NCBI GenBank assembly: GCA_965207225.1
Contig: CBDBLV010000005.1
Coordinates: forward strand, 1,120,001 to 1,184,000
Length of the DNA stretch: 64,000 nucleotides
Direction: 5' to 3'
Source: Dehalococcoidia bacterium
Lineage (GTDB): Bacteria > Chloroflexota > Dehalococcoidia > Plut-88900
A program made the translations under genes and the position numbers. A model generated the notes under the pieces. That model did not search any database, was not told the origin of the DNA, and saw nothing but the letters and a program-made list of their open reading frames with translations. Positions 1-64,000 of the stretch are shown in pieces. Position 1 is the stretch's first letter; every line of letters begins with the position of its first letter.

Positions 1-89
1 TGGTCCCGGTACTCGGGGTCGATATAGTCCTGCCAGAGGGTCGCGGGCTCCGTGATGTGGCCGTCTATGTCGATGAAGGTGGGGGTCAT
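1..89 (-). CDS. Amidohydrolase family protein, N-terminal part (truncated by window edge)
   Basis: Hand translation MTPTFIDIDGHITEPATLWQDYIDPEYRD; D-x-D-G-H-x-x-E-P motif matches the start of 55046..56179; GGAG RBS upstream. Confidence 0.8.
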   Translation of the reverse strand, partial: MTPTFIDIDGHITEPATLWQDYIDPEYRD

Positions 90-175
90 CTCCACTCTCC
101 TTAGCTACAATGCGGCTGACGATTGGAGGGAATGTTACCCAACATCCGGGGTAGGGACAATGAGGGGTTGGATAT

Positions 176-227
176 TTGATTGAATGTTGATTGAACTTTG
201 ATTGAACTCGTGGCTGGTTTGATTGAA
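176..227. repeat. Four direct repeats TTGATTGAA in helical phase
   Basis: Copies start at 176, 187, 198 and 219 (spacings 11, 11, 21). Confidence 0.75.
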
Positions 228-280
228 TGACGCCTGAAAGGGAAAAACCTGGGGGCAGGGGGAGGCCCCCAGCCCCGCGG

Positions 281-430
281 GGGAACCCTCACCCCCTTGA
301 TCCCCCTCTCCCCCTCGAGGGACTCGGGGCAGGCTCTCAGGGCCATTGAGGGAGAGGGGGAGAGAAGAACAGGGGCAGAGGTTGGCGCTATAGCGCCAAC
401 CTCTGCCTCTAGTTCAGTACTGGGGAAAGG
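281..430 (+). repeat. Composite two-hairpin repeat, copy A
   Basis: GGGAACCCTCACCCCCTT...GGGAGAGGGG...long hairpin 371-410...CTAGTTnnGTACTGGGG; homologous to 3806-3930 and 17952-18100. Confidence 0.85.
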
Positions 431-815
431 GGAGGGGATGGGGGTGTTCGATTGTGGGGATTGGGTTTGCATTGTGTTTGTTGGGGTTTGGGTCGGCGAT
501 GGAAGACGCCCAGAGGGACAAGGCCCCTGTTCCTATGGGAGCAGCTTTCGGGCGCCCGGGGTCGGGCGCAGGTTCAAGCGCCTTGTGCAGGGCCTTGACT
601 GTCAATAGGGATGACGGTCCAAGGCGCTCCCAGGGAAAGGGGAAAAGGGACAGAACGGGACAAGAAGCTATGTAATGGAACGAGGACGGGTCCAGGGCGT
701 CTATCCATCGCCTAGATGGTCAGGGAAGGGACGCGGGACCCGGTGGGGTCGGGTGGGCTTCCCTGGGTTTTTGGTTCCTCCTTGAGCTATGGAATAACAG
801 TTCGAACACAGGAAC

Positions 816-843
816 ATTTTAGCACTATTGTAATAGGAGTCAA
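816..843 (-). promoter_or_regulatory. Putative sigma70 promoter TTGACT-N16-TAAAAT
   Basis: Near-consensus hexamers in an AT-rich patch; no clear gene directly downstream. Confidence 0.4.
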
Positions 844-912
844 GGGAGTTTTGGTCGGGGCTTTGGGGGCGATCAGCCAGCCATCCCTACGGGAAGGGAA
901 CGCCCGACCCAG

Positions 913-998
913 TTCCGTTCGGTCAACCCTTCGACTACGCTCAGGGCGAACGGAACCCCCACCCAAGGGATGGATTCCCGATCAGGGTCGGGAATGAC
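913..998. repeat. REP-like palindromes (CCCTTCGACTACGCTCAGGGCGAACGG and GGATTCCCG...CGGGAATGAC types)
   Basis: Related hairpins near 3940, 8574, 22735, 29521 and 57670. Confidence 0.7.
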
Positions 999-1009
999 GG
1001 AGGGGGCCG

Positions 1010-1858
1010 CTACTTCTCGAAGCCATGCTTTCGCCTGTGCCATCTGAGATACTTTTTGTCTGGTTGGAACCCCTTGATTGGCTTACCCTCATCCTTCAAA
1101 AGCATCTCGTAGAGTCGTCCGTCTTGAGAAGAAGCCAACCCTTGGCTAACCTTAAGCTTGTAGTTGTCGTCGAAGGTAATCAGCCCCCGGTCAAAAGCCT
1201 TGTCATACAAAGCATTCAACAGCAGCCCATTTTGGGGGATCAATCTTTCGTGCTCCTCTGACTCCGACCAGGGCTTGATGTGACTGGCAATCAACAGTTT
1301 CTCGTTGCTTATGCCAGTTATGCAGCACTGGGGGCCATACACTTCCAGTAGCCCATCTCGGAAAACTCCCTGGTTCACCCGGGCCTTAACGACGGCTTCT
1401 CTTTCCTTTCCTTTGATCCCTTGGCGACCCAGCAGACCTGAAAGCGCGTTAATCTTCTTCCGCTCCTCTTCTAGATCTTTCTGGGTTGGGCCGGTCTTCC
1501 TAGGCTTAGGAACCGGAGGACTTACTAAGCGTTCAATCCCCGATGGAAGGGGTACGGGGATGTCATCCCGAATTCTTCCTTTTATTCTCTTGCCACCGTA
1601 CTTTACGGGCAGCTCCACCTTATGGTTATCGATACGATACTTGAAGACCTTGCGGCCTTCCCTACCAAACTTCCTAACCAGCTTGTTCGCCAAGTCAAGC
1701 CATTCTCTCCCTCCACCTAGTCTTGTATTCTTCCATTGGTGTGTATTCTCTACAATCCTCCTAGACTGCTCGCTTTCCGCACGAACCGCACCAACGAACG
1801 ACATGGCAGCCACATATACCTTGCCATCTATCTCGAAATAAAAAGTCTTCTCTGCCAT
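1010..1858 (-). CDS. HNH endonuclease (HNH_2 type) with unknown N-terminal region
   Basis: RVNQGVFR...CCITG...ASHIKPW...NGLLL...DKAFDRGLITFD...YLRWHR; lower GC than flanks. Confidence 0.85.
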   Translation of the reverse strand: MAEKTFYFEIDGKVYVAAMSFVGAVRAESEQSRRIVENTHQWKNTRLGGGREWLDLANKLVRKFGREGRKVFKYRIDNHKVELPVKYGGKRIKGRIRDDIPVPLPSGIERLVSPPVPKPRKTGPTQKDLEEERKKINALSGLLGRQGIKGKEREAVVKARVNQGVFRDGLLEVYGPQCCITGISNEKLLIASHIKPWSESEEHERLIPQNGLLLNALYDKAFDRGLITFDDNYKLKVSQGLASSQDGRLYEMLLKDEGKPIKGFQPDKKYLRWHRRKHGFEK

Positions 1859-1897
1859 GTCTGTTCCTTAATTGCTTGTACCATAAACTACTGCTTT

Positions 1898-2824
1898 TCA
1901 AAAGACGGCGATGGGGTTGGCGGGGGAGCCGGTGGCGGCCTGGAAGCGAAGGGGGGCTATGACGAGCATGAATTCCCATCGGTTTCTTTGGGCGCAGGCC
2001 TGGGCTACTTCTTCGAGGTTCATGTTGTCTATGAGCCAGAGGCCGAGGGTGGGAATGCCGATCTCGTGGTTTGGCTCTCCGATGTTCTGGTAGCCGCTGG
2101 GGGAGACCTCGTTGTTCTGGTCTCCGCCGAGCATGGCGATGTCTCGCTCTTTGAACCAGGGGACGCAGGACACATGGGGGCCGGGCCTGGGGTCGGAGGT
2201 GTCGGTAACGTCGCCGTCATAGTAGCGGGCGAGGTGGCCGGTGCGGATGAGGAGTACGTCTCCGGATTCCACGCGGACATCTTCAGCGGACTCGGCTTCT
2301 TCGAGCATGTCGGGGGTGATGGGGAGGGGGGTCTCGATGCGGTCGACGCCCCGGAGCCGGGCGATGTCGAGGAGGACGCCCCGGGTGACGACGCCCTGGG
2401 AGAGGAGGGTTATGGACTCGGCTTCTGCGCCATTTTCGCTGTTCACGAGGTTGGCGGGATGGCCGTTGTACATCTTGCCGCCGGTGAAGACGTGGCAAAG
2501 GGCGTCGACGTGGGTGATGCAGTTTCCGTGATAGGCCAATCCCATGAAGTCGCCGGACCAGGTGGCGTTTTCGCCGGCCTCTCCGGTTGCGGTCATGTAG
2601 TGGAGGACCCGGGACATGTGCTCGCCGGGGAGGTCGGGCTTGATGGTCCAGGCGCAGGATACCGAGACGCCGTCCCTGACCAGCGAGGCCGCCTGCTTCC
2701 TCTTCTCTTCCGTAACCAAGTTTACGGTGCCGAGCTGGTCCTCGGGGCCCCAGCGGCCCCAGTTGGAGCAGGTCTCGGCGTAGGAGAGGACTTCACCTTC
2801 GGTGGGGAAGCTGAGTTGGGTCAT
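1898..2824 (-). CDS. Cyclase family metal-dependent hydrolase (kynurenine formamidase-like)
   Basis: NWGRWGPEDQLGTVN, HxxxxTHVDALCH, GDVLLIRTG and GSPANPIAVF motifs. Confidence 0.9.
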   Translation of the reverse strand: MTQLSFPTEGEVLSYAETCSNWGRWGPEDQLGTVNLVTEEKRKQAASLVRDGVSVSCAWTIKPDLPGEHMSRVLHYMTATGEAGENATWSGDFMGLAYHGNCITHVDALCHVFTGGKMYNGHPANLVNSENGAEAESITLLSQGVVTRGVLLDIARLRGVDRIETPLPITPDMLEEAESAEDVRVESGDVLLIRTGHLARYYDGDVTDTSDPRPGPHVSCVPWFKERDIAMLGGDQNNEVSPSGYQNIGEPNHEIGIPTLGLWLIDNMNLEEVAQACAQRNRWEFMLVIAPLRFQAATGSPANPIAVF

Positions 2825-2939
2825 GGTTACGCTCCATTCTCGGACTTCACAGGATGAACAGGGGCTGCCTCATCATAGGGTCGGGGGCAAGGGTGTCAAG
2901 TTGGGTGTCGGTGGCCGGGCCGTATAGTACACTGGCCGC

Positions 2940-3497
2940 ATGGAAGCGCCGGTGACCCGAAAGTCGGGACGAAAGATGGACGTGCATCTGCAGCAGATGG
3001 CGGAGTTCATCAGCTTCACAGAGGAGGATGCGGAGCTTATCCGGGCCACGGGGCCGACGGTCATTGCCCACGCCGACGAGGTGACGAAAGTCGTTTACGA
3101 CCACCTGCTGGAACAGCCCGGCACCTACAACTTCTTCCGCAAGGAAGACGGCACGATCGACGAGGAGCGGGTGGAGAACCGGCGGAAGGGGCTGGCGCGG
3201 TGGCTGGCGCGCACTGCGGACGCCAAGCTGGACTACTCCTTTGCCTGGCACATGGTGGCGATGGGGATTGCGCACAGCCACCGGATGCAGAAGCCGATGG
3301 GTCGGGTGCCGGGGCCGTTCATGGTGGGAACGATGAGCTTTGTCCAGACAACCGTGAGCCAGATCCTGATGGAAGACCTGGAGGACAAGGGGCTGGCGTC
3401 CCGGGCGGCGATAGCGTGGAACAAGATCCTGATGCTGGAGCTGGACCTGCTGTTGACGGGGTACTATTCGGTTACGCCGCCGCCCGATAGCCAGTGA
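2940..3497 (+). CDS. Single-domain sensor globin / protoglobin-like protein
   Basis: FISFTEEDAELI, VYDHLL, proximal His in MGIAH, AWNKIL helix; start may be 2976. Confidence 0.8.
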   Translation: MEAPVTRKSGRKMDVHLQQMAEFISFTEEDAELIRATGPTVIAHADEVTKVVYDHLLEQPGTYNFFRKEDGTIDEERVENRRKGLARWLARTADAKLDYSFAWHMVAMGIAHSHRMQKPMGRVPGPFMVGTMSFVQTTVSQILMEDLEDKGLASRAAIAWNKILMLELDLLLTGYYSVTPPPDSQ

Positions 3498-3841
3498 CGT
3501 ACCTGGAGAACTTCAGGGAGCGGCGCAGCCAGGACCGGGGAGATGAGGGAGACCCACCGCTTTTCGCGCTCGGGGCGCGGGTGAGGGTGACGTTGTATCC
3601 CGTCGATTCGACGCTGGTTGGGGAGACAGGGTCGGTGCGGTCTGTGCGGGGGAGGTACGGGAGGCGGGGGTCGGAGGCGAGCACGGGGGCGATGCTGGCG
3701 TCTCCGGGGGAGTACCTGTATGAGGTTGCGCTGGATGAACCGCCTGCTAACAAGCCGAGGAGTATTTCGGTTAGGGAGTCGGGGTTGAGGTGGCTCCATT
3801 CACCAGGGAACCCTCACCCCCTTTATCCCCCTCTCCCTTAG
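3494..3841 (+). CDS. Hypothetical protein
   Basis: GTGA overlap with the globin stop; 3' end runs into repeat copy B; no recognisable family. Confidence 0.4.
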   Translation: MTYLENFRERRSQDRGDEGDPPLFALGARVRVTLYPVDSTLVGETGSVRSVRGRYGRRGSEASTGAMLASPGEYLYEVALDEPPANKPRSISVRESGLRWLHSPGNPHPLYPPLP

Positions 3842-3930
3842 GGCCATCAAGGGAGGGGGGGAAGAAAAAACAGAGGCATGCACCTGCGCCAAGGCGCAGG
3901 TGCATGCCTCTAGTTTGGTACTGGGGGAAC
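3806..3930 (+). repeat. Composite two-hairpin repeat, copy B (lacks nested unit)
   Basis: Same scaffold as copies A and C; hairpin 3872-3911. Confidence 0.85.
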
Positions 3931-4003
3931 GGGGGGATGGATTCCGGGTCGGGGGCCGGAATGAGCGATATACGAAGGGCTATTGATGGGATAGGGAGAG
4001 CGC

Positions 4004-4759
4004 CTAACTCGGCTTTATGGCTATGAAGTCCATGTCTCGGATTGCGGGTGGGTAGCCGGCGGACTGGGTGTCTTTCATGATGCGGACTTCTGCGAATCCG
4101 GCGGATGCCAGGCGGTCCAGATATTGCTCCCTGAGGTCTGCGCCGCTGACGCAAGCTACCCACTGGGACATGTCGGACTGGATGTCGGGTGGGAGGGCTT
4201 CTGCAAGCACCATGTCGGATATGTACATGCGGCCGCCGGGCTTCAGGATGCGGAAGGCCTCGCGGAAGACGGCGTCCTTGTCGGGGGCGAGGGTGATGAC
4301 GCAGTTCGAGATTATGACGTCGGTGGTCGCGTCCTCGAGGGGGGTGTTTTCCATCTCGGCGAGGTGGAACTCGACGTTGGAGAGGCCGAGCTTGTCGCGG
4401 TTCTTGTTGGCGAGGGCGATCATGTCGGGGGTCATGTCTATGCCGATGACCCGACCTTCTGGCCCGACCTGCTGGGCGGCAAGGAAGCAGTCGATGCCGC
4501 CGCCGCTGCCGAAGTCGACCACCGTTTCACCTTCGTTGAGGGAGGCGAGGGCAGTCGGGTTTCCGCACCCGGCGGAGGCCTGTACGGCCTCGGTTGGGAG
4601 AGTACCTACTTCTTCCGCGCTGTAGAGCGTCGTCTCACAGCAGGTGTTTGCCCCACAACAGTCGGTCGCCTGGGGTAGTTCGCCGGTCGCGCCTCGGGCG
4701 AGGCTCCCGTAGTGATCCTTGACCAGCTCTTTGATTTTGCCTTCTTCTACGTTGACCAT
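4004..4759 (-). CDS. arsM: Arsenite S-adenosylmethyltransferase
   Basis: N-terminal CC, GCGNP, DFGSGGGIDC, SNCV and WVACV conserved Cys pattern. Confidence 0.9.
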   Translation of the reverse strand: MVNVEEGKIKELVKDHYGSLARGATGELPQATDCCGANTCCETTLYSAEEVGTLPTEAVQASAGCGNPTALASLNEGETVVDFGSGGGIDCFLAAQQVGPEGRVIGIDMTPDMIALANKNRDKLGLSNVEFHLAEMENTPLEDATTDVIISNCVITLAPDKDAVFREAFRILKPGGRMYISDMVLAEALPPDIQSDMSQWVACVSGADLREQYLDRLASAGFAEVRIMKDTQSAGYPPAIRDMDFIAIKPS

Positions 4760-4856
4760 TTTCGTGTACTCCTAAATGCCCTGCTCAGTCTCTGATTCCA
4801 CATGGCGCTATTGCCTAAGGTCACAGGTTGGGAATCATTGCATTTATCTCGTTTTG

Positions 4857-6230
4857 TCATTGAAGTGGAACCTCTCTTTCAAGAAGCTGAGTGGCTAGTC
4901 GCAAGTCTTTAAAGTAACCCGATGTAGGCGAAATGTTAGATTCTCTGGTAGCTCTATCTACTATCATCCGTGAGTAGTCAACTGTCACATTACCATCAGC
5001 CAATTCTTTCTCGGCCATCTCTTCATGGTAGCCATACAACTCTGATGTGGTGACCGGGAGACTGTAGAAAGGAGGGATTGTTTCCCCAGATAAAAGACAT
5101 GAAGTCTTGATTAATGTTAATTCCAGCTCCTGAGCACACGCGTTTTCATGCATTTGTCTAGGAGCACGGAGACCGTTGCAGGATCCCTTCTCAAAGACAG
5201 CGTCAGCCATCGCCTTGTCCGAGATCTCTCCTACAATAAATCGTCTGTATTCTACGGGTGCAATAGAGCGGGCGATCCACAAGTGAGTCAAAGTATAGAG
5301 TGGTGGTTGAGGATGAGAATTCACAATTGAACTGAGGTGTTGAACCGACTTGTCTACCTCCCTAAGGCTCAAACCTGATGCATTGAGAAACAGCAAGGCA
5401 CTTGAAATGTTACGTGGAATAATAGAGCCGAGCGCAGTTTCTATATATTGCAAGCGCTTTGATGTGGGTAGGGTGAAAACGTCATCAAAAAATCTTTCCA
5501 AGTAACCCTCAGCGTTAAACCCTTGTCCATAGAATGATCTGATCGAGTGTGTCAACTCAGAGAGGTTTACAGCAACAACGAATACTACATTATCAGTATG
5601 AAAAACATGTTCTAATAATTGTAGCATGTCCACGGCATATTCGGGATTACACCTGTCCAACTCGTCAATCAACACGACAGTGGGAAGATTGGACCAGCTC
5701 CTTGCTGCATCTGATAAAGCCAGGGCAAAGTCCTCAGTAGATTCCAGCTTAGGTTCTACTTTTTCGTTAGTTTTGGTGCCAATAGTATGTCTCGCTGCTT
5801 GAAGCACCAATTCAGTTGCTTGAGGGTCATGCTCAAGTTCAGGTTGAAGGAGCGACAACAACTTAACACCTTGTGAAACTAGAGGAATTGAGTTATGAAG
5901 GAAGGATATTATCCGCTGATGAGACGGCCCTCGGTTATCGAGAGAAACCTGCACCTGCCGTAGAATCTCCCTTGTAAGAATGTCGAAAGGATCTGATTGA
6001 GAGAATTTCCATGCATTGAACTCAACAACTTTCACGCACTCGCCTCGTAGAAAGGCGGCCAACAGTGCCAGAAAAGTTGACTTGCCAGTACCCCATTGGC
6101 CGTCGATAGCTACGGCTTGAGGACTTCGAGACAATAGAGCCTGAGTATGGGCAGCAATTGCTGGCTCTAGCCCTAGGCGGTCATTCTTGAATATATCGTC
6201 GCTAGGAATTTCAATTAGGGAAGAGGGCAT
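4857..6230 (-). CDS. KAP family P-loop NTPase
   Basis: Walker A GQWGTGKS, FNAW, Walker B VVLIDELDRC, YLERFFD; lower GC. Confidence 0.9.
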   Translation of the reverse strand: MPSSLIEIPSDDIFKNDRLGLEPAIAAHTQALLSRSPQAVAIDGQWGTGKSTFLALLAAFLRGECVKVVEFNAWKFSQSDPFDILTREILRQVQVSLDNRGPSHQRIISFLHNSIPLVSQGVKLLSLLQPELEHDPQATELVLQAARHTIGTKTNEKVEPKLESTEDFALALSDAARSWSNLPTVVLIDELDRCNPEYAVDMLQLLEHVFHTDNVVFVVAVNLSELTHSIRSFYGQGFNAEGYLERFFDDVFTLPTSKRLQYIETALGSIIPRNISSALLFLNASGLSLREVDKSVQHLSSIVNSHPQPPLYTLTHLWIARSIAPVEYRRFIVGEISDKAMADAVFEKGSCNGLRAPRQMHENACAQELELTLIKTSCLLSGETIPPFYSLPVTTSELYGYHEEMAEKELADGNVTVDYSRMIVDRATRESNISPTSGYFKDLRLATQLLEREVPLQ

Positions 6231-6318
6231 AACTTACGTGGATTCCTCATGTTAAGTGATTTCCGTACTGCGCATTTGATACATTCTATCTTGCATATCT
6301 CCTCGCTTCTCCGTGACA

Positions 6319-7713
6319 TTACCTGGGTGACCAGAAGGCGAGGTTGCCGGGGGCAATGACAAGCGGGGGAGCATTTCCGTCGACGGAGATGACCTGGATG
6401 GTGCTTCCTCCCGAGCCGTTGGAATCCGGGGCCCGGCCCGAGTAGACGAGGGCCTGGCTGTCGGGGGACCAGAGCTGGTTGGAGTAGGCGTACTGGTCGA
6501 AGAAGGCGAACATGACGAAGAGCTGCTCGTGGGAGGGTATGAAGTCGGTGAGCTTCCTTTCGCTGCGGCCAGTGCGGTCGTTAACGTACCAGGAGATCTT
6601 GGAGGTTGAACGGTCGACGACGACGTAGGCGATCTTCGAGCCGTCGGGAGACCAGAAGAATGCCAATACTTCGCGGGTCGTGATCTGTCTCTTATCTCCA
6701 GTATCTGCATCAAAGATCTTGAGTCCGGCGTAGGTGGGTATGCCGAGGCTGCGCCCCGGCCCCAGTTCCGTATAGGCGATTTCGCTGGCGGTGGGAGACC
6801 AGAGGAAAACCGAGAGCGCGTCGACCCTGTCCACCTCCGTCACCGATGTTCCCTGTACGCCGGATACCACAAGCTTTTCGCCACCCTGCAGATCGTTCAC
6901 GTAGGCGATACGGGTGCTGTCGGGGCTCCAGGCGGGGGTCCTGTAGGAGAAGGAGTCGGCGTTGAGGGAGGCCCTGGCAAAGTTGTTGCGGGTGTCGACG
7001 AGGTCGAGGTCCTGCACGAGGTGGTGGAGAAGGAACCGGCCATCGGGGGACCAGGCCATGTAGGAAGGGGCGCCGAAGGAAACGATATCGGGGTGGTGGG
7101 GATCTGCAGTCTCGATCATGTAGAGGACAAGAGACTCGGGGGTGGGGGCCAGGAAGGCAATCCTGTCGCTCTGAGGAGACCAGTAGACGTAGTGGGGGCT
7201 GCGCTGGGCCACGAAGCGGCCTATGGTGTCCTCGGGGTCTTCGAAGACCTTGTCGGGGAGGCCGCCGGGGATGTCGACCAGCCAGAGGGCACCGGGGAAG
7301 TCGCCGTTGGCCGAGTAGGAGGTAAAGGCGAGCTTCGAGGCATCGGGGGACCAGGTGGGCCAGTTGTAGATGGTGTGGTTGTCAAAGAAACCACCTCCGA
7401 CCAATGACGCCGTTTCCCCGGCCATGGGAATCGAAACTATCTGCTGGTCGGAGCCATCGGGGCGGATGGTGTAGATGTTGTCGTCCTGTCCGACAAAGGC
7501 GATGAGGTCCACTGCTTCCTCCGGTTGCTTGGTGGGGGTGGGCACGGGCGTTGGCTCCGGGGTTGCCGTGGGGGTTGGGGAGGGGGGAGGCGGGGGTGTG
7601 GGGGTGTCCTCCGGGGTCTCGCCAGCGCCTCCGCAGGCCAGAATTACGAGAGCCAAGGCCATGATGAGAACAATCAACACGGGCCCCAACCCCAAGCGAC
7701 GGCATCGGGTCAC
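6319..7713 (-). CDS. TolB-like beta-propeller lipoprotein
   Basis: Lipobox ILAC, Pro/Thr linker, repeated WSPD motifs; GTG start overlapping the pyrK stop. Confidence 0.8.
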   Translation of the reverse strand: MTRCRRLGLGPVLIVLIMALALVILACGGAGETPEDTPTPPPPPSPTPTATPEPTPVPTPTKQPEEAVDLIAFVGQDDNIYTIRPDGSDQQIVSIPMAGETASLVGGGFFDNHTIYNWPTWSPDASKLAFTSYSANGDFPGALWLVDIPGGLPDKVFEDPEDTIGRFVAQRSPHYVYWSPQSDRIAFLAPTPESLVLYMIETADPHHPDIVSFGAPSYMAWSPDGRFLLHHLVQDLDLVDTRNNFARASLNADSFSYRTPAWSPDSTRIAYVNDLQGGEKLVVSGVQGTSVTEVDRVDALSVFLWSPTASEIAYTELGPGRSLGIPTYAGLKIFDADTGDKRQITTREVLAFFWSPDGSKIAYVVVDRSTSKISWYVNDRTGRSERKLTDFIPSHEQLFVMFAFFDQYAYSNQLWSPDSQALVYSGRAPDSNGSGGSTIQVISVDGNAPPLVIAPGNLAFWSPR

Positions 7714-8528
7714 AGCTCGGTCCAATTCACTTCGTTGAGGTCGAACATCGGGCCCTGGGTGCATACCATCTTGCGTCCGGAGTGAGTAGCGACTGCGCAG
7801 CCGTAGCAGATGCCGAAGCCGCAGGCCATGCGCACCTCCAGGAGGACCTGGGTGGGGGTGGAGATGTCATGGGCGCGCCAAGTCTCCCATATCGCGCGGT
7901 ACATGGGGACGGGGCCGCAGAAGAAGGCCTGATCGGCGCCTTGCATTGCGGCGGGAAGGGCCTCGGTTATGAGGCCGGTCTCGCCGGCGGAGCCGTCCTC
8001 GGTGACTTCGATGATGGTGACGCCATCGGGGATCCAGTCGCTGGGGTAGAGGAGGGAGGCGTTGCGGGCGGCGGAGACGATGGTTACTTCCCTACCTGCT
8101 GCCATGGCCTGGTCAGCGAGGGCGATCAGGGGTGCAAGCCCCGTGCCTCCGCCGCCCATTACCAATCGCCGCGCGGAAGGTTCGATGCGGTAGCCATGGC
8201 CCAGAGGGCCGAGCATTTTAAGCTCGTCGCCCGGGGCACGGCTGGAGAGCCAGTTCCGGGCGGGGCTGCCGGCGTTGAAGAGCAGGGCCACGGAATCGGG
8301 GGTGATCCAGTCGGAGGCAAAGGTGGGGTCGGCGGCGAGGAGGTCTGGGCCGTAGCGGTGGATGCTAATGGCCCTGCGGAGATGGGGGTCGGTGGTGTCT
8401 CCGCACTCGGCCATGACGAACTCACCGGGGGTGCGGCTTTCGGCGACGGGAGGGGAGTCCACCCAGAGGCAGTGGACGCCCGGGGCGAGGGTGTGGTTGG
8501 CGAGGACTTTGGCGAAGGTGTCTTGCAT
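7710..8528 (-). CDS. pyrK: Dihydroorotate dehydrogenase electron transfer subunit
   Basis: RRAISI, GPLGHG, GGGTGLAP, CGP, MACGFGICYGC...C [2Fe-2S] motif; pyr operon context. Confidence 0.9.
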   Translation of the reverse strand: MQDTFAKVLANHTLAPGVHCLWVDSPPVAESRTPGEFVMAECGDTTDPHLRRAISIHRYGPDLLAADPTFASDWITPDSVALLFNAGSPARNWLSSRAPGDELKMLGPLGHGYRIEPSARRLVMGGGGTGLAPLIALADQAMAAGREVTIVSAARNASLLYPSDWIPDGVTIIEVTEDGSAGETGLITEALPAAMQGADQAFFCGPVPMYRAIWETWRAHDISTPTQVLLEVRMACGFGICYGCAVATHSGRKMVCTQGPMFDLNEVNWTEL

Positions 8529-8557
8529 TATGTTGCCCTAGCGTAACCTGTTGCTAC

Positions 8558-8627
8558 GGGGAGCCTCTCCCAGAATCCGCTCGACCCTTCGAGTGGCCTC
8601 AGGATGAGCGGATTCTGCCCCACCCCA
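8558..8627. repeat. ~70-bp palindromic repeat, near-identical to 29504-29573
   Basis: AATCCGCTCGACCCTTCGAGyGGCCTCAGGATGAGCGGATT hairpin core. Confidence 0.85.
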
Positions 8628-8670
8628 CGAACGGCAGGGACATTTGGTATTGGGTTGTGCAAAAGGTTCG

Positions 8671-11964
<3,294 letters not shown>

Positions 11965-11965
11965 T

Positions 11966-12682
11966 CTAACGGCGCTCCATAGCGTGCTCCGCCAGGAGCA
12001 TCAACGGTAGTTCGGACAGGGAAGTGATCACGGCAAAAGGCAGGGATTGGGGGTTGGTGGAGTTGCGGTCCAGCCAGGCGGGAACGGCGCCGGCGTCAAA
12101 TGCGCCCCAGGCGTCGTTTTCAAGGGAATCGCCGACGTGGAGAAGCCGGTGGGGCTCGCAGCCGGCCTCACGCATGGTGATTTGGAATATGCGGGGGTCG
12201 GGCTTGTCCATCGCGTCGTAGTCCTGGGAGAAGACCTCGAAGGAGACCAGGTCCTCGATGCCCAGGACCCTGGCCCGGCTGTTCCCGTTGGAGAGAAGAC
12301 CGAGTTTGTAGTGAGGGGCGAGCTGTTCGAGGGCAGGACGGACGTCGGGAAAGAGGGTGCGGGCCTCGTTGCGGCGCTGGAAGTAGAACCGGGTCAGGTG
12401 GGAGCCGAGGGCGTCGTTGGGCCTGCCAACCTCGCGGAGGGCACGGCGCATGGACTCCTCGCGGATGGCGTCGAGGTCGTTGACCGTGCCCCACAAGTCG
12501 GCGTGGGTCCGGTCGCGGATGTGGATCATCATGTCAACGGTGAGGCTGGCAGCGGCGCGGGGATCATGGTTAGGGAGTTCGGCGAGGGTTTGATGGAGGG
12601 CCTGTCGGGTGAAGGTCTCGAAGTCCCAGAGGGTGCCGTCGACATCGAAGGAGATGGCGGTGATGTGGGAGAGGTTGGTCAC
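11966..12682 (-). CDS. HAD family hydrolase (possible nucleotidase)
   Basis: FDVDGTL, LSNG, KPDP and HVGDSLEND motifs. Confidence 0.9.
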
Positions 12683-12726
12683 GGTTGGTTGAAGTCCCTT
12701 GTTTTGTACATTACAGGTCCGGAGGT

Positions 12727-13119
12727 TCAGGTCAATGACGGTTCGTATAGCTCAAGTTCAGGTATTCGGATGAAGCCCTTGTCCAGGGTGTAGAGGGGAA
12801 CGTTGTGTCTGATGGCGGTGGCGGCGATGATAACGTCGGCATCGGTAAGGGAAAGACCTGTGCGCAGCAGTCGGTTGCTAAGTCGGCCAGCTGTCACCCA
12901 GACCATCTGGTCAGTTTCCAAATAATCGAGAGAAATGATCCGTTCGGTAAGGGTGTCCAACTCCTCAGGGCTCAGGGCCCCCTGTATATATTCCATGACA
13001 ATCGGGCCGGTCACTACGGCTTCGCCGGAGGCGAGGAGCGAGCCCAGGTGCACGGAGGCTTCGGAGTCGGGCATCCTTTGGGCCTGAATAAGTACGGAGG
13101 AGTCCAGCAGTACGGTCAA
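12727..13119 (-). CDS. vapC: PIN-domain toxin, VapC family
   Basis: LLDSSVLI, E, DADVIIAATA and YTLDKGF acidic PIN motif. Confidence 0.9.
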   Translation of the reverse strand: MTVLLDSSVLIQAQRMPDSEASVHLGSLLASGEAVVTGPIVMEYIQGALSPEELDTLTERIISLDYLETDQMVWVTAGRLSNRLLRTGLSLTDADVIIAATAIRHNVPLYTLDKGFIRIPELELYEPSLT

Positions 13120-13379
13120 GGTGAACCGTACCTTAACGAATCGAGAAACGCTCGGCGTCTCTCGTCAGCTGCTAACTGCTTTTTCTTGTTCTCCAAGTAT
13201 TCCTGGTAGTCTTCGTCGCTCATTGGGTTATTACGCCAGTATTCGAACATCTCCTGGACGCGCTTGCGACGGATGAAATCCTTGAGAGCGGTATTGACGG
13301 CCTTGCTCTTGTTCTTCTCCCCTGTGACTTCAACCACTGATTCAAGGAGTTTGCTTTCTATGTTCAATGTGGTTCTCAT
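13116..13379 (-). CDS. vapB: VapB-type RHH antitoxin
   Basis: MRTTLNI...KSKAVNTAL; 4-bp overlap with vapC. Confidence 0.85.
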   Translation of the reverse strand: MRTTLNIESKLLESVVEVTGEKNKSKAVNTALKDFIRRKRVQEMFEYWRNNPMSDEDYQEYLENKKKQLAADERRRAFLDSLRYGSP

Positions 13380-13450
13380 GAATCAATGCACCTCTAATAC
13401 GCGTCTTTGGCAAGCATCATTTTAACACATCAACTATTAGTGCATCTTTT

Positions 13451-14545
13451 TTATTTATGGTCATTGACCATGCTGAGGAAGCGTTTGAAGAGGTAGACGT
13501 TGTCGAGGGGGCCGGGTGAGGCCTCGGAGTGGTACTGGATGGATACAATTGGGTATTCGCGGTGGGCCAGGCCTTCGACGGTATCGTCGTTGAGGTTGAT
13601 GTGGCTGACCTCTACGGATGAAGAAGGGAAGTCGGCGGCGAGGGCGTAGCCGTGATTCTGGGCGGTGATGTGTACGCGACCCGTGACGAGGTCCTGCACG
13701 GGGTGGTTTGCTCCCCGATGCCCGAACTTCAGCTTAAAGGTGTTGCCGCCGAAGGCCTTGCCGATCATCTGGTGTCCCAGGCATATTCCCATCATGGGTT
13801 TGACCCCGACCAGGGCGCGAACGGTGTCTGAGATCTTGCCGAGCAGGGCAGGGTCGCCGGGGCCGGGGGATAGGAGGAGGCCGTCGGGGTCCATCTGGAG
13901 GATGTCCTCGGCGTCGGTGGCGGCGGGGATGACCGTGACCCGGCATCCGAGGCTGTTGAGGATACGGAGGATGTTGTACTTCAGGCCGTAGTCCAGGGCT
14001 ACGATATCGTGGGATGGAGAGTCGGGGCCATTGGTCGGCTGCCAGGTGTAGGGGGACGGGGTGGAGACCTCTGAGACGTAGTCCACGGAGTCGTAGCTGG
14101 GAAGGTTTCTGAGTCGGGCGAGGGCGGTCTGGGGGTCGTCGCTGGTTATCATCCCCATCATGACGCCCCTGGAGCGGAGGCGGCGGGTGACGGCGCGGGT
14201 GTCTACGCCGGCGATGCCGGAGATGCCCTGCGAAGCGAGGAACTCGGCAACGGTGGCCTCGCTGTTCCAGTGGCTCGGGAGGTCACAGTCCTCGCGGACC
14301 ACAAGGCCGCTGACCTGGATTCTCTTCGATTCCACGGTCTCGGGGTTGATGCCGTAGTTGCCGATGAGGGGGTAGGTGAGCATGACTATCTGACCAGCGT
14401 AGGAGGGGTCGGTGAGGATCTCCTGGTATCCGGTCATGCTGGTGTTGAACACCACCTCGCCGTGGCCTTCTGTTAGCGCACCGATGGCGGCGCCCTGGAA
14501 GGAGCTGCCGTCTTCCAACACCAACCAGGCTGTTCCGTTGGGCAT
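13451..14545 (-). CDS. carA: Carbamoyl-phosphate synthase small subunit
   Basis: LVLEDG, GEVVFNTSMTGYQE, GICLGHQ, QYHSEASPGP; start trimmed to MPNG. Confidence 0.97.
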   Translation of the reverse strand: MPNGTAWLVLEDGSSFQGAAIGALTEGHGEVVFNTSMTGYQEILTDPSYAGQIVMLTYPLIGNYGINPETVESKRIQVSGLVVREDCDLPSHWNSEATVAEFLASQGISGIAGVDTRAVTRRLRSRGVMMGMITSDDPQTALARLRNLPSYDSVDYVSEVSTPSPYTWQPTNGPDSPSHDIVALDYGLKYNILRILNSLGCRVTVIPAATDAEDILQMDPDGLLLSPGPGDPALLGKISDTVRALVGVKPMMGICLGHQMIGKAFGGNTFKLKFGHRGANHPVQDLVTGRVHITAQNHGYALAADFPSSSVEVSHINLNDDTVEGLAHREYPIVSIQYHSEASPGPLDNVYLFKRFLSMVNDHK

Positions 14546-14573
14546 GTGGGGCGAAATGTTTGTTGTCAATTTG

Positions 14574-15980
14574 CTATTCGTTCTCCGTTTCGGCGCCCGG
14601 AACCCGGTATCCCGGACGGTACCCGAGGCTCTCCGCCTGTTCGAAAGATTCAAAGTAAACGAGGTTTCCCGTGTGGAGGCGTCGGGAGGGATGGAAGCCT
14701 GCCTTGTGGAAGACCCTGGTCCTGCGGCTGCCTGCGGCCTCGGCGGTGGTGTCCCGCTGGCAGTAGCGGCAGCGGAGGACGGCGGGCCTTTCATCTACGA
14801 GGGCGAATTCGGGGGTGATGTAGGTGCTCTCCTTGTTGGAGACGCAGGTGGGGTTGGGGCACCTGATCCCTTCCTCAGACTTATAGGGGGGATAGTCCAG
14901 GGAGTAGGCGAAGCTGCCGGGATGGGTGGAGGCCTCGGGGTTTGATACGCCCAGGAAGGATGCGAGGAGCGCCATCCTAACCGGCACGCCATAGGCGGCC
15001 TGCTTGAAGTAGATGCTCCGTTCATCCTTATCGAGGGCGTAGTCGATTTCGTCCACGCGGGGGAGGGGGTGCATGATGAGGGCATCCCTGAAGCTGGGAC
15101 GACGCATGAACTCCCTGTCGACGCGGAGGGCGTCGTCGGGGGAGGGGTCCTGGGCGTCGACCTGGCGCTCCTTCTGCGTGCGGCTGGCATACACGACGTC
15201 GAGGTTGGGCTTGACAGCCTGGGTCGTGGCACTGAACTGGGCGGCGAGGTCCATCTTGGCGTTGGGGTCGGGGAGGGGAAGCTGGGACTGGGTCAGGTAT
15301 ATGGCGTCCATTTCCCTGAAGGAAGCGGAGGCACCGCCTTTCCCCTCGGTGACGATGCCCATGTACTCGCGGTTCAGGCGGTCCTTCACATAGTCGGGGA
15401 GCTCAAGACCCTTGCTGGGCATGAACATGATGTTGGCGCCAAACCCGGCCAGGGCGTAGGTGAGGGAATGTACGGTGCGGGCATTCCTCAGGTCGCCGCA
15501 AAGGACGACGGTGAGGTCTCGGATCTCTCCCTTTTCCCGTTTGAGGGTGTAGAGGTCGCAGAGGGACTGAGTGGGGTGCTCGTGGCTGCCATCACCGGCG
15601 TTGATAACGGGGACCGAGGCGTAGTCGGCGACGACGCGTGCTGCACCTTCCCAAGGATGCCGGACGACGATGATGTCGACATAGCTACTGATGACGCGTG
15701 CGGTGTCGGCGAGGGTCTCGCCCTTGGCGATGGAGGTGGTGCTGACGTCTACGGCCGTCACGACGCTGCCTCCGAGCCGGAGCATGGCGGTCTCGAAGGA
15801 GAGGCGGGTGCGGGTGCTGGGTTCGTAGAAAAGGCTGGCCATGACCATGCCCTTGCAGAGGTTGGAGTGGCCACGGATATCGGTGTGCATCCGGTCGGCG
15901 AGGGAGAAGATAGCCTCTATCTCGTCGTTGGAGACGTCGTCGACGGTGACGAGGTTGCGGCCCTTGAGGTCTATCGCCAT
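14574..15980 (-). CDS. pyrB: Aspartate carbamoyltransferase catalytic chain with C-terminal PyrI-like zinc domain and Ada-like tail
   Basis: FYEPSTRT, HPTQ and HPLP motifs, then CPNPTCVS...CRYC. Confidence 0.93.
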   Translation of the reverse strand: MAIDLKGRNLVTVDDVSNDEIEAIFSLADRMHTDIRGHSNLCKGMVMASLFYEPSTRTRLSFETAMLRLGGSVVTAVDVSTTSIAKGETLADTARVISSYVDIIVVRHPWEGAARVVADYASVPVINAGDGSHEHPTQSLCDLYTLKREKGEIRDLTVVLCGDLRNARTVHSLTYALAGFGANIMFMPSKGLELPDYVKDRLNREYMGIVTEGKGGASASFREMDAIYLTQSQLPLPDPNAKMDLAAQFSATTQAVKPNLDVVYASRTQKERQVDAQDPSPDDALRVDREFMRRPSFRDALIMHPLPRVDEIDYALDKDERSIYFKQAAYGVPVRMALLASFLGVSNPEASTHPGSFAYSLDYPPYKSEEGIRCPNPTCVSNKESTYITPEFALVDERPAVLRCRYCQRDTTAEAAGSRRTRVFHKAGFHPSRRLHTGNLVYFESFEQAESLGYRPGYRVPGAETENE

Positions 15981-16555
15981 TTCGCACCTCCCGCTACACG
16001 TTCGGCATCCGTTGAAGGTACACCGCTCCCGAGCAGCACCACCTCGTCCCTCCCATCCATCTCCTCCAAACGGACTTTGACGGTCTGGTCGAGGGACGTC
16101 GGGATGTTCTTTCCTACGAAGTCGGCGCGGATGGGGAGCTCCCGGTGGCCCCTATCGATGAGGACGAGGAGCTGCACGGAGCGGGGGCGGCCGAGCTTGA
16201 CTATGGCATCGAGGGCGGCGCGAACGGTCCGGCCGGTGAACAGGACGTCGTCAACGAGGACCACGTTGCGGCCTGCCACGCCGCCGCGGATGGTCAGTCC
16301 TTTGCCGTTGGAGGGTTGAGGAGGCGAGGGAAGGTCATCGCGGAAGGGCCTGGTGTCCAGGGCGGCGACGGGTATGCGGCCATTGCCGTTGCCGGAGATG
16401 TTGTTGGCGATGCGCCGGGCCAGGGGTTCGCCGCGGCTGAGAATGCCGATAAGCAACAGGTCCGAAGTATCGGCGTGAGCTTCGACAAGCTCGTGGGAGA
16501 CCCTTTTGAGGGCCTTGCGGATGTCTTTGGCGGACAGGAGGACGGTGTCGGCCAA
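15971..16555 (-). CDS. pyrR: Bifunctional pyr attenuation regulator / UPRTase
   Basis: LVDDVLFTGRTVRAAL and DRGHRELPIRADFVGKN; probable TTG start. Confidence 0.95.
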   Translation of the reverse strand: MADTVLLSAKDIRKALKRVSHELVEAHADTSDLLLIGILSRGEPLARRIANNISGNGNGRIPVAALDTRPFRDDLPSPPQPSNGKGLTIRGGVAGRNVVLVDDVLFTGRTVRAALDAIVKLGRPRSVQLLVLIDRGHRELPIRADFVGKNIPTSLDQTVKVRLEEMDGRDEVVLLGSGVPSTDAERVAGGAKWR

Positions 16556-16590
16556 AAAAATACCCCTGCCTGAGGGCGGCAAGGGTGTAG
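16554..16590 (-). terminator. Attenuator terminator of the pyr leader
   Basis: CCTTGCC-gccctca-GGCAGGG hairpin followed by T7. Confidence 0.8.
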
Positions 16591-16617
16591 GCCGAAATCG
16601 GCTGCGGTAATCCTGTT

Positions 16618-16652
16618 TTCCTTGCCAGCCTCTCTGGACTGAATTAAAGGTC
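16618..16652 (-). promoter_or_regulatory. PyrR-binding RNA element
   Basis: CCTTTAA-TTC-AGTCCAGAGAGGCT-GGCAAGG matches the ARUCCNGNGAGGYU consensus. Confidence 0.92.
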
Positions 16653-16771
16653 CGTTACCGCGATTAGGTGGTTGTCGGGTGCTGGTTGCTGGGGTTTATT
16701 GTAGCGCGAACCAGGCCGGCGGGGCAAGGGAATGCGCGGTCGGGCCTTATTTGTCGGGCGGTCCTGAGGGG

Positions 16772-17857
16772 TCAGGGCGGGGGGCGGCCCCGGGCGATGC
16801 GGGGTTTGGGTGAGGGGCTGGGAAAGGGGTAGGCCCAACCGGGCGACCGGCCGGTCGCCCCTACGGCGGAGGGGAGGGTATCGGCGTGGGCGGCGTCCAG
16901 GGTACCCACAAGGGGCACCCCTACAGGGGAGAGGGATGGACCCATTTCTTCGGGGGGCGGGGCGTCATCGTCCAGGTTGTGGTTGTAGGGCGGGTAGTCG
17001 GGGTGGGAGTCTTCATCATCGGGGTCTTGGTTGTCGGAATTGGAAGAAGAATCCGGGTCATCGGGGTCATAGTCATCGTCGTCGGGGTCATCATCGAAGG
17101 TGTCAGTGTCGTCAGAAAGATCATCATCGAGCGGGTTGCCGTAGTAGCGGGCCTCGGCCTCTTTCATGGCATCCATCATGGTGGAGTCCTCTTCATCGAT
17201 GAGGCCGTCCCGGCGTCGCTCATCTATGGACACCAGCTGTCTCCAGGGCCACCACTTCTCCCCGGGCCTGGCTGTGCGGACGGGGAGGAGGTCATAGTAG
17301 GAGGTATTGCCATCATCCACCTCCTTGTGGAAGAGCTTCTTGATGAGGGAGTCGACTTCCTGTTCGTCGGTGAGCTCTCTGGGAGCTTTGGCCTGGGCGG
17401 ACTGGGCCTGTATGAGGAGTCGCATGTAGCGGGAGATGTAGGTGTGGTCCAGGGGGCGCCTGCTCAAGAGGCGGTTGATCATGGAACGAAGGAGAGCAAT
17501 CTCCTGCTCGAAGCCCCGGCCCTCGGGGGCCAGACGCGGCAACGAGCCTTCGGCTTGGCCGGCATTACCGGACCCATCGCGGTTTTGCGGGTACGGTCTT
17601 CCGCGTCGACTGCGCTCCTGACGTGCAGGGGCGGGGGTGCGGGTCTTCTTCTGCGGTAGGTTGCCGCAGGCATCCGAGGTCGTGAGGATCGCGTCGGGGG
17701 ACGCCGGGCCTCGGGGGTTCTTCCGCGGCGCAGGGCCGCGGGCATCCGGGGCCAGGTCGGGCCCCGGGGGGAGATCAACCGCCTCTTGAGCGGGCGCCCC
17801 GTTGGAGGGGTGATGGAAGATTGACAGTAATTTGTTGTGAAGTTTGGGTGTAGACAT
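16772..17857 (-). CDS. Hypothetical protein (disordered N-terminus, helical core, Asp-rich tract)
   Basis: 361-codon ORF with a near-consensus promoter directly upstream. Confidence 0.65.
   Translation of the reverse strand: MSTPKLHNKLLSIFHHPSNGAPAQEAVDLPPGPDLAPDARGPAPRKNPRGPASPDAILTTSDACGNLPQKKTRTPAPARQERSRRGRPYPQNRDGSGNAGQAEGSLPRLAPEGRGFEQEIALLRSMINRLLSRRPLDHTYISRYMRLLIQAQSAQAKAPRELTDEQEVDSLIKKLFHKEVDDGNTSYYDLLPVRTARPGEKWWPWRQLVSIDERRRDGLIDEEDSTMMDAMKEAEARYYGNPLDDDLSDDTDTFDDDPDDDDYDPDDPDSSSNSDNQDPDDEDSHPDYPPYNHNLDDDAPPPEEMGPSLSPVGVPLVGTLDAAHADTLPSAVGATGRSPGWAYPFPSPSPKPRIARGRPPP
16841..16924 (-). repeat. Two GTAG-type REP palindromes inside the 3' end of an ORF
   Basis: GTAGGGGTGCCCCTTGTGGGTACCCT and GTAGGGGCGACCGGCCGGTCGCCC. 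Confidence 0.75.
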
Positions 17858-17871
17858 TCGGTCTGAACGTT

Positions 17872-17899
17872 AGTATAGAACGTGCAGTGCAGTTGTCAA
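17872..17899 (-). promoter_or_regulatory. sigma70 promoter TTGACA-N16-TATACT
   Basis: -10 hexamer ends 14 nt before the ATG at 17857; no RBS, so near-leaderless. Confidence 0.65.
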
Positions 17900-17951
17900 T
17901 AGGCAGAGGGGGCAGTTTTGGGGGAGTTTCCCCCAGGGCCCCGGGGGGGGG

Positions 17952-18100
17952 GGGAACCCTCACCCCCTTGGTCCCCCTCTCCCCCTCGAGGGACTCGAGG
18001 CAGGCTCTTAGGGCCTGTAAGGGAGAGGGGGAGAAAAAACAGAGGCAGGCGCATGTGCTATGCACATGCGCCTGCCTCTAGTTTGGTACTGGGGGGAAGG
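17952..18100 (+). repeat. Composite two-hairpin repeat, copy C
   Basis: Same scaffold; hairpin 18041-18079. Confidence 0.85.
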
Positions 18101-18471
18101 AGATGGAGGGAGGTGGTCGGCTAGAGATGGGGTGGGTTGGGGGAGAGGTGCGACAGATCCCTCGCGGGGCATCGGGATGGGAAAATTGGAGCGTTGGGAC
18201 AGGATCTAGCCCTCTGCCCTCGAGAGGGCTTTGAATAACTGGTCTCTTGGCACTCGTATCACCCTCACCCCCCGACTTCTCGGGGGCAGGCTCTAGCCCT
18301 CTCCCATCGAGGGGGAGGGGACTGAAGACCCCGCCTCGCCCCGCGGGGTAGATTCCGGCTTGGGGAGCAAGATGATGGAGAATGGGAATCGAAGGGGATG
18401 GAAGGGGTGGGGGGATGTGGGGTATCTTAGGAGGCCGGATGAGACAGAATTAGGCAGGGAGGGCTTTTGGA

Positions 18472-18596
18472 ATGGATAAGATAAGGATTATGCCGAAGGG
18501 GCATTGGTATTGGAGTATGCCGGTGCCGTTTTCGCAGGGTTGGAAGGTCGGGAAGATGGTATTCGTCGGGGGGCAGATAGCGGCGGATGAGCATGG
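18472..18596 (+). pseudogene. RidA/Rid family gene, 5' fragment (IS21-disrupted)
   Basis: MDKIRIMPKGHWYWSMPVPFSQGWKVGKMVFVGGQIAADEH(G); joins 21191 in frame. Confidence 0.9.
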
Positions 18597-18719
18597 TGTC
18601 AATACCCAGGAACATTGAGCCACAATACCCACTAACATTGAGCCAGATAACCAGGGTCTTTGAGCCACCCTGAGCGCCCCAGCTTAGACCATTGCAGCAC
18701 TTGATAAGGAGGTGCCGCG

Positions 18720-20300
18720 ATGGCCTACAAGGAGGTACTCAGAGTGGAGATAGAAGAAGTCATCCGGCGCTGGCAGGCTGGAGAGAGCCAGCGCCACATA
18801 GCGACTGGGACGGGCCTGTCCCGGAACACGGTGGTCAAATACATCTCCTCGGCGGAGAGGTTGGGGCTGTCCCGGGACGGACCGGGTCCCAGCGAGGAGC
18901 AGCTGAGCAAGCTGGCGGCCATCGGCCGTGCGGGACCGCGGCAGACCAAGATGCCCATAGAGGAGAGGCTGTCCCCCTGGGCCGACCAGATTCAGCAGTG
19001 GCTCATCGGGGACCGGCTGCAACTGACCCGCATCCGGGAGTTGCTCTTGGAGCGGGGCTGCGATGTGCCCTATTCGTCGTTACAGCGCTTCGTGGCCCGC
19101 CGCAACTGGCGAGGCCGCAGTCTTCGGACGGTGCGGATGGAGGAGAGTCCTCCGGGCGAGGTGGCGGAGCTGGACTTCGGTCGGCTGGGGCCGCTGGAGG
19201 ACCCGGAGACGGGACGCCGCCGGACGGTGTGGGCGCTGATCGTGGTGCTGGCCTACTCGCGGCACAGCTTCGTCTGGCCCACCCACGGGCAGAAGCTGGA
19301 GGACGTGGTCGCCGGACTGGAGGCGGCCTGGGCTTTCTTCGACGGCATACCCAAGTACCTGGTCATCGACAACTTCCCGGCGGCGGTGGCCGGGGCCGAC
19401 GCCCTGCACCCCAGGCTGACCAGGGGCTTCCTGGAGTACTCGCAGCGCCGGGGCTTCATCACCGACCCGGCCCGGGTGCGCCACCCCAGGGATAAGCCCA
19501 AGGTGGAGCGGGGAGTCCAGTACGTGAGAGAGCGCTTCTTCAAGGGAGCCTCCTTCAGGGACCTGCCTCACATGCGGAAGGAAGCGCTCCACTGGTGCCG
19601 TGAGGTGGCCGGACAGCGGGTGCACGGCACCACCAGGCGCAAGCCCGTGGAGGTCTTCGACACAGAGGAGCGCCAGACGTTGCTGCCCTGGGACGGCGAT
19701 CCCTACGAGGTTACCCGCTGGCGCAACGCCAAGGTGCAGCGCGACCACCACGTGACCTGCCAGCACGCCCTCTACTCGGTGCCGTCGGCCCTGTGCCCTC
19801 CGGGGCAGCAGGTGGAGATCGCGCTGGACAGCAAGCTGGTGCGCATCTACCACCGGGGCAAGCTGATCAAGGTCCATCCCCGTCAGCCCAGGGGCAAACG
19901 CTCCACCGACACCGACGACTACCCAAAGGAGTTCATCGCCTACACCCTGCGAGGGCCCGACAAGATCAAGCAGAGCGCGGCGGAGCTGGGAGAGGCGGTG
20001 GCCGCCTTCGCCGACCGGCTCTTCGAAGGCCCCACGCCTTGGGCCAAGGTGCGGCAGGGACACAAGCTGCTCCGCCTCGCCCAGCGCTACACCCCCGACC
20101 GGCTGAACGACGCCTGCCGCAAGGCCTTGGACGTGGACCTCATCGACGTGCACCGCGTCGAGCGCATCCTGGTTGAAGCCCTGGAGCAGCAGGATGCGCC
20201 GCCCCTTGCCGACCTCATACCGCCGGGGCGCTTCGCCAGGCCCGGCTCCGTCTTCGCCCTGGTCAACGGCCATCACCCAACCGAAGGAGTTACGCTATGA
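18720..20300 (+). CDS. istA: IS21 DDE transposase
   Basis: N-terminal HTH, LDFG, IDN, KPKVER and RVHGTT motifs. Confidence 0.97.
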   Translation: MAYKEVLRVEIEEVIRRWQAGESQRHIATGTGLSRNTVVKYISSAERLGLSRDGPGPSEEQLSKLAAIGRAGPRQTKMPIEERLSPWADQIQQWLIGDRLQLTRIRELLLERGCDVPYSSLQRFVARRNWRGRSLRTVRMEESPPGEVAELDFGRLGPLEDPETGRRRTVWALIVVLAYSRHSFVWPTHGQKLEDVVAGLEAAWAFFDGIPKYLVIDNFPAAVAGADALHPRLTRGFLEYSQRRGFITDPARVRHPRDKPKVERGVQYVRERFFKGASFRDLPHMRKEALHWCREVAGQRVHGTTRRKPVEVFDTEERQTLLPWDGDPYEVTRWRNAKVQRDHHVTCQHALYSVPSALCPPGQQVEIALDSKLVRIYHRGKLIKVHPRQPRGKRSTDTDDYPKEFIAYTLRGPDKIKQSAAELGEAVAAFADRLFEGPTPWAKVRQGHKLLRLAQRYTPDRLNDACRKALDVDLIDVHRVERILVEALEQQDAPPLADLIPPGRFARPGSVFALVNGHHPTEGVTL

Positions 20301-21091
20301 CCCGCAACCGCAACGTCGATCTGGCCCCGCTGCTCAAGACCCTCAAGCTCAGCGGCATGCTGGACACCCTGCCCGAGCGCATCGCCCTGGCCCGAAGGGA
20401 CCAGTTGGACTATGCCGCCTTCCTGGAGATCATCCTAGCCGACGAGGTCAGCCGCAGGGAGAACCGGCGCATCGAGACCCGCCTGAACCGGGCCGGCTTC
20501 GAGGAGACCTGCCGCCTGGAGGACTTCGACTGGACGTCCGAAATCACCCTGGACCGCCGCCTCCTTGACGCCGCCTTCTCCCTGGACTTCATCCCCAGGC
20601 ACGAGCACGTCCTGCTCATGGGACCGGCGGGCGTCGGCAAGAGCTTCCTGGCCCAGGCCCTCGGCTACGCCGCCGTCAGAGCCGGATACTCCGTCCGCTT
20701 CATCCACGCATACGACTTCTTCAAAGCCATGTCCCAAGCCAGGGTGGACAACTCGGTGGACAAAGCCTTCCGCTCCTTCCTCTCCCCCGACCTGCTCATC
20801 CTCGACGACCTGGGCCTGCACCGTCTCAACGCACAACAGTCATCGGACCTCTACCAGCTCATCGTCGGCAAGCATCGGGCCTCCAGCTTCGTCATCACCT
20901 CCAACCGCGCCATCGAGGAGTGGCTCGGCCTCTTCAACGATCCCATCCTGGGCAACAGCGCCCTGGACCGTCTGGCCAACACCAGCTACCAGATCGTCAT
21001 CGAGGGCACCAGCTACCGGGAGAGGCTCTCTCCTCACCGCGCCCTACTGGGCAAAGTGGCCAAAATCCTCGGCAAGAAGGGAGGTGATTGA
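20297..21091 (+). CDS. istB: IS21 AAA+ helper ATPase
   Basis: GPAGVGKS, LLILDDLG, TSN, LDRL and GTSYR motifs. Confidence 0.97.
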   Translation: MTRNRNVDLAPLLKTLKLSGMLDTLPERIALARRDQLDYAAFLEIILADEVSRRENRRIETRLNRAGFEETCRLEDFDWTSEITLDRRLLDAAFSLDFIPRHEHVLLMGPAGVGKSFLAQALGYAAVRAGYSVRFIHAYDFFKAMSQARVDNSVDKAFRSFLSPDLLILDDLGLHRLNAQQSSDLYQLIVGKHRASSFVITSNRAIEEWLGLFNDPILGNSALDRLANTSYQIVIEGTSYRERLSPHRALLGKVAKILGKKGGD

Positions 21092-21190
21092 ACCGCCGAT
21101 AGCATCCTGTCATAATCCGTATCATCGGCGTTCAGGGTGGCTCAATGTTCGTGGGTAACCTGGCTCAAAGATCTTGGGTAACGACAATGG

Positions 21191-21482
21191 GACACCGTTG
21201 GCGCCCTTCGACATCGAGGAGCAGACCCGAATCGTATTCGAGAACGTGCGGACTGTGCTGGGGGAGGTCGGGGCGGAGATGAAGGACATAGTGAAGCTGA
21301 ACACGTATTACGTGGACGACTCCAAGGGTGACGAGTCGAGGAAGTTCTGGGAGAAGATGACCCACGTGAGGAACAAGTACATCCCGAGCCCCGGGCCTGC
21401 GGCGACGGCAGTGAAGGTGGCGGGGCTGGCGTACGACGGCCTGGTTATCGAGGTGGAGGCGATTGCGATAGTGGATGAGTAG
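21191..21482 (+). pseudogene. RidA/Rid family gene, 3' fragment
   Basis: DIEEQTR...DIVKLNTYY...R...PAATAVKVAGL...IEVEAIA. Confidence 0.9.
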
Positions 21483-21505
21483 GCCTCGAGACACAGGGGT
21501 GAAAC

Positions 21506-22660
21506 ATGAGAAACAGCGCTGAGGCGGTGATCATCGGGGGTGGGGTTAACGGGTGCAGCATCTGCTACAACCTGGCCGAACGGGGGGTGAAGGCGCCAAT
21601 CCTGGTGGAGCGGTCCAGCCTGGGGGCGGGTTCTACGGGGAGGTCGTCGGGGGTGAGCACGGGGTTCAGCCTCCTGCTGTTCACGCAGCAGAGCGCCTTT
21701 AGCGACACCATTCCCCGGCTGGCGAAGGTGGGACAGGACATACTGCGCAACTTCGAGGAGATCATTGGGGTGGACGCGGGGTATACGGAGACGGGGGTGC
21801 TGTTTCTCGGGGGGAAAGAAGTGGAAGAGCCGGTGGAGGCGAGCTTTGCACTGATCAGAGAGCTCGGGTTTGAGGGAGGGACTATCGGTCGGGAGGAGGC
21901 AAAGGAGTTCGCGCCTTACCTGGAGCTTGACGATATCGACTGCATAGGACTGGAACCCCACGCCGGGTACGCGGACCCGCCGGCGGTGGCGCAGGGATAT
22001 GCGTCGGCGGCAGGGAGGCTGGGCGCCGAGATCGTGCTGGGGAATGCGGCGCTGGACGTGGAGATAGAGGGAGGTCGGGTGAGGGGGGTGGTGACGGAGC
22101 AGGGGAGGATAGAGACGGACACGGCGATAGTGGTCGGGGGGCCATGGGGAGGGCAGCTGATGGCGAAGCTGGGATTCCCGGTCCCATTCAGGCCAACGAG
22201 GCACGAGGTCTTCTTCCTGAAGCGCGGGCCAGGGGCGCCCTCGGGGCACGCGGTAGTCTTCGACCTTCCCAGCCTGACGTACTTCCGCCAGGAAAGCCCC
22301 GACCTGACGCTGGTGGGGGACGTGGAGCACGACGATACGGCGGAGCCGGACAACTTCGAGCAGGGTACGGATATGTCGCTGACTAGGTCGACCTGGCAGA
22401 AGGTCGCCCACCGGATGCCGTCCCTAGCGGACGCGGAGCTGTTCACGAGCTATGCGGGGATGTACACGGAGACGCCGGACGGCTACCCGGTAATCGACAG
22501 GGTGGGCGGGGTGGAGGGGTTGTACCTGGTGGGAGCGTTCAACGGGTACGGGTTCAAGATATCGCCAGCGGTGGGGATAGTGGTTGCGGAGATGGTGACG
22601 GAGGGGGAGTCGAGGACAGTGGACGTTAGCTCGCTGGGGGTGGGGAGGTTTGGGGGGTAG
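21506..22660 (+). CDS. FAD-dependent amine oxidoreductase (DAO/sarcosine oxidase beta-like), paralog 1
   Basis: IIGGGVNG, GSTGRSSG, TPDGYPVI and GYGFKISPAVG motifs. Confidence 0.9.
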   Translation: MRNSAEAVIIGGGVNGCSICYNLAERGVKAPILVERSSLGAGSTGRSSGVSTGFSLLLFTQQSAFSDTIPRLAKVGQDILRNFEEIIGVDAGYTETGVLFLGGKEVEEPVEASFALIRELGFEGGTIGREEAKEFAPYLELDDIDCIGLEPHAGYADPPAVAQGYASAAGRLGAEIVLGNAALDVEIEGGRVRGVVTEQGRIETDTAIVVGGPWGGQLMAKLGFPVPFRPTRHEVFFLKRGPGAPSGHAVVFDLPSLTYFRQESPDLTLVGDVEHDDTAEPDNFEQGTDMSLTRSTWQKVAHRMPSLADAELFTSYAGMYTETPDGYPVIDRVGGVEGLYLVGAFNGYGFKISPAVGIVVAEMVTEGESRTVDVSSLGVGRFGG

Positions 22661-22914
22661 GGTGTAGGTGGACGACCCCTCCCCATTCCGCTCTTGAGAC
22701 TCCCTCGAGGGATTCGGGGCAGGCTGGAGTCGGGAATGACAGTTATGCAAAGGCAGCGGAGTAGTCGGGACAAGCCAAACCGGCTTTGCAGCCTTGACAT
22801 ATCCAAGATGGGATTACATCATTGTTTTACCGAGTCTCTCAGAAGGTGTGACGTAGCATCTTTGTAATCTGCACTCGATGGGGCCAACTACTACTCAAGA
22901 AGGGAGAACGGGCA

Positions 22915-23046
22915 ATGGAACTCCTGATAATCGTTGCGGCGGTGCTGATAATTCTCTTCTTGTTGTTCAGAAAGTGGTACACGTTTTCTGACGACCTGGG
23001 GATTCCGTACGTAGAGGACGAAAAGGACTCCGATCGCAAATATTGA
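22915..23046 (+). CDS. Small single-pass membrane protein (43 aa)
   Basis: GGGAG RBS; MELLIIVAAVLIILFLLFRKWYTFSDDLGIPYVEDEKDSDRKY. Confidence 0.6.
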   Translation: MELLIIVAAVLIILFLLFRKWYTFSDDLGIPYVEDEKDSDRKY

Positions 23047-23203
23047 ATTAGTGGGGCCGGGACCAAGCTTCCGGCGCAAGGATTCGAGTAAAGGAGACGA
23101 GGCCAGGATGGCTCGTCTCTTTTAGTTTTGATGTCAGCCAAGTGCCCTTTCACTTTGGGTACATAAAAGAGAAAGTCGCAGCCAGCAGTAAGAGAGGTGA
23201 GTT

Positions 23204-24370
23204 ATGAGGGGCACTGCAGAAGCCGTAATAATCGGGGGTGGACTTGCAGGGACGAGCATTTGCTTCAACCTGGCGTCGCGGGGGGTCAAGGATACGGTGC
23301 TGCTGGAGAAGGAGGGGCTGGGGGCAGGGTCGACGGGGAAGTCGTCGGGGGTCAGCACGGGGTTCAGCCTTTTGCTGTTCACGCACGGCAGCGAGAGCGC
23401 ATTGCCGATATCGCTGATGGCCAAAGAAGGTCGAAAGTGGTTCAGGAATTTCAAGGAGCTGGTGGGGGCGGAGTCGGGGTGGAGGGAAGTAGGCGTGTTA
23501 TTTCTTTCGGGAGAGGAGTATGCACCGGCATTAAGGTCGGGTTTCGCCAAGGCGCGGGAACTGGGCTTCGAGAATAAGGAGTTAAGCCGAGAAGATCTGA
23601 AAGAGATAGTGCCAGACCTTGAACCCATTGACGTCGACTTCATGGGCTTCGAGCCACGATCCGGGTTTGGGGACCCGCCGGGTGTAGCGCAGGGTTTTGC
23701 CTCGGCGGCGGGGGGGATGGGGGCGGAGATATCGCTGGGGAACGGGGCGTTGGACGTGGAGATAGAGGGGGGCCGGGTGAGGGGGGTGGTAAGCGAGAAG
23801 GGTCGGATAGCCACTGATACGGTAGTCGTGGCAGGGGGGCCGTGGAATGGCGGGCTGATGAAGAAACTGGGCTACGACCTGCCCCTGCAACCCACCAGGC
23901 ATGAAGTGTTCGTCCTGAAGAAAGGGCCCAAGACACCGGTCACGCATCCGGTAATCTTCGACCTGGTAGAAATGACCTACATGCGGGAGGAGAGCCCCGA
24001 CCTGATGCTGGGAGGGGACATACAGAAGGACGAGCACGTAAACGACCCCGAGAATTTCGACCAGGGGACTACCATGGAGCAGACTCAGAGGATCTGGGGA
24101 AGGCTGAGTTCCCTAATGCCGTCGCTGGCAGATGCCGAGCTGTTTACCGGTTTCTCGGGGCTGTACACAAACACGCCGGACAATCTGCCGATCCTGGGCA
24201 AGGTGGATGGCGTGGACGGGCTGTACTTCGCCGGCGGTTTCAACGGGTACGGGTTCAAGCTGTCACCAGCCGTGGGAATCGTGATGGCCGAGCTGATCAC
24301 GGAGGGTGAGGCGAAGCTGGCGGATATCAGCTCGTTGGGGCTGGGGAGATTTGCGGGGGTGAGGGCTTAG
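23204..24370 (+). CDS. FAD-dependent amine oxidoreductase, paralog 2
   Basis: Colinear paralog of 21506..22660. Confidence 0.9.
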   Translation: MRGTAEAVIIGGGLAGTSICFNLASRGVKDTVLLEKEGLGAGSTGKSSGVSTGFSLLLFTHGSESALPISLMAKEGRKWFRNFKELVGAESGWREVGVLFLSGEEYAPALRSGFAKARELGFENKELSREDLKEIVPDLEPIDVDFMGFEPRSGFGDPPGVAQGFASAAGGMGAEISLGNGALDVEIEGGRVRGVVSEKGRIATDTVVVAGGPWNGGLMKKLGYDLPLQPTRHEVFVLKKGPKTPVTHPVIFDLVEMTYMREESPDLMLGGDIQKDEHVNDPENFDQGTTMEQTQRIWGRLSSLMPSLADAELFTGFSGLYTNTPDNLPILGKVDGVDGLYFAGGFNGYGFKLSPAVGIVMAELITEGEAKLADISSLGLGRFAGVRA

Positions 24371-24385
24371 GGGGTATTGGATTCA

Positions 24386-24422
24386 CCCTCACCCTAGCCC
24401 TCTCCCGTCAAGGGAGAGGGGA
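24386..24422. repeat. REP-like palindrome CCCTCACCCTAGCCCTCTCCC...GGGAGAGGG
   Basis: Related copies near 18262-18320 and 29452. Confidence 0.7.
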
Positions 24423-24474
24423 CTGGACACTTCCCCCGACCTCTCGCAGGGCCTCGGGATGACAGTTGGTGGGG

Positions 24475-25935
24475 TTACCAGTGGAGGTCGGGGTGGCGGG
24501 CGGCCTGGGCTTCGTCCAGGCGGGAGACGGGGGTGGTGTGGGGGGCGGTGTTGACGAGGTCGGGGTCGGTCTCCGACTCACGGGCGATGGCTTTCATGGC
24601 GTCGACAAAGGCGTCCAGTGTTCGCTTGCTCTCGCACTCGGTGGGTTCGATCATTAGGGCCTCGGGGACGACCTGGGGGAAATACATGGTCGGGGGGTGG
24701 AAGCCGTAGTCCATGAGGCGCTTGGAGATGTCGAGGGCGCGGACTCCGAGGGCCTTCTGCCTTGAGGCCGAGAACACGGCCTCGTGCATGCAGGTGCGTT
24801 TGTGAGGCAGCAGGTAGTCCTCCTGGAGTCGGGTGGAGAGGTAGTTGGCGTTGAGGACGGCGTTTTCGCTGATCTCCCTCATACCGGGGGCCCCGAGTAG
24901 CCGGATGTAGGCGTAGGCCCTTAGCACGACGCCGAAGTTGCAGTGGAAGGCGCTGATCTTGCCGATGGACTTGGAGGGCCGACCGAGCCTGTATTGCGGG
25001 CCAGATACGGAATCGTCCTTGTAGACGACGGGTGCTGGGAGGTAGTCGGCGAGGGAGTCGGCGGCGCAGACGGGCCCGGCGCCCGGGCCTCCGCCGCCGT
25101 GGGGTGTACTGAAGGTCTTGTGCAGGTTGGAGTGGACCACATCGAAGCCGAGGTCGCCGAAACGGACACGTCCGAGGATGGCGTTGAAGTTGGCACCGTC
25201 GCCGTAGACCAGGGCCCCGGCATCGTGGATGGCGTTGCAGATATCGAGGATGCGGGGGTTGAAGAGGCCGAGGGTGCTGGGAAGGGTGAGCATGAGGCCA
25301 GCGGTCTCGGGGCCGGCGAGCTCTTTGAGGGCTTCGACGTCGAGGTTTCCCTGGGAGTCGGAGGGGGCGGTGACGACCTCGTAGCCGCACATCTTGGCGG
25401 AGGCGGCGTTGGTGCCGTGGGCGGTGTCGGGGATGAGGACTTTCTTCCGGGTCTCCCCTTCGCCGTGTTCCTCGTGGTAGGCGCGGATCATGAGAAGACC
25501 GGCCATCTCGCCGTGCGCCCCAGCGAGGGGGGCCAGGCTGACGGCACTGGCGCCTGTGATCTCGGCGAGGAGGTCCTGGAGCCCGTGCATGATGGCAAGG
25601 GCGCCCTGCGTGGACTCGGGGGGCTGGAGGGGGTGGACCTGGGCGAAACCCGGGAGCCGGGCGACCTCCTCGTGCCACTTGGGGTTGTACTTCATGGTGC
25701 AGCTGCCCAGGGGATAGAAGCCGGTGTCGATGCCGAAGTTGAGCTTGCTGAGGCCAGTGAAGTAGCGGACGAGGCCCAATTCCCCGATTTCGGGGATGTC
25801 CAGATCGCCGCGGAGGAGGGCGTCGTCCGGCAAGTCTGAGGCGGGGACGTCAAGCTCGGGGAGGGTTGTGCCACGGGCTCCGGGGGAGTCGAGGTCCATG
25901 AGGGTGGGGCGGTTGGGTGGGGTGGGGGTGGTCAT
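24475..25935 (-). CDS. gcvPB: Glycine dehydrogenase subunit 2
   Basis: YPLGSCTMKYNP and NLHKTFSTPHGGGGPG (PLP Lys); start trimmed. Confidence 0.96.
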   Translation of the reverse strand: MTTPTPPNRPTLMDLDSPGARGTTLPELDVPASDLPDDALLRGDLDIPEIGELGLVRYFTGLSKLNFGIDTGFYPLGSCTMKYNPKWHEEVARLPGFAQVHPLQPPESTQGALAIMHGLQDLLAEITGASAVSLAPLAGAHGEMAGLLMIRAYHEEHGEGETRKKVLIPDTAHGTNAASAKMCGYEVVTAPSDSQGNLDVEALKELAGPETAGLMLTLPSTLGLFNPRILDICNAIHDAGALVYGDGANFNAILGRVRFGDLGFDVVHSNLHKTFSTPHGGGGPGAGPVCAADSLADYLPAPVVYKDDSVSGPQYRLGRPSKSIGKISAFHCNFGVVLRAYAYIRLLGAPGMREISENAVLNANYLSTRLQEDYLLPHKRTCMHEAVFSASRQKALGVRALDISKRLMDYGFHPPTMYFPQVVPEALMIEPTECESKRTLDAFVDAMKAIARESETDPDLVNTAPHTTPVSRLDEAQAARHPDLHW

Positions 25936-25937
25936 GG

Positions 25938-27245
25938 CTAGGCCAAGTCCTTGAGGGCGTCGACGAGGCGGTCTATCTGGTCTCGGGTGTTGGTTTCGGT
26001 GGTGCAGAGGAGCATTCCGTTGGGGATGGAGTCGCTGACGTCGAGGCCGCCGATGATTTGGGAGTCGAGGAGGACAGCGTTGATCTCGGAGGGGGCCCTG
26101 GGGCATTGGACGACGAATTCGCGGAAGAAGGGGCCTTCGAGAGGCAGGGAGTAGCCGGGCAGTTCGGCGATTTGGGAGGCGGCGTAGTGGGCCTTGTGGT
26201 AACAGAGCCGGGCGACGTGGGCCAGACCCTTAGGGCCAACGGCAGTGAGATATGCGGTGGATGCGAGGGCGACGAGGGCTTCGCTGGTGCAGATGTTGGA
26301 GGTGGCGGTCTGGCGTCGGATGTGCTGCTCGCGGGTCTGGAGGGTGAGGACGTAGCCCTCCCGGCCCTGGTCATCGGTGGTCTTGCCGACGATGCGTCCG
26401 GGCATCTGGCGCAGGTGTCGGGTCTTGGCGGCGAAGAGGCCGACATAAGGGCCCCCGAAGGTGGTGGGTGAGCCAATGGTCTGGCCTTCGCCGACGACGA
26501 TGTCGGCGCCGTAGTCTCCGGGGGACTTGAACATGGCGAGGGCCACGGGGTCGGCGGAGACTACGAGGAGGGCCTTGGCCTCGTGGGTGGCATCGGCGCA
26601 GGAGGAGAGGGAGTTGATACGGCCGTAGAAGTCGGGGTACTGGGCAATGACGCAGGCATCGGCGTCGGTGACAGCGAGGGAGTCGGGGGAGAGGACGGAC
26701 ATGCCGATGCCCTGGGGCCGCATGTAGTGGGCTATGACGTCACGGTAGATGGGGGACACGGTGTCTAGCACAACCACGTTGCTGCGGCGGGTGAGTCGGC
26801 AGGCCATGAGTGCGGCCTCGGCGAGGGCGGTGGAGCCGTCATACATACCGGCGTTGGCAACGTCCATGCCCGTGAGGTGGCAGACCATGGACTGGAAGTC
26901 GTAGGTGGTCTGGAGAGTGCCCTGGCTAATCTCGGCCTGGTAGGGTGTGTAGGAGGTGTAGAACTCACTGCGGCCCGTGACGTGACGGACTACACTGGGG
27001 ATGTAGTGGTTGTAAGAACCCGCACCCAAGAAGCAGGCGGAGTCTTCCAAGTTGGCGTTCTGAAGGGAGAGGGCGCGTAACTCTCGAATCAGTTCCAATT
27101 CGGAGAGGGGGGCGGGGAGGTTGAGGTCGGGGTCCCGGTGGGGCTGGGGGATTTCAAAGAACAGGTCTGCGGCGGAGGCTACGCCGGTGGCCTCCAACAT
27201 AGCCTGGCGGTCGGCGTCGGTGTTGGAGATGTAGGGAGATGACAT
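25938..27245 (-). CDS. gcvPA: Glycine dehydrogenase subunit 1
   Basis: YTPYQAEISQG, MYDG and TREQHIRR..ATSNIC motifs. Confidence 0.96.
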   Translation of the reverse strand: MSSPYISNTDADRQAMLEATGVASAADLFFEIPQPHRDPDLNLPAPLSELELIRELRALSLQNANLEDSACFLGAGSYNHYIPSVVRHVTGRSEFYTSYTPYQAEISQGTLQTTYDFQSMVCHLTGMDVANAGMYDGSTALAEAALMACRLTRRSNVVVLDTVSPIYRDVIAHYMRPQGIGMSVLSPDSLAVTDADACVIAQYPDFYGRINSLSSCADATHEAKALLVVSADPVALAMFKSPGDYGADIVVGEGQTIGSPTTFGGPYVGLFAAKTRHLRQMPGRIVGKTTDDQGREGYVLTLQTREQHIRRQTATSNICTSEALVALASTAYLTAVGPKGLAHVARLCYHKAHYAASQIAELPGYSLPLEGPFFREFVVQCPRAPSEINAVLLDSQIIGGLDVSDSIPNGMLLCTTETNTRDQIDRLVDALKDLA

Positions 27246-27265
27246 GAGGGGTAGAAGTGGGTCGG

Positions 27266-27652
27266 CTAGGCTTCCTCGGCGATCAGGGCTTCGTACTGGT
27301 CGGAGGTCATCAGGTGGTCGAGTTCTGAGGCGTCGGAGAGGCGGACTCTCAGCATCCAGCCGCCGCCGTAGGGCTCCTCGTTGACAAGCTCGGGCCGGTC
27401 CTGAAGCTCCGTGTTTATCTCCAGGACTTCGCCGCTGATGGGGGCGAAGAGCTCGGAGACGGCCTTGGGGGACTCGATTTCACCAAAGGACTTGAACTGC
27501 TCCAGGTTTGCGAGGTCGTCGGGGAAGTAGACGAAAACGATGTCGCCTAGCTGCTCCTGGGCGAAGTGGGTGATGCCGACGAGGGCCTCGTCGTCCGACT
27601 CCACCTTGACCCACTCGTGCTCTCTGGAGTACTTGAGATCATCAGGATTCAT
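27266..27652 (-). CDS. gcvH: Glycine cleavage H protein
   Basis: HEWV, GITHFAQEQLGD, ESPKAVSE (lipoyl Lys). Confidence 0.96.
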   Translation of the reverse strand: MNPDDLKYSREHEWVKVESDDEALVGITHFAQEQLGDIVFVYFPDDLANLEQFKSFGEIESPKAVSELFAPISGEVLEINTELQDRPELVNEEPYGGGWMLRVRLSDASELDHLMTSDQYEALIAEEA

Positions 27653-27748
27653 CTTCACATCACCTCGACAAGCCGCGCGGAGGAGGGTACGCGGGGCATC
27701 AATGTCATTCTGCGCCAAATGGCAGGAAACATCAAGGGGCTAGGAGTC

Positions 27749-27772
27749 GGGGCGGGGGCGGCGGTAGAAGGG
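27749..27772. repeat. 24-bp direct repeat of the gcvT 3' end (other copy 28332-28355)
   Basis: GGGGCGGGGGCGGCGGTAGAAGGG identical on both sides of the TA pair. Confidence 0.85.
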
Positions 27773-27799
27773 TGTGGGGATCAGCGATCTCCTCTAACT

Positions 27800-28054
27800 C
27801 TACCGGCTAATCACGCGTATGTACTCATCATGGTCACCAATCCAGAACCAAAAGAAGTCCCCCGCTTCTCTGACTGCCACCGCGCGGTAGGAAGCCCCCA
27901 CGCGAGCCGACCAGTAGCGCCCAACATTTCTGAACCGCAACGAAGGATGTTGGGGGTTCGCCTTGAGGAGATCGAAGTTCCGATGAGCAATCCGTTGAAC
28001 CGATTCGGGCAGTTCCCGGAGGAGCTGACGAAAGCGCGGGTCAGTCCGGTGCAC
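27800..28054 (-). CDS. RelE/ParE-like toxin
   Basis: HPSLRF...WSARVG..YRA...WFWIG.H.EY pattern; GTG start directly after the antitoxin stop. Confidence 0.8.
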   Translation of the reverse strand: MHRTDPRFRQLLRELPESVQRIAHRNFDLLKANPQHPSLRFRNVGRYWSARVGASYRAVAVREAGDFFWFWIGDHDEYIRVISR

Positions 28055-28252
28055 CTACAGGGCCTCAAGCTGGCCCTTAGCTTTTGCCTCCAGAGCTTTG
28101 GCTGCCATGGCGTCCAGCCTACCGGCTCGGACATCCCGATCAAACTCCTGCTCCCAACGCTCCCAGTCCTGGTCCCGAAGCCAGCGTACCAGTTCCGCGT
28201 AGTCAGTGTCGGACAGGTCCAGGATGGCTTGTTGCAGTTCCGTCACCTTCAT
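28055..28252 (-). CDS. Putative antitoxin
   Basis: 65-aa helical acidic protein (W...D...GRLD) immediately upstream of the toxin; GAGG RBS. Confidence 0.75.
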   Translation of the reverse strand: MKVTELQQAILDLSDTDYAELVRWLRDQDWERWEQEFDRDVRAGRLDAMAAKALEAKAKGQLEAL

Positions 28253-28328
28253 CGTCGTTTCCTCTGGTTGAGCACTCCAAGGCAATTGTACCGGAATCTC
28301 TGGCTCACAAACGAATTGGAACACATTA

Positions 28329-29405
28329 CTAGGGGCGGGGGCGGCGGTAGAAGGGCATGGGGGTGACGGTGGCGGGGACATGGCGGCCGCGGATGTCGAT
28401 ATCTATCTTTGTGTCCTTACGGGCAAGGGCCACGGGCACAAGGCCCATGCCGATGTCGAGGTTGAGGCTGGGGGCGCGGCCGCCGCTGGTGACCTCACCG
28501 ACAACCCGACCCTCGTGGAGGATAGCCTGGCCATGCCTGGGGATACCTCGGGCGTCCATGACGAAACCGGCGAGCCGACGCTCGGGGCCCTGCTCCTTGA
28601 CCTTGAGCAGAGCATCCTTGCCAGTGAAAGGGCCGGCGGTGAGATCTACGAAGCGGCCCAGGCCCGCCTCGAAGGGGTTGACTGTGGTGTTCATGTCGTT
28701 GCCGTAGAGTCGGAGTGCGGCTTCCAGGCGGAGGCTGTCCCGGGCCACGAGGCCACAAGGGGCGACCCCGGAATCAGCGAGGCGGTCCCACGTGGGGATG
28801 GCGGCGTCGGCGTTGACGATGATCTCGACTCCGTCCTCACCGGTGTATCCGGTACGGGCTATGAAGGTGTCGGAGGGGGCGTCTACGGTGATGGAGAAGA
28901 GGGTTGAGGAGTCGGGGTTGAAGGGGAAGAGGGATTGGACGATGGAGACGGCGGTCGGGCCCTGGACGGCGATCATGGCCGTTTCCTCGGTGCGGTCTAC
29001 CAGGTCAGCATTTGGGAACTCGGGGGCCTTGTCCCGGATGGTGTTTACGATGACCTCGCGGTTGGAGGCATTGCAGACGATGAAGACTCGCTGGTCGGGG
29101 AGGCGGTAGACGATGAGGTCGTCGAGGATACCGCCTGACTCGTTGCAGGCCATGCAGTATTTGGCATGGCCGGAAGGGATGGCCGTTACATCGGCGGTGA
29201 CCACGGAGTCGGCGAGGGACAGGGCGTCGGGGCCCTGGAGAAAGAGCCTGCCCATGTGGGAGACATCGAACATGCCGGCATGGGAGCGTACGGCGTGGTG
29301 CTCCTGGATGGCGGAGCCGTAGCGGGCGGGCATGTCCCAGCCGGCGAACTCGATCATCTGGGCGTCGAGGGTGAGGTGGGCGGGGTGGAGGGGGGTGGTT
29401 TTCAT
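28329..29405 (-). CDS. gcvT: Glycine cleavage aminomethyltransferase
   Basis: FAGWDMP, FDVSHMG, RTGYTGEDG and RDSLRLEA motifs. Confidence 0.97.
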   Translation of the reverse strand: MKTTPLHPAHLTLDAQMIEFAGWDMPARYGSAIQEHHAVRSHAGMFDVSHMGRLFLQGPDALSLADSVVTADVTAIPSGHAKYCMACNESGGILDDLIVYRLPDQRVFIVCNASNREVIVNTIRDKAPEFPNADLVDRTEETAMIAVQGPTAVSIVQSLFPFNPDSSTLFSITVDAPSDTFIARTGYTGEDGVEIIVNADAAIPTWDRLADSGVAPCGLVARDSLRLEAALRLYGNDMNTTVNPFEAGLGRFVDLTAGPFTGKDALLKVKEQGPERRLAGFVMDARGIPRHGQAILHEGRVVGEVTSGGRAPSLNLDIGMGLVPVALARKDTKIDIDIRGRHVPATVTPMPFYRRPRP

Positions 29406-29503
29406 GGGTGACTTTGATTTGGGCAGGCGAGCTTATTGTCTTTCGTTTTCACCCTCACCCCAACTCTTTCCTTCGAGAGGTCTTTGCAAAGCCGTCGTGT
29501 CGT

Positions 29504-29573
29504 GGGGAACCCCTCCCGGAATCCGCTCGACCCTTCGAGCGGCCTCAGGATGAGCGGATTCCGCCCCACCCCA
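29504..29573. repeat. ~70-bp palindromic repeat, second copy
   Basis: Near-identical to 8558-8627. Confidence 0.85.
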
Positions 29574-29664
29574 GTTTCATACCCTAGGCACATCTCCGAC
29601 CTCGGGGGGAATCCGAATGACAGTTGGGTGAGGTCTCCTATAGGGGAAGGAAATAAGGCAAGGG

Positions 29665-29994
29665 CTATTTGAGGGGGGAGTAGGAGGTGGGGCCGTAGAA
29701 GGTGTGAAACTCCCGGGTGACGATGGCACCGTGTTTCCTGCCGACCTCTTGACGCCCGGCGAGCCAGTCGGGGTGGTTGAAGAAGGCCTGCCACTTCTCC
29801 TCGCGCTCGTTGAGGGACTCCCAGGCGAGCATGTAGGAGAGGGCGTTGGTGTAGTCGCCGGCGACGGGGGTCCAGGCCCCGACCAGCCTCATGCCTACCT
29901 TTTCAAAGACGGGCACGGCAAGGTCTTCCATGACCTCGTTGAGGGCAGGCATCTTGCCGGGCGCGGCTTCGTATCTTCGCATTTCGTAGATCAC
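29665..29994 (-). CDS. NIPSNAP family protein
   Basis: IYEMRRY...PGK...W...REEKW..F..HPDW...PTSYSP; AGGAGG RBS before GTG. Confidence 0.88.
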   Translation of the reverse strand: MIYEMRRYEAAPGKMPALNEVMEDLAVPVFEKVGMRLVGAWTPVAGDYTNALSYMLAWESLNEREEKWQAFFNHPDWLAGRQEVGRKHGAIVTREFHTFYGPTSYSPLK

Positions 29995-30331
29995 CGGAGC
30001 ACCTCCTGAGTGGTGGGGTGGGGACAGGGGAATGTTACCACAGGGGCGGGCAATTTGATTATTCAGCGGAAGATATTTGGGCTGCCCCGCTCTACAAAAA
30101 CTCAGGCCGCCTATCTTTCGATAGGCGGCCCTAGTTCGAACACTCATCCATCAAAGGAGGAAATGTTCCCCAATAAGGGGGGGTCATTCTAACACGAGGA
30201 TTTATCTCAGGTCAAGGGCTGTTTGTGCGGGGCGGATTCCGAGCAAACCACCTGCCTTTCGAGGAATCCTTGATAGGCCATGCTATGCTGATTTCAAGGG
30301 ACCGCCAGTGACATTCCGGGGGAGGTGTGCC

Positions 30332-32077
30332 ATGACTACGACCGCGGAGCGGCTTCTGTGCGCCGGAACAGTCGAGGAGGTGCGCGCCCGAGGATGCACG
30401 GTCGTCACGGGAGGCGGTCATGCGATTGCAGTCTTCCTTCTCGGGGACCGGTTTGCCGCAGTGGACAACCGGTGCCCTCACATGGGATTCCCGCTGGACA
30501 GGGGCACGGTCAGCAATGGAATTCTCACCTGTCACTGGCATCACGCCCGGTTCGATCTCTCAAGCGGCGGGACATTCGACCCCTTTGCCGACGACGTCCG
30601 GGCGTTCCCGGTTACGGTTGCGGAGGGTCGGGTGTGGGTAGACCCCAGCCCGCCGGATGCCGACCCCGTGGAAAGGTGGTCGCGGCGGCTGGAAGACGGG
30701 ATGGAGCACAACATCAGGTTGGTGATTGCGAAGTCGGTGCTGGGGCTGGAATCATCTCCCACAGATTACCGAATCCCGTTGACGATTGCGGCACGGTTCG
30801 GGACGACGTACTCGGATGTGGGGTGGGGGCAGGCGCTGACGATGATGACCTGTTCGGCGAATGCTCTCGACTGCCTCTACCCGGATGACCGGCCGCTGGC
30901 GCTGTACCAGGGCATCAGGCAGGTCGCCGCGGAGTGCGCCGGGCGACCGCCCCGCTTCATGGTAGACCCGCTTCCCACGGGAGAGACTCGACCCCACGTA
31001 TTCAAGGAATGGTTCCGCGGATTTATCGAGGTGCGCGATGAGGAGGGTGCAGAACGGTGCCTCCGCACGGCGATAGAGCTGGGCATTTCACTGGGTGAGA
31101 TAGCCGACATGGTCTTTGCCGCTGCAACTGACCGCATATACCTGGACGGGGGCCACGTCCTGGACTTCTGCAACAAAGGCTTCGAGCTACTGGACCATAT
31201 CGGCTGGGGGCACGCGGCGCAGGTGTTGACCAGCCTCGTTCACGGCATCGCCAGCGCCCGGCGCAGCGAGGAACTCAATTCGTGGAGGAACCCCATTGAT
31301 CTTTCTTCGATGGTGTGGGAGGCGCGACGTGCTCTACCCGGGCTCTGGGAGGAGGGGTCGGGGTTGCGGGGTGGGTGGGGTGGGGAGTCGGGGCTGGTGG
31401 AAAGGATGCTTGCGGACGATCCATCGGCAACGATACAGGCGCTGCAGGAAGCTGTACGCGAGGGGGCGACTGCCAAACGGCTGGGCGGCGCGGTGGCTTA
31501 TGCCGCCTTCCTGAGGATGGCCCGGTTCCACACTTCCAACGAGTTCGGGGACTGGGACACCGTGCACAACACCCTGACGGCGGGAAATGCTTTGCACCAG
31601 GCGCTGAAACGGGCCCCGTCGGTGGAATTATTGCGGGCGGTGTTCGACACGGCGATGAGCATCTACCTCGACCGATTCCTGAACATGCCGCCACGCCGCA
31701 TCCCCGAGCCCAATGGCGCAAATCCCGACGGTGATCTCGGGGCGGAGCTGCTGGATGCGATGGACTCCCAGCAGCAGGTGGAGCAGGCTGCACGAATCGT
31801 GACGGACTACGTGGCGGGGAGCCGGGACCCGGATGGCATTCTAGCGGTGCTGGGCCACGCGATGCTGCGGGAGGACTCGACGTTCCACCACTTCCAGATA
31901 GTTGACGCCGCGATGAAGCAGTACCTGGAGCGAAGGGGAACGCCCGCGGCCCGACACGTCCTGGTCGGGGCGGCGAGGTTTTTGGCTGCCCATTACCCTA
32001 CTCCGAGGGCGGTGAACCAGACCTTCAACATTGCGGTGCGTCTCCAGCGGGGCGACGAGATCTTCAGGGAAGAATAA
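30332..32077 (+). CDS. Rieske [2Fe-2S] domain fused to a large helical domain of unknown function
   Basis: CPH...CHWH Rieske ligands; GGAGG RBS. Confidence 0.85.
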   Translation: MTTTAERLLCAGTVEEVRARGCTVVTGGGHAIAVFLLGDRFAAVDNRCPHMGFPLDRGTVSNGILTCHWHHARFDLSSGGTFDPFADDVRAFPVTVAEGRVWVDPSPPDADPVERWSRRLEDGMEHNIRLVIAKSVLGLESSPTDYRIPLTIAARFGTTYSDVGWGQALTMMTCSANALDCLYPDDRPLALYQGIRQVAAECAGRPPRFMVDPLPTGETRPHVFKEWFRGFIEVRDEEGAERCLRTAIELGISLGEIADMVFAAATDRIYLDGGHVLDFCNKGFELLDHIGWGHAAQVLTSLVHGIASARRSEELNSWRNPIDLSSMVWEARRALPGLWEEGSGLRGGWGGESGLVERMLADDPSATIQALQEAVREGATAKRLGGAVAYAAFLRMARFHTSNEFGDWDTVHNTLTAGNALHQALKRAPSVELLRAVFDTAMSIYLDRFLNMPPRRIPEPNGANPDGDLGAELLDAMDSQQQVEQAARIVTDYVAGSRDPDGILAVLGHAMLREDSTFHHFQIVDAAMKQYLERRGTPAARHVLVGAARFLAAHYPTPRAVNQTFNIAVRLQRGDEIFREE

Positions 32078-32120
32078 CACCCTCCAACCTTCGGTCGATA
32101 TCTGGGTCGCGAAGGCGGGG

Positions 32121-32852
32121 CTAGTAGACCATCTCTCCGCCGAGGAAGGCGCGAGTCCTGGGGTCACGGGCTTCCGAGAAGAGCTGTTCTGTGGGGCCGA
32201 CCTCGACTACTTTGCCGTCAAGGAGGAGGGCCGTGCGGTCGGCGAGGCGTCGGGCCTGGAAGACGTTGTGGGTGACCAGCACGATGGTCGTGCCAATCTC
32301 CCTGACATTGCGCTGCATGAGATCTTCGACCAGGGCCACGTTGTAGGGGTCCAGGTTGGCGGTGGGTTCGTCGAGGAGGAGGACCTCGGGTTCCAGGATT
32401 AGGGCCCGGGCGAGGGCGACGCGCTGGGTCTCGCCGAAGGAGATGGTTGAAGGGTGCTCGCGGGCCAGGGACTCCATGCCGAGCTTTTCGAGGAAGTCGG
32501 CGGCGCGGGTTTTGGCGTCTTTCACGCCGCGCAGCCTGAGGCCGTAGGCGACGTTGTTGAGCACGGAGGTGTTGAAGAGGAGGGGGCTCTGGAAGACCAG
32601 GGTCATTCGCCTGCGGAAATCGAGGGAAATCGAGGCCCGGGCGTCGTAGGTCTGGCCGAGGAAGCGGATTGTGCCCGAGGTTTGAGGCTCAAGGAAGTTG
32701 AGGAGGCGCAGGAGGGTGCTCTTGCCGGAGCCGCTGGGGCCAATGATGCCGAGGGCCTCACCCCGGTGAATTTCCAGGGACTCTATGTTGCAAGCCTCCC
32801 TCTCGCCGTAGCGCTTGACGAGCCGGTCAAGGGTGTAGATGGAGTCGTTCAT
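32121..32852 (-). CDS. tupC: Tungstate ABC transporter ATPase
   Basis: GPSGSGKS and LLLDEPT; operon context. Confidence 0.85.
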   Translation of the reverse strand: MNDSIYTLDRLVKRYGEREACNIESLEIHRGEALGIIGPSGSGKSTLLRLLNFLEPQTSGTIRFLGQTYDARASISLDFRRRMTLVFQSPLLFNTSVLNNVAYGLRLRGVKDAKTRAADFLEKLGMESLAREHPSTISFGETQRVALARALILEPEVLLLDEPTANLDPYNVALVEDLMQRNVREIGTTIVLVTHNVFQARRLADRTALLLDGKVVEVGPTEQLFSEARDPRTRAFLGGEMVY

Positions 32853-33547
32853 CGGGCGAGGGCCCTTCCCTGGAGTCGGGTGGCGATGATGTTGATTGTG
32901 AAGGAGATCAGGAGCAGGATGAGGCCGAGGGCAATAGCGGCGGCGAACTCGCCCTTGCGGGTCTCCAGGACGATGGCGGTGGTGAGGACGCGGGTGTTAC
33001 CGGCGATGTTGCCCCCGACGATGATCACGGCCCCAACCTCTGTGACGACGCGGCCGAAGGCGGCGGCGAGGGCGATGACCATGGAGACGCGGGCCTCGCC
33101 GAGGAGGGCGAAAGTGGCCTGGGTGCGGGTTGCACCGAGGCTCCTGAGCTGAAGCCGCATCCCGGGGTTAATGGCCAATATGGCCGACATGGTTAGACTG
33201 GCGATGACGGGGAACGCGATGATGAACTGGGCGACGATTATGGCCCAGGGGGTGAAGAGCCAGCCGAGTATGCCGAATGGCCCCTGCTGAGACAGGAGGA
33301 GGAAGACGATGAGGCCGACGACGACGGTCGGGAAGGCCATGCCGGAATAGGTCAAGCCTATGAGGACTCGGCGGCCGGGGAAGCGGCTGAAGGCTAGCCA
33401 TATTCCGTAGGGTATGGCAGCGGCGGCGGCGAGCAGGAGGGCGAGGCCGGAGACCTGGAGGGAGAAGAGGGCAATGCGCCGGACCTCGGGGTCGAGGCTG
33501 CCGATGAGCTTGAGGGCCTGCCAGATTCCGGATGCTATTTCTTCCAT
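32849..33547 (-). CDS. tupB: Tungstate ABC transporter permease
   Basis: PTVVVGL and EVGAVIIVGGNI...TRVLTTAI motifs. Confidence 0.9.
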   Translation of the reverse strand: MEEIASGIWQALKLIGSLDPEVRRIALFSLQVSGLALLLAAAAAIPYGIWLAFSRFPGRRVLIGLTYSGMAFPTVVVGLIVFLLLSQQGPFGILGWLFTPWAIIVAQFIIAFPVIASLTMSAILAINPGMRLQLRSLGATRTQATFALLGEARVSMVIALAAAFGRVVTEVGAVIIVGGNIAGNTRVLTTAIVLETRKGEFAAAIALGLILLLISFTINIIATRLQGRALAR

Positions 33548-33576
33548 AAGGTCACGCCGCTAGAGTGGAACCGGGG

Positions 33577-34461
33577 TTACGGCATCTCCCCCAGGTGTAC
33601 GGGGTTGAAGAGGGAGAGGCCGAATTCGTCTTTGCGGAAGTCGGCGATACGCTGCTGGGTATCGGGAGAGATGAGGAACCGGATGAAGGCGTCGGCGAGC
33701 TCGGACTGGACCTGGAGGTACTTGTCGGGGTTGACCATGATGACGTGGTAGGGATTGAAGAGCCGTTCGTCGCCTTCGGCCACTATGACGAGGTTGAGCT
33801 CCTTGCGGGCGAGGAAGGTGCCCCTGTCGGTGAGGGTGTATGCGCCGAGCTCGTTGGCAGTAGTAAGGGTGCCGCCCATGCCCTGTCCGAGGGAGAGATA
33901 CCAGTCCTTGGCTTCCACGGACTCCACGCCGGCCTCGGTCCACATTTCTGTTTCCTTGACGTGGGTACCCGACGCATCGCCGCGGGATGCGAACTTGGAG
34001 CCGGTTGCGGCGATGCGGCGGAAGGCCTCGGTGGCGTTGGCTAGGCCCGAGGCCTGGGCGGGGTCGTGGGGGGGGCCGAGGACTACGAAGTCGTTGTACA
34101 TGACGTAGGTGCGGTCGACACCGTTGCCCTCCTCCACGAACTGCAATTCGAGGGAGGGGGCGTGTACTAGGACGACATCGGCGTCGCCTCGGGCGGCGAT
34201 GGCAAGGGCCTGGCCGGTGCCCACGGAGATAACCCTGACGTGGGCGTTGTGCTCGTCCTCGAAGGGGGGGATGACGTGATCCAGGAGGCCGGAGTCGTAG
34301 GTGCTGGTTGTGGTGGTGAGGACAAGGGAGCGCTCGGCGCCCTGGAAGCAGGCGGTCGTTGCCAACAGGGCTGCCAGGGCCAGGAGAGCAAATACCCGCG
34401 ACCGAAGACCGCCTATGTTGCCAAATGTGCTTGTCATTTCCCTTATGGGTCCGTTCTTCAA
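33577..34461 (-). CDS. tupA: Tungstate-binding lipoprotein
   Basis: TTTS motif, VGTGQA, SRGDASGTH; start may be 34437. Confidence 0.92.
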   Translation of the reverse strand: MKNGPIREMTSTFGNIGGLRSRVFALLALAALLATTACFQGAERSLVLTTTTSTYDSGLLDHVIPPFEDEHNAHVRVISVGTGQALAIAARGDADVVLVHAPSLELQFVEEGNGVDRTYVMYNDFVVLGPPHDPAQASGLANATEAFRRIAATGSKFASRGDASGTHVKETEMWTEAGVESVEAKDWYLSLGQGMGGTLTTANELGAYTLTDRGTFLARKELNLVIVAEGDERLFNPYHVIMVNPDKYLQVQSELADAFIRFLISPDTQQRIADFRKDEFGLSLFNPVHLGEMP

Positions 34462-34470
34462 AGCCGCCGC

Positions 34471-34522
34471 ATTCTATGCAAGGAAAGTATGATTGTCAAT
34501 AAGATAAGTTTACTTTACAATC
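34471..34522. promoter_or_regulatory. Overlapping divergent promoters with inverted repeat
   Basis: Minus strand TTGACA-N17-TAGAAT; plus strand TTGTCA-N17-TACAAT; GATTGTCAA-N14-TTTACAATC. Confidence 0.65.
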
Positions 34523-34531
34523 GACATAGAT

Positions 34532-35644
34532 ATGTCCAGTCTTTCGAATAACCTGAAATCGGCGAGGGTCTCAGCGGGACTTTCGCAGGCGGCGCTGGCG
34601 ATGAAAGCCGGGGTGTCGCGGCAGGCTTACGCGGCAATCGAGGGCGGGAGATCGGTGCCGTCCACGGAGGTGTCGCTGAGGCTGGCTCGGGCGTTGGGGT
34701 GCAGAGTGGAATCGCTGTTCTCGTTGCCGTACGAGGAAGAGGGGATGGTGACCGCGGAGCTGGCACCGACCTCCCAGTCGTCGGTGCTGCCGTCGAGGGT
34801 GCAGCTGTTCAGTGTAGGGGGGAGGAGGTTTGCGCGGCCGCTACTGGGTCGGAACTCTACCAGCTACACGATGGCGCCCGCGGACGGGATAGCGATGGGT
34901 GCAACTTCCCCGGATGGGGTGTCGGTGCGGCTACTGGCGCCCCTGGAAGAGGCGGAAACGCTGGTGCTGGCGGGCGGCGACCCGGCGATACCGTTCCTAT
35001 CCCGGGACTTGGCGTTGCGGAACTTCCGCATGGTACGGCTGGGAGAAGACAGCAACACCGCATTGAGCTACCTTTCGGGGGGGATGGCACACGTGGCGGG
35101 CTGTCACCTGTTTGACGAGGACACGGGCCAGTACAACGTGTCGTGGGTGCGGCGTCGGGCGCCGTTTCCGTGCTCGGTGATCACGTTTGCCATCCGGGAG
35201 CAGGGGCTAATCGTTGCGGCGGGCAACCCGAAGGGGATATCGGGGGTGGGAGACCTTTCGAGGCCTGACATATTGTTCATCAACCGGGAGGAGGGGTCGG
35301 GGAGCCGGGCGCTGATGGACAGGCTCGTGGCGAGAGCGGGGGTGGGAGGGGAGATGATAGGGGGTTACGAGCGGTCGGTGGAAGGGCACCTGGCGGTGGC
35401 GGATGCTGTGGCGACAGGCCTGGCGGACGCGGGGATCGGGGTTAGGTCGGCGGCGGAGGCCCGGGGGCTGGGCTTCGTGTCGCTGGGGCAGGAGCGCTAC
35501 GACTTCGTGATACCCAACCACTTCATGGATTTGCCGATGGTGCAGGCCTTCATCGAGACGCTGAAGCAGCCCTATCCTCGAAGGCAGGTGGAGGCGCTGG
35601 GGGGCTACGACGTTTCGCCGATGGGGGAGGCGGTGGCCGTATAA
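34532..35644 (+). CDS. XRE HTH plus PBP-like (molybdate/tungstate-binding) transcriptional regulator
   Basis: N-terminal cro/C1 HTH; HVAGCHL, INREEGSGSR and GHLAVA motifs; divergent from tupABC. Confidence 0.85.
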   Translation: MSSLSNNLKSARVSAGLSQAALAMKAGVSRQAYAAIEGGRSVPSTEVSLRLARALGCRVESLFSLPYEEEGMVTAELAPTSQSSVLPSRVQLFSVGGRRFARPLLGRNSTSYTMAPADGIAMGATSPDGVSVRLLAPLEEAETLVLAGGDPAIPFLSRDLALRNFRMVRLGEDSNTALSYLSGGMAHVAGCHLFDEDTGQYNVSWVRRRAPFPCSVITFAIREQGLIVAAGNPKGISGVGDLSRPDILFINREEGSGSRALMDRLVARAGVGGEMIGGYERSVEGHLAVADAVATGLADAGIGVRSAAEARGLGFVSLGQERYDFVIPNHFMDLPMVQAFIETLKQPYPRRQVEALGGYDVSPMGEAVAV

Positions 35645-35699
35645 TTGCCTGTGGTCGGGTCTCGGGTTTCTTTGAGTCGAATTGAGTTACCAGGGCTCC

Positions 35700-37211
35700 G
35701 TGAAGGCTGTACAAATTCCCAACTATTCGGACACGGTAGTAATAGGTGGCGGAACGGCGGGGGCCGCTGTGGCAGGGCTTCTGGCCGAACGGGGTGATCA
35801 GTCAGTGGTCCTCCTTGAAGCAGGACCGGACTACGGCCCATTTTCTGAAGGTCGATGGCCCACCGACCTCCTGGATGGCCGCATCGTAGCCGAGACCCAT
35901 GACTGGGCTTACACGAGTACAGCTATCAACGGTCGGTCGGGCCACGCCCTGGAAAGGGCGAGGGTCATCGGTGGGTGTTCATCGCATAACGGGTGCATTG
36001 CGCTTTGGGGCAGCCGCGTTGACTACGATGGGTGGGCGGCGGCGGGCAACGATGGATGGTCGACGGAGGAGGTGCTGCCGTATTTTCGGAGGGCGTCGGG
36101 GCGGCTGCAGGTGCGGGAGTTTTCTCCCGAAGAGGTGACGCCGTTTCACGGGGCGTGCATCGAGGCGATGGCCGGGGCAGGGGTCCCGGTTATCGAAGAC
36201 CTTAACGACATTGACGAGAACTTCGGGGCGGCGATTTCACCAATTAACATCCGGGAGGGAGTAAGGTGGAATGCCTCATTTGCCTACCTGGACCCTGTGC
36301 GGGACTCAGGCTATCTCACGGTGGTGGGGGACACCGTAGTTGAAAAGATCAATCTGGAGGGCCCGCGTGTTGTATCCGTGGACGCGGTAATTGGTGGGGA
36401 GAGGGCGACGGTCGGGGCGGGGCGGGTGGTGGTGTGTGCGGGGGCGTACGGGTCTGCGGCTGTTCTGATGGGGTCGGGGGTGGGGGCGGGTGGGGAACTG
36501 GCGAGGTTGGGGATTGAAACAGTGGTTGACTTGCCGGGGGTGGGTAGGAATCTGCACGATCATCCGGCCTTCGGCCTCGAATACCGGAGCACAGCGCTGT
36601 TCAACTCGCTGATGGACGATTTTGTGGCCGGGGGCAGGACCGTATATGCGGAGCAAAGCCTGGCAAAGGCGCGGAGCAGTAGATGTGACAAGGCTTTCGA
36701 CCTTCACATTGCTCCAATCGCCTTTATCGAACGCGAGGAGTCGGGGGACTGGCGGTTCAAGATAGCCGTGGCGAACATGGCGCCCAAGTCCCGGGGTCGC
36801 TTAACTCTGCGTGATGCCGACCCGAACAGCGCCCTAAACATCGACACCGGCTATTACACCGACCCAGAGGACTCGGACATTGGGGTGGTGATGGACGGGA
36901 TAGAGTTGGCGAGAGAAATTGCGGGGCAGAAAGCGCTAGCGGAGCTGATAGGAGAGGAGCTTGAGGAGACAGCTAGGCTGGTCTTAGTGGAGGACGTGCG
37001 GCGGAACAGCGTGCACTATTACCACCCTGTCGGGACGTGCAAGATGGGGCCCGACTCGGACCCCAATGCGGTCGTGGATGCGCGAGGGAAGGTGTACGGG
37101 GTGGACAATCTTTATGTGGCGGATGCATCGATCATGCCGGTCGTGCCCCGGGCGAACACAAACCTGCCGTCGGTGATGCTGGCGGAGAAGATTGTGTCGG
37201 GGCTGGGGTAG
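35700..37211 (+). CDS. GMC family flavoprotein oxidoreductase
   Basis: GGGTAG, LEAG, GGCSSHN, VGRNLHDH, HPVGTC and ANTN motifs; start uncertain. Confidence 0.92.
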   Translation: MKAVQIPNYSDTVVIGGGTAGAAVAGLLAERGDQSVVLLEAGPDYGPFSEGRWPTDLLDGRIVAETHDWAYTSTAINGRSGHALERARVIGGCSSHNGCIALWGSRVDYDGWAAAGNDGWSTEEVLPYFRRASGRLQVREFSPEEVTPFHGACIEAMAGAGVPVIEDLNDIDENFGAAISPINIREGVRWNASFAYLDPVRDSGYLTVVGDTVVEKINLEGPRVVSVDAVIGGERATVGAGRVVVCAGAYGSAAVLMGSGVGAGGELARLGIETVVDLPGVGRNLHDHPAFGLEYRSTALFNSLMDDFVAGGRTVYAEQSLAKARSSRCDKAFDLHIAPIAFIEREESGDWRFKIAVANMAPKSRGRLTLRDADPNSALNIDTGYYTDPEDSDIGVVMDGIELAREIAGQKALAELIGEELEETARLVLVEDVRRNSVHYYHPVGTCKMGPDSDPNAVVDARGKVYGVDNLYVADASIMPVVPRANTNLPSVMLAEKIVSGLG

Positions 37212-37212
37212 G

Positions 37213-37908
37213 CTAAGAAGTGGTCATAGTCTCTCGTCCGTAATCGCAGTACTGGCTTAGGGCGCAGCGGGGACAGTCGGGGCGCTTGCGGCAGACGTCC
37301 TTAGCGAGGGCGATGAGGAGGGCGTGGTATTCGGCGAGCATCTGGGTATCGGCAGGGAGGGAGTCTTCGAAGAAAGCCTGGAGGTCGGGGTAGGGGGCTC
37401 GGGGGTCGGGGACCAGGCCCAGGCGACCCATTATGCGGCGGGTGTATTCGTCTATGACGAATTTGGGATTGCCTGCGGCGTAGAGGAGGATGCAGTCGGC
37501 GGTCTCCCGGCCGATGCCGTGGATGGAGAGGAGTTCGGACCTGAGGGTTTCGGGGTCCTGGGAGAGCATGGCGTCCAGGTCTCCACCATGTCGTCTTATG
37601 ACATGGTCTGCAAATGCCTTTACCCGGCGGGCTTTGATGGTGTAGAAGCCGGAGGAGCGGACGAGATCGCCTATGTCAGTCTTGGAAAGTTCGGCGAGGG
37701 TGGCTACATTCAACGCACCGGCACTTCGGAGGGCGGCGAGGGCTTTTGCGGCATTGGCCCAGGCGGTCGACTGGACCAGAATGGCGCCGATAATCATTTC
37801 GAGAGGGGTGTCGGCGGGCCACCAGTTCTGGGGTCCGTACCTTTCGAGGAGGAGGTCGTAGACCCTGCACAAGTATTTTGATACGTCATTGGTGAGTTTG
37901 CCGCTCAT
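37213..37908 (-). CDS. HhH-GPD endonuclease III-related protein with [4Fe-4S] motif
   Basis: GAILVQ, GIGRETAD, IDEY, C-x6-C-x2-C-x5-C. Confidence 0.9.
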   Translation of the reverse strand: MSGKLTNDVSKYLCRVYDLLLERYGPQNWWPADTPLEMIIGAILVQSTAWANAAKALAALRSAGALNVATLAELSKTDIGDLVRSSGFYTIKARRVKAFADHVIRRHGGDLDAMLSQDPETLRSELLSIHGIGRETADCILLYAAGNPKFVIDEYTRRIMGRLGLVPDPRAPYPDLQAFFEDSLPADTQMLAEYHALLIALAKDVCRKRPDCPRCALSQYCDYGRETMTTS

Positions 37909-38029
37909 GAGATGCTACCGATGCCCTGCGCTTTCCATTTTCTCTACTATAATTTGCCGGGAAACACTAAGACATTATCGTTTACCAGGCAGCAGACCTA
38001 TACACGGAAAACTACGGGGAGAACGCAAC

Positions 38030-38428
38030 TTGAACCTCGATCAGATGAAGCACTACCAGGGCAAGCTGGCTTATGAAATGGACTCGGCGGACCTGCAGGA
38101 TGCGCTGGACAACGGGGAAGCCATTGTAGTCGTTGATGGACGTGCGGCGAGCGCGTATGCAAGCGAGCATATCCCGGAGGCCATAAGCCTGCCTCACAGG
38201 GAGATCAGCGCCAATTCCACGGAGTGGCTGGATAAGTCGAAAGTGTATGTCTGCTACTGCGACGGAATCGGGTGTAATGCCTCGACGAAGACTGCGCTAA
38301 AGCTGCTGACTCTTGGGTTTGAAGTACGGGAATTGATCGGCGGGCTGGACTGGTGGAAGCGGGACGGCCACCCGACCCACGGCGCCGATGCGCTTATCGG
38401 GAGCGCTGTCGGGTGCGGGTGTAACTAG
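38030..38428 (+). CDS. Rhodanese-like domain protein
   Basis: HIPEA, YCDGIGC and LIGGLDWW motifs. Confidence 0.88.
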   Translation: MNLDQMKHYQGKLAYEMDSADLQDALDNGEAIVVVDGRAASAYASEHIPEAISLPHREISANSTEWLDKSKVYVCYCDGIGCNASTKTALKLLTLGFEVRELIGGLDWWKRDGHPTHGADALIGSAVGCGCN

Positions 38429-38460
38429 TCACATTCAGTACAGAAGGGTCCGAGGCTCTT

Positions 38461-39153
38461 TCAGGCCAAATCCACCGGGATACGTGCCCCGAGGGTGATC
38501 TCTTCCATGGTGACATCGCACCCGTAGGCGTGGATGTCTACGCCCATTTTCGCAGCTTCTTCCAACGTGGCGGCGAAGTCGGGGTCGGCGGACTTGTAGG
38601 GGGTAAAGAGTTGGGCGTCCGGCCTCTGGACGACGAAGATGACCGCGGCACGGTAGCCCTGGTCGACGGCTTTCATGAGGGTGCGGAGGTGTTTCGTGCC
38701 GCGGGTGGTAGGGGAGTCGGGGAAGAGGGCTGTGCCGTTGCAGACGAGGGTCACGGACTTGGTCTCCACGTAGACCCGGCCCCCGGGGCCCGAGAAACAG
38801 AGGTCGAGGCGGCTTTCCTCAAAGGTCACTTCTCTTTCGATGACCGGGTAGCCCTCGAACTGGGGTAGTTTGCCGAGGGTGTGGGCCTCGGCGACGAGGG
38901 AAGGGGGGAGACGGGCGTCGCAGGAGACCAAGACATTGTCTATGCGGACGAGGCGGAGGTCGAAGGCGGTCTTGCGGTGAGGGGAGGAAGCGGGTGAGAC
39001 ATAGACCTGGGCGTCTGGGACGAATAGCTCATGGAGCCGGCCGGAGTTGGGGACGTGGGCCACGGCCTCCGTGCCGTCCACTTCGACTCGGGCGGCGAAC
39101 CTGTTGAGGCGTTCTTTGAAGAAAGCCTGGCGGAGGTCGGGTGGGGACTTCAT
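38461..39153 (-). CDS. sfsA: DNA/RNA nuclease SfsA
   Basis: RLNRF, HVPNSGRL, ETKSVTL and FPDSPTTRG.KHL motifs. Confidence 0.95.
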   Translation of the reverse strand: MKSPPDLRQAFFKERLNRFAARVEVDGTEAVAHVPNSGRLHELFVPDAQVYVSPASSPHRKTAFDLRLVRIDNVLVSCDARLPPSLVAEAHTLGKLPQFEGYPVIEREVTFEESRLDLCFSGPGGRVYVETKSVTLVCNGTALFPDSPTTRGTKHLRTLMKAVDQGYRAAVIFVVQRPDAQLFTPYKSADPDFAATLEEAAKMGVDIHAYGCDVTMEEITLGARIPVDLA

Positions 39154-39215
39154 GGAGATGATTGTACCCGTTACGCCCCTCCCACCACTCGTACCAATTG
39201 TGATACGGTTAATCT

Positions 39216-40052
39216 ATGCAGAGCAACAGTTTCGTGGACAAGCTACGGCGGGCCACCGAGGCCAATGAGAGTCTTCTATGCGTGGGGCTGGACCCCGATC
39301 CGCTTCTCATGCCCATCGGCGATGTCTTCGAGTTCAACCGGGCGATTGTGGATGCGACTTGGGACCTGGTCTGCTGTTACAAGCCTAACCTGGCATTCTA
39401 CGAGGCGTTCGGGCCTCCGGGGCTGGAGGCGCTCAAGCGGACGGTGGAGCACATCGGCAGTGACATTCCGGTGATTGGGGATGCGAAGCGGGGAGATATA
39501 GGGAACACGGCCCGGGCATATGCGTCGGCGCTGTTTGATTACTATGGGTTCGACGCGGTGACCGCCAACCCGTACATGGGCGGCGACACACTGGCCCCGT
39601 TCCTTGACTATGCAGACAGAGGGGTCTTTGTGGTGTGCCGAACGTCAAATCCAGGGTCAGGGGACTTCCAATCGCTGCCCATCACCCGACCGGATGGGGA
39701 GGAGTGGCCGCTCTACATGGAAGTGGCGACACGATGCAACGAGTGGAACGTCTCAGGAGGGGTGGGGCTGGTGGTGGGGGCTACGTATGCGGAGGAACTG
39801 CGGCAGGTCCGCGGCCTGTGTCCCGACTTGCCTATCCTCATCCCGGGCATCGGGGTGCAGGGGGGAGATTTGCGGGCGTCGGTGGTGAATGGGCTGGACA
39901 GGCGGGGGGGCGGCATCCTGATCTCGGCCTCCCGGCAGGTGATATACGCATCCAAGGGGCCGGACTTTGCGGAGCGGGCGAGGGACGCCGCCCTTGATTT
40001 GAGGAATCGCATCAACCAGTGCCGGGCAGAAGCGGCCCGAATCCGGGCATAG
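39216..40052 (+). CDS. pyrF: Orotidine-5'-phosphate decarboxylase
   Basis: LCVGLDP, KPN, DAKRGDIGNT and LVVGAT motifs. Confidence 0.96.
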   Translation: MQSNSFVDKLRRATEANESLLCVGLDPDPLLMPIGDVFEFNRAIVDATWDLVCCYKPNLAFYEAFGPPGLEALKRTVEHIGSDIPVIGDAKRGDIGNTARAYASALFDYYGFDAVTANPYMGGDTLAPFLDYADRGVFVVCRTSNPGSGDFQSLPITRPDGEEWPLYMEVATRCNEWNVSGGVGLVVGATYAEELRQVRGLCPDLPILIPGIGVQGGDLRASVVNGLDRRGGGILISASRQVIYASKGPDFAERARDAALDLRNRINQCRAEAARIRA

Positions 40053-40056
40053 ATCT

Positions 40057-40278
40057 ATGCTCCGGGAGTTTGCGATAGGCGACGTGGTACGGATGCGCAA
40101 GCCACACCCGTGCGGGGGTTATGAGTGGGAAGTGACGCGGCTGGGGGCGGATATAGGGGGGCGGTGCGTGAATTGCCAGCACCGGATTTTGCTGTCGCGT
40201 TCGGCGTTTGAGAAGCGGGTGAAGTCGGTGGTGTCCCGGGCCCGGGCGCCGAACCCGCTCACGCCAAATCCGGATTAA
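40057..40278 (+). CDS. DUF951 family protein
   Basis: GDVVRMRKPHPCG..WE..R.GAD...C..C. Confidence 0.9.
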   Translation: MLREFAIGDVVRMRKPHPCGGYEWEVTRLGADIGGRCVNCQHRILLSRSAFEKRVKSVVSRARAPNPLTPNPD

Positions 40279-40284
40279 AGGGCT

Positions 40285-40318
40285 GGGGCCGCCCTGTTTG
40301 ACAGGGCGGCCCCTTTTT
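40285..40318 (+). terminator. Intrinsic terminator
   Basis: GGGGCCGCCCTGT-ttg-ACAGGGCGGCCCC-TTTTT between convergent genes. Confidence 0.85.
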
Positions 40319-40338
40319 GCCTTGTTTACCCTTGCGGG

Positions 40339-41658
40339 TTATTTGAAGGTTATCTGGATGGCTAGGAGGGACTCGTCGGGCTCACGGCGCATTACGACGT
40401 CGACCTCCCTACCCGCAACATCGTCTTCGGTGATGTCGCTGGGGAGGGTGCCGGACAGGGCTGCGTCGCCGATGATCTCGGTCTCGAAATCAATGAGGGA
40501 GAAGGTGCGGCCTGCGACTACCCACTCGATGGAGGTGGTGGTAAGGCCTGCCTCGAAGACGGAGACCACCTCAGCGCTTTCAACCGTGCCCGATACGTCC
40601 TGGATAAACCCGCTGCGGCGTTCACAGTCCCATATCAGCTGGGTGACTCTCTCCGTGGAGTAGTCCTCAACAAGGGACTCGCCGTCCACGACGGCGTCAG
40701 ACGTTTGCTCGAGGGAAGACATGCTGTCTGCGCCCGGGAAGAGTGGCGGAAGCTCGCCGTCCAGCCGCCCCTCGAAGTTGTTCAGGTAGCGCCACAGCTC
40801 GGAGTCAGCGTCAAGGACCAAGGTGTCCTGATCGGAAAGGGCCTTGGAGTAGGCCTCCAGGCTGCGCTGGAAGTTGTAGAACTCGGGGTCCTTGTTAAAG
40901 GCGCTGGCGAAGATCTTCACCGCAACGGACTCACCGCAACCACGGATGATGTCGGAGTCACGCATTGCGTTGGCGATGGTGATTGTGCGGGTCCTGTCTG
41001 CGGAGGCCCGGATCCTGAAGTCGAACTCGGACCCTTCCGCTCGGAAGAGAGCGGCTTCCTGCTGACGTTCAGCGTTCATCCTCTGGAAGATGCTCTGCTG
41101 AATGGTCTCGGTAAAGTCCGCCCTCTTGATCCTGACGTCGATAATTTCGACGCCGATGTCCTGGGCGCTCTGTTTACTTATGTCGGTCACAGCCTGCACG
41201 ATGGTAGGCACGCCGTTGATTTCGCCGGTGCGCCTCTGATTGATGATGATGTCCGACTGGTTGTAGGAAGCGATCTGCTTCTTCAGTTCACCAGAGATGA
41301 TGTCCCGGAGGCGGGCATCGGCGCCGGCTTCGTTGATGACCGTTTCGAAGAACTTCCTGGGCTCGGTAATCTTGTACCGGGCATAGGCATCAATGATGAG
41401 GTTCTTCTTGTCGAGGGTAATCAGCGTCTCGGGGGGCGCATCGAAGCGAAGGAGGCGCTTTTCGTACTTGGTGACGGTCTCTATGAACGGGATCTTGGTC
41501 TTAAGACCGGGGTCCCGCACCTCTCTGTTGAATTCTCCGAACCGGAGGACCAAGGCCTGGTTGGTCTCGTCCACGGTATAGAGAAACTGGGGTATCACAA
41601 TCACCGCAATGATGATCAGTACTACCAGTCCAATTGCGTATTTTAGGCCCTTAGGCAT
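40339..41658 (-). CDS. hflC: Protease modulator HflC with C-terminal extension
   Basis: TM anchor, SPFH domain, RMNAER and DPEFY.F.RSLEAY motifs. Confidence 0.92.
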   Translation of the reverse strand: MPKGLKYAIGLVVLIIIAVIVIPQFLYTVDETNQALVLRFGEFNREVRDPGLKTKIPFIETVTKYEKRLLRFDAPPETLITLDKKNLIIDAYARYKITEPRKFFETVINEAGADARLRDIISGELKKQIASYNQSDIIINQRRTGEINGVPTIVQAVTDISKQSAQDIGVEIIDVRIKRADFTETIQQSIFQRMNAERQQEAALFRAEGSEFDFRIRASADRTRTITIANAMRDSDIIRGCGESVAVKIFASAFNKDPEFYNFQRSLEAYSKALSDQDTLVLDADSELWRYLNNFEGRLDGELPPLFPGADSMSSLEQTSDAVVDGESLVEDYSTERVTQLIWDCERRSGFIQDVSGTVESAEVVSVFEAGLTTTSIEWVVAGRTFSLIDFETEIIGDAALSGTLPSDITEDDVAGREVDVVMRREPDESLLAIQITFK

Positions 41659-41690
41659 TGACTCGAGCTCCTGTTTATTTGCTGCAGCGC

Positions 41691-42827
41691 TTACTGCTGG
41701 GTGGTGGTCTCCGCCGCGGCCGCATTAGTAGCTGTCTGGTCGTTGGACGCTCCACCCAGGTTAAGGATGGGCAGGACTTCTTCGCCGCCGCCTTCGGAAG
41801 TGAGGAGGAAGTCATTGGTTTCAGCCAAGACCTGCTCCACGGTTTCGAGGTAGAGGCGGTAGCGGGTTACGAGCGGGGCCTGGCGGTACTCGGTGAGGAT
41901 GGCTTCGAACTCGGCGGCCTTACCAAGGGCCTCCGCCACCCGAGCCCTCTGGGAGGCCTCGGCGTTGAGGACGATCTGCTCGGCTTCACCACGGGCCTTC
42001 GGGACAATGTCGTTTCTGTAGGCCTCGGCCTGGTTGATCAGGCGCACTCTGTCCTCACGGGCTGCCACCACATCGTCAAACGCGGCCTGGACCTGGCTGG
42101 GCGGGTCTACGGACTGGATCTGGACACGTACGATTTCCAGACCGGTGCCGTAGAGGGTCATGAGGTCGGTAAGTATGTCCTGGACTTCGGCTTCGATGAG
42201 GCTTCGCTCTTCGGTAAGGACTTCATCAAGGGAGCCTTCGCCAACGACCTGTCTAAGTGCGGTCTCGGCGGCGTCCCTGAGGGTGACCTGGTCGGGTGAG
42301 CCGTTGGGGTCGAACACGTTAAACAGGAAGGCGGATGCGCCTCTGTCCCGACGCGGTACGAGGGCGTCCGATTCGATCTGGGTAGTGCCGACAGAACCGG
42401 GGTTGATCCGGGCCTGGATGGCCATCTTCACGTCGACGAGGTTTTCGTCACCGGTGAGCATGAGGGACTCGACGGGGAAGGGGGTGATGGTGGCGGGGGG
42501 TCCGGGGTCGACCACTCGGAACCCGACTTCCAGCCGCCTGATTTCTTCCACTCTGACTTTGTCTACCCGCTCTATGGGTGCGGGCCAGTGCCAATGCAGT
42601 CCGGGGTTGGTCTGGCCGACTTCCTGGCCGAACCGCCTGACTATTCCCAACTGTCCGGTGTCAACCTGGTAGATGCCGGTGCCGAGCCAGATCACGAGGA
42701 TCAGGCCGATCACCAAGAGCACCATAACGAGGCCCAGGCCCCTGAAGCGCCTGGAAATGTTGCGGGCGGCGGGGCCGAACGCGTCTAGCATCCGGTCGAA
42801 ATCGCCCCCGCCTGGTCTTCGGGCCAT
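41691..42827 (-). CDS. hflK: Protease modulator HflK
   Basis: MLTGDEN, AFDDV, PKARGEA and RLYLET motifs. Confidence 0.94.
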   Translation of the reverse strand: MARRPGGGDFDRMLDAFGPAARNISRRFRGLGLVMVLLVIGLILVIWLGTGIYQVDTGQLGIVRRFGQEVGQTNPGLHWHWPAPIERVDKVRVEEIRRLEVGFRVVDPGPPATITPFPVESLMLTGDENLVDVKMAIQARINPGSVGTTQIESDALVPRRDRGASAFLFNVFDPNGSPDQVTLRDAAETALRQVVGEGSLDEVLTEERSLIEAEVQDILTDLMTLYGTGLEIVRVQIQSVDPPSQVQAAFDDVVAAREDRVRLINQAEAYRNDIVPKARGEAEQIVLNAEASQRARVAEALGKAAEFEAILTEYRQAPLVTRYRLYLETVEQVLAETNDFLLTSEGGGEEVLPILNLGGASNDQTATNAAAAETTTQQ

Positions 42828-42894
42828 ATCTTTTCTCCTGGTTCCTTGAGGCTTTCGGGCTAGATGGGTTTGTTTCTAAGAGAAGGCTGGAAGA

Positions 42895-43248
42895 TCAGGA
42901 CCCGTTTCTGGCCGGGTCATGGTCACCGTCGTCATCATTGAGGATGCGATATTCGCCTTCGGTGACCTTATCGCCTTCCTTGAGGCTGGACCCCCAGATG
43001 GCTTCGCGGTGCTCTCGTACGATTGCGGGCGGCGAGAGGCGGACGAAGATCAGGGAGGCGATGGCGATGATGATAAAGTCTTCGAGGCGGCCTACGACAG
43101 GGATGAAGTCCTTAAGAAGGTCGAAGGGAAGGGCCAGGTAACCCAGGGACATGGGTATGGCCAGCTTGAGCATCAGGGGGACGCGCTGGTCCCAGAAGAG
43201 GCGCCAGACCAGCCTGAAATTCTTGACTATATCCAGAATTCTGCGCAT
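42895..43248 (-). CDS. YkvA / DUF1232 membrane protein
   Basis: Y...PFDLLKDFIPVVG.LED motif. Confidence 0.85.
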   Translation of the reverse strand: MRRILDIVKNFRLVWRLFWDQRVPLMLKLAIPMSLGYLALPFDLLKDFIPVVGRLEDFIIIAIASLIFVRLSPPAIVREHREAIWGSSLKEGDKVTEGEYRILNDDDGDHDPARNGS

Positions 43249-43360
43249 CGGCTCGAAAGTGAATTATTGCACGGAGCGTTTCATATGACAAGGCAAGCCG
43301 CGTCCGACCACGGCATAGGATTTAACAAATCTGCGTCCAAGAAGTTACCCCCGGCTCCCC

Positions 43361-44098
43361 TCACCCGCCCAGGTGCTTTCTGAAGAACTTTCGGGTCCGG
43401 TCCCAGGCGTCTCGGGCGTCTGATTCGCTGTAGATGTCGGGCTGGGTGTCGTTGAAGAAGGCGTGATGGGCGTTGGCATAGGACTTGACCTCGCCCTCCT
43501 TTCCCGCCGCTTTCATGGCTTCCCGGAGCCTGTTTGCGTGCTCGACGGTAATCCACTCATCGAGGCCGGCGTGGACGAAGAACAGGGGACACGACATTTG
43601 AGGGACCATTTCAATGGGGTTGACTGGACTGTTCTCACTGGGTTCGTCGTTGACTATCTGGCCGTAGAAGGCCGCGGCCGCGCCGATGCCAGTGTCACCG
43701 CAGGCCATGAGCAAGGCATAGCTCCCGCCGAGACAGAAGCCGACGGCGCCTATCCTGTCGGGGTGGGCGTTTTCGAAGGACTTCAGGTAGTCGACGCCGC
43801 CTTTCAGGTAGCGCATGGCGGTATCGTAGCGAAGGTCTTCGGCGAGTTTGGCGGCTTCGTCGGCGTCCTTAGTGACGACGTGGCCTGCGTAGGTGTAGAG
43901 GTCGGGGGCGAGGGCTGCGTAGCCCTCACGGGCGACTCTATCCGTGACGTCCTTGATGTGGGCGTCGACGCCCCACCACTCCTGGATGACGATCATGCCG
44001 GGGTGGGGTCCCGGGGAGGAGGGTCGGGCGAGGTAGGCGGTGACTTCCTCACCCTGGGACTGGTATGACACTGTGGAAGTGGTGATATCCTGGGCCAT
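43361..44098 (-). CDS. Dienelactone hydrolase family protein
   Basis: QEWWG, GFCLGG and HAFFND motifs. Confidence 0.93.
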   Translation of the reverse strand: MAQDITTSTVSYQSQGEEVTAYLARPSSPGPHPGMIVIQEWWGVDAHIKDVTDRVAREGYAALAPDLYTYAGHVVTKDADEAAKLAEDLRYDTAMRYLKGGVDYLKSFENAHPDRIGAVGFCLGGSYALLMACGDTGIGAAAAFYGQIVNDEPSENSPVNPIEMVPQMSCPLFFVHAGLDEWITVEHANRLREAMKAAGKEGEVKSYANAHHAFFNDTQPDIYSESDARDAWDRTRKFFRKHLGG

Positions 44099-44217
44099 TG
44101 CCGTTGCGCCTGGCGGCAAGTATCCTAGACCACTGTTGCGGCTACGCATATTACGCCAAGGCGACCTTTTGTCAAGCCTGCCAAGATGCGGGCCAGAGTC
44201 GCCGGTTTGGGAAGCAG

Positions 44218-44595
44218 ATGATCGAGCTAAAGGGGCTGGACCATTTCGGGATAGAGGTTAGCGACATGGAGCGCAGCCTCGCCTTTTACACAAGCACGCT
44301 GGGGATGGAGTTCCAGGCACGGTTCGGGACGATGTCACTGATGAGATGTGGGGACAATGAGCTGGCGCTGTTCGAGCGGGCCGACCTCCCACCGAAATCG
44401 ATGGAGTTGACGGAGCCTCGGGGCAGGGGGCATTGGGCGTTCCGGGTTGGGGAGAATGATTTCGCTCGGGCGCAGGAGCGGTTTCCGGCAGAGGGGATCC
44501 CTGTGCACGGGCCGGTGGACTGGGGAGACCACGGGTGCTATTACTTCCTGGACCCCGACGGCAACCTACTAGAGCTGATCTGCTACCCCGAGTAG
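44218..44595 (+). CDS. VOC/glyoxalase family protein
   Basis: LDHFGI, HWAF and DPDGNLLE motifs. Confidence 0.9.
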   Translation: MIELKGLDHFGIEVSDMERSLAFYTSTLGMEFQARFGTMSLMRCGDNELALFERADLPPKSMELTEPRGRGHWAFRVGENDFARAQERFPAEGIPVHGPVDWGDHGCYYFLDPDGNLLELICYPE

Positions 44596-44611
44596 CGACC
44601 CATTTACCCTT

Positions 44612-46102
44612 ATGGCATCTGAGTCTTTTGATTGGCGTCGGGCGCACGGAGACAAAGTGGTGGAGGCGGAGGAGGCTGCCCGGTTCGTGAAGTCGAGGGA
44701 CGTAGTGCTGATTACGCGGCACCCCCCGCCCCGACACCTGCTGAACGCCCTGGCCGCACGCAGAGATGAGCTTTCGGAGGTTGTGATACGGGGGGTCTCA
44801 CCCGCCTTTGATCCGGGATGGTTCCAGGAGGGGTGGCAGGACTCTTTCCTCCCCATCCCGGAGACATTCCTGGGCCCCGTGGCCCGACCGGCCCTGGACG
44901 AGCGGCGCATAGACTACCTGCCGGCGCCCTTTTCGCTGCTGATCAAGCCGCAGCGTGAGCGGCCGGAGGAGAGTCGAAGGGTGGACGTATTGCTGACGGT
45001 GGTGTCGGCGCCGGACAGGAATGGGTTTTGCAGCTTCGGGTCGGACCTGTGGGGGAAACGGCAGTCGGCGAAATATGCCCGGAAGGTGATTGCGCAGGTC
45101 AACGAGAGCAGCATCCGCACGTTCGGGCAGAACTATATCCACGTGTCGGAGATCGACCACCTTGTCGACTACACGCCGCCCGTTCTATCCACCGAAGAGA
45201 CCGAGGCCATTATCAACCAGGGCGTGGACGACGAGGCCAAGTCGGAACTGAGGAACATTGCCAGTGCGCTGCCGAGGGAGAGGCTGGCGGAGGTGCTGCC
45301 CATGCTGGTGGTGCGTCGGGCGGGCCAGATAAGGGAGTTTGGTCGGGCGAGGGGGCTCGATAGGCCGGCGGAGGACGTGCGGCGCATCGGGGAGTATTTG
45401 TCAGAGATCATACGGGACGGGGACACGATACAGATAGGGATCGGGACACCCAGCGCGTACATGCCGCAGCTGGGGGTGTTCGATGAGAAGAAGGACCTCG
45501 GGTGGCATTCGGAGATGGGGGCGCCGGGGGTGATAGACCTGATCAGGAAGGGCGTAATCACGGGGAACCGGAAGACGATGAACCGGGGCAAGGCGGTGTT
45601 CACGGGCATGGACGGTTGCAAGGCCGACGAAATAGCCTGGGCCGAAGATAACCCCCTGATTGAGCTCCACGACTCGATAGAAGTGCTGAAGATGACCAAC
45701 ATCGCGGCCCACGACAACATGACGTCCATCAATAACGCCCTCTCAATAGACCTGACGGGGCAGATAAACTCGGAGACGGTGTTCGGGGCGCGGCTGTACA
45801 ACGGGACGGGGGGTCAGCCGGAGTTTCACATGGGGTCGGTGATGGCAAGGGGGGGTCGGGCGATCACGCTGTTGCGGTCGACGGCGGTGGGTGGGGCGGT
45901 GTCACGGATAGTGGCGCACCACGAGGAGGGGGCGGTGATTACGATACCGCGGACCTTTGCGGATATCGTGATTACGGAGTATGGGGTGGCGCGGCTATTG
46001 GGGAAGTCGATAAGGGAGAGGGCTCGGGAGCTGGTGGCTATTGCGCATCCGGATTTTCGGGGGGAGCTGGGGGAGGCGGCGAGGAGGATGTTCTGGCCGT
46101 AG
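44612..46102 (+). CDS. Acetyl-CoA hydrolase/transferase family protein (4-hydroxybutyrate CoA-transferase-like)
   Basis: DGDTIQIGIG, HSEM (catalytic Glu), DLTGQ, GTGGQ, TEYG and IAHPDFR motifs. Confidence 0.9.
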   Translation: MASESFDWRRAHGDKVVEAEEAARFVKSRDVVLITRHPPPRHLLNALAARRDELSEVVIRGVSPAFDPGWFQEGWQDSFLPIPETFLGPVARPALDERRIDYLPAPFSLLIKPQRERPEESRRVDVLLTVVSAPDRNGFCSFGSDLWGKRQSAKYARKVIAQVNESSIRTFGQNYIHVSEIDHLVDYTPPVLSTEETEAIINQGVDDEAKSELRNIASALPRERLAEVLPMLVVRRAGQIREFGRARGLDRPAEDVRRIGEYLSEIIRDGDTIQIGIGTPSAYMPQLGVFDEKKDLGWHSEMGAPGVIDLIRKGVITGNRKTMNRGKAVFTGMDGCKADEIAWAEDNPLIELHDSIEVLKMTNIAAHDNMTSINNALSIDLTGQINSETVFGARLYNGTGGQPEFHMGSVMARGGRAITLLRSTAVGGAVSRIVAHHEEGAVITIPRTFADIVITEYGVARLLGKSIRERARELVAIAHPDFRGELGEAARRMFWP

Positions 46103-46238
46103 GGTCACGGTTGTCGCCCACACCCGATCGCGAATCCTTAGGTTGGGCCGCTTGCTCTGGGTGTCTCAAGGGGCTGAGGGTGGGGAGATGGCACTCGTGC
46201 AAGCCAGCACTTCCCGCAGCCTAAACTGACGGGGTTTT

Positions 46239-46448
46239 TCAAGCGTTGTCAAAATCCCGTCGGTCTATACCTAAATCCCTTCGAATTCCGTGGACGGTGC
46301 CTGTAGCCAGGTCTCGATTGCCGTGCCTTGGAATCGTCGTTTCCCGGTTATTGTCCAGATTGATCCAGATTTCGTGGGAACCCCCCGCCTGTCGGTCGAA
46401 GGCGCAGCCAAGCCTTTTGAGTTTCCTAACCAGTTCTCTGTAGGTCAT
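46239..46448 (-). CDS. hicA: HicA toxin
   Basis: GGSHEIW...IPRH...GT motif. Confidence 0.9.
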   Translation of the reverse strand: MTYRELVRKLKRLGCAFDRQAGGSHEIWINLDNNRETTIPRHGNRDLATGTVHGIRRDLGIDRRDFDNA

Positions 46449-46690
46449 ACCGCAACAGAGATACTGCCCTCTCCTGTAGGGGAGCGGACTATCCCTGCCG
46501 GCAGCGTCTTTCCCCTGTCCTTGTAAGAGAGGATGAACTGCTCAGCCACCGTATAGAGCTCTGCCAGCGCCTCGTTTGCTTTTTCTCCCCACGCCCGACA
46601 GCCTGGCAGTTCCGGTACCTCCGCCATATACATCCACCCCTGGTCTTCGCAGGGTTCGTGCAACACGTAGTCCAGTTGGTATAGCTCCAT
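46445..46690 (-). CDS. hicB: Short HicB antitoxin
   Basis: YMAEVPELPGC.AWGE...EA motif; lies upstream of hicA. Confidence 0.88.
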   Translation of the reverse strand: MELYQLDYVLHEPCEDQGWMYMAEVPELPGCRAWGEKANEALAELYTVAEQFILSYKDRGKTLPAGIVRSPTGEGSISVAV

Positions 46691-46879
46691 ACCATTCTCC
46701 TTAAGGCCTCGCTCCACCTCAATCTCCGCTGATCAGCTGCCCGTCAAGCCTACCCGAAGGCTTATTCCCATCCGAGTATAAGACCCGCCGGCACGTCAGT
46801 TCAAACAAACCGTTACCCCCTAGCCACTCGGCCCCTGTCGTACTAAAATCTAGCGGCTTTTGGCCGACACGCACGCGCC

Positions 46880-47863
46880 ATGGAACAGCACGCCATACAT
46901 ACGGAGGGGATAGTCCGCGACTACGGCGGCGTTCGCGCTGTCGATGGGATCAACCTGTCCGTATCTGAAGGGGAGATTTACGCGTTCCTGGGGCCGAACG
47001 GGGCGGGGAAGACGACGCTGGTGAGGATGCTGACGACGCTGTTGATGCCTACGGAGGGTCGGGCGACGGTAGCGGGGCACGACATAGTCTCGGAGGCGAG
47101 GGAGGTGCGGCTGCTGATAGGGGCGGCATTGCAGGACGCATCCCTGGACAACAAGCAGACGGGCCGGGAGCTTATCAAGCTACAGGGTCGGCTGTACGGG
47201 CTGTCGGGGAAGCAGGTCGACATGCGGATCAAAGCGTTGGAGCCGTTGATGGACATAGGCGATGCAATCGACCGGCTTATCGGGGGCTACTCGGGGGGGA
47301 TGAAGCGGAGATTGGACCTGGCGACGGCACTGGTACACAACCCAAAGGTGTTATTCCTGGACGAGCCGACTACGGGCCTGGACCCCGTGGGTCGGGCGCG
47401 GGTGTGGGAGGAAGTGAAGAGCATCAACAAGGACCTGGGGGTGACTATCTTCCTGACCACGCACTACCTTGAGGAAGCCGACAGCCTGGCGCAGAGGGTC
47501 GGGATCATCAACCTGGGCAAGCTGGTGGCGGAAGGGACGCCGGCGGAACTGAAGCGGACCATCGGGACAGACATTATTGTGGCGACGATAGAGGGGGACT
47601 CGGCGATTGCGGCCCGGGCTCTGAGGATGGTGGCCCAAGTAGAGCAAGTGGATATTTACGACGACGTTCTAAGTATCGGGGTGACGAACGGGGTGGAGGC
47701 GATGAGCGACGTGGCACTGGCATTGAGCAGGACCGGGGCCCGGGTGAAGGAGCTGACGCTGCGTACTCCTACCCTGGACGACGTGTTTTTACAGGCTACT
47801 GGCAATCGCCTGGACGCCGATTCCTTTAGCTCCCTCTCCATTGACGGGAGGGCGTCAGGATGA
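46880..47863 (+). CDS. ABC-2 exporter ATPase (DrrA-like)
   Basis: GPNGAGKT, YSGGM, LDEPT and PTLDDVFL motifs. Confidence 0.93.
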   Translation: MEQHAIHTEGIVRDYGGVRAVDGINLSVSEGEIYAFLGPNGAGKTTLVRMLTTLLMPTEGRATVAGHDIVSEAREVRLLIGAALQDASLDNKQTGRELIKLQGRLYGLSGKQVDMRIKALEPLMDIGDAIDRLIGGYSGGMKRRLDLATALVHNPKVLFLDEPTTGLDPVGRARVWEEVKSINKDLGVTIFLTTHYLEEADSLAQRVGIINLGKLVAEGTPAELKRTIGTDIIVATIEGDSAIAARALRMVAQVEQVDIYDDVLSIGVTNGVEAMSDVALALSRTGARVKELTLRTPTLDDVFLQATGNRLDADSFSSLSIDGRASG

Positions 47864-47879
47864 AGGTGAAGCAGAGCTA

Positions 47880-48683
47880 ATGGCCACACTAGCTGATCCG
47901 AGCACTCAGATACAGGCGCGAAAGGCGGGTTTTGTCAACGAGGTTGCCGCCGTGGCGCGTCGGGCGCTGCGTTCCACGAAGCGGGACACGGAGAGCGTTA
48001 TCCCGGCGCTTATCATTCCGGTGTTCTTCTTCATTGTTAACGTCGGGGCGCTGCAGGATTTGGCGGAGACGCTGCCGGGCCTAGACTACAAGGCGTTCCA
48101 GCTTCCGGTGGCGATCATATTCGCTGTGACGGGGATTTCCCGGGCCGTGACCCTGGTGCTGGACATACAGTCTGGGTACTTTGACCGGCTGTCTCTCACG
48201 CCGGTGAACCGGCTGGCTTTGCTGTTCGGGTTGATGGTGGCGGACTTTGTGCTAGTAGTGGCGCTTACGCTGCCCGTGGTTGCGCTGGGGTTCATAGTCG
48301 GTGTGAGATTTGAAAGCGGGCCGGTGGGGGTAATCGTCTTCATACTGATCTCGGGGGTCTGGGGTCTGGTGTACACGGGGTTCCCATACGCAATCGCATT
48401 CAAGACAGGGAACCCTGCTGCGGTAAACACATCGTTCCTGCTTTTCTTCCCCTTCGCCTTTCTCACGACGGCGTTTCTGCCGAAGGACGCCATGACGGGA
48501 TGGCTGTCCGCCGTTGCCACCTATAATCCCGTGACGTATCTGCTGGAGGGGCTAAGGTCATTGCTGCTGGTCGGGTGGGACGTGGAGGCGCTCTTAAAGG
48601 GGCTAGCGGCGGTGCTGGGGGTGGGGGTGGTGAGCATGACACTGGCGCTACTGGCGCTACGAGGGCGGACACTGCGGCGGTGA
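47880..48683 (+). CDS. ABC-2 exporter permease (DrrB-like)
   Basis: About six hydrophobic segments; NPVTY motif. Confidence 0.9.
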   Translation: MATLADPSTQIQARKAGFVNEVAAVARRALRSTKRDTESVIPALIIPVFFFIVNVGALQDLAETLPGLDYKAFQLPVAIIFAVTGISRAVTLVLDIQSGYFDRLSLTPVNRLALLFGLMVADFVLVVALTLPVVALGFIVGVRFESGPVGVIVFILISGVWGLVYTGFPYAIAFKTGNPAAVNTSFLLFFPFAFLTTAFLPKDAMTGWLSAVATYNPVTYLLEGLRSLLLVGWDVEALLKGLAAVLGVGVVSMTLALLALRGRTLRR

Positions 48684-48752
48684 AAATTGCCGTTTCCTTA
48701 TCAGCCCGGTATCACGTAATATAGCCCGAGCCCTCTCCAAGGAGCCGCAGAT

Positions 48753-49559
48753 TTGAACAAGCTCGACTATTCGGCGGTCGACCTACCGATTATCCGCCAC
48801 TACATGTTCTATCCTCGACCCGATTCCTCTCCCCCGTCCAATGGGGCAGTCGACCACTTTTACTCAGCGCATGACGGGGTCGAGCTGTGCGGTCGATTTT
48901 ATCCGGAGGACAAGGGAAGCCCCACCATACTGTTCTTTCATGGGAACGGAGAGGTAGCGCCGGAGTATGACGGCATCTCGTCGCTGTACAACCATATCGG
49001 GTTGAACCTGTTTGTGGCCGATTACCGGGGCTACGGGAAAAGCCACGGGGAGCCGTCAATATGCGCATTGGCGGAAGACAGCTACACAACGCTGACCACG
49101 TTGGAAAAGATGCTCAGGGAGCAGGGATACAACTCCTCCATTTACGTCATGGGGAGGTCGCTCGGGGCGTATTGCGCGGTGGAGATTGCGGCGGGGGCGC
49201 GGGAAAGCATCAAGGGAATCATCCTTGAAAGCGGCTCGGCGAATGTCGGGGGGATGCCTACGAGACTTGGCATCGCGAATAGACCTGACATCGCCAAGCT
49301 CATTCAGGAGCACTGGGACCGGGTCAAGGGAATCGAAACCCCCCTGCTTACGATCCACGGGGACCGGGACGACCTGGTGCCCATCTCCCATGCCGAGGAG
49401 CTCTACGATGCCATGGCCTCAAAAGACAAGACGTTCTTCACGATTCCCGGCGCGGGCCACAACGACATCATGTACGTGGACACGGACGGATACTTCCAGG
49501 CAATCCGGGACTTCGTGAGGCGGATAGAGGGCGTCAACTCTTCTTCCCTTCACGCATAG
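48753..49559 (+). CDS. Alpha/beta hydrolase
   Basis: FHGNG, DYRGYG, GRSLG, HG..D and GHND motifs. Confidence 0.92.
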   Translation: MNKLDYSAVDLPIIRHYMFYPRPDSSPPSNGAVDHFYSAHDGVELCGRFYPEDKGSPTILFFHGNGEVAPEYDGISSLYNHIGLNLFVADYRGYGKSHGEPSICALAEDSYTTLTTLEKMLREQGYNSSIYVMGRSLGAYCAVEIAAGARESIKGIILESGSANVGGMPTRLGIANRPDIAKLIQEHWDRVKGIETPLLTIHGDRDDLVPISHAEELYDAMASKDKTFFTIPGAGHNDIMYVDTDGYFQAIRDFVRRIEGVNSSSLHA

Positions 49560-49998
49560 TAACCAGCTCTTTGATGATCCTGTTCACGTGCCGGCCTATC
49601 CCCACAACGATATATTCGTTGGCTGAGCGGATAACGCCCTCTTCATCGATCAGGTAGGTCGTCCTGAAACCTCCCAGGACCCGCATGGACTGGTAAGCAT
49701 TCCTTATCTTTCTGTCGGGATCCGAAAGGAGTATGGCCTCAAGGCCGAGGTCTTCCCGGAATCGGGCGTTGACCTCGGGCTTGTCGGGGCTGACACCAGC
49801 GACGAGGGCGTTGTGCTGTTTGAAGGCTTCTACTGCATCACGGAAGCCCTTAGCCTGGATGCGTCAGAGGAGGCCGTAGGCGCCGTTGTAGAAGTAGAGG
49901 ACCACCGGCTGACTGCCGAGGTTATCGCTGAGTCTGAACTTCTCTCCGTCGTGGCGCACGGCCTCGAAGTCCGGGGCCTTTGTTCCTACCTTTAACAT
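49534..49998 (-). CDS. BCP/PrxQ-like peroxiredoxin B, probable selenoprotein (UGA at codon 45)
   Basis: [11 protein letters not shown]...[25 protein letters not shown]...GVSPD...LLSDPD...RTTYLID; frame open across TGA 49864-49866; GGAGG RBS. Confidence 0.85.
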
Positions 49999-50060
49999 TC
50001 CAACCTCCCGTCTAACTCGTGTTCGTCAATCTTGCACAGTCGCTTGTGTACATCTGGCGA

Positions 50061-50564
50061 CTAGACTCCCGGGGCTCGGGCGAGGCCATCCCTAGCCTCC
50101 AATAATCCACTTTTATCCAGGGCCTTCAGCCCTTCCATGACATCGTCAACATGCTTCCCGATCCGGAATTCGTGGTGGAAGACGCCCCTGACAACGCCGT
50201 CTCTGTCGATGAGATAGGTCACGCGGGACACCCCGAGTCCGAATCTACGGACGACGCCGTAGAGGCGGACGATTTTCTTGTCGGGGTCGGGGAGAAGGGT
50301 GAAGGGGAGGGAAAAGCAGGCGCGGAACCGCTGGTGACTTTCGGGGCGGTCGGGGCTAATGCCGACCAGGTCTGCTCCGTATCCCTTGATGGCTTCGTAT
50401 GCGTCACGGAAGCCCTGCGCCTGGCGGTTTCAGCCAGCGGTGAAGTTCTTGGGGTAGAAATAGAGTACGGCGGGCCTGCCGGCCCTCCATTCGGAGAACC
50501 GGAACTCCCTGCCGTCGTGGCGGAGGGCGTTGAAATCGGGGGCCAATGCCCCGGGCTTGAGCAT
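50061..50564 (-). CDS. bcp: BCP/PrxQ peroxiredoxin A, probable selenoprotein (UGA at codon 45)
   Basis: MLKPGALAPDF...VLYFYPKNFTAG-UGA-NRQAQGFRD...GISPD...RVTYLID; TGA 50430-50432 at the peroxidatic Cys position. Confidence 0.9.
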
Positions 50565-50739
50565 TCAGTTTTCCGCTTTTGAGAGATATCTGCAATTCTA
50601 CACCACGCCCACGCGGGTCACGGGGGGGTATTGTCCCTCAGGCGCCGGGCTGGCGGGAAGGGGCCTGACTCGGGGGTGGGGTTTGGGGTAGACTCTCCTC
50701 ACGCCCCGATAGGATGAAAACAACGCTGGAGGTGAAGAT

Positions 50740-51573
50740 ATGTTCGTAAGAAGGCTGGAGGACCTGGCCGGTACAGACAAGGAGATGGTCAGGACTGATG
50801 GGAACAGGAGACTGCAATCGAGGCGGTTGGTGACAAAGGCGGACGGCGCAGGATTTTCCATGTCGGACGTCAGGATATCGGAGGGCTGGGTGATCGACCT
50901 TTGGTACAAAAACCACGTTGAGGGGAACCTGGTGGTGAGCGGCGACCTGCACGTGGAGAACCTGGTTAACGGCGACAGCTGGGACCTGGGCGCGGGCGAC
51001 CTGTATGTGGTCGGGCCGAAGGACCGGCACCGGCTGACGGCCAACAGCGACGTCCACTTAGTCAGCGTCTTCAATCCCGCCACGCTGGGTACCGAGACCC
51101 ACGACGCTGATGGTTCCTATCCGCCCACCGGAGAACTCCCCCCCGAGTGGCAGGGAGAGGATGGCCGGACAATGTTCGTGAAGCGGCTGGCGGACACCAA
51201 GGTGGTTGGGATCAGCCACGGGAAGTCGACGGCATACCGGTATCTCAACCAGCCGGAGGGGTGGGGTTTCACCATGTCGACGCCGCGTTCGCCGGCGGGC
51301 AAGGGGATAGTGCTGTGGTACAAGAACCACGTGGAGGCGAACTACATCCTGGAGGGCGAGGGCACGGTGGAAGACCTAACGACGGGGGAGAAGTGGGACC
51401 TGGCCCCGGGCACGATGTATTTTGTCGGGCCGAAGGACAGGCACCAGACGGTTAAGTTCAGCGACACATACCTCCTGAGCGTGTTCAACCCACCCCTGGT
51501 GGGGCATGAGACCCACGACGAAGAGGGGACGTACACGCCGTCGGGGCCAATCCCCGAGGCCTGGAGGCCGTAG
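50740..51573 (+). CDS. Tandem two-domain ectoine synthase (EctC)-like cupin, copy 1
   Basis: Two repeats of WYKNHVE...Y..GPKDRH...VFNP...ETHD..G.Y; GGAGG RBS. Confidence 0.88.
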   Translation: MFVRRLEDLAGTDKEMVRTDGNRRLQSRRLVTKADGAGFSMSDVRISEGWVIDLWYKNHVEGNLVVSGDLHVENLVNGDSWDLGAGDLYVVGPKDRHRLTANSDVHLVSVFNPATLGTETHDADGSYPPTGELPPEWQGEDGRTMFVKRLADTKVVGISHGKSTAYRYLNQPEGWGFTMSTPRSPAGKGIVLWYKNHVEANYILEGEGTVEDLTTGEKWDLAPGTMYFVGPKDRHQTVKFSDTYLLSVFNPPLVGHETHDEEGTYTPSGPIPEAWRP

Positions 51574-51595
51574 AGACCAACCCGGAGGAGGACCC

Positions 51596-52429
51596 ATGTT
51601 CGTTAGAAGAGTCGATGACCTTAACGGGACCGACAAAGAGATGCTGGTGGAAAAGGACGGGGGCAGGCTGCAGGGCAGGCGGCTACTGACCAAGGAAGAC
51701 GGTTGTGGCTTCTCCTTTTCCGATGTGCGTATATCCGCGGGGTTCAGTGCGGACCTGTGGTACAAGAACCACGTGGAGGGGAACCTGCTGGTGTCGGGGG
51801 AGATGGAAGTGACGGAGCATTCGAGCGGCAACAGCTGGCAGTTGAGCGCGGGAGACCTGTACGTGGTCGGGCCGAGGGACCGACATCGGGGGACTGCGAA
51901 GACCGATTGCCACATCATCAGCGTGTTCTCTCCCGCCACGGTGGGCAACGAGAGGCACGATGCCGACGGCTCCTACCCGCCAACCGGGGAGATTCCCCCG
52001 GCCTGGCAGGGGGAGAACGGCCGCACGATGTTTGTGAGGAGGCTGTCCGAGACCCGGGTGGTGGGGATCAGCCACGGTCGGACCAAGGCATACCGCTACC
52101 TGACCCACGACGACGAATGCGGTTTCACTATCTCGACGCCGCGGGCACCTGCAGGCCAGGGGATCGTGCTTTGGTACCAGAACCACGTGGAGGCGAACTA
52201 CGTCTTCGAGGGTGAGGGCACCCTGGAGGAGAAGAACACGGGCAAAAAGTGGGACGTTGGGCCGGGTACACTGTACGTGGTCGGGCCGAAGGACCCACAC
52301 CAGCTGACCTCGAACACGGGATTCTACGTGATGAGCGTATTCAACCCGCCGCTCTACGGCGGAGAGACGCACGACGACCAGGGCGCTTATCCGCCCACGG
52401 GGCCTATTCCGGAGGCCTGGCGCCCGTAG
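51596..52429 (+). CDS. Tandem two-domain EctC-like cupin, copy 2
   Basis: Same 277-aa architecture; GGAGGAGG RBS. Confidence 0.88.
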   Translation: MFVRRVDDLNGTDKEMLVEKDGGRLQGRRLLTKEDGCGFSFSDVRISAGFSADLWYKNHVEGNLLVSGEMEVTEHSSGNSWQLSAGDLYVVGPRDRHRGTAKTDCHIISVFSPATVGNERHDADGSYPPTGEIPPAWQGENGRTMFVRRLSETRVVGISHGRTKAYRYLTHDDECGFTISTPRAPAGQGIVLWYQNHVEANYVFEGEGTLEEKNTGKKWDVGPGTLYVVGPKDPHQLTSNTGFYVMSVFNPPLYGGETHDDQGAYPPTGPIPEAWRP

Positions 52430-52517
52430 CTCAACAGCACACAGTCGATGAGATAGCGTGGCTGCTCATACTTGGCTCTATCGGGTATGAGCGGCCTCTT
52501 CATTTGCAGGTGGAATC

Positions 52518-53462
52518 ATGTTCGTAAGGACGCACGAGGATATCGCAGGGACCGAGAACGAGATGGTGCGGAGGGACGGGGACAAGTCACTGCGGTCTTT
52601 GAGGATGTTGACCAAGGCCGACGGTTGCGGCTTTTCGCTGTCGGATGCGTACTTTTCGGCGGGCTTCTCCCTTGACCTGTGGTACAAGAACCACGTGGAG
52701 GCCAACTTCATATTGAGCGGGGTGGTGCAATTGGACGATGTGACCTCGGGCGGGAGCTGGAACCTGGAAGGAGGGTCTCTGTACATGGTCGGGCCGAGGG
52801 ACAAGCACCGGCTGACTGCGAAAAGCGACGTACACCTGGTCAGCGTGTTCTGTCCGGCCGTGCTGGGAAACGAAAGACACGACGCGGACGGGGCCTTCCC
52901 CCCGACGGGCGACATCCCCCCGGCATGGCAAGGCCCCGACGGCCATACCATGTACGTCAGGACGCGGGATGAGGCACGGGAGGTGGGCATCAAGCACGTA
53001 GGGACGGAGGCGCGGCGATACCTCACGCAGTCTGACGGGTGCGGGTTCACCATATCCACGGCACGGCCGCCAGCCAAGTCGGGGGCCGACTTGTGGTACC
53101 GGAACCACGTGGAGGCGAACTACATCATAGAGGGCGAGGGGTCGGTGGAAGACTTGAACACGGGAGAGAAGTGGGACCTGGCGGCGGGGAGCCTGTACGT
53201 GGTCGGGCCGAGGGACCGGCACCGGATGAGTGCGCATAGCGAGGTCTATCTGATGGCGGTGTTCAACCCTCCGCTGGTGGGGGATGAGACGCATGACGAG
53301 CAGGGAGGTTATCCGCCCACCGGGGTGGTGCCGGAGGGGTGGGGGGTTGTAAGGGCTATGCAGAAACCACCTGAACTGTTAAGGACGAAACACGGGGACG
53401 CTACCCTTTGTGGTCTCTATCACTCCCTGACGTCGATAATCTCAAATTCGGCGAGCGGATAA
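52518..53462 (+). CDS. Tandem two-domain EctC-like cupin, copy 3 (probable true stop near 53352)
   Basis: Same architecture; one extra G in a G6 run shifts the final codons. Confidence 0.85.
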   Translation: MFVRTHEDIAGTENEMVRRDGDKSLRSLRMLTKADGCGFSLSDAYFSAGFSLDLWYKNHVEANFILSGVVQLDDVTSGGSWNLEGGSLYMVGPRDKHRLTAKSDVHLVSVFCPAVLGNERHDADGAFPPTGDIPPAWQGPDGHTMYVRTRDEAREVGIKHVGTEARRYLTQSDGCGFTISTARPPAKSGADLWYRNHVEANYIIEGEGSVEDLNTGEKWDLAAGSLYVVGPRDRHRMSAHSEVYLMAVFNPPLVGDETHDEQGGYPPTGVVPEGWGVVRAMQKPPELLRTKHGDATLCGLYHSLTSIISNSASG

Positions 53463-54994
53463 ATTTCGGGGTTCTGTGTTCTCGTAACTCCGATACCTCC
53501 GGCAATCAACACCCGCCCGTCGGACAAGACGGTTGCAGAGTGGTTCACTCGCGGTTTGGACAATTCCGGGCCCAGAGACCAAAGACCTGTAGCGGGATCA
53601 AAGATTTCGGTAAATGAGACAAAAGTCTGCTCTTCTGTAGACGAGGTCTGGATGTCCGAAGATTCCCACGGAAGCTCCACTCTGGCTCCTCCAGCAGCGA
53701 GCACTCGTCCGTCGGGCAGTAGAGACAGGGTAGCCGAGGCTCGCGGGTGAACCATCAGTCCCGCGGGGACCCATAGGTCGGTGCTGGGATCAAATACTTT
53801 AGCTCCAAAAAACCGGGCCTTGAAATCCGCCTCGGATATGCGGGCCCCGTCCGGGAGTTGGACGGATAGTATTTCGGTATCGTCATATTCGATGACTAGG
53901 TGAGTACCGTCAGGGAGCCGAAGAGTGTCGACTCCAGGGGAGCGTTCTACAGGAGTCGCATTATCGATTGCAATGTAATCGCCGGTTACCAACAACCTCT
54001 CATCGGCGAGTTCAACACCGTCTAAGTACACAAAGTAAGGATCAATACTTTCCAATGCGCTCCATTGGTCAGAGTCTGGATCGTAAACCTCTGCATGAAG
54101 AACAGTCGAGTCATAATCCAAAAGCACCGTTCCGATGGCCAGAACCCGACCATCTTCCAGTAAGAAAAGGTTCTGTTCTTCCATCGTCTCCTGTGTAGAT
54201 GCCGCTCGTGTCCAAGTTCCGGTTGAAGGATCGAAAATCTCTGAGGAATTCAGTTTATCGGGATTGGAGAAATATGCGATGTCGTCTGGGGTTACAGCCA
54301 AGCCAGCAGTCATGAAGACGCGTCCATCCTGAAGAAGAAGCAGATTAGGGAGAGCTCGGAGGGCAGAAGGGGGTGGCGCTGCAACCCAGGAATCCGAGTT
54401 TGCGTCGAACAGAGCGGCCATAGGAACAAACTCGCCGTCTTCATGAACTCTTACACCGACCATGAGAACTCTATTATCGGCTAACTCCACCAAGGAATAG
54501 AACGCTCCTGGGCCTTCGATAGGCTCCAATACAGTCCATTCTTCAGTGGAAGGGTCATAAATCTGGATGGGTCCAACCACAGCGTGAATGATCACGTTAT
54601 TGTTGGCTACCAGGCCGGTAATGCCGCCAGCTACTAGGACTCGGCCGTCTTCCAACGCAATCCCAGAATGTTGGAAGACTGGGGCGAACATGTGCGGGCC
54701 TGTAGTTTCCAGCCCCTGAATAGAGAGTGGCGTTGGGGCGGGGCGGGTGCCAGGTACTCCAGTAATGGTCGCGGTAGGGGCAGGTACGCTTGAGGCTGTA
54801 GGAGCAGGCGTTGGGGCACCCAGCAATTCGGGGCTGAGAGATGGGGAAACCGAGGTTGGGGAAGACGGCAATAGCGGGCTAGGGGACGGGGAAACAGGTG
54901 TAGGGGAAGGACCGAAAGACGATGGGTCTTCTATACAGCCTTGGGCTAGAGCCAAGGATAGCAGAAGGCAAAGGACCAGAAACCAGAGTTTCAT
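53420..54994 (-). CDS. Kelch-repeat lipoprotein
   Basis: Signal peptide ending AQGC, Pro/Ser linker, repeated L.DGRVL..GG...E.FDP..G.W units; lower GC. Confidence 0.88.
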   Translation of the reverse strand: MKLWFLVLCLLLSLALAQGCIEDPSSFGPSPTPVSPSPSPLLPSSPTSVSPSLSPELLGAPTPAPTASSVPAPTATITGVPGTRPAPTPLSIQGLETTGPHMFAPVFQHSGIALEDGRVLVAGGITGLVANNNVIIHAVVGPIQIYDPSTEEWTVLEPIEGPGAFYSLVELADNRVLMVGVRVHEDGEFVPMAALFDANSDSWVAAPPPSALRALPNLLLLQDGRVFMTAGLAVTPDDIAYFSNPDKLNSSEIFDPSTGTWTRAASTQETMEEQNLFLLEDGRVLAIGTVLLDYDSTVLHAEVYDPDSDQWSALESIDPYFVYLDGVELADERLLVTGDYIAIDNATPVERSPGVDTLRLPDGTHLVIEYDDTEILSVQLPDGARISEADFKARFFGAKVFDPSTDLWVPAGLMVHPRASATLSLLPDGRVLAAGGARVELPWESSDIQTSSTEEQTFVSFTEIFDPATGLWSLGPELSKPRVNHSATVLSDGRVLIAGGIGVTRTQNPEIYPLAEFEIIDVRE

Positions 54995-55045
54995 ATTGAA
55001 GAGGCCGTCAACAAACGGTTTTGACCTATCCGAGGTCTGGACACC

Positions 55046-56179
55046 CTAGTTCAGCCCGTACAGCGTCGCTGCATTCTCGCCAACTATCTTGACGGTTTCG
55101 TGCTGGGGGATGTCGTGGAAGTCCTTGGCGATCTGTTGCCGGGAGAAGGGGAATACGCCCTCGGGGTGGGGGTAGTCGGAGCCCCACATCAGCCTGTCCA
55201 CGTCGAGGAGCTCGCGGGTTAGAAGGCCGGCTCGGTCATCTTCGAACGTGGCCCAGAACTGTCGGAAGAAGTAGCTGCTGGGCGGCTCTTCCAGCTTGGG
55301 CTCCATCCAGTGGCGGTGATCCTCCCACCAGTGGTCGTTGAGGCGCAGGACGCTCGGGATCCAGCCGATACCGCCTTCGGCCATAACGAATTTCAGGCCG
55401 GGGAAGGCCTGGGGGACGCCGGAAAGAATGAGGTCGGTGAGGCCACGGGCCACGGCGCATATCTTCTGCTCAATAACTGCGACGCCGACGCCCATACTGC
55501 GGTACTTGTCGGCGCTAACGGACTTTGTGCTTGAACCGACGTGAAACCCCAAGGGCAGGCCGACATCCTGTAGGGCACCCCAGAGCCGGTCGCCACCTTC
55601 CATGTTGACGTATCCACCTTCAATTTCCAGGGGAAGCATTACGGATTTCAGCCCCAACCTAGCGCACCTCTCAACCTCGGCGATCTTGCTTTCGGTGGAG
55701 CCGCGCATGGGCAGGATGCCGACGCCCATGAGGCGGTCGGGTGAGGAGGCGCTGAACTCGGCGATCCAGTCGTTGTAGACGCGGACGATTTCGATGTGGA
55801 GGTCGGCGTCGGAGGCGTTGTAACACCAGAGACCGAAGACGCCGGGGTACATGATCTCGGCGCGGATGCCGTCCAGGTCCTGGTCCTTGAGGCGCTCGAC
55901 GGGGTCCCAGGCGCCGGGTCGGGTGTCCTCATAGCGGAGGCCGGCCATGTGGATCTCTTTGCCCTCGGCCTTGTCGGTGGCAGCGGTGCCCTCGCCTGAG
56001 AGTCCGATGGCGAACTCGCCGAAACCCTCCATCACGTAGAAGTCGCCTGAGTCCCGGGACTCGATGTGGGGGGCCTTGGCGGCCATCTTGCTGTCCATTC
56101 GAGACGTGAACAGGTCCCTGGGCTCCACAATGTGTCCGTCAGCGGAAACATAGCCTCCGGAAAGGGTGGTCGTTGACAT
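55046..56179 (-). CDS. Amidohydrolase (Amidohydro_2) family protein
   Basis: SADGHIVEP, FH, EGGIGW and WGSDYPH motifs. Confidence 0.92.
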   Translation of the reverse strand: MSTTTLSGGYVSADGHIVEPRDLFTSRMDSKMAAKAPHIESRDSGDFYVMEGFGEFAIGLSGEGTAATDKAEGKEIHMAGLRYEDTRPGAWDPVERLKDQDLDGIRAEIMYPGVFGLWCYNASDADLHIEIVRVYNDWIAEFSASSPDRLMGVGILPMRGSTESKIAEVERCARLGLKSVMLPLEIEGGYVNMEGGDRLWGALQDVGLPLGFHVGSSTKSVSADKYRSMGVGVAVIEQKICAVARGLTDLILSGVPQAFPGLKFVMAEGGIGWIPSVLRLNDHWWEDHRHWMEPKLEEPPSSYFFRQFWATFEDDRAGLLTRELLDVDRLMWGSDYPHPEGVFPFSRQQIAKDFHDIPQHETVKIVGENAATLYGLN

Positions 56180-56290
56180 GGCATCCCTCCTCGCTCCGTC
56201 CGACCAACAAGGGGCTGAGACTGTCGCCCGTGTGCTAACATTCCCCTCGGAATCCCGAAAGGGAAATAGGCGGCATCGGAGTCATTATAC

Positions 56291-57247
56291 ATGGGCAAAT
56301 CTGAAGACCGGCTGATGCCCGAGGCCTGGCAGGACGGGCCCCGGTACGGCAGCCCCAGCACCTTTATGCAAGTACCCGGCACGCGGGACCTGTCCAGGGC
56401 CGACGTGGCGGTGGTCGGGCTACCGCTGGACCTGGGAACGATAATTCGGTCGGGGGCGAGGTTCGGGCCGAGAGGGATACGGACGGCGTCGATGCACGTC
56501 GGGCTGCACGGTTTGGACGAAGCGGAACTTCGGGAGCCTTTCAAGAGCCTCCGGATTGTCGATTACGGCGATATCGAGCTGACCTACGGGTACATAGAGG
56601 AGGCGGTGAATAGGATAGAAAACGCGGTTTCGGAGATAATCTCGCATGACGTGTTCCCGGTGTGTCTCGGGGGCGACCATACGGTGTCGCTGCCCATACT
56701 GCGGGCGCTGTACAAGAAGCACGGGAAGATATCGCTGGTGCACTTCGACGCCCACCCCGACTTCTGGGAGCCGTCCAAGGACATGCCCCTCCATCATGGC
56801 ACCATGTTCCGGATCGCCTCGGACGAAGGGATCATGGATCCAAAGACGTCGGTGCAGGTGGGGATAAGGGGTCGGCCGGCCATGGGGATATTGGACAACG
56901 TAAGAGAGGCGGGCATCACGGTGATCACCGGCGAGGAGTTCTGGCACACCGGGGTTGATGCGACCATCGAGAAGATTAAGGAAGCCACGAAGAGTCGGCC
57001 GGTGCACATTTCGTACGACATCGACAGCGTTGACCCGGGTTTTGCGCCGGGAACCGGTACGCCGGAGGTTGCGGGACTGACGAGTCGGGAGGCGATGGCG
57101 TTGGTGAAGGGGCTGAAGGGAATCGGGACGGTGGGGTTCGATATTGTTGAGGTTGCCCCAGCCTACGACACGTCGGAGATAACCGCTCTGCTGGCGGCAA
57201 ACCTAACATTGCAGTTCATGCTGACCCTGGTCCCGGACAAAGAGTAG
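56291..57247 (+). CDS. Agmatinase / ureohydrolase family protein
   Basis: GGDH, DAHPD, DIDSVD and PGTGTP Mn-binding motifs; exact substrate uncertain. Confidence 0.92.
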   Translation: MGKSEDRLMPEAWQDGPRYGSPSTFMQVPGTRDLSRADVAVVGLPLDLGTIIRSGARFGPRGIRTASMHVGLHGLDEAELREPFKSLRIVDYGDIELTYGYIEEAVNRIENAVSEIISHDVFPVCLGGDHTVSLPILRALYKKHGKISLVHFDAHPDFWEPSKDMPLHHGTMFRIASDEGIMDPKTSVQVGIRGRPAMGILDNVREAGITVITGEEFWHTGVDATIEKIKEATKSRPVHISYDIDSVDPGFAPGTGTPEVAGLTSREAMALVKGLKGIGTVGFDIVEVAPAYDTSEITALLAANLTLQFMLTLVPDKE

Positions 57248-57265
57248 CCCGAGGGCCGGGGCAGG

Positions 57266-57637
57266 ATGGCTTCAAAGAGGACTTTTGAAGACTGGCTGGA
57301 GGGGGTGGAGCCCAGGCTGAGGCCAATGGCCCTGGGGCTGAGGCGGATGTTCCTGGATGCTGAGCCGGGGTTGGGGGAGTCGATCAAGTGGGGCAACCCC
57401 TGCTTTGAGAAGAAGCTGAGGGTGTTCTACCTGGCTTCGCAGGGGGACAGGTATATTACGCTGGGTTTGTGGCAAGGGGCACTTCTTCCGAACTCGGAGG
57501 GGCTGATCGAGGGGACGGGGAAGAGGATGAGGCACGTCAAGATCAGGACTGCAGAGGAGTTGGAGAACCCGGAGGTGGGGCGGATAATCCGGGAGGCGGT
57601 GGAAATAGACGGGACGGAGGGTACGAGTAACCGGTAG
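57266..57637 (+). CDS. DUF1801 (YdhG-like) protein
   Basis: E.IKWG.P and EGTGK.MRHVKI motifs. Confidence 0.88.
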   Translation: MASKRTFEDWLEGVEPRLRPMALGLRRMFLDAEPGLGESIKWGNPCFEKKLRVFYLASQGDRYITLGLWQGALLPNSEGLIEGTGKRMRHVKIRTAEELENPEVGRIIREAVEIDGTEGTSNR

Positions 57638-57898
57638 GGTGCGCCCCCACCCTGTTCGGCTCTTGACCCCCCCTTCGAGAGCCTCAGGACATGTTCGACT
57701 CTGCTCAGGGCGAGGGGAACCCCCACCCCAAGTTCACGCCTCAGGCGCATCTTCGACCTCGCTGGACATCGAAATGGCATAGGGAGAGGCAACGTTTATC
57801 TTGTTTATAGTTGGGGGGAGAGACTATACTCGCGGCGGCCTTGGGGAGAGGTACCAGGGTCTTTCTGATTATGAATTCACCCGTCTCGGGAGGTAGCA

Positions 57899-59149
57899 AT
57901 GGTTGACCATGCCGTCGAGGAGCGCGTCCTGCGCCAGATCAAGACCGAGCAGACCGTCAAGCTGGCCAGCGACCTAATCTCCATACCCAGCTTCAAGACC
58001 GAGGAGCAGAAGGTCGCACGGTTCCTGGCTCGATTCTTCCAGCGCCGCGGCTACGAGGTTGATCTACAAGAAGTCGAGCCGGGCCGGTACCAGACGATCG
58101 CGACGCTGAAGGGGTCGGGTGGGGGTAAGAGCCTGATGCTGAACGGGCACATAGACATCGACCCCTTGGCCATGGGCTGGGTGCGGGAGCCGTTCACGCC
58201 CAGCTGGGAAGGCGACCGGCTGTACGGGGCGGGCGTCAACAACATGAAGGGCGGCGTAACCGCAATCATCACTGCCGCCGAAGCGATTCGGAAGGCCAAG
58301 GCCCCGATGAAGGGCGACCTTGTCGTGGCGTGCGTGGTTGGCGAGCTACAGGGGGGTGTCGGGACAGTCTACGCGTTGAAAAACGGTATGAGGACGGATG
58401 GGGCGTACGTGGCTGAACCCACGGGCGACGGGGACAACATTATGACGACCCATGCAGGCGTGGTTGAACTGGCGATCAGCACGATTGGGCTGTCACAGCA
58501 CGTGAGTCGGTCTCACCTGGCCGTGGATGCGCTGGAGATGATGACAAAGGCTATCCCAGCAATCAAGAACGTGGACTTCACATACGAACACAGGCCCGAC
58601 CTGCCAGACCTGCCGCGAATCATTTGCGGGACGATTATCGGGGGTCGGGGGAGGAACCACGACCTGAAGGGGCCAAATTTCACCTGCGACTACTGTACGG
58701 TGATAGTCGATGCCCGGATAGTCCCCGGGCAGTCCCACGTCACGGTGAAGGCCGACCTGGACAGGGTGATGAGCAAATTCAAGGAAGAGGACCCGAACTT
58801 CGAATACGAGATCGTTACGCCCGTGCCACCCGAGTACAAGGTAATGACCGAGTTCATGAACCCGCTGGACGTTCCGAAGGACAACGTGATAGTGCAGAAC
58901 CTGGAGAAGGCATACACGAGGGTGTCGGGGCGGGCGCCGGATAAGGTCGGGGCTATTCTGACGCAGTCATACGCAGGCAACGACAGCTGCCACATCTGGG
59001 AGGCGGGGATACCGGTGTGTCTGATGGGGGCGGAGAACGGTCGGGACCAGAAGGGCGAACCCGACTCCTACGTCATAGTGCCGAGCATGGTGCAGTTGGC
59101 GAAGACGTACGCGATGGCGGCGCTGGACTGGTGCAACCAGGAGAAGTAG
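57899..59149 (+). CDS. M20 family (ArgE/DapE-like) hydrolase, copy 1
   Basis: LNGHID, NMKGG, VVGELQGG and AEP motifs. Confidence 0.9.
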   Translation: MVDHAVEERVLRQIKTEQTVKLASDLISIPSFKTEEQKVARFLARFFQRRGYEVDLQEVEPGRYQTIATLKGSGGGKSLMLNGHIDIDPLAMGWVREPFTPSWEGDRLYGAGVNNMKGGVTAIITAAEAIRKAKAPMKGDLVVACVVGELQGGVGTVYALKNGMRTDGAYVAEPTGDGDNIMTTHAGVVELAISTIGLSQHVSRSHLAVDALEMMTKAIPAIKNVDFTYEHRPDLPDLPRIICGTIIGGRGRNHDLKGPNFTCDYCTVIVDARIVPGQSHVTVKADLDRVMSKFKEEDPNFEYEIVTPVPPEYKVMTEFMNPLDVPKDNVIVQNLEKAYTRVSGRAPDKVGAILTQSYAGNDSCHIWEAGIPVCLMGAENGRDQKGEPDSYVIVPSMVQLAKTYAMAALDWCNQEK

Positions 59150-59174
59150 GACGAGGTACAGAAGAGGCAATTCG

Positions 59175-60419
59175 ATGGATGCAAGCGCAAAGCAGAAAGT
59201 CCTCTCCAAGATCAGGGACCGGGAGGTCGTAGACCTTTGCAGCAACCTGCTGCGGATCCCGAGCTTCAAGACGGAGGAGCAGAAGGTTGCCAGGTACCTG
59301 GCCGGCTACTTCCGGCGCCGGGGGTACGAGGTTGATCTGCAGGAGGTGGAGCCGGGTCGGTACCAGACGATAGCGACGCTTAAGGGGTCGGGCGGGGGGA
59401 AGAGCTTGATGCTGAACGGTCACATAGACATCGACCCCCTGGCCATGGGCTGGGCCCGAGACCCCTGGAGTCCAAGCTGGGAGGGCGACCGGCTCTACGG
59501 GGGCGGCGCTTTCAACATGAAGGGCGGCGTGGCGTCGATGATATCCGCGGCGGAGGCGATACGGAAGTCGGGGGTGGGGTTGAAGGGGGACATCGTGGTG
59601 GCGTGCGTTGTGGGTGAGCTGCAGGGAGGAGTGGGGACGGTGCATGCCTTGGAGAGCGGAGTATCGGCGGACATGGCCATTGTTGCGGAGCCTTTCGGGT
59701 CACGGACCATCATGACCACCCACGCAGGCGTTATAGGGATGGCGATAAACACCCTGGGCTACTCCACGCACATCACGGTGCGGGAGCAGGGAGTCGACGC
59801 CATAGCGAAGATGATGAAGGTGATCGATGCGGTGGACAAGGTCGAACTCAGGCACACGCCCCACCCCGAGCTGCCGGGTCTGCCGCGTATCAACTGCGGG
59901 GCAATCATAGGGGGTCGGGGGAGGGACCAGGACCTAAAGGGGCCCAACTATGTAAGCGATTTCTGCACCTCCATCTGGGACGTGCGGATTGTTCCGGGCC
60001 AGACCGCGGAGACCGTGGAAGAGGATGTTCGTAAAGTTCTCGAGGCTCTTGGCGCCGAGGACCCGGACTTAAGGTGGGAAGTAGAGATTCCACCGCCCGC
60101 CAAGTACAAGGGTGTGGCGGTCACCATGGACCCTGTGGACATCCCGAGGGACGAGTATATAGTCGGGGCGGTGGCGCGGGCGATGGAAGAGCACACAGGT
60201 TCGCCACCGGAGAATATCGGGGCAATTCTTCCCCGTTCATATGCGGGGAACGATACCTGCCACCTCTGGAAAGCGGGCATCCCGTGCGTGCTCAACGGCC
60301 CCGGGGGCGACCGAACCTTCGATGACGTGCCGGACACCTTTGTCTACGTAAGCGAGATGGTCGAGTGTGCGAAGACTCACGCCCTGACCGCACTTGAAGT
60401 CTGCAACCTGTCCGCCTAG
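59175..60419 (+). CDS. M20 family hydrolase, copy 2
   Basis: Colinear paralog of copy 1. Confidence 0.9.
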   Translation: MDASAKQKVLSKIRDREVVDLCSNLLRIPSFKTEEQKVARYLAGYFRRRGYEVDLQEVEPGRYQTIATLKGSGGGKSLMLNGHIDIDPLAMGWARDPWSPSWEGDRLYGGGAFNMKGGVASMISAAEAIRKSGVGLKGDIVVACVVGELQGGVGTVHALESGVSADMAIVAEPFGSRTIMTTHAGVIGMAINTLGYSTHITVREQGVDAIAKMMKVIDAVDKVELRHTPHPELPGLPRINCGAIIGGRGRDQDLKGPNYVSDFCTSIWDVRIVPGQTAETVEEDVRKVLEALGAEDPDLRWEVEIPPPAKYKGVAVTMDPVDIPRDEYIVGAVARAMEEHTGSPPENIGAILPRSYAGNDTCHLWKAGIPCVLNGPGGDRTFDDVPDTFVYVSEMVECAKTHALTALEVCNLSA

Positions 60420-60433
60420 CCGGGAGACTGACA

Positions 60434-61681
60434 ATGGCTACCCAAACACTAGAAAGAGTAACAAACCGGGTGAAGGAGGACTGGCTCGTCTCCTTCGCGA
60501 GGAAGCTGATCGACATACCCAGCTTCAAGACCGAGGAGTCGCAGATCGCCTTGTTTCTCGCATCGAATTTCCGGCGCTGGGGATACGATGTTGACCTGCA
60601 GGAGGTCGATCCCGGGCGATACCAGGTGATAGCGACGCTGAAGGGCTCGGGGGGCGGGAAGACACTGATGCTGAACGGCCATATAGACCAGGACCCGCTA
60701 TCCATGGGCTGGAAACGAGACCCGTGGACCTCCAGCGTAGAAGGCGACCGGCTGTACGGGGCGGGAATCTACAACATGAAGGGCGGGGTAGCGTCGATAG
60801 TTGCGGCGGCGGAGGCGGTGCGTCGGTCAAAGGCGGCTCACAAGGGCGATATCCAGGTTGCCTGTGTGGTGGGAGAGCTGCAGGGGGGAGTCGGGACGGA
60901 GTATGCGCTGGAGCACGGGTACCGGCCCGACATGGCCATAGTCGCAGAGCCCAACGATGCGGATACCGTCCTCACCGTACACGCCGGGTGGCTGGAAATC
61001 GCAATTCACGTCCTGGGCAGGTCGCGGCACATAAGCCAGAAGGAGACGGGGGTCAACGCCATCCAGAAGATGTCAAAGGCCATTGAGGCCATCAACGGGC
61101 TTGAACTCACTCACACCCACTTCCCAGCGCTTCCCTCTCTCCCCCGGCTGCACGTTGGCGCCATAATCGGAGGGCAGGGCAGGAACCACGTTATCAACGG
61201 GCCCAACTTCGTCCCCGACTTCTGCACGGCGTTAGTGGATGGCCGGATGGTGCCGGGGCAGAGCTCAGAGGTGGTACTCGAGGATGTGCGGCGGGCTTTG
61301 GACGGGATCAAGGAGTCGGACCCCGACTTCGAATACGAACTGGAGATGCCACCCGATCCCGAGTACCGCGTCCTCCGCACCATCATGGAGCCGATGAATA
61401 TGTCCGCCGACGAGGAGATAGTGAAAGCGGTGGGTCGGGGGTACAAGGCGGTGACGGGTGGAGAGCTGGCGCACGTCGGCAGCAAGCTGCCGAACTCCTA
61501 CTCGGGGAACGACACTACGCACCTGTGGCAGGCCGGGATCCCCTGCGTCCTATACGGCCCCGGGGGCAACTGGGACGCTGCCGTAGACGAACCCGACCAC
61601 TACATCCGCATCAGCGATATGGTGACCGCAGCCAGGGTAATGGCTGCGACGGCGCTGGACGTTTGCAATCAGGAGGCCTGA
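60434..61681 (+). CDS. M20 family hydrolase, copy 3
   Basis: Colinear paralog of copies 1 and 2. Confidence 0.9.
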   Translation: MATQTLERVTNRVKEDWLVSFARKLIDIPSFKTEESQIALFLASNFRRWGYDVDLQEVDPGRYQVIATLKGSGGGKTLMLNGHIDQDPLSMGWKRDPWTSSVEGDRLYGAGIYNMKGGVASIVAAAEAVRRSKAAHKGDIQVACVVGELQGGVGTEYALEHGYRPDMAIVAEPNDADTVLTVHAGWLEIAIHVLGRSRHISQKETGVNAIQKMSKAIEAINGLELTHTHFPALPSLPRLHVGAIIGGQGRNHVINGPNFVPDFCTALVDGRMVPGQSSEVVLEDVRRALDGIKESDPDFEYELEMPPDPEYRVLRTIMEPMNMSADEEIVKAVGRGYKAVTGGELAHVGSKLPNSYSGNDTTHLWQAGIPCVLYGPGGNWDAAVDEPDHYIRISDMVTAARVMAATALDVCNQEA

Positions 61682-62370
61682 TCGGGCACTTCCAGCTTCT
61701 CCTTGAGCCAGCCGAATAGCAACTCATCAAGCTCTTCACGGCATTCCATCAGGCCGTGGCCCGCGCCTTCGAAGTAGCGGAGTTCCTTGGGCTGCTGGGC
61801 GAGGTCGTAGATGAACTGGGAAGCGCGGGGTGGAAGGATGGCATCGTCGGTGCCATGGACCAGGAGGAGGGGTCGGGGGGCTATGTCGGCCACCCGCTGT
61901 GCACCGGCGCTCTGGCTTGAGAGACCAGCGACGGCAACCACCTTGTCATTGTACGGTGCTGCAGCGATGACTACGGCCCCGCCGAAGGAGTGCCCGACCA
62001 GGGCCACTCTCTCAAAACCGACGCCCGACAACAAGGTAACCCCAGCCAGCGTATCCAGAACGCATTCATAGAGGTCGTTGGGCAAACGGTAGTCGAGGCG
62101 GAGGGAGGCTATGCCTTCGGCGGTCAGTTTTTCGGCAAGGCGTACGTAGATGCCGCCGGCGGGGCCCGTGACGCCTCCCCCGGCTCCCCAGACCCATACG
62201 ACGGCGGCATCCATCGTCTGGGTAGGATGAAAGAGGCTGAAGATGTTGCCCCGGGAAGTGTTGATGAGGGTACCTTGACCGGAGTGGCCTTCCGGGGCTC
62301 GGAAACCCTGGTACCCCTGCACCTGGATTTGTTCGTCGTTGGCGGGTGGAGGGCCAGAGGGGCCAGTCAT
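61669..62370 (-). CDS. Alpha/beta hydrolase
   Basis: GHSFG, HG..D and GH motifs; TGATG coupling to the upstream gene. Confidence 0.88.
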   Translation of the reverse strand: MTGPSGPPPANDEQIQVQGYQGFRAPEGHSGQGTLINTSRGNIFSLFHPTQTMDAAVVWVWGAGGGVTGPAGGIYVRLAEKLTAEGIASLRLDYRLPNDLYECVLDTLAGVTLLSGVGFERVALVGHSFGGAVVIAAAPYNDKVVAVAGLSSQSAGAQRVADIAPRPLLLVHGTDDAILPPRASQFIYDLAQQPKELRYFEGAGHGLMECREELDELLFGWLKEKLEVPDQAS

Positions 62371-63887
62371 CAGGATATGACCAGGTCCCTGGCCTGCACT
62401 ATCGACCACAGTTTGGCCTCCGCCGTTTTAGCAGAGGCAACGGGGTTGTCGGCGAAGGTGGCGAAACCGCAGTCGGGGGTGAGGAGAAGGCGCTCCTTGC
62501 CAAAGAGGTCTACGCCCAGATCTACGCTTTCGCGGATGGCGTAGGGGGTTTCTACGGCGTCGAGCTTCTGGTTAACGACGCCGATGCCGATGCGCTTGTC
62601 CTCGGGCAGCATGCCCAGCACCGAGGCCTCTCCTGCCCGAGGAGTGGACAGTTCAAAGAAGAGTGTCCCGACGTTTGCGCTCTTGAGCAGGTCCAACAAA
62701 GGCCTGTAGTCTCCTGAGAGTGCCGCCGACTCGTCACGGGTCCAGTTACCGCGGCAGATGTGGAGGCCCAGGCGGTCGGTGGGGAGGTCGCAGACAACCT
62801 CGTTAAGGAGGTTGGTTGCGAAGTCCAGTTCGGCGTCGGGAGGGAGCTTTTCGCTCAGGGCGCCGCACATGAATGTCCGGTTACCGGTTGCGTTGCCGAA
62901 CACGACCTCGGTGAGAACGGGTTCATCGAACTGGACGAGGGCTGCGCCGGAGGCGAGGAGGAAGTGAATCTCTTCGCGGAGGACTCGAACTACGTCCTGG
63001 GCGAGGTCTTCACGGGTCTGGTATGGGAGGTCGGTGAGGCAGTCGAGCCACATGGTGCGGGTGAGGAGGTAGGGGCCAGGGAGGGCAATCTTGATGGGCT
63101 TCTCAGTGCACTCCCGAGCAAATTTCAGTTCGTGGAGGGCGAGGGGACGGCTTCTACCCAGCTTTCCGTAGACTACGGGGTGTCGGACCTCGCCAGCGGG
63201 GACATCCAGGGCTCGAAGCTCTTTTTCGAACTTCTCCGGGTCGTCGACCATTGCGGTCAGGTCGGTCAATGGAATCAGCTGGCAGTTGTCGAGGAGGCCC
63301 CCGACAAAGCTGGCGTAACTGTCCCGTCGCTGTTCGCCGTCAGTCACCACATCAACGCCGGCCCGGACCTGGGCGTCGATTGAAAGTCGGACCGCGTCGT
63401 CGGCGGTGGCCTGGAAGTCTTCCTCGTCGAGCCGACCCTCAAGCCGGTCGTGGATTGCCTGGAGCATCCAGCGGGGGCGCGGCCAGCTGCCGATACCCAT
63501 GACGGACAAAGGGGCAATCTTCGGGGCGGGGGCGGGTGGGGGGAGGTGGTCGGGTATAGATACCTCCACTCGGAGCTGTTCCCCTATGGAGGGAACGGGC
63601 TGAACCGGGGCTGCGGCCCGGCTTCTCGATAATGGGCCCTTGCTCACCAGGAAGCTGCGCTGGCCGTTGACCCTGGTCCAGGAGACCATTTCGTTGCTGG
63701 TCATCCGGCACCAGGCGGGCAGCTCCACTTCGACTGTGGAGTCGGTGGAGAGGATTTCGAGCAAACCGCCGCGTTCCATGGGGTCGATGTGGCGGCGAAT
63801 CAGGAGCAGGAGCCCGCTGCCGCAGTCCAGGTCTCCGCCGTCGAAGCTGACGTCCGGGGTGTAGGGATGGCGGTCTACGGGGTCCAT
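62370..63887 (-). CDS. TusA/SirA-like domain fused to a single-barrel MetE-like (Meth_synt_2) domain
   Basis: N-terminal D.GDLDCG...LEILSTD...LPAWC; C-terminal GSWPRP, DGEQRR, QFDEP, HICRGN, E and PDCG zinc ligands. Confidence 0.88.
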   Translation of the reverse strand: MDPVDRHPYTPDVSFDGGDLDCGSGLLLLIRRHIDPMERGGLLEILSTDSTVEVELPAWCRMTSNEMVSWTRVNGQRSFLVSKGPLSRSRAAAPVQPVPSIGEQLRVEVSIPDHLPPPAPAPKIAPLSVMGIGSWPRPRWMLQAIHDRLEGRLDEEDFQATADDAVRLSIDAQVRAGVDVVTDGEQRRDSYASFVGGLLDNCQLIPLTDLTAMVDDPEKFEKELRALDVPAGEVRHPVVYGKLGRSRPLALHELKFARECTEKPIKIALPGPYLLTRTMWLDCLTDLPYQTREDLAQDVVRVLREEIHFLLASGAALVQFDEPVLTEVVFGNATGNRTFMCGALSEKLPPDAELDFATNLLNEVVCDLPTDRLGLHICRGNWTRDESAALSGDYRPLLDLLKSANVGTLFFELSTPRAGEASVLGMLPEDKRIGIGVVNQKLDAVETPYAIRESVDLGVDLFGKERLLLTPDCGFATFADNPVASAKTAEAKLWSIVQARDLVIS

Positions 63888-63908
63888 GAAGGGCTCATCT
63901 GCGGCTTA

Positions 63909-64000
63909 TCAGTACGAGACGCAGGGGCTGCCGTCGGAGAGAAACTCCACCAGCTTTGCTCCACCGACTATGGTCGCACCGTCAACGAGGGAGTTCTCGT
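63909..64000 (-). CDS. C-terminus of a probable DsrE-family protein (partial)
   Basis: ENSLVDGATIVGGAKLVEFLSDGSPCVSY* resembles DsrE C-termini; only 29 residues visible. Confidence 0.55.
   Translation of the reverse strand, partial: ENSLVDGATIVGGAKLVEFLSDGSPCVSY

Follow-up and report, generated by a model that had tools for sequence, protein, structure and literature searches.

Tandem genes for fused double EctC-type bicupins in a Dehalococcoidia genome: candidate C–N hydro-lyases with a changed substrate pocket

The double-EctC array

The window analysed here, a 64,000-nucleotide stretch of contig CBDBLV010000005.1 from a Dehalococcoidia bacterium, contains three tandem genes on one strand (A, B and C), each of which encodes two EctC-type domains in a single chain (double-EctC). 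The features of the locus, with positions counted from the start of the window, are:

50728..50734, + strand: Shine-Dalgarno-like GGAGGTG, 5 nt 5' of the gene A ATG, read directly from the sequence
50740..51573, + strand: gene A, double EctC-type bicupin, 277 aa; two PF06339 stretches, 215.6 bits
51596..52429, + strand: gene B, double EctC-type bicupin, 277 aa; two PF06339 stretches, 212.5 bits
52460..52496, + strand: 16-pair hairpin with a T-rich run, terminator- or attenuator-like, between genes B and C; sequence scan
52518..53462, + strand: gene C, double EctC-type bicupin, 314 aa; two PF06339 stretches, 223.0 bits
53420..54994, − strand: Kelch-repeat protein with a lipoprotein-like N-terminus; Pfam Kelch families; insertion specific to this genome
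55046..56179, − strand: Amidohydro_2 TIM-barrel protein; PF04909, 99 bits; neighbour cluster c6, present in 15 loci
56291..57247, + strand: ureohydrolase of the agmatinase/guanidino-acid hydrolase group; PF00491, 301 bits; NF002564, 308.7 bits against a cut-off of 302
57266..57637, + strand: DUF1801 protein; PF08818; cluster c13, present in 8 loci; conserved neighbour inside the genus
57899..60419, + strand: two tandem M20 ArgE/DapE-family deacylase paralogs (57899-59149 and 59175-60419); PF01546 and PF07687

Genes A and B are separated by 22 nt; the gene B orf is open from 51506, and the conserved MFVRR start at 51596 gives the 277-aa product. In gene A the N-terminal domain spans residues 1–139 and the C-terminal domain residues 145–277. 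Each of the three products matches PF06339 (Ectoine_synth, cut-off 27 bits) in two full-length stretches (212–223 bits), as a reading made earlier from the sequence alone had predicted when it described two EctC-like repeats in each of three tandem genes. All three also pass the NCBIfam model NF009806, 'ectoine synthase', with 219–227 bits against a cut-off of 128, whereas other cupin families score at most 46 bits. The motifs WY(K/Q/R)NHVE, Y-x2-GP-x-D-x-H and E-x-HD-x2-G-x-Y/F listed in that reading are present in all six domains, and so is the PP(A/E)WQG linker between the repeats.

Gene C had been taken to end at 53352, but its frame continues to 53462. The conserved part stops near 53350, and the last 37 aa, found in this genome alone, overlap the 3' end of the convergent Kelch gene; homology to relatives is lost about 10 codons short of the usual stop, at the insertion of the Kelch-repeat gene. 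The junction of gene C and the Kelch gene is bridged by contigs from runs of a second study, and the window stretch is found in DNA contigs of two studies (four runs compared). A Pfam search found no DNA-binding domain in genes A, B and C, a consensus scan of the region yielded no promoters, and Rfam gave no match up to E = 1 within 49000–55500. The three terminator-like sites of the region are no excess over the shuffled mean of 1.8.

The set of three holds for the window but not as the complete set, as the genome contains 14 Ectoine_synth domain matches, corresponding to seven double-EctC genes: three in the window and four on a second contig, placed behind a DoeA-like M24 hydrolase. All seven reading frames are open. 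The copies of the genus form a single clade (SH-aLRT 99) that is split into orthogroups common to several of its species; the gene B orthogroup is kept across the genus, and gene A has an ortholog with 98% identity in one same-genus genome. The paralogs are thus old and maintained. Tandem arrays of five double-EctC genes are also present in Rhodospirillaceae.

Fold and origin of the fusion

The AlphaFold model of gene A (pLDDT 95.3, pTM 0.92) has a predicted bicupin fold, which supports the pseudo-dimer proposed in the sequence-only reading: over 241 residues (model range 1–267) it superimposes on the solved bicupin quercetin dioxygenase YxaG (1Y3T, chain A) with Z 22.8 and rmsd 3.2, and it matches ureidoglycine aminohydrolase with Z 21.1. 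Foldseek TM-scores to bicupins, normalised by query length, are 0.64–0.66. Quercetin dioxygenases and oxalate decarboxylases rank first in the whole-chain structural comparison, and no EctC chain is among the whole-chain matches listed in this single-chain comparison. Cupins of the same fold catalyse very different reactions, dioxygenation and decarboxylation included.

The tail of the N-terminal half, YPPTGE(I/L)PP(A/E)WQG, parallels the C-terminal tail YPPTGPIPEAWRP, and all 18 of 18 sequences retain Met-145, which corresponds to the start Met of the second copy; in a set of 83 sequences its conservation is 90% or more. The family would stem from an in-frame fusion of two tandem EctC-type genes, of which the repeated tail motif in the linker and the retained start Met would be traces. 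A tree of the halves (137 columns) does not separate N- and C-halves cleanly across the family, with 6 and 7 label changes. A single ancient fusion seems likely.

Distribution and phylogenetic position

The fused form is represented by 470 protein clusters, occurs widely among uncultured bacteria of marine and soil habitats, and is common in symbiont-rich groups such as Entotheonella. Gene maps were drawn for 71 double-EctC loci from uncultured Dehalococcoidia, Proteobacteria and other phyla; in this GC-rich DNA the orfs were picked by third-position GC, a procedure by which 7 of the 71 loci lose their EctC call. A search of representatives gave 759, 395 and 47 matches at E-values up to 1e-3, 1e-10 and 1e-30, numbers that say little about family size because the family collapses into few 50%-identity clusters.

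In the tree, 88 halves and 13 of 21 sampled single-domain metagenome proteins, some of which may be pieces of fused genes, form one clade (SH-aLRT 94), separate from two ectABCD-encoded EctC proteins and the solitary EctC of Ruegeria. A search of the ESM Atlas yielded nothing but automatically named clusters ('putative ectoine synthase', 275 aa) and hence no clue to function. Among the titles and abstract openings covered by a literature search, no paper on a fused or bicupin ectoine synthase or on this Chloroflexi/SAR202 family was found, and 'bicupin', or 'fused' in this sense, is absent from the main texts of Czech et al. 2018 and 2019 (PMC5924519, PMC6344544). Double-EctC is a large unstudied family, named by annotation pipelines only as 'ectoine synthase'.

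Metal site and substrate pocket

Residues are numbered as in Paenibacillus lautus EctC, and were counted across many phyla in 44 N-halves and 44 C-halves. [quoted passage not shown] Across phyla, Glu-57 is retained in 42 of 44 N-halves and in every C-half, Tyr-84 in 43 and 39, and His-92 in 41 and 44, respectively. Both barrels keep Tyr-52 (41/44 N-halves, 44/44 C-halves), His-55, Phe-106 and Arg-25 (38/44 and 42/44) of EctC.

[quoted passage not shown] Trp-21 and Thr-40, the latter in EctC the contact of the attacking alpha-amino group, are each found in none of the six window domains and none of the 88 halves. No Trp occurs within the eight residues preceding Arg-25 in 85 of the 88 halves, Cys-104 is replaced by Ser in 82, and position 38, which is Asn in EctC, is Ser in all six window domains. 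Of the W-x-S-x-R segment reported missing from every domain, the Trp is indeed absent from all six, but the Arg is kept in all six and the Ser in two of the three N-halves. The altered pocket proposed from the window extends to the whole sample, and a substrate other than that of ectoine synthesis is thereby indicated.

Absence of the ectoine pathway

The window contains neither ectA nor ectB, as first noted, and the same is true of the genome (92% complete): EctA (TIGR02406) has no match and EctB (TIGR02407) reaches at best 196 bits against a cut-off of 552, outside the window. DoeB gave no match and EctD none above its cut-off. The five single-contig genomes from the same genus likewise lack EctA, and none has an EctB match above cut-off. 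Because the genus lacks EctA and EctB, its double-EctC proteins are probably not enzymes of ectoine biosynthesis. Among 15 carrier genomes outside the genus, one has EctA above cut-off, about 110 kb from the double-EctC gene.

Gene neighbourhoods

The Kelch gene splits the array from the rest of a conserved locus and has no homologous neighbour in other loci; in the closest relative the array is directly followed by the Amidohydro_2 gene. This gene is a conserved neighbour of the arrays in Dehalococcoidia, and its nearest solved sequences are DitZ and PtmU3, the second of which comes from natural-product biosynthesis. The ureohydrolase is nearest to guanidinobutyrase 3nio (E 8e-77), and its cluster (c8) occurs in ten loci, two of them in Gammaproteobacteria. 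The M20 pair has TIGR01910 as its best NCBIfam model (189 and 204 bits, below the cut-off of 217.6) and belongs to a cluster (c16) found in seven loci. In loci L021–L023 the whole order is seen in a single locus: DAO, M24, six double-EctC genes, Amidohydro_2, ureohydrolase, DUF1801 and M20.

Among solved sequences, the M24 protein is closest to the ectoine hydrolase DoeA (E 6.5e-30). The M24 neighbour reaches 142 against the DoeA cut-off of 575, and the AstE neighbour 28 against the DoeB cut-off of 403; they are therefore not ectoine-specific orthologs. In Proteobacteria ten loci have a Rieske oxygenase gene immediately upstream in the same orientation, and Rieske genes are within the flanks of 19 of the 71 loci; the solved sequence nearest to the oxygenase is carnitine monooxygenase CntA (E 7e-74). 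Other proteobacterial neighbours are TauD, PhyH, GFA, GCV_T, AstE/DoeB-like deacylases, an AsnC regulator and solute-binding proteins. Neighbourhoods vary by lineage, no partner is universal, and in many of the 71 loci nothing recognisably catabolic lies within 7 kb. The genome is also rich in paralogs of the neighbour families (the DoeA_2 model has 30 matches, among which the copy beside the array ranks 18th), so some of the adjacency may be chance. The Amidohydro_2 and Rieske neighbours are compatible with aromatic or redox catabolism as well.

Proposed role and alternatives

We propose, with the chances about evenly balanced, that the double-EctC proteins are metal-dependent C–N hydro-lyases with a changed substrate, serving catabolism and not ectoine synthesis; the family probably helps to degrade nitrogen-rich, osmolyte-like compounds. 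The chemistry that we infer, with its direction, substrate class and metal, would run as follows. Both barrels would hold an EctC Fe(II)-type site (Glu, Tyr, His), the metal of which would polarise a carbonyl or amidino carbon, and a ring would close with loss of water or, in reverse, open by hydrolysis. With the residues that hold N-gamma-acetyl-diaminobutyrate (Trp-21, Thr-40, Asn-38 and Cys-104) replaced throughout the family, the substrates would be other carboxylate-bearing, nitrogen-rich small molecules, for example cyclic amidines or guanidines, or N-acyl or N-amidino amino acids. The array would belong to a catabolic locus with an FAD oxidase, a DoeA-like M24 hydrolase, Amidohydro_2, a guanidino-acid hydrolase, DUF1801 and M20 deacylases, and its paralogs would probably broaden the range of substrates. 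Opening or forming ectoine-like cyclic amidines, which had been suggested from the window, would fit the catabolic neighbours. Opening and closing of a ring read alike in sequence.

A wider form of this proposal is more tentative. The family may constitute a new class of C–N hydro-lyases that open or close rings in cyclic amidine, guanidine or N-acyl molecules resembling compatible solutes, acting with CntA-like Rieske oxygenases, DoeA-like hydrolases, guanidino-acid hydrolases and deacylases in an unrecognised osmolyte catabolism of abundant uncultured marine Dehalococcoidia and of Proteobacteria. The two diverged barrels may then take two substrates or successive steps, and the arrays may be an expansion of substrate range like the known SAR202-type paralog expansions.

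The structural matches to quercetin dioxygenases and oxalate decarboxylases, the Rieske alpha-subunit directly upstream in ten proteobacterial loci, and the Amidohydro_2, dienelactone hydrolase and glyoxalase-fold genes close to the array in the window could instead point to a shift to redox chemistry, with a bicupin oxygenase or ring-cleaving enzyme acting after the Rieske oxygenase, much as gentisate dioxygenase does with salicylate hydroxylase. We consider this unlikely. Cupin dioxygenases bind their metal through three His or through three His and one Glu, whereas the ligands here are the EctC-specific Glu, Tyr and His; identity to those bicupins is 13–20%, compared with 30–37% to cluster-encoded EctC. 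CntA and Stc2, to which the Rieske partner is closest, are oxygenases of quaternary amines rather than hydroxylases of aromatic rings, and the Dehalococcoidia loci have no Rieske neighbour.

It is slightly less probable again that the proteins are biosynthetic cyclases, turning N-acyl diamino acids delivered by other enzymes into further cyclic amidine or related solutes, or into building blocks of natural products. EctC chemistry is ring closure, the family is frequent in symbiont-rich groups, and PtmU3 and DitZ are nearest to the Amidohydro_2 neighbour; but the annotated neighbour clusters include no acyltransferase, aminotransferase, NRPS or other biosynthetic partner, and those partners that are conserved comprise hydrolases, oxidases, demethylation-linked genes and uptake systems.

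We give little credence to working ectoine synthases whose N-gamma-ADABA comes from import or from enzymes not related to EctA or EctB, as proposed for the solitary EctC of Pseudomonas syringae, the gene for which, in the text of the review, complemented a Halomonas ectC mutant (PMC5924519). The strong matches to ectoine synthase models and the retained metal triad, Tyr-52, Glu-57, Phe-106 and Arg-25 would agree with such a function. Against it, Trp-21, replacement of which by Ala leaves so little activity in P. lautus EctC by the published account (PMC6344544), is gone from all 88 halves, as is Thr-40. One substrate hardly explains seven conserved paralogs, EctA and EctB are missing from six of six genomes of the genus, and the neighbouring genes encode hydrolases and oxidases rather than osmostress functions.

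Small cupins frequently serve as sensors, but ligand-binding or regulatory cupins, or decaying duplicates, are the least probable reading of genes that encode no DNA-binding domain, conserve the catalytic triad in both halves across phyla, and keep seven of seven frames open and their orthogroups across the species of the genus.

Since pipelines call double-EctC 'ectoine synthase', surveys that use EctC as a marker would miscount these Dehalococcoidia and many Proteobacteria as producers; the seven-copy genome would pass for a strong ectoine producer despite having no EctA or EctB. Should these proteins prove to open or form rings of the cyclic amidine or guanidine type, the turnover of nitrogen-rich osmolytes would gain a new step, and biocatalysis new enzymes for such rings. 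The fused form is a sharper test case for EctC-type proteins outside ect clusters, and its conserved partner genes suggest candidate substrates.

Comparison with known systems

The closest known relative is EctC itself (P. lautus, 5ONM, 5ONN and 5ONO; Sphingopyxis alaskensis, 5BXX). Both halves of double-EctC belong to the same PF06339 family, each being 30–37% identical to two cluster-encoded EctC proteins, with the same Glu/Tyr/His metal site, Tyr-52, His-55, Glu-57, Phe-106 and Arg-25, and with the C-terminal 'lid' motif conserved; they probably share the Lewis-acid C–N hydro-lyase chemistry of EctC. EctC, however, is a head-to-tail homodimer of chains of about 130 aa, whereas double-EctC has two domains fused in 277 aa; EctC has Trp-21, Thr-40 and Cys-104, which are replaced in double-EctC; and EctC works with EctA and EctB, whereas double-EctC has no ectAB partner and occurs as multi-copy tandem arrays in catabolic surroundings.

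Solitary EctC-type proteins, first seen in Pseudomonas syringae, likewise lie outside ect clusters, as do the double-EctC genes of this genome, which has no ectAB. In the texts of the 2018 review and the 2019 structure paper (Czech et al.; PMC5924519, PMC6344544) the function of EctC-type proteins outside ect clusters is called unresolved and a relative of N-gamma-ADABA is the suspected substrate. As the latter text describes them, 145 orphan EctC proteins retain Trp-21 together with most of the residues that bind the substrate (PMC6344544). Going by that text, Ser-104 is common both there and in double-EctC, but the orphans are single-domain proteins with Trp-21, whereas double-EctC is fused and lacks it.

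The bicupins (S)-ureidoglycine aminohydrolase (4E2Q), YlbA/DUF861 and YxaG (1Y3T) have the same two-barrel fold (Z 20–23 over 216–241 residues), but are only 13–20% identical to double-EctC, have different metal ligand sets, and show no sequence-family tie to it beyond the cupin superfamily. Ureidoglycine aminohydrolase is a metal-dependent C–N cleaving enzyme of nitrogen catabolism. Distant relatives of the M24 hydrolase DoeA and of the AstE-family deacetylase DoeB recur beside double-EctC genes, and their folds are unrelated to that of double-EctC; if double-EctC opens rings, it would do a DoeA-type job through a different fold.

The EctC array

The ORF map of the window shows three consecutive genes on the forward strand (A, B and C), and each product contains two full-length stretches matching Pfam Ectoine_synth, as the sequence-only reading had expected.

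50740-51573, +, gene A: 277 aa, two Ectoine_synth stretches (215.6 bits)
51506-52429 from the first possible start, +, gene B: conserved MFVRR start at 51596, two Ectoine_synth stretches (212.5 bits)
52518-53462, +, gene C: 314 aa, two Ectoine_synth stretches (223.0 bits)

From its MFVRR start, gene B encodes 277 aa and begins 22 nt past gene A; 88 nt separate genes B and C, and a GGAGGTG box lies 5 nt upstream of gene A. The gap separating genes B and C contains a hairpin of 16 pairs followed by a T-rich stretch (52460-52496, +), a possible terminator or attenuator inside the array. All three products pass the NCBIfam model NF009806 'ectoine synthase' (219-227 bits; cut-off 128), and the remaining cupin families score at most 46 bits, so that the halves are not better placed in another cupin family and the assignment to the EctC family stands. 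The closest solved sequences are the P. lautus ectoine synthases 5ONO, 5ONN and 5ONM (E ~1e-24), and also S. alaskensis 5BXX.

The two halves of a protein share 38-46% identity, and each shares 30-37% with two EctC proteins encoded in ectABCD clusters (Sphingobium and Aminobacter plasmids). The N-half ends in YPPTGE-I/L-PP-A/E-WQG, which parallels the C-terminal tail YPPTGPIPEAWRP. About five extra residues separate it from a Met that does not vary in 18 of 18 sequences and whose conservation across 83 is at least 90%. We read the duplicated tail and conserved Met as the signature of two tandem genes that became fused in frame. An AlphaFold2 model built on an 83-row alignment (pLDDT 95.3, pTM 0.92) predicts a bicupin along the entire chain, matching B. 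subtilis YxaG (Z 22.8, rmsd 3.2, 241 residues) and ureidoglycine aminohydrolase (Z 21.1) over the whole length.

Just upstream of the array are two tandem Bcp/PrxQ-type peroxiredoxin genes, which are likely to encode selenocysteine proteins.

49537-49998, -, Bcp/PrxQ-type peroxiredoxin: one in-frame TGA at 49864-49866
50064-50564, -, Bcp/PrxQ-type peroxiredoxin: one in-frame TGA at 50430-50432

Each TGA occupies the peroxidatic Cys position, and with TGA read as Sec both products match Pfam AhpC-TSA over its full length (111.7 and 101.7 bits). The source genome has tRNA-Sec, with SelA and SelB above cut-offs. A similar GGCUUC...GAAGCC hairpin, no more stable than shuffled sequences, lies about 17 nt past the UGA in both genes, and none of the differences listed against matching run contigs falls at either TGA codon.

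Active-site and substrate residues

Residue roles follow sections of PMC6344544, with P. lautus EctC numbering assigned by alignment to solved ectoine synthases. [quoted passage not shown] Tyr-52, Phe-106 and Arg-25 are likewise retained, as is His-55 in 13 of 14. None has Trp-21 (Leu in N-halves; Ser, Thr or Ala in C-halves) or Thr-40 (Val, Pro or Ala instead). Position 38 is Ser in all six window domains, and Cys-104 is replaced by Ser in five of the six.

Among 44 N-halves and 44 C-halves drawn from many phyla, Glu-57 is conserved in 42 and 44, respectively, Tyr-84 in 43 and 39, and His-92 in 41 and 44. Trp-21 and Thr-40 are found in none of these 88 halves, and 85 have no Trp in the eight residues preceding Arg-25. 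The earlier claim that a W-x-S-x-R motif is missing holds for the Trp but not for the remainder: in the window domains Arg is always present, and Ser occurs in two of the three N-halves.

Distribution and phylogeny

The fused architecture is widespread. A near-length protein search (E up to 1e-3, 1065 candidates) yielded 470 protein clusters; nearly all of the 120 matches listed are 270-290 aa, and those listed come from Dehalococcoidia, Chloroflexota and Alphaproteobacteria under only the names 'ectoine synthase', 'L-ectoine synthase' or a generic cupin name. Scanning species-representative genomes gave 273 encoding stretches, retained as 71 loci, all in metagenome-assembled genomes: Dehalococcoidia, Alpha- and Gammaproteobacteria, Rokubacteria, Binatia, Gemmatimonadales, Desulfobacterales/Thermodesulfobacteriota and Entotheonella. 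Five-gene arrays also occur in Rhodospirillaceae (L033, L038).

Ectoine_synth domain matches were counted in 60 genomes of relatives. All eight same-genus genomes have 7-14 each, all three from other genera of the family have two each, and none of 49 from other families of the class has any above cut-off (two have weak matches). Copies from the genus make up a single clade (SH-aLRT 99) beside the single-copy genes of sister genera and fall into orthogroups common to several species, which argues that the expansion is old and maintained.

A tree of 112 domains, built on only 137 columns, groups all 88 halves, plus 13 of the single-domain metagenome proteins (21 sampled), in one clade (SH-aLRT 94) apart from the two cluster-encoded EctC proteins and a solitary Ruegeria EctC. 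N- and C-halves show strong but imperfect grouping: the labels change 6 and 7 times, compared with about 35 times after shuffling.

Ectoine pathway genes

The absence of ectA and ectB noted for the window extends to the genome: a whole-genome profile search of the source genome found no match to EctA (TIGR02406) or DoeB, a best EctB (TIGR02407) match of 196 bits against a cut-off of 552, and one EctD match of 19.6 bits. None of five single-contig genomes of the genus has EctA, or EctB above cut-off. Outside the genus, EctA exceeds its cut-off in one of the 15 carrier genomes searched, where it lies about 110 kb away from the fused gene.

A split locus in the source genome

The source genome (4.03 Mb, 5 contigs, 92.3% complete, 8.3% contamination) has 14 Ectoine_synth domain matches, corresponding to seven fused genes, of which the window has three and contig C1 four. 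Features bearing on their arrangement are:

C1:56472-60063, four tandem fused genes, from Ectoine_synth domain matches
53420-54994, -, Kelch-repeat protein: 524 aa, lipoprotein-like N-terminus, separating the EctC array from the Amidohydro_2 gene
56291-57247, ureohydrolase, closest to guanidinobutyrase (E 8e-77)

An M24/creatinase-type hydrolase gene immediately precedes the C1 array; its best NCBIfam models are those of ectoine hydrolase DoeA, far below cut-off (142 vs 575), and DoeA is its closest solved sequence (E 6.5e-30). In three same-genus genomes (L021-L023) the C1-type and window-type parts are joined in a single locus, in the order FAD oxidase (DAO/SoxB type), M24 hydrolase, six fused EctC genes, Amidohydro_2 (opposite strand), ureohydrolase, DUF1801 and M20 deacylase; the window thus carries the distal half of a split locus. 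The Kelch-repeat gene is an insertion found in the source genome only. It took the place of the last gene C codons, giving gene C a 37-aa tail, and contigs from a second study span the junction. The window Amidohydro_2 protein is closest to PtmU3 and DitZ among solved sequences.

M24 creatinase/DoeA-like hydrolases are greatly expanded in the source genome, with 30 matches to the DoeA_2 model, about 18 full length and all below cut-off (best 387 vs 575). Three such genes lie in tandem about 25 kb past the window end, within C5:1209451-1213168.

Neighbours in other genomes

Flanking ORFs of the 71 loci were clustered, and gene maps were drawn by third-position GC. Outside Dehalococcoidia, the commonest partner is a Rieske oxygenase alpha-subunit (19 of 71 loci, in 10 of them immediately upstream on the same strand). 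Among NCBIfam models GbcA fits it best, below cut-off; among solved sequences it is closest to carnitine monooxygenase CntA (E 7e-74, full length), with the demethylases 4QUP and Stc2 (3VCA) next. A redox bicupin partnered with this enzyme would suit such pairing and the YxaG-like fold; we consider this explanation unlikely.

Other recurrent partners are TauD and PhyH dioxygenases, a glutathione-dependent formaldehyde-activating enzyme, a GCV_T aminomethyltransferase, two or three AstE/AspA-family deacylases (sole NCBIfam match DoeB, weak), SDR, amine oxidase, an AsnC-type regulator and ABC solute-binding proteins; a guanidino-acid-type ureohydrolase also occurs in two gammaproteobacterial loci. 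The shared theme, judged from these gene assignments, would be uptake and degradation of zwitterionic nitrogen compounds. None of the partners is common to every locus, and many loci have none of them.

In sister genera of Dehalococcoidia (L028, L029) a lone fused EctC gene sits amid four or five Amidohydro_2 paralogs within 7 kb. In two gammaproteobacterial loci (L043, L045) an AhpC/TSA peroxiredoxin gene adjoins the fused gene or is one small ORF away, echoing the pair beside the window array.

Proposed function

Sequence and model together describe a protein of two predicted barrels with two EctC-type metal sites and a remodelled pocket, encoded without an ectoine pathway and among putatively catabolic neighbours. 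We give about an even chance to EctC-type, metal-dependent ring closing or opening on a non-ectoine substrate in catabolism. A biosynthetic cyclase making other solutes would share that chemistry; the neighbours suggest degradation, and it seems rather improbable. [quoted passage not shown]

Under catabolic ring closing or opening, each barrel would use its metal in the Lewis-acid role that PMC6344544 proposes for EctC, here towards a carbonyl or amidino carbon, with ring closure and loss of water or hydrolytic ring opening. Because Arg-25 is kept, the substrate would retain a carboxylate; it would differ where Trp-21, Thr-40 and Asn-38 contact N-gamma-acetyl-diaminobutyrate, the ectoine synthase substrate. 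Products may be handed on to the adjacent deacylases, ureohydrolase, M24 hydrolase and oxidase, and separate paralogs probably have separate substrates.

Comparison with known EctC proteins

The sequences themselves are not new, since hundreds of fused proteins are already in databases as 'ectoine synthase'. A full-text literature search found no paper on fused or double EctC; 'bicupin' is absent from the main texts of PMC5924519 and PMC6344544, where 'fused' is never used for domain architecture. What appears to be new is the recognition of a distinct fused family that has another pocket, multi-copy arrays and a catabolic setting. Solitary EctC-type genes are already known, their function being called unresolved in sections of both papers. 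Trp-21 and most substrate residues are reported to be kept in such orphan proteins (sections of PMC6344544), whereas none of the 88 fused halves has Trp-21, which argues that the fused double-EctC family is a group of its own, more than another orphan EctC.
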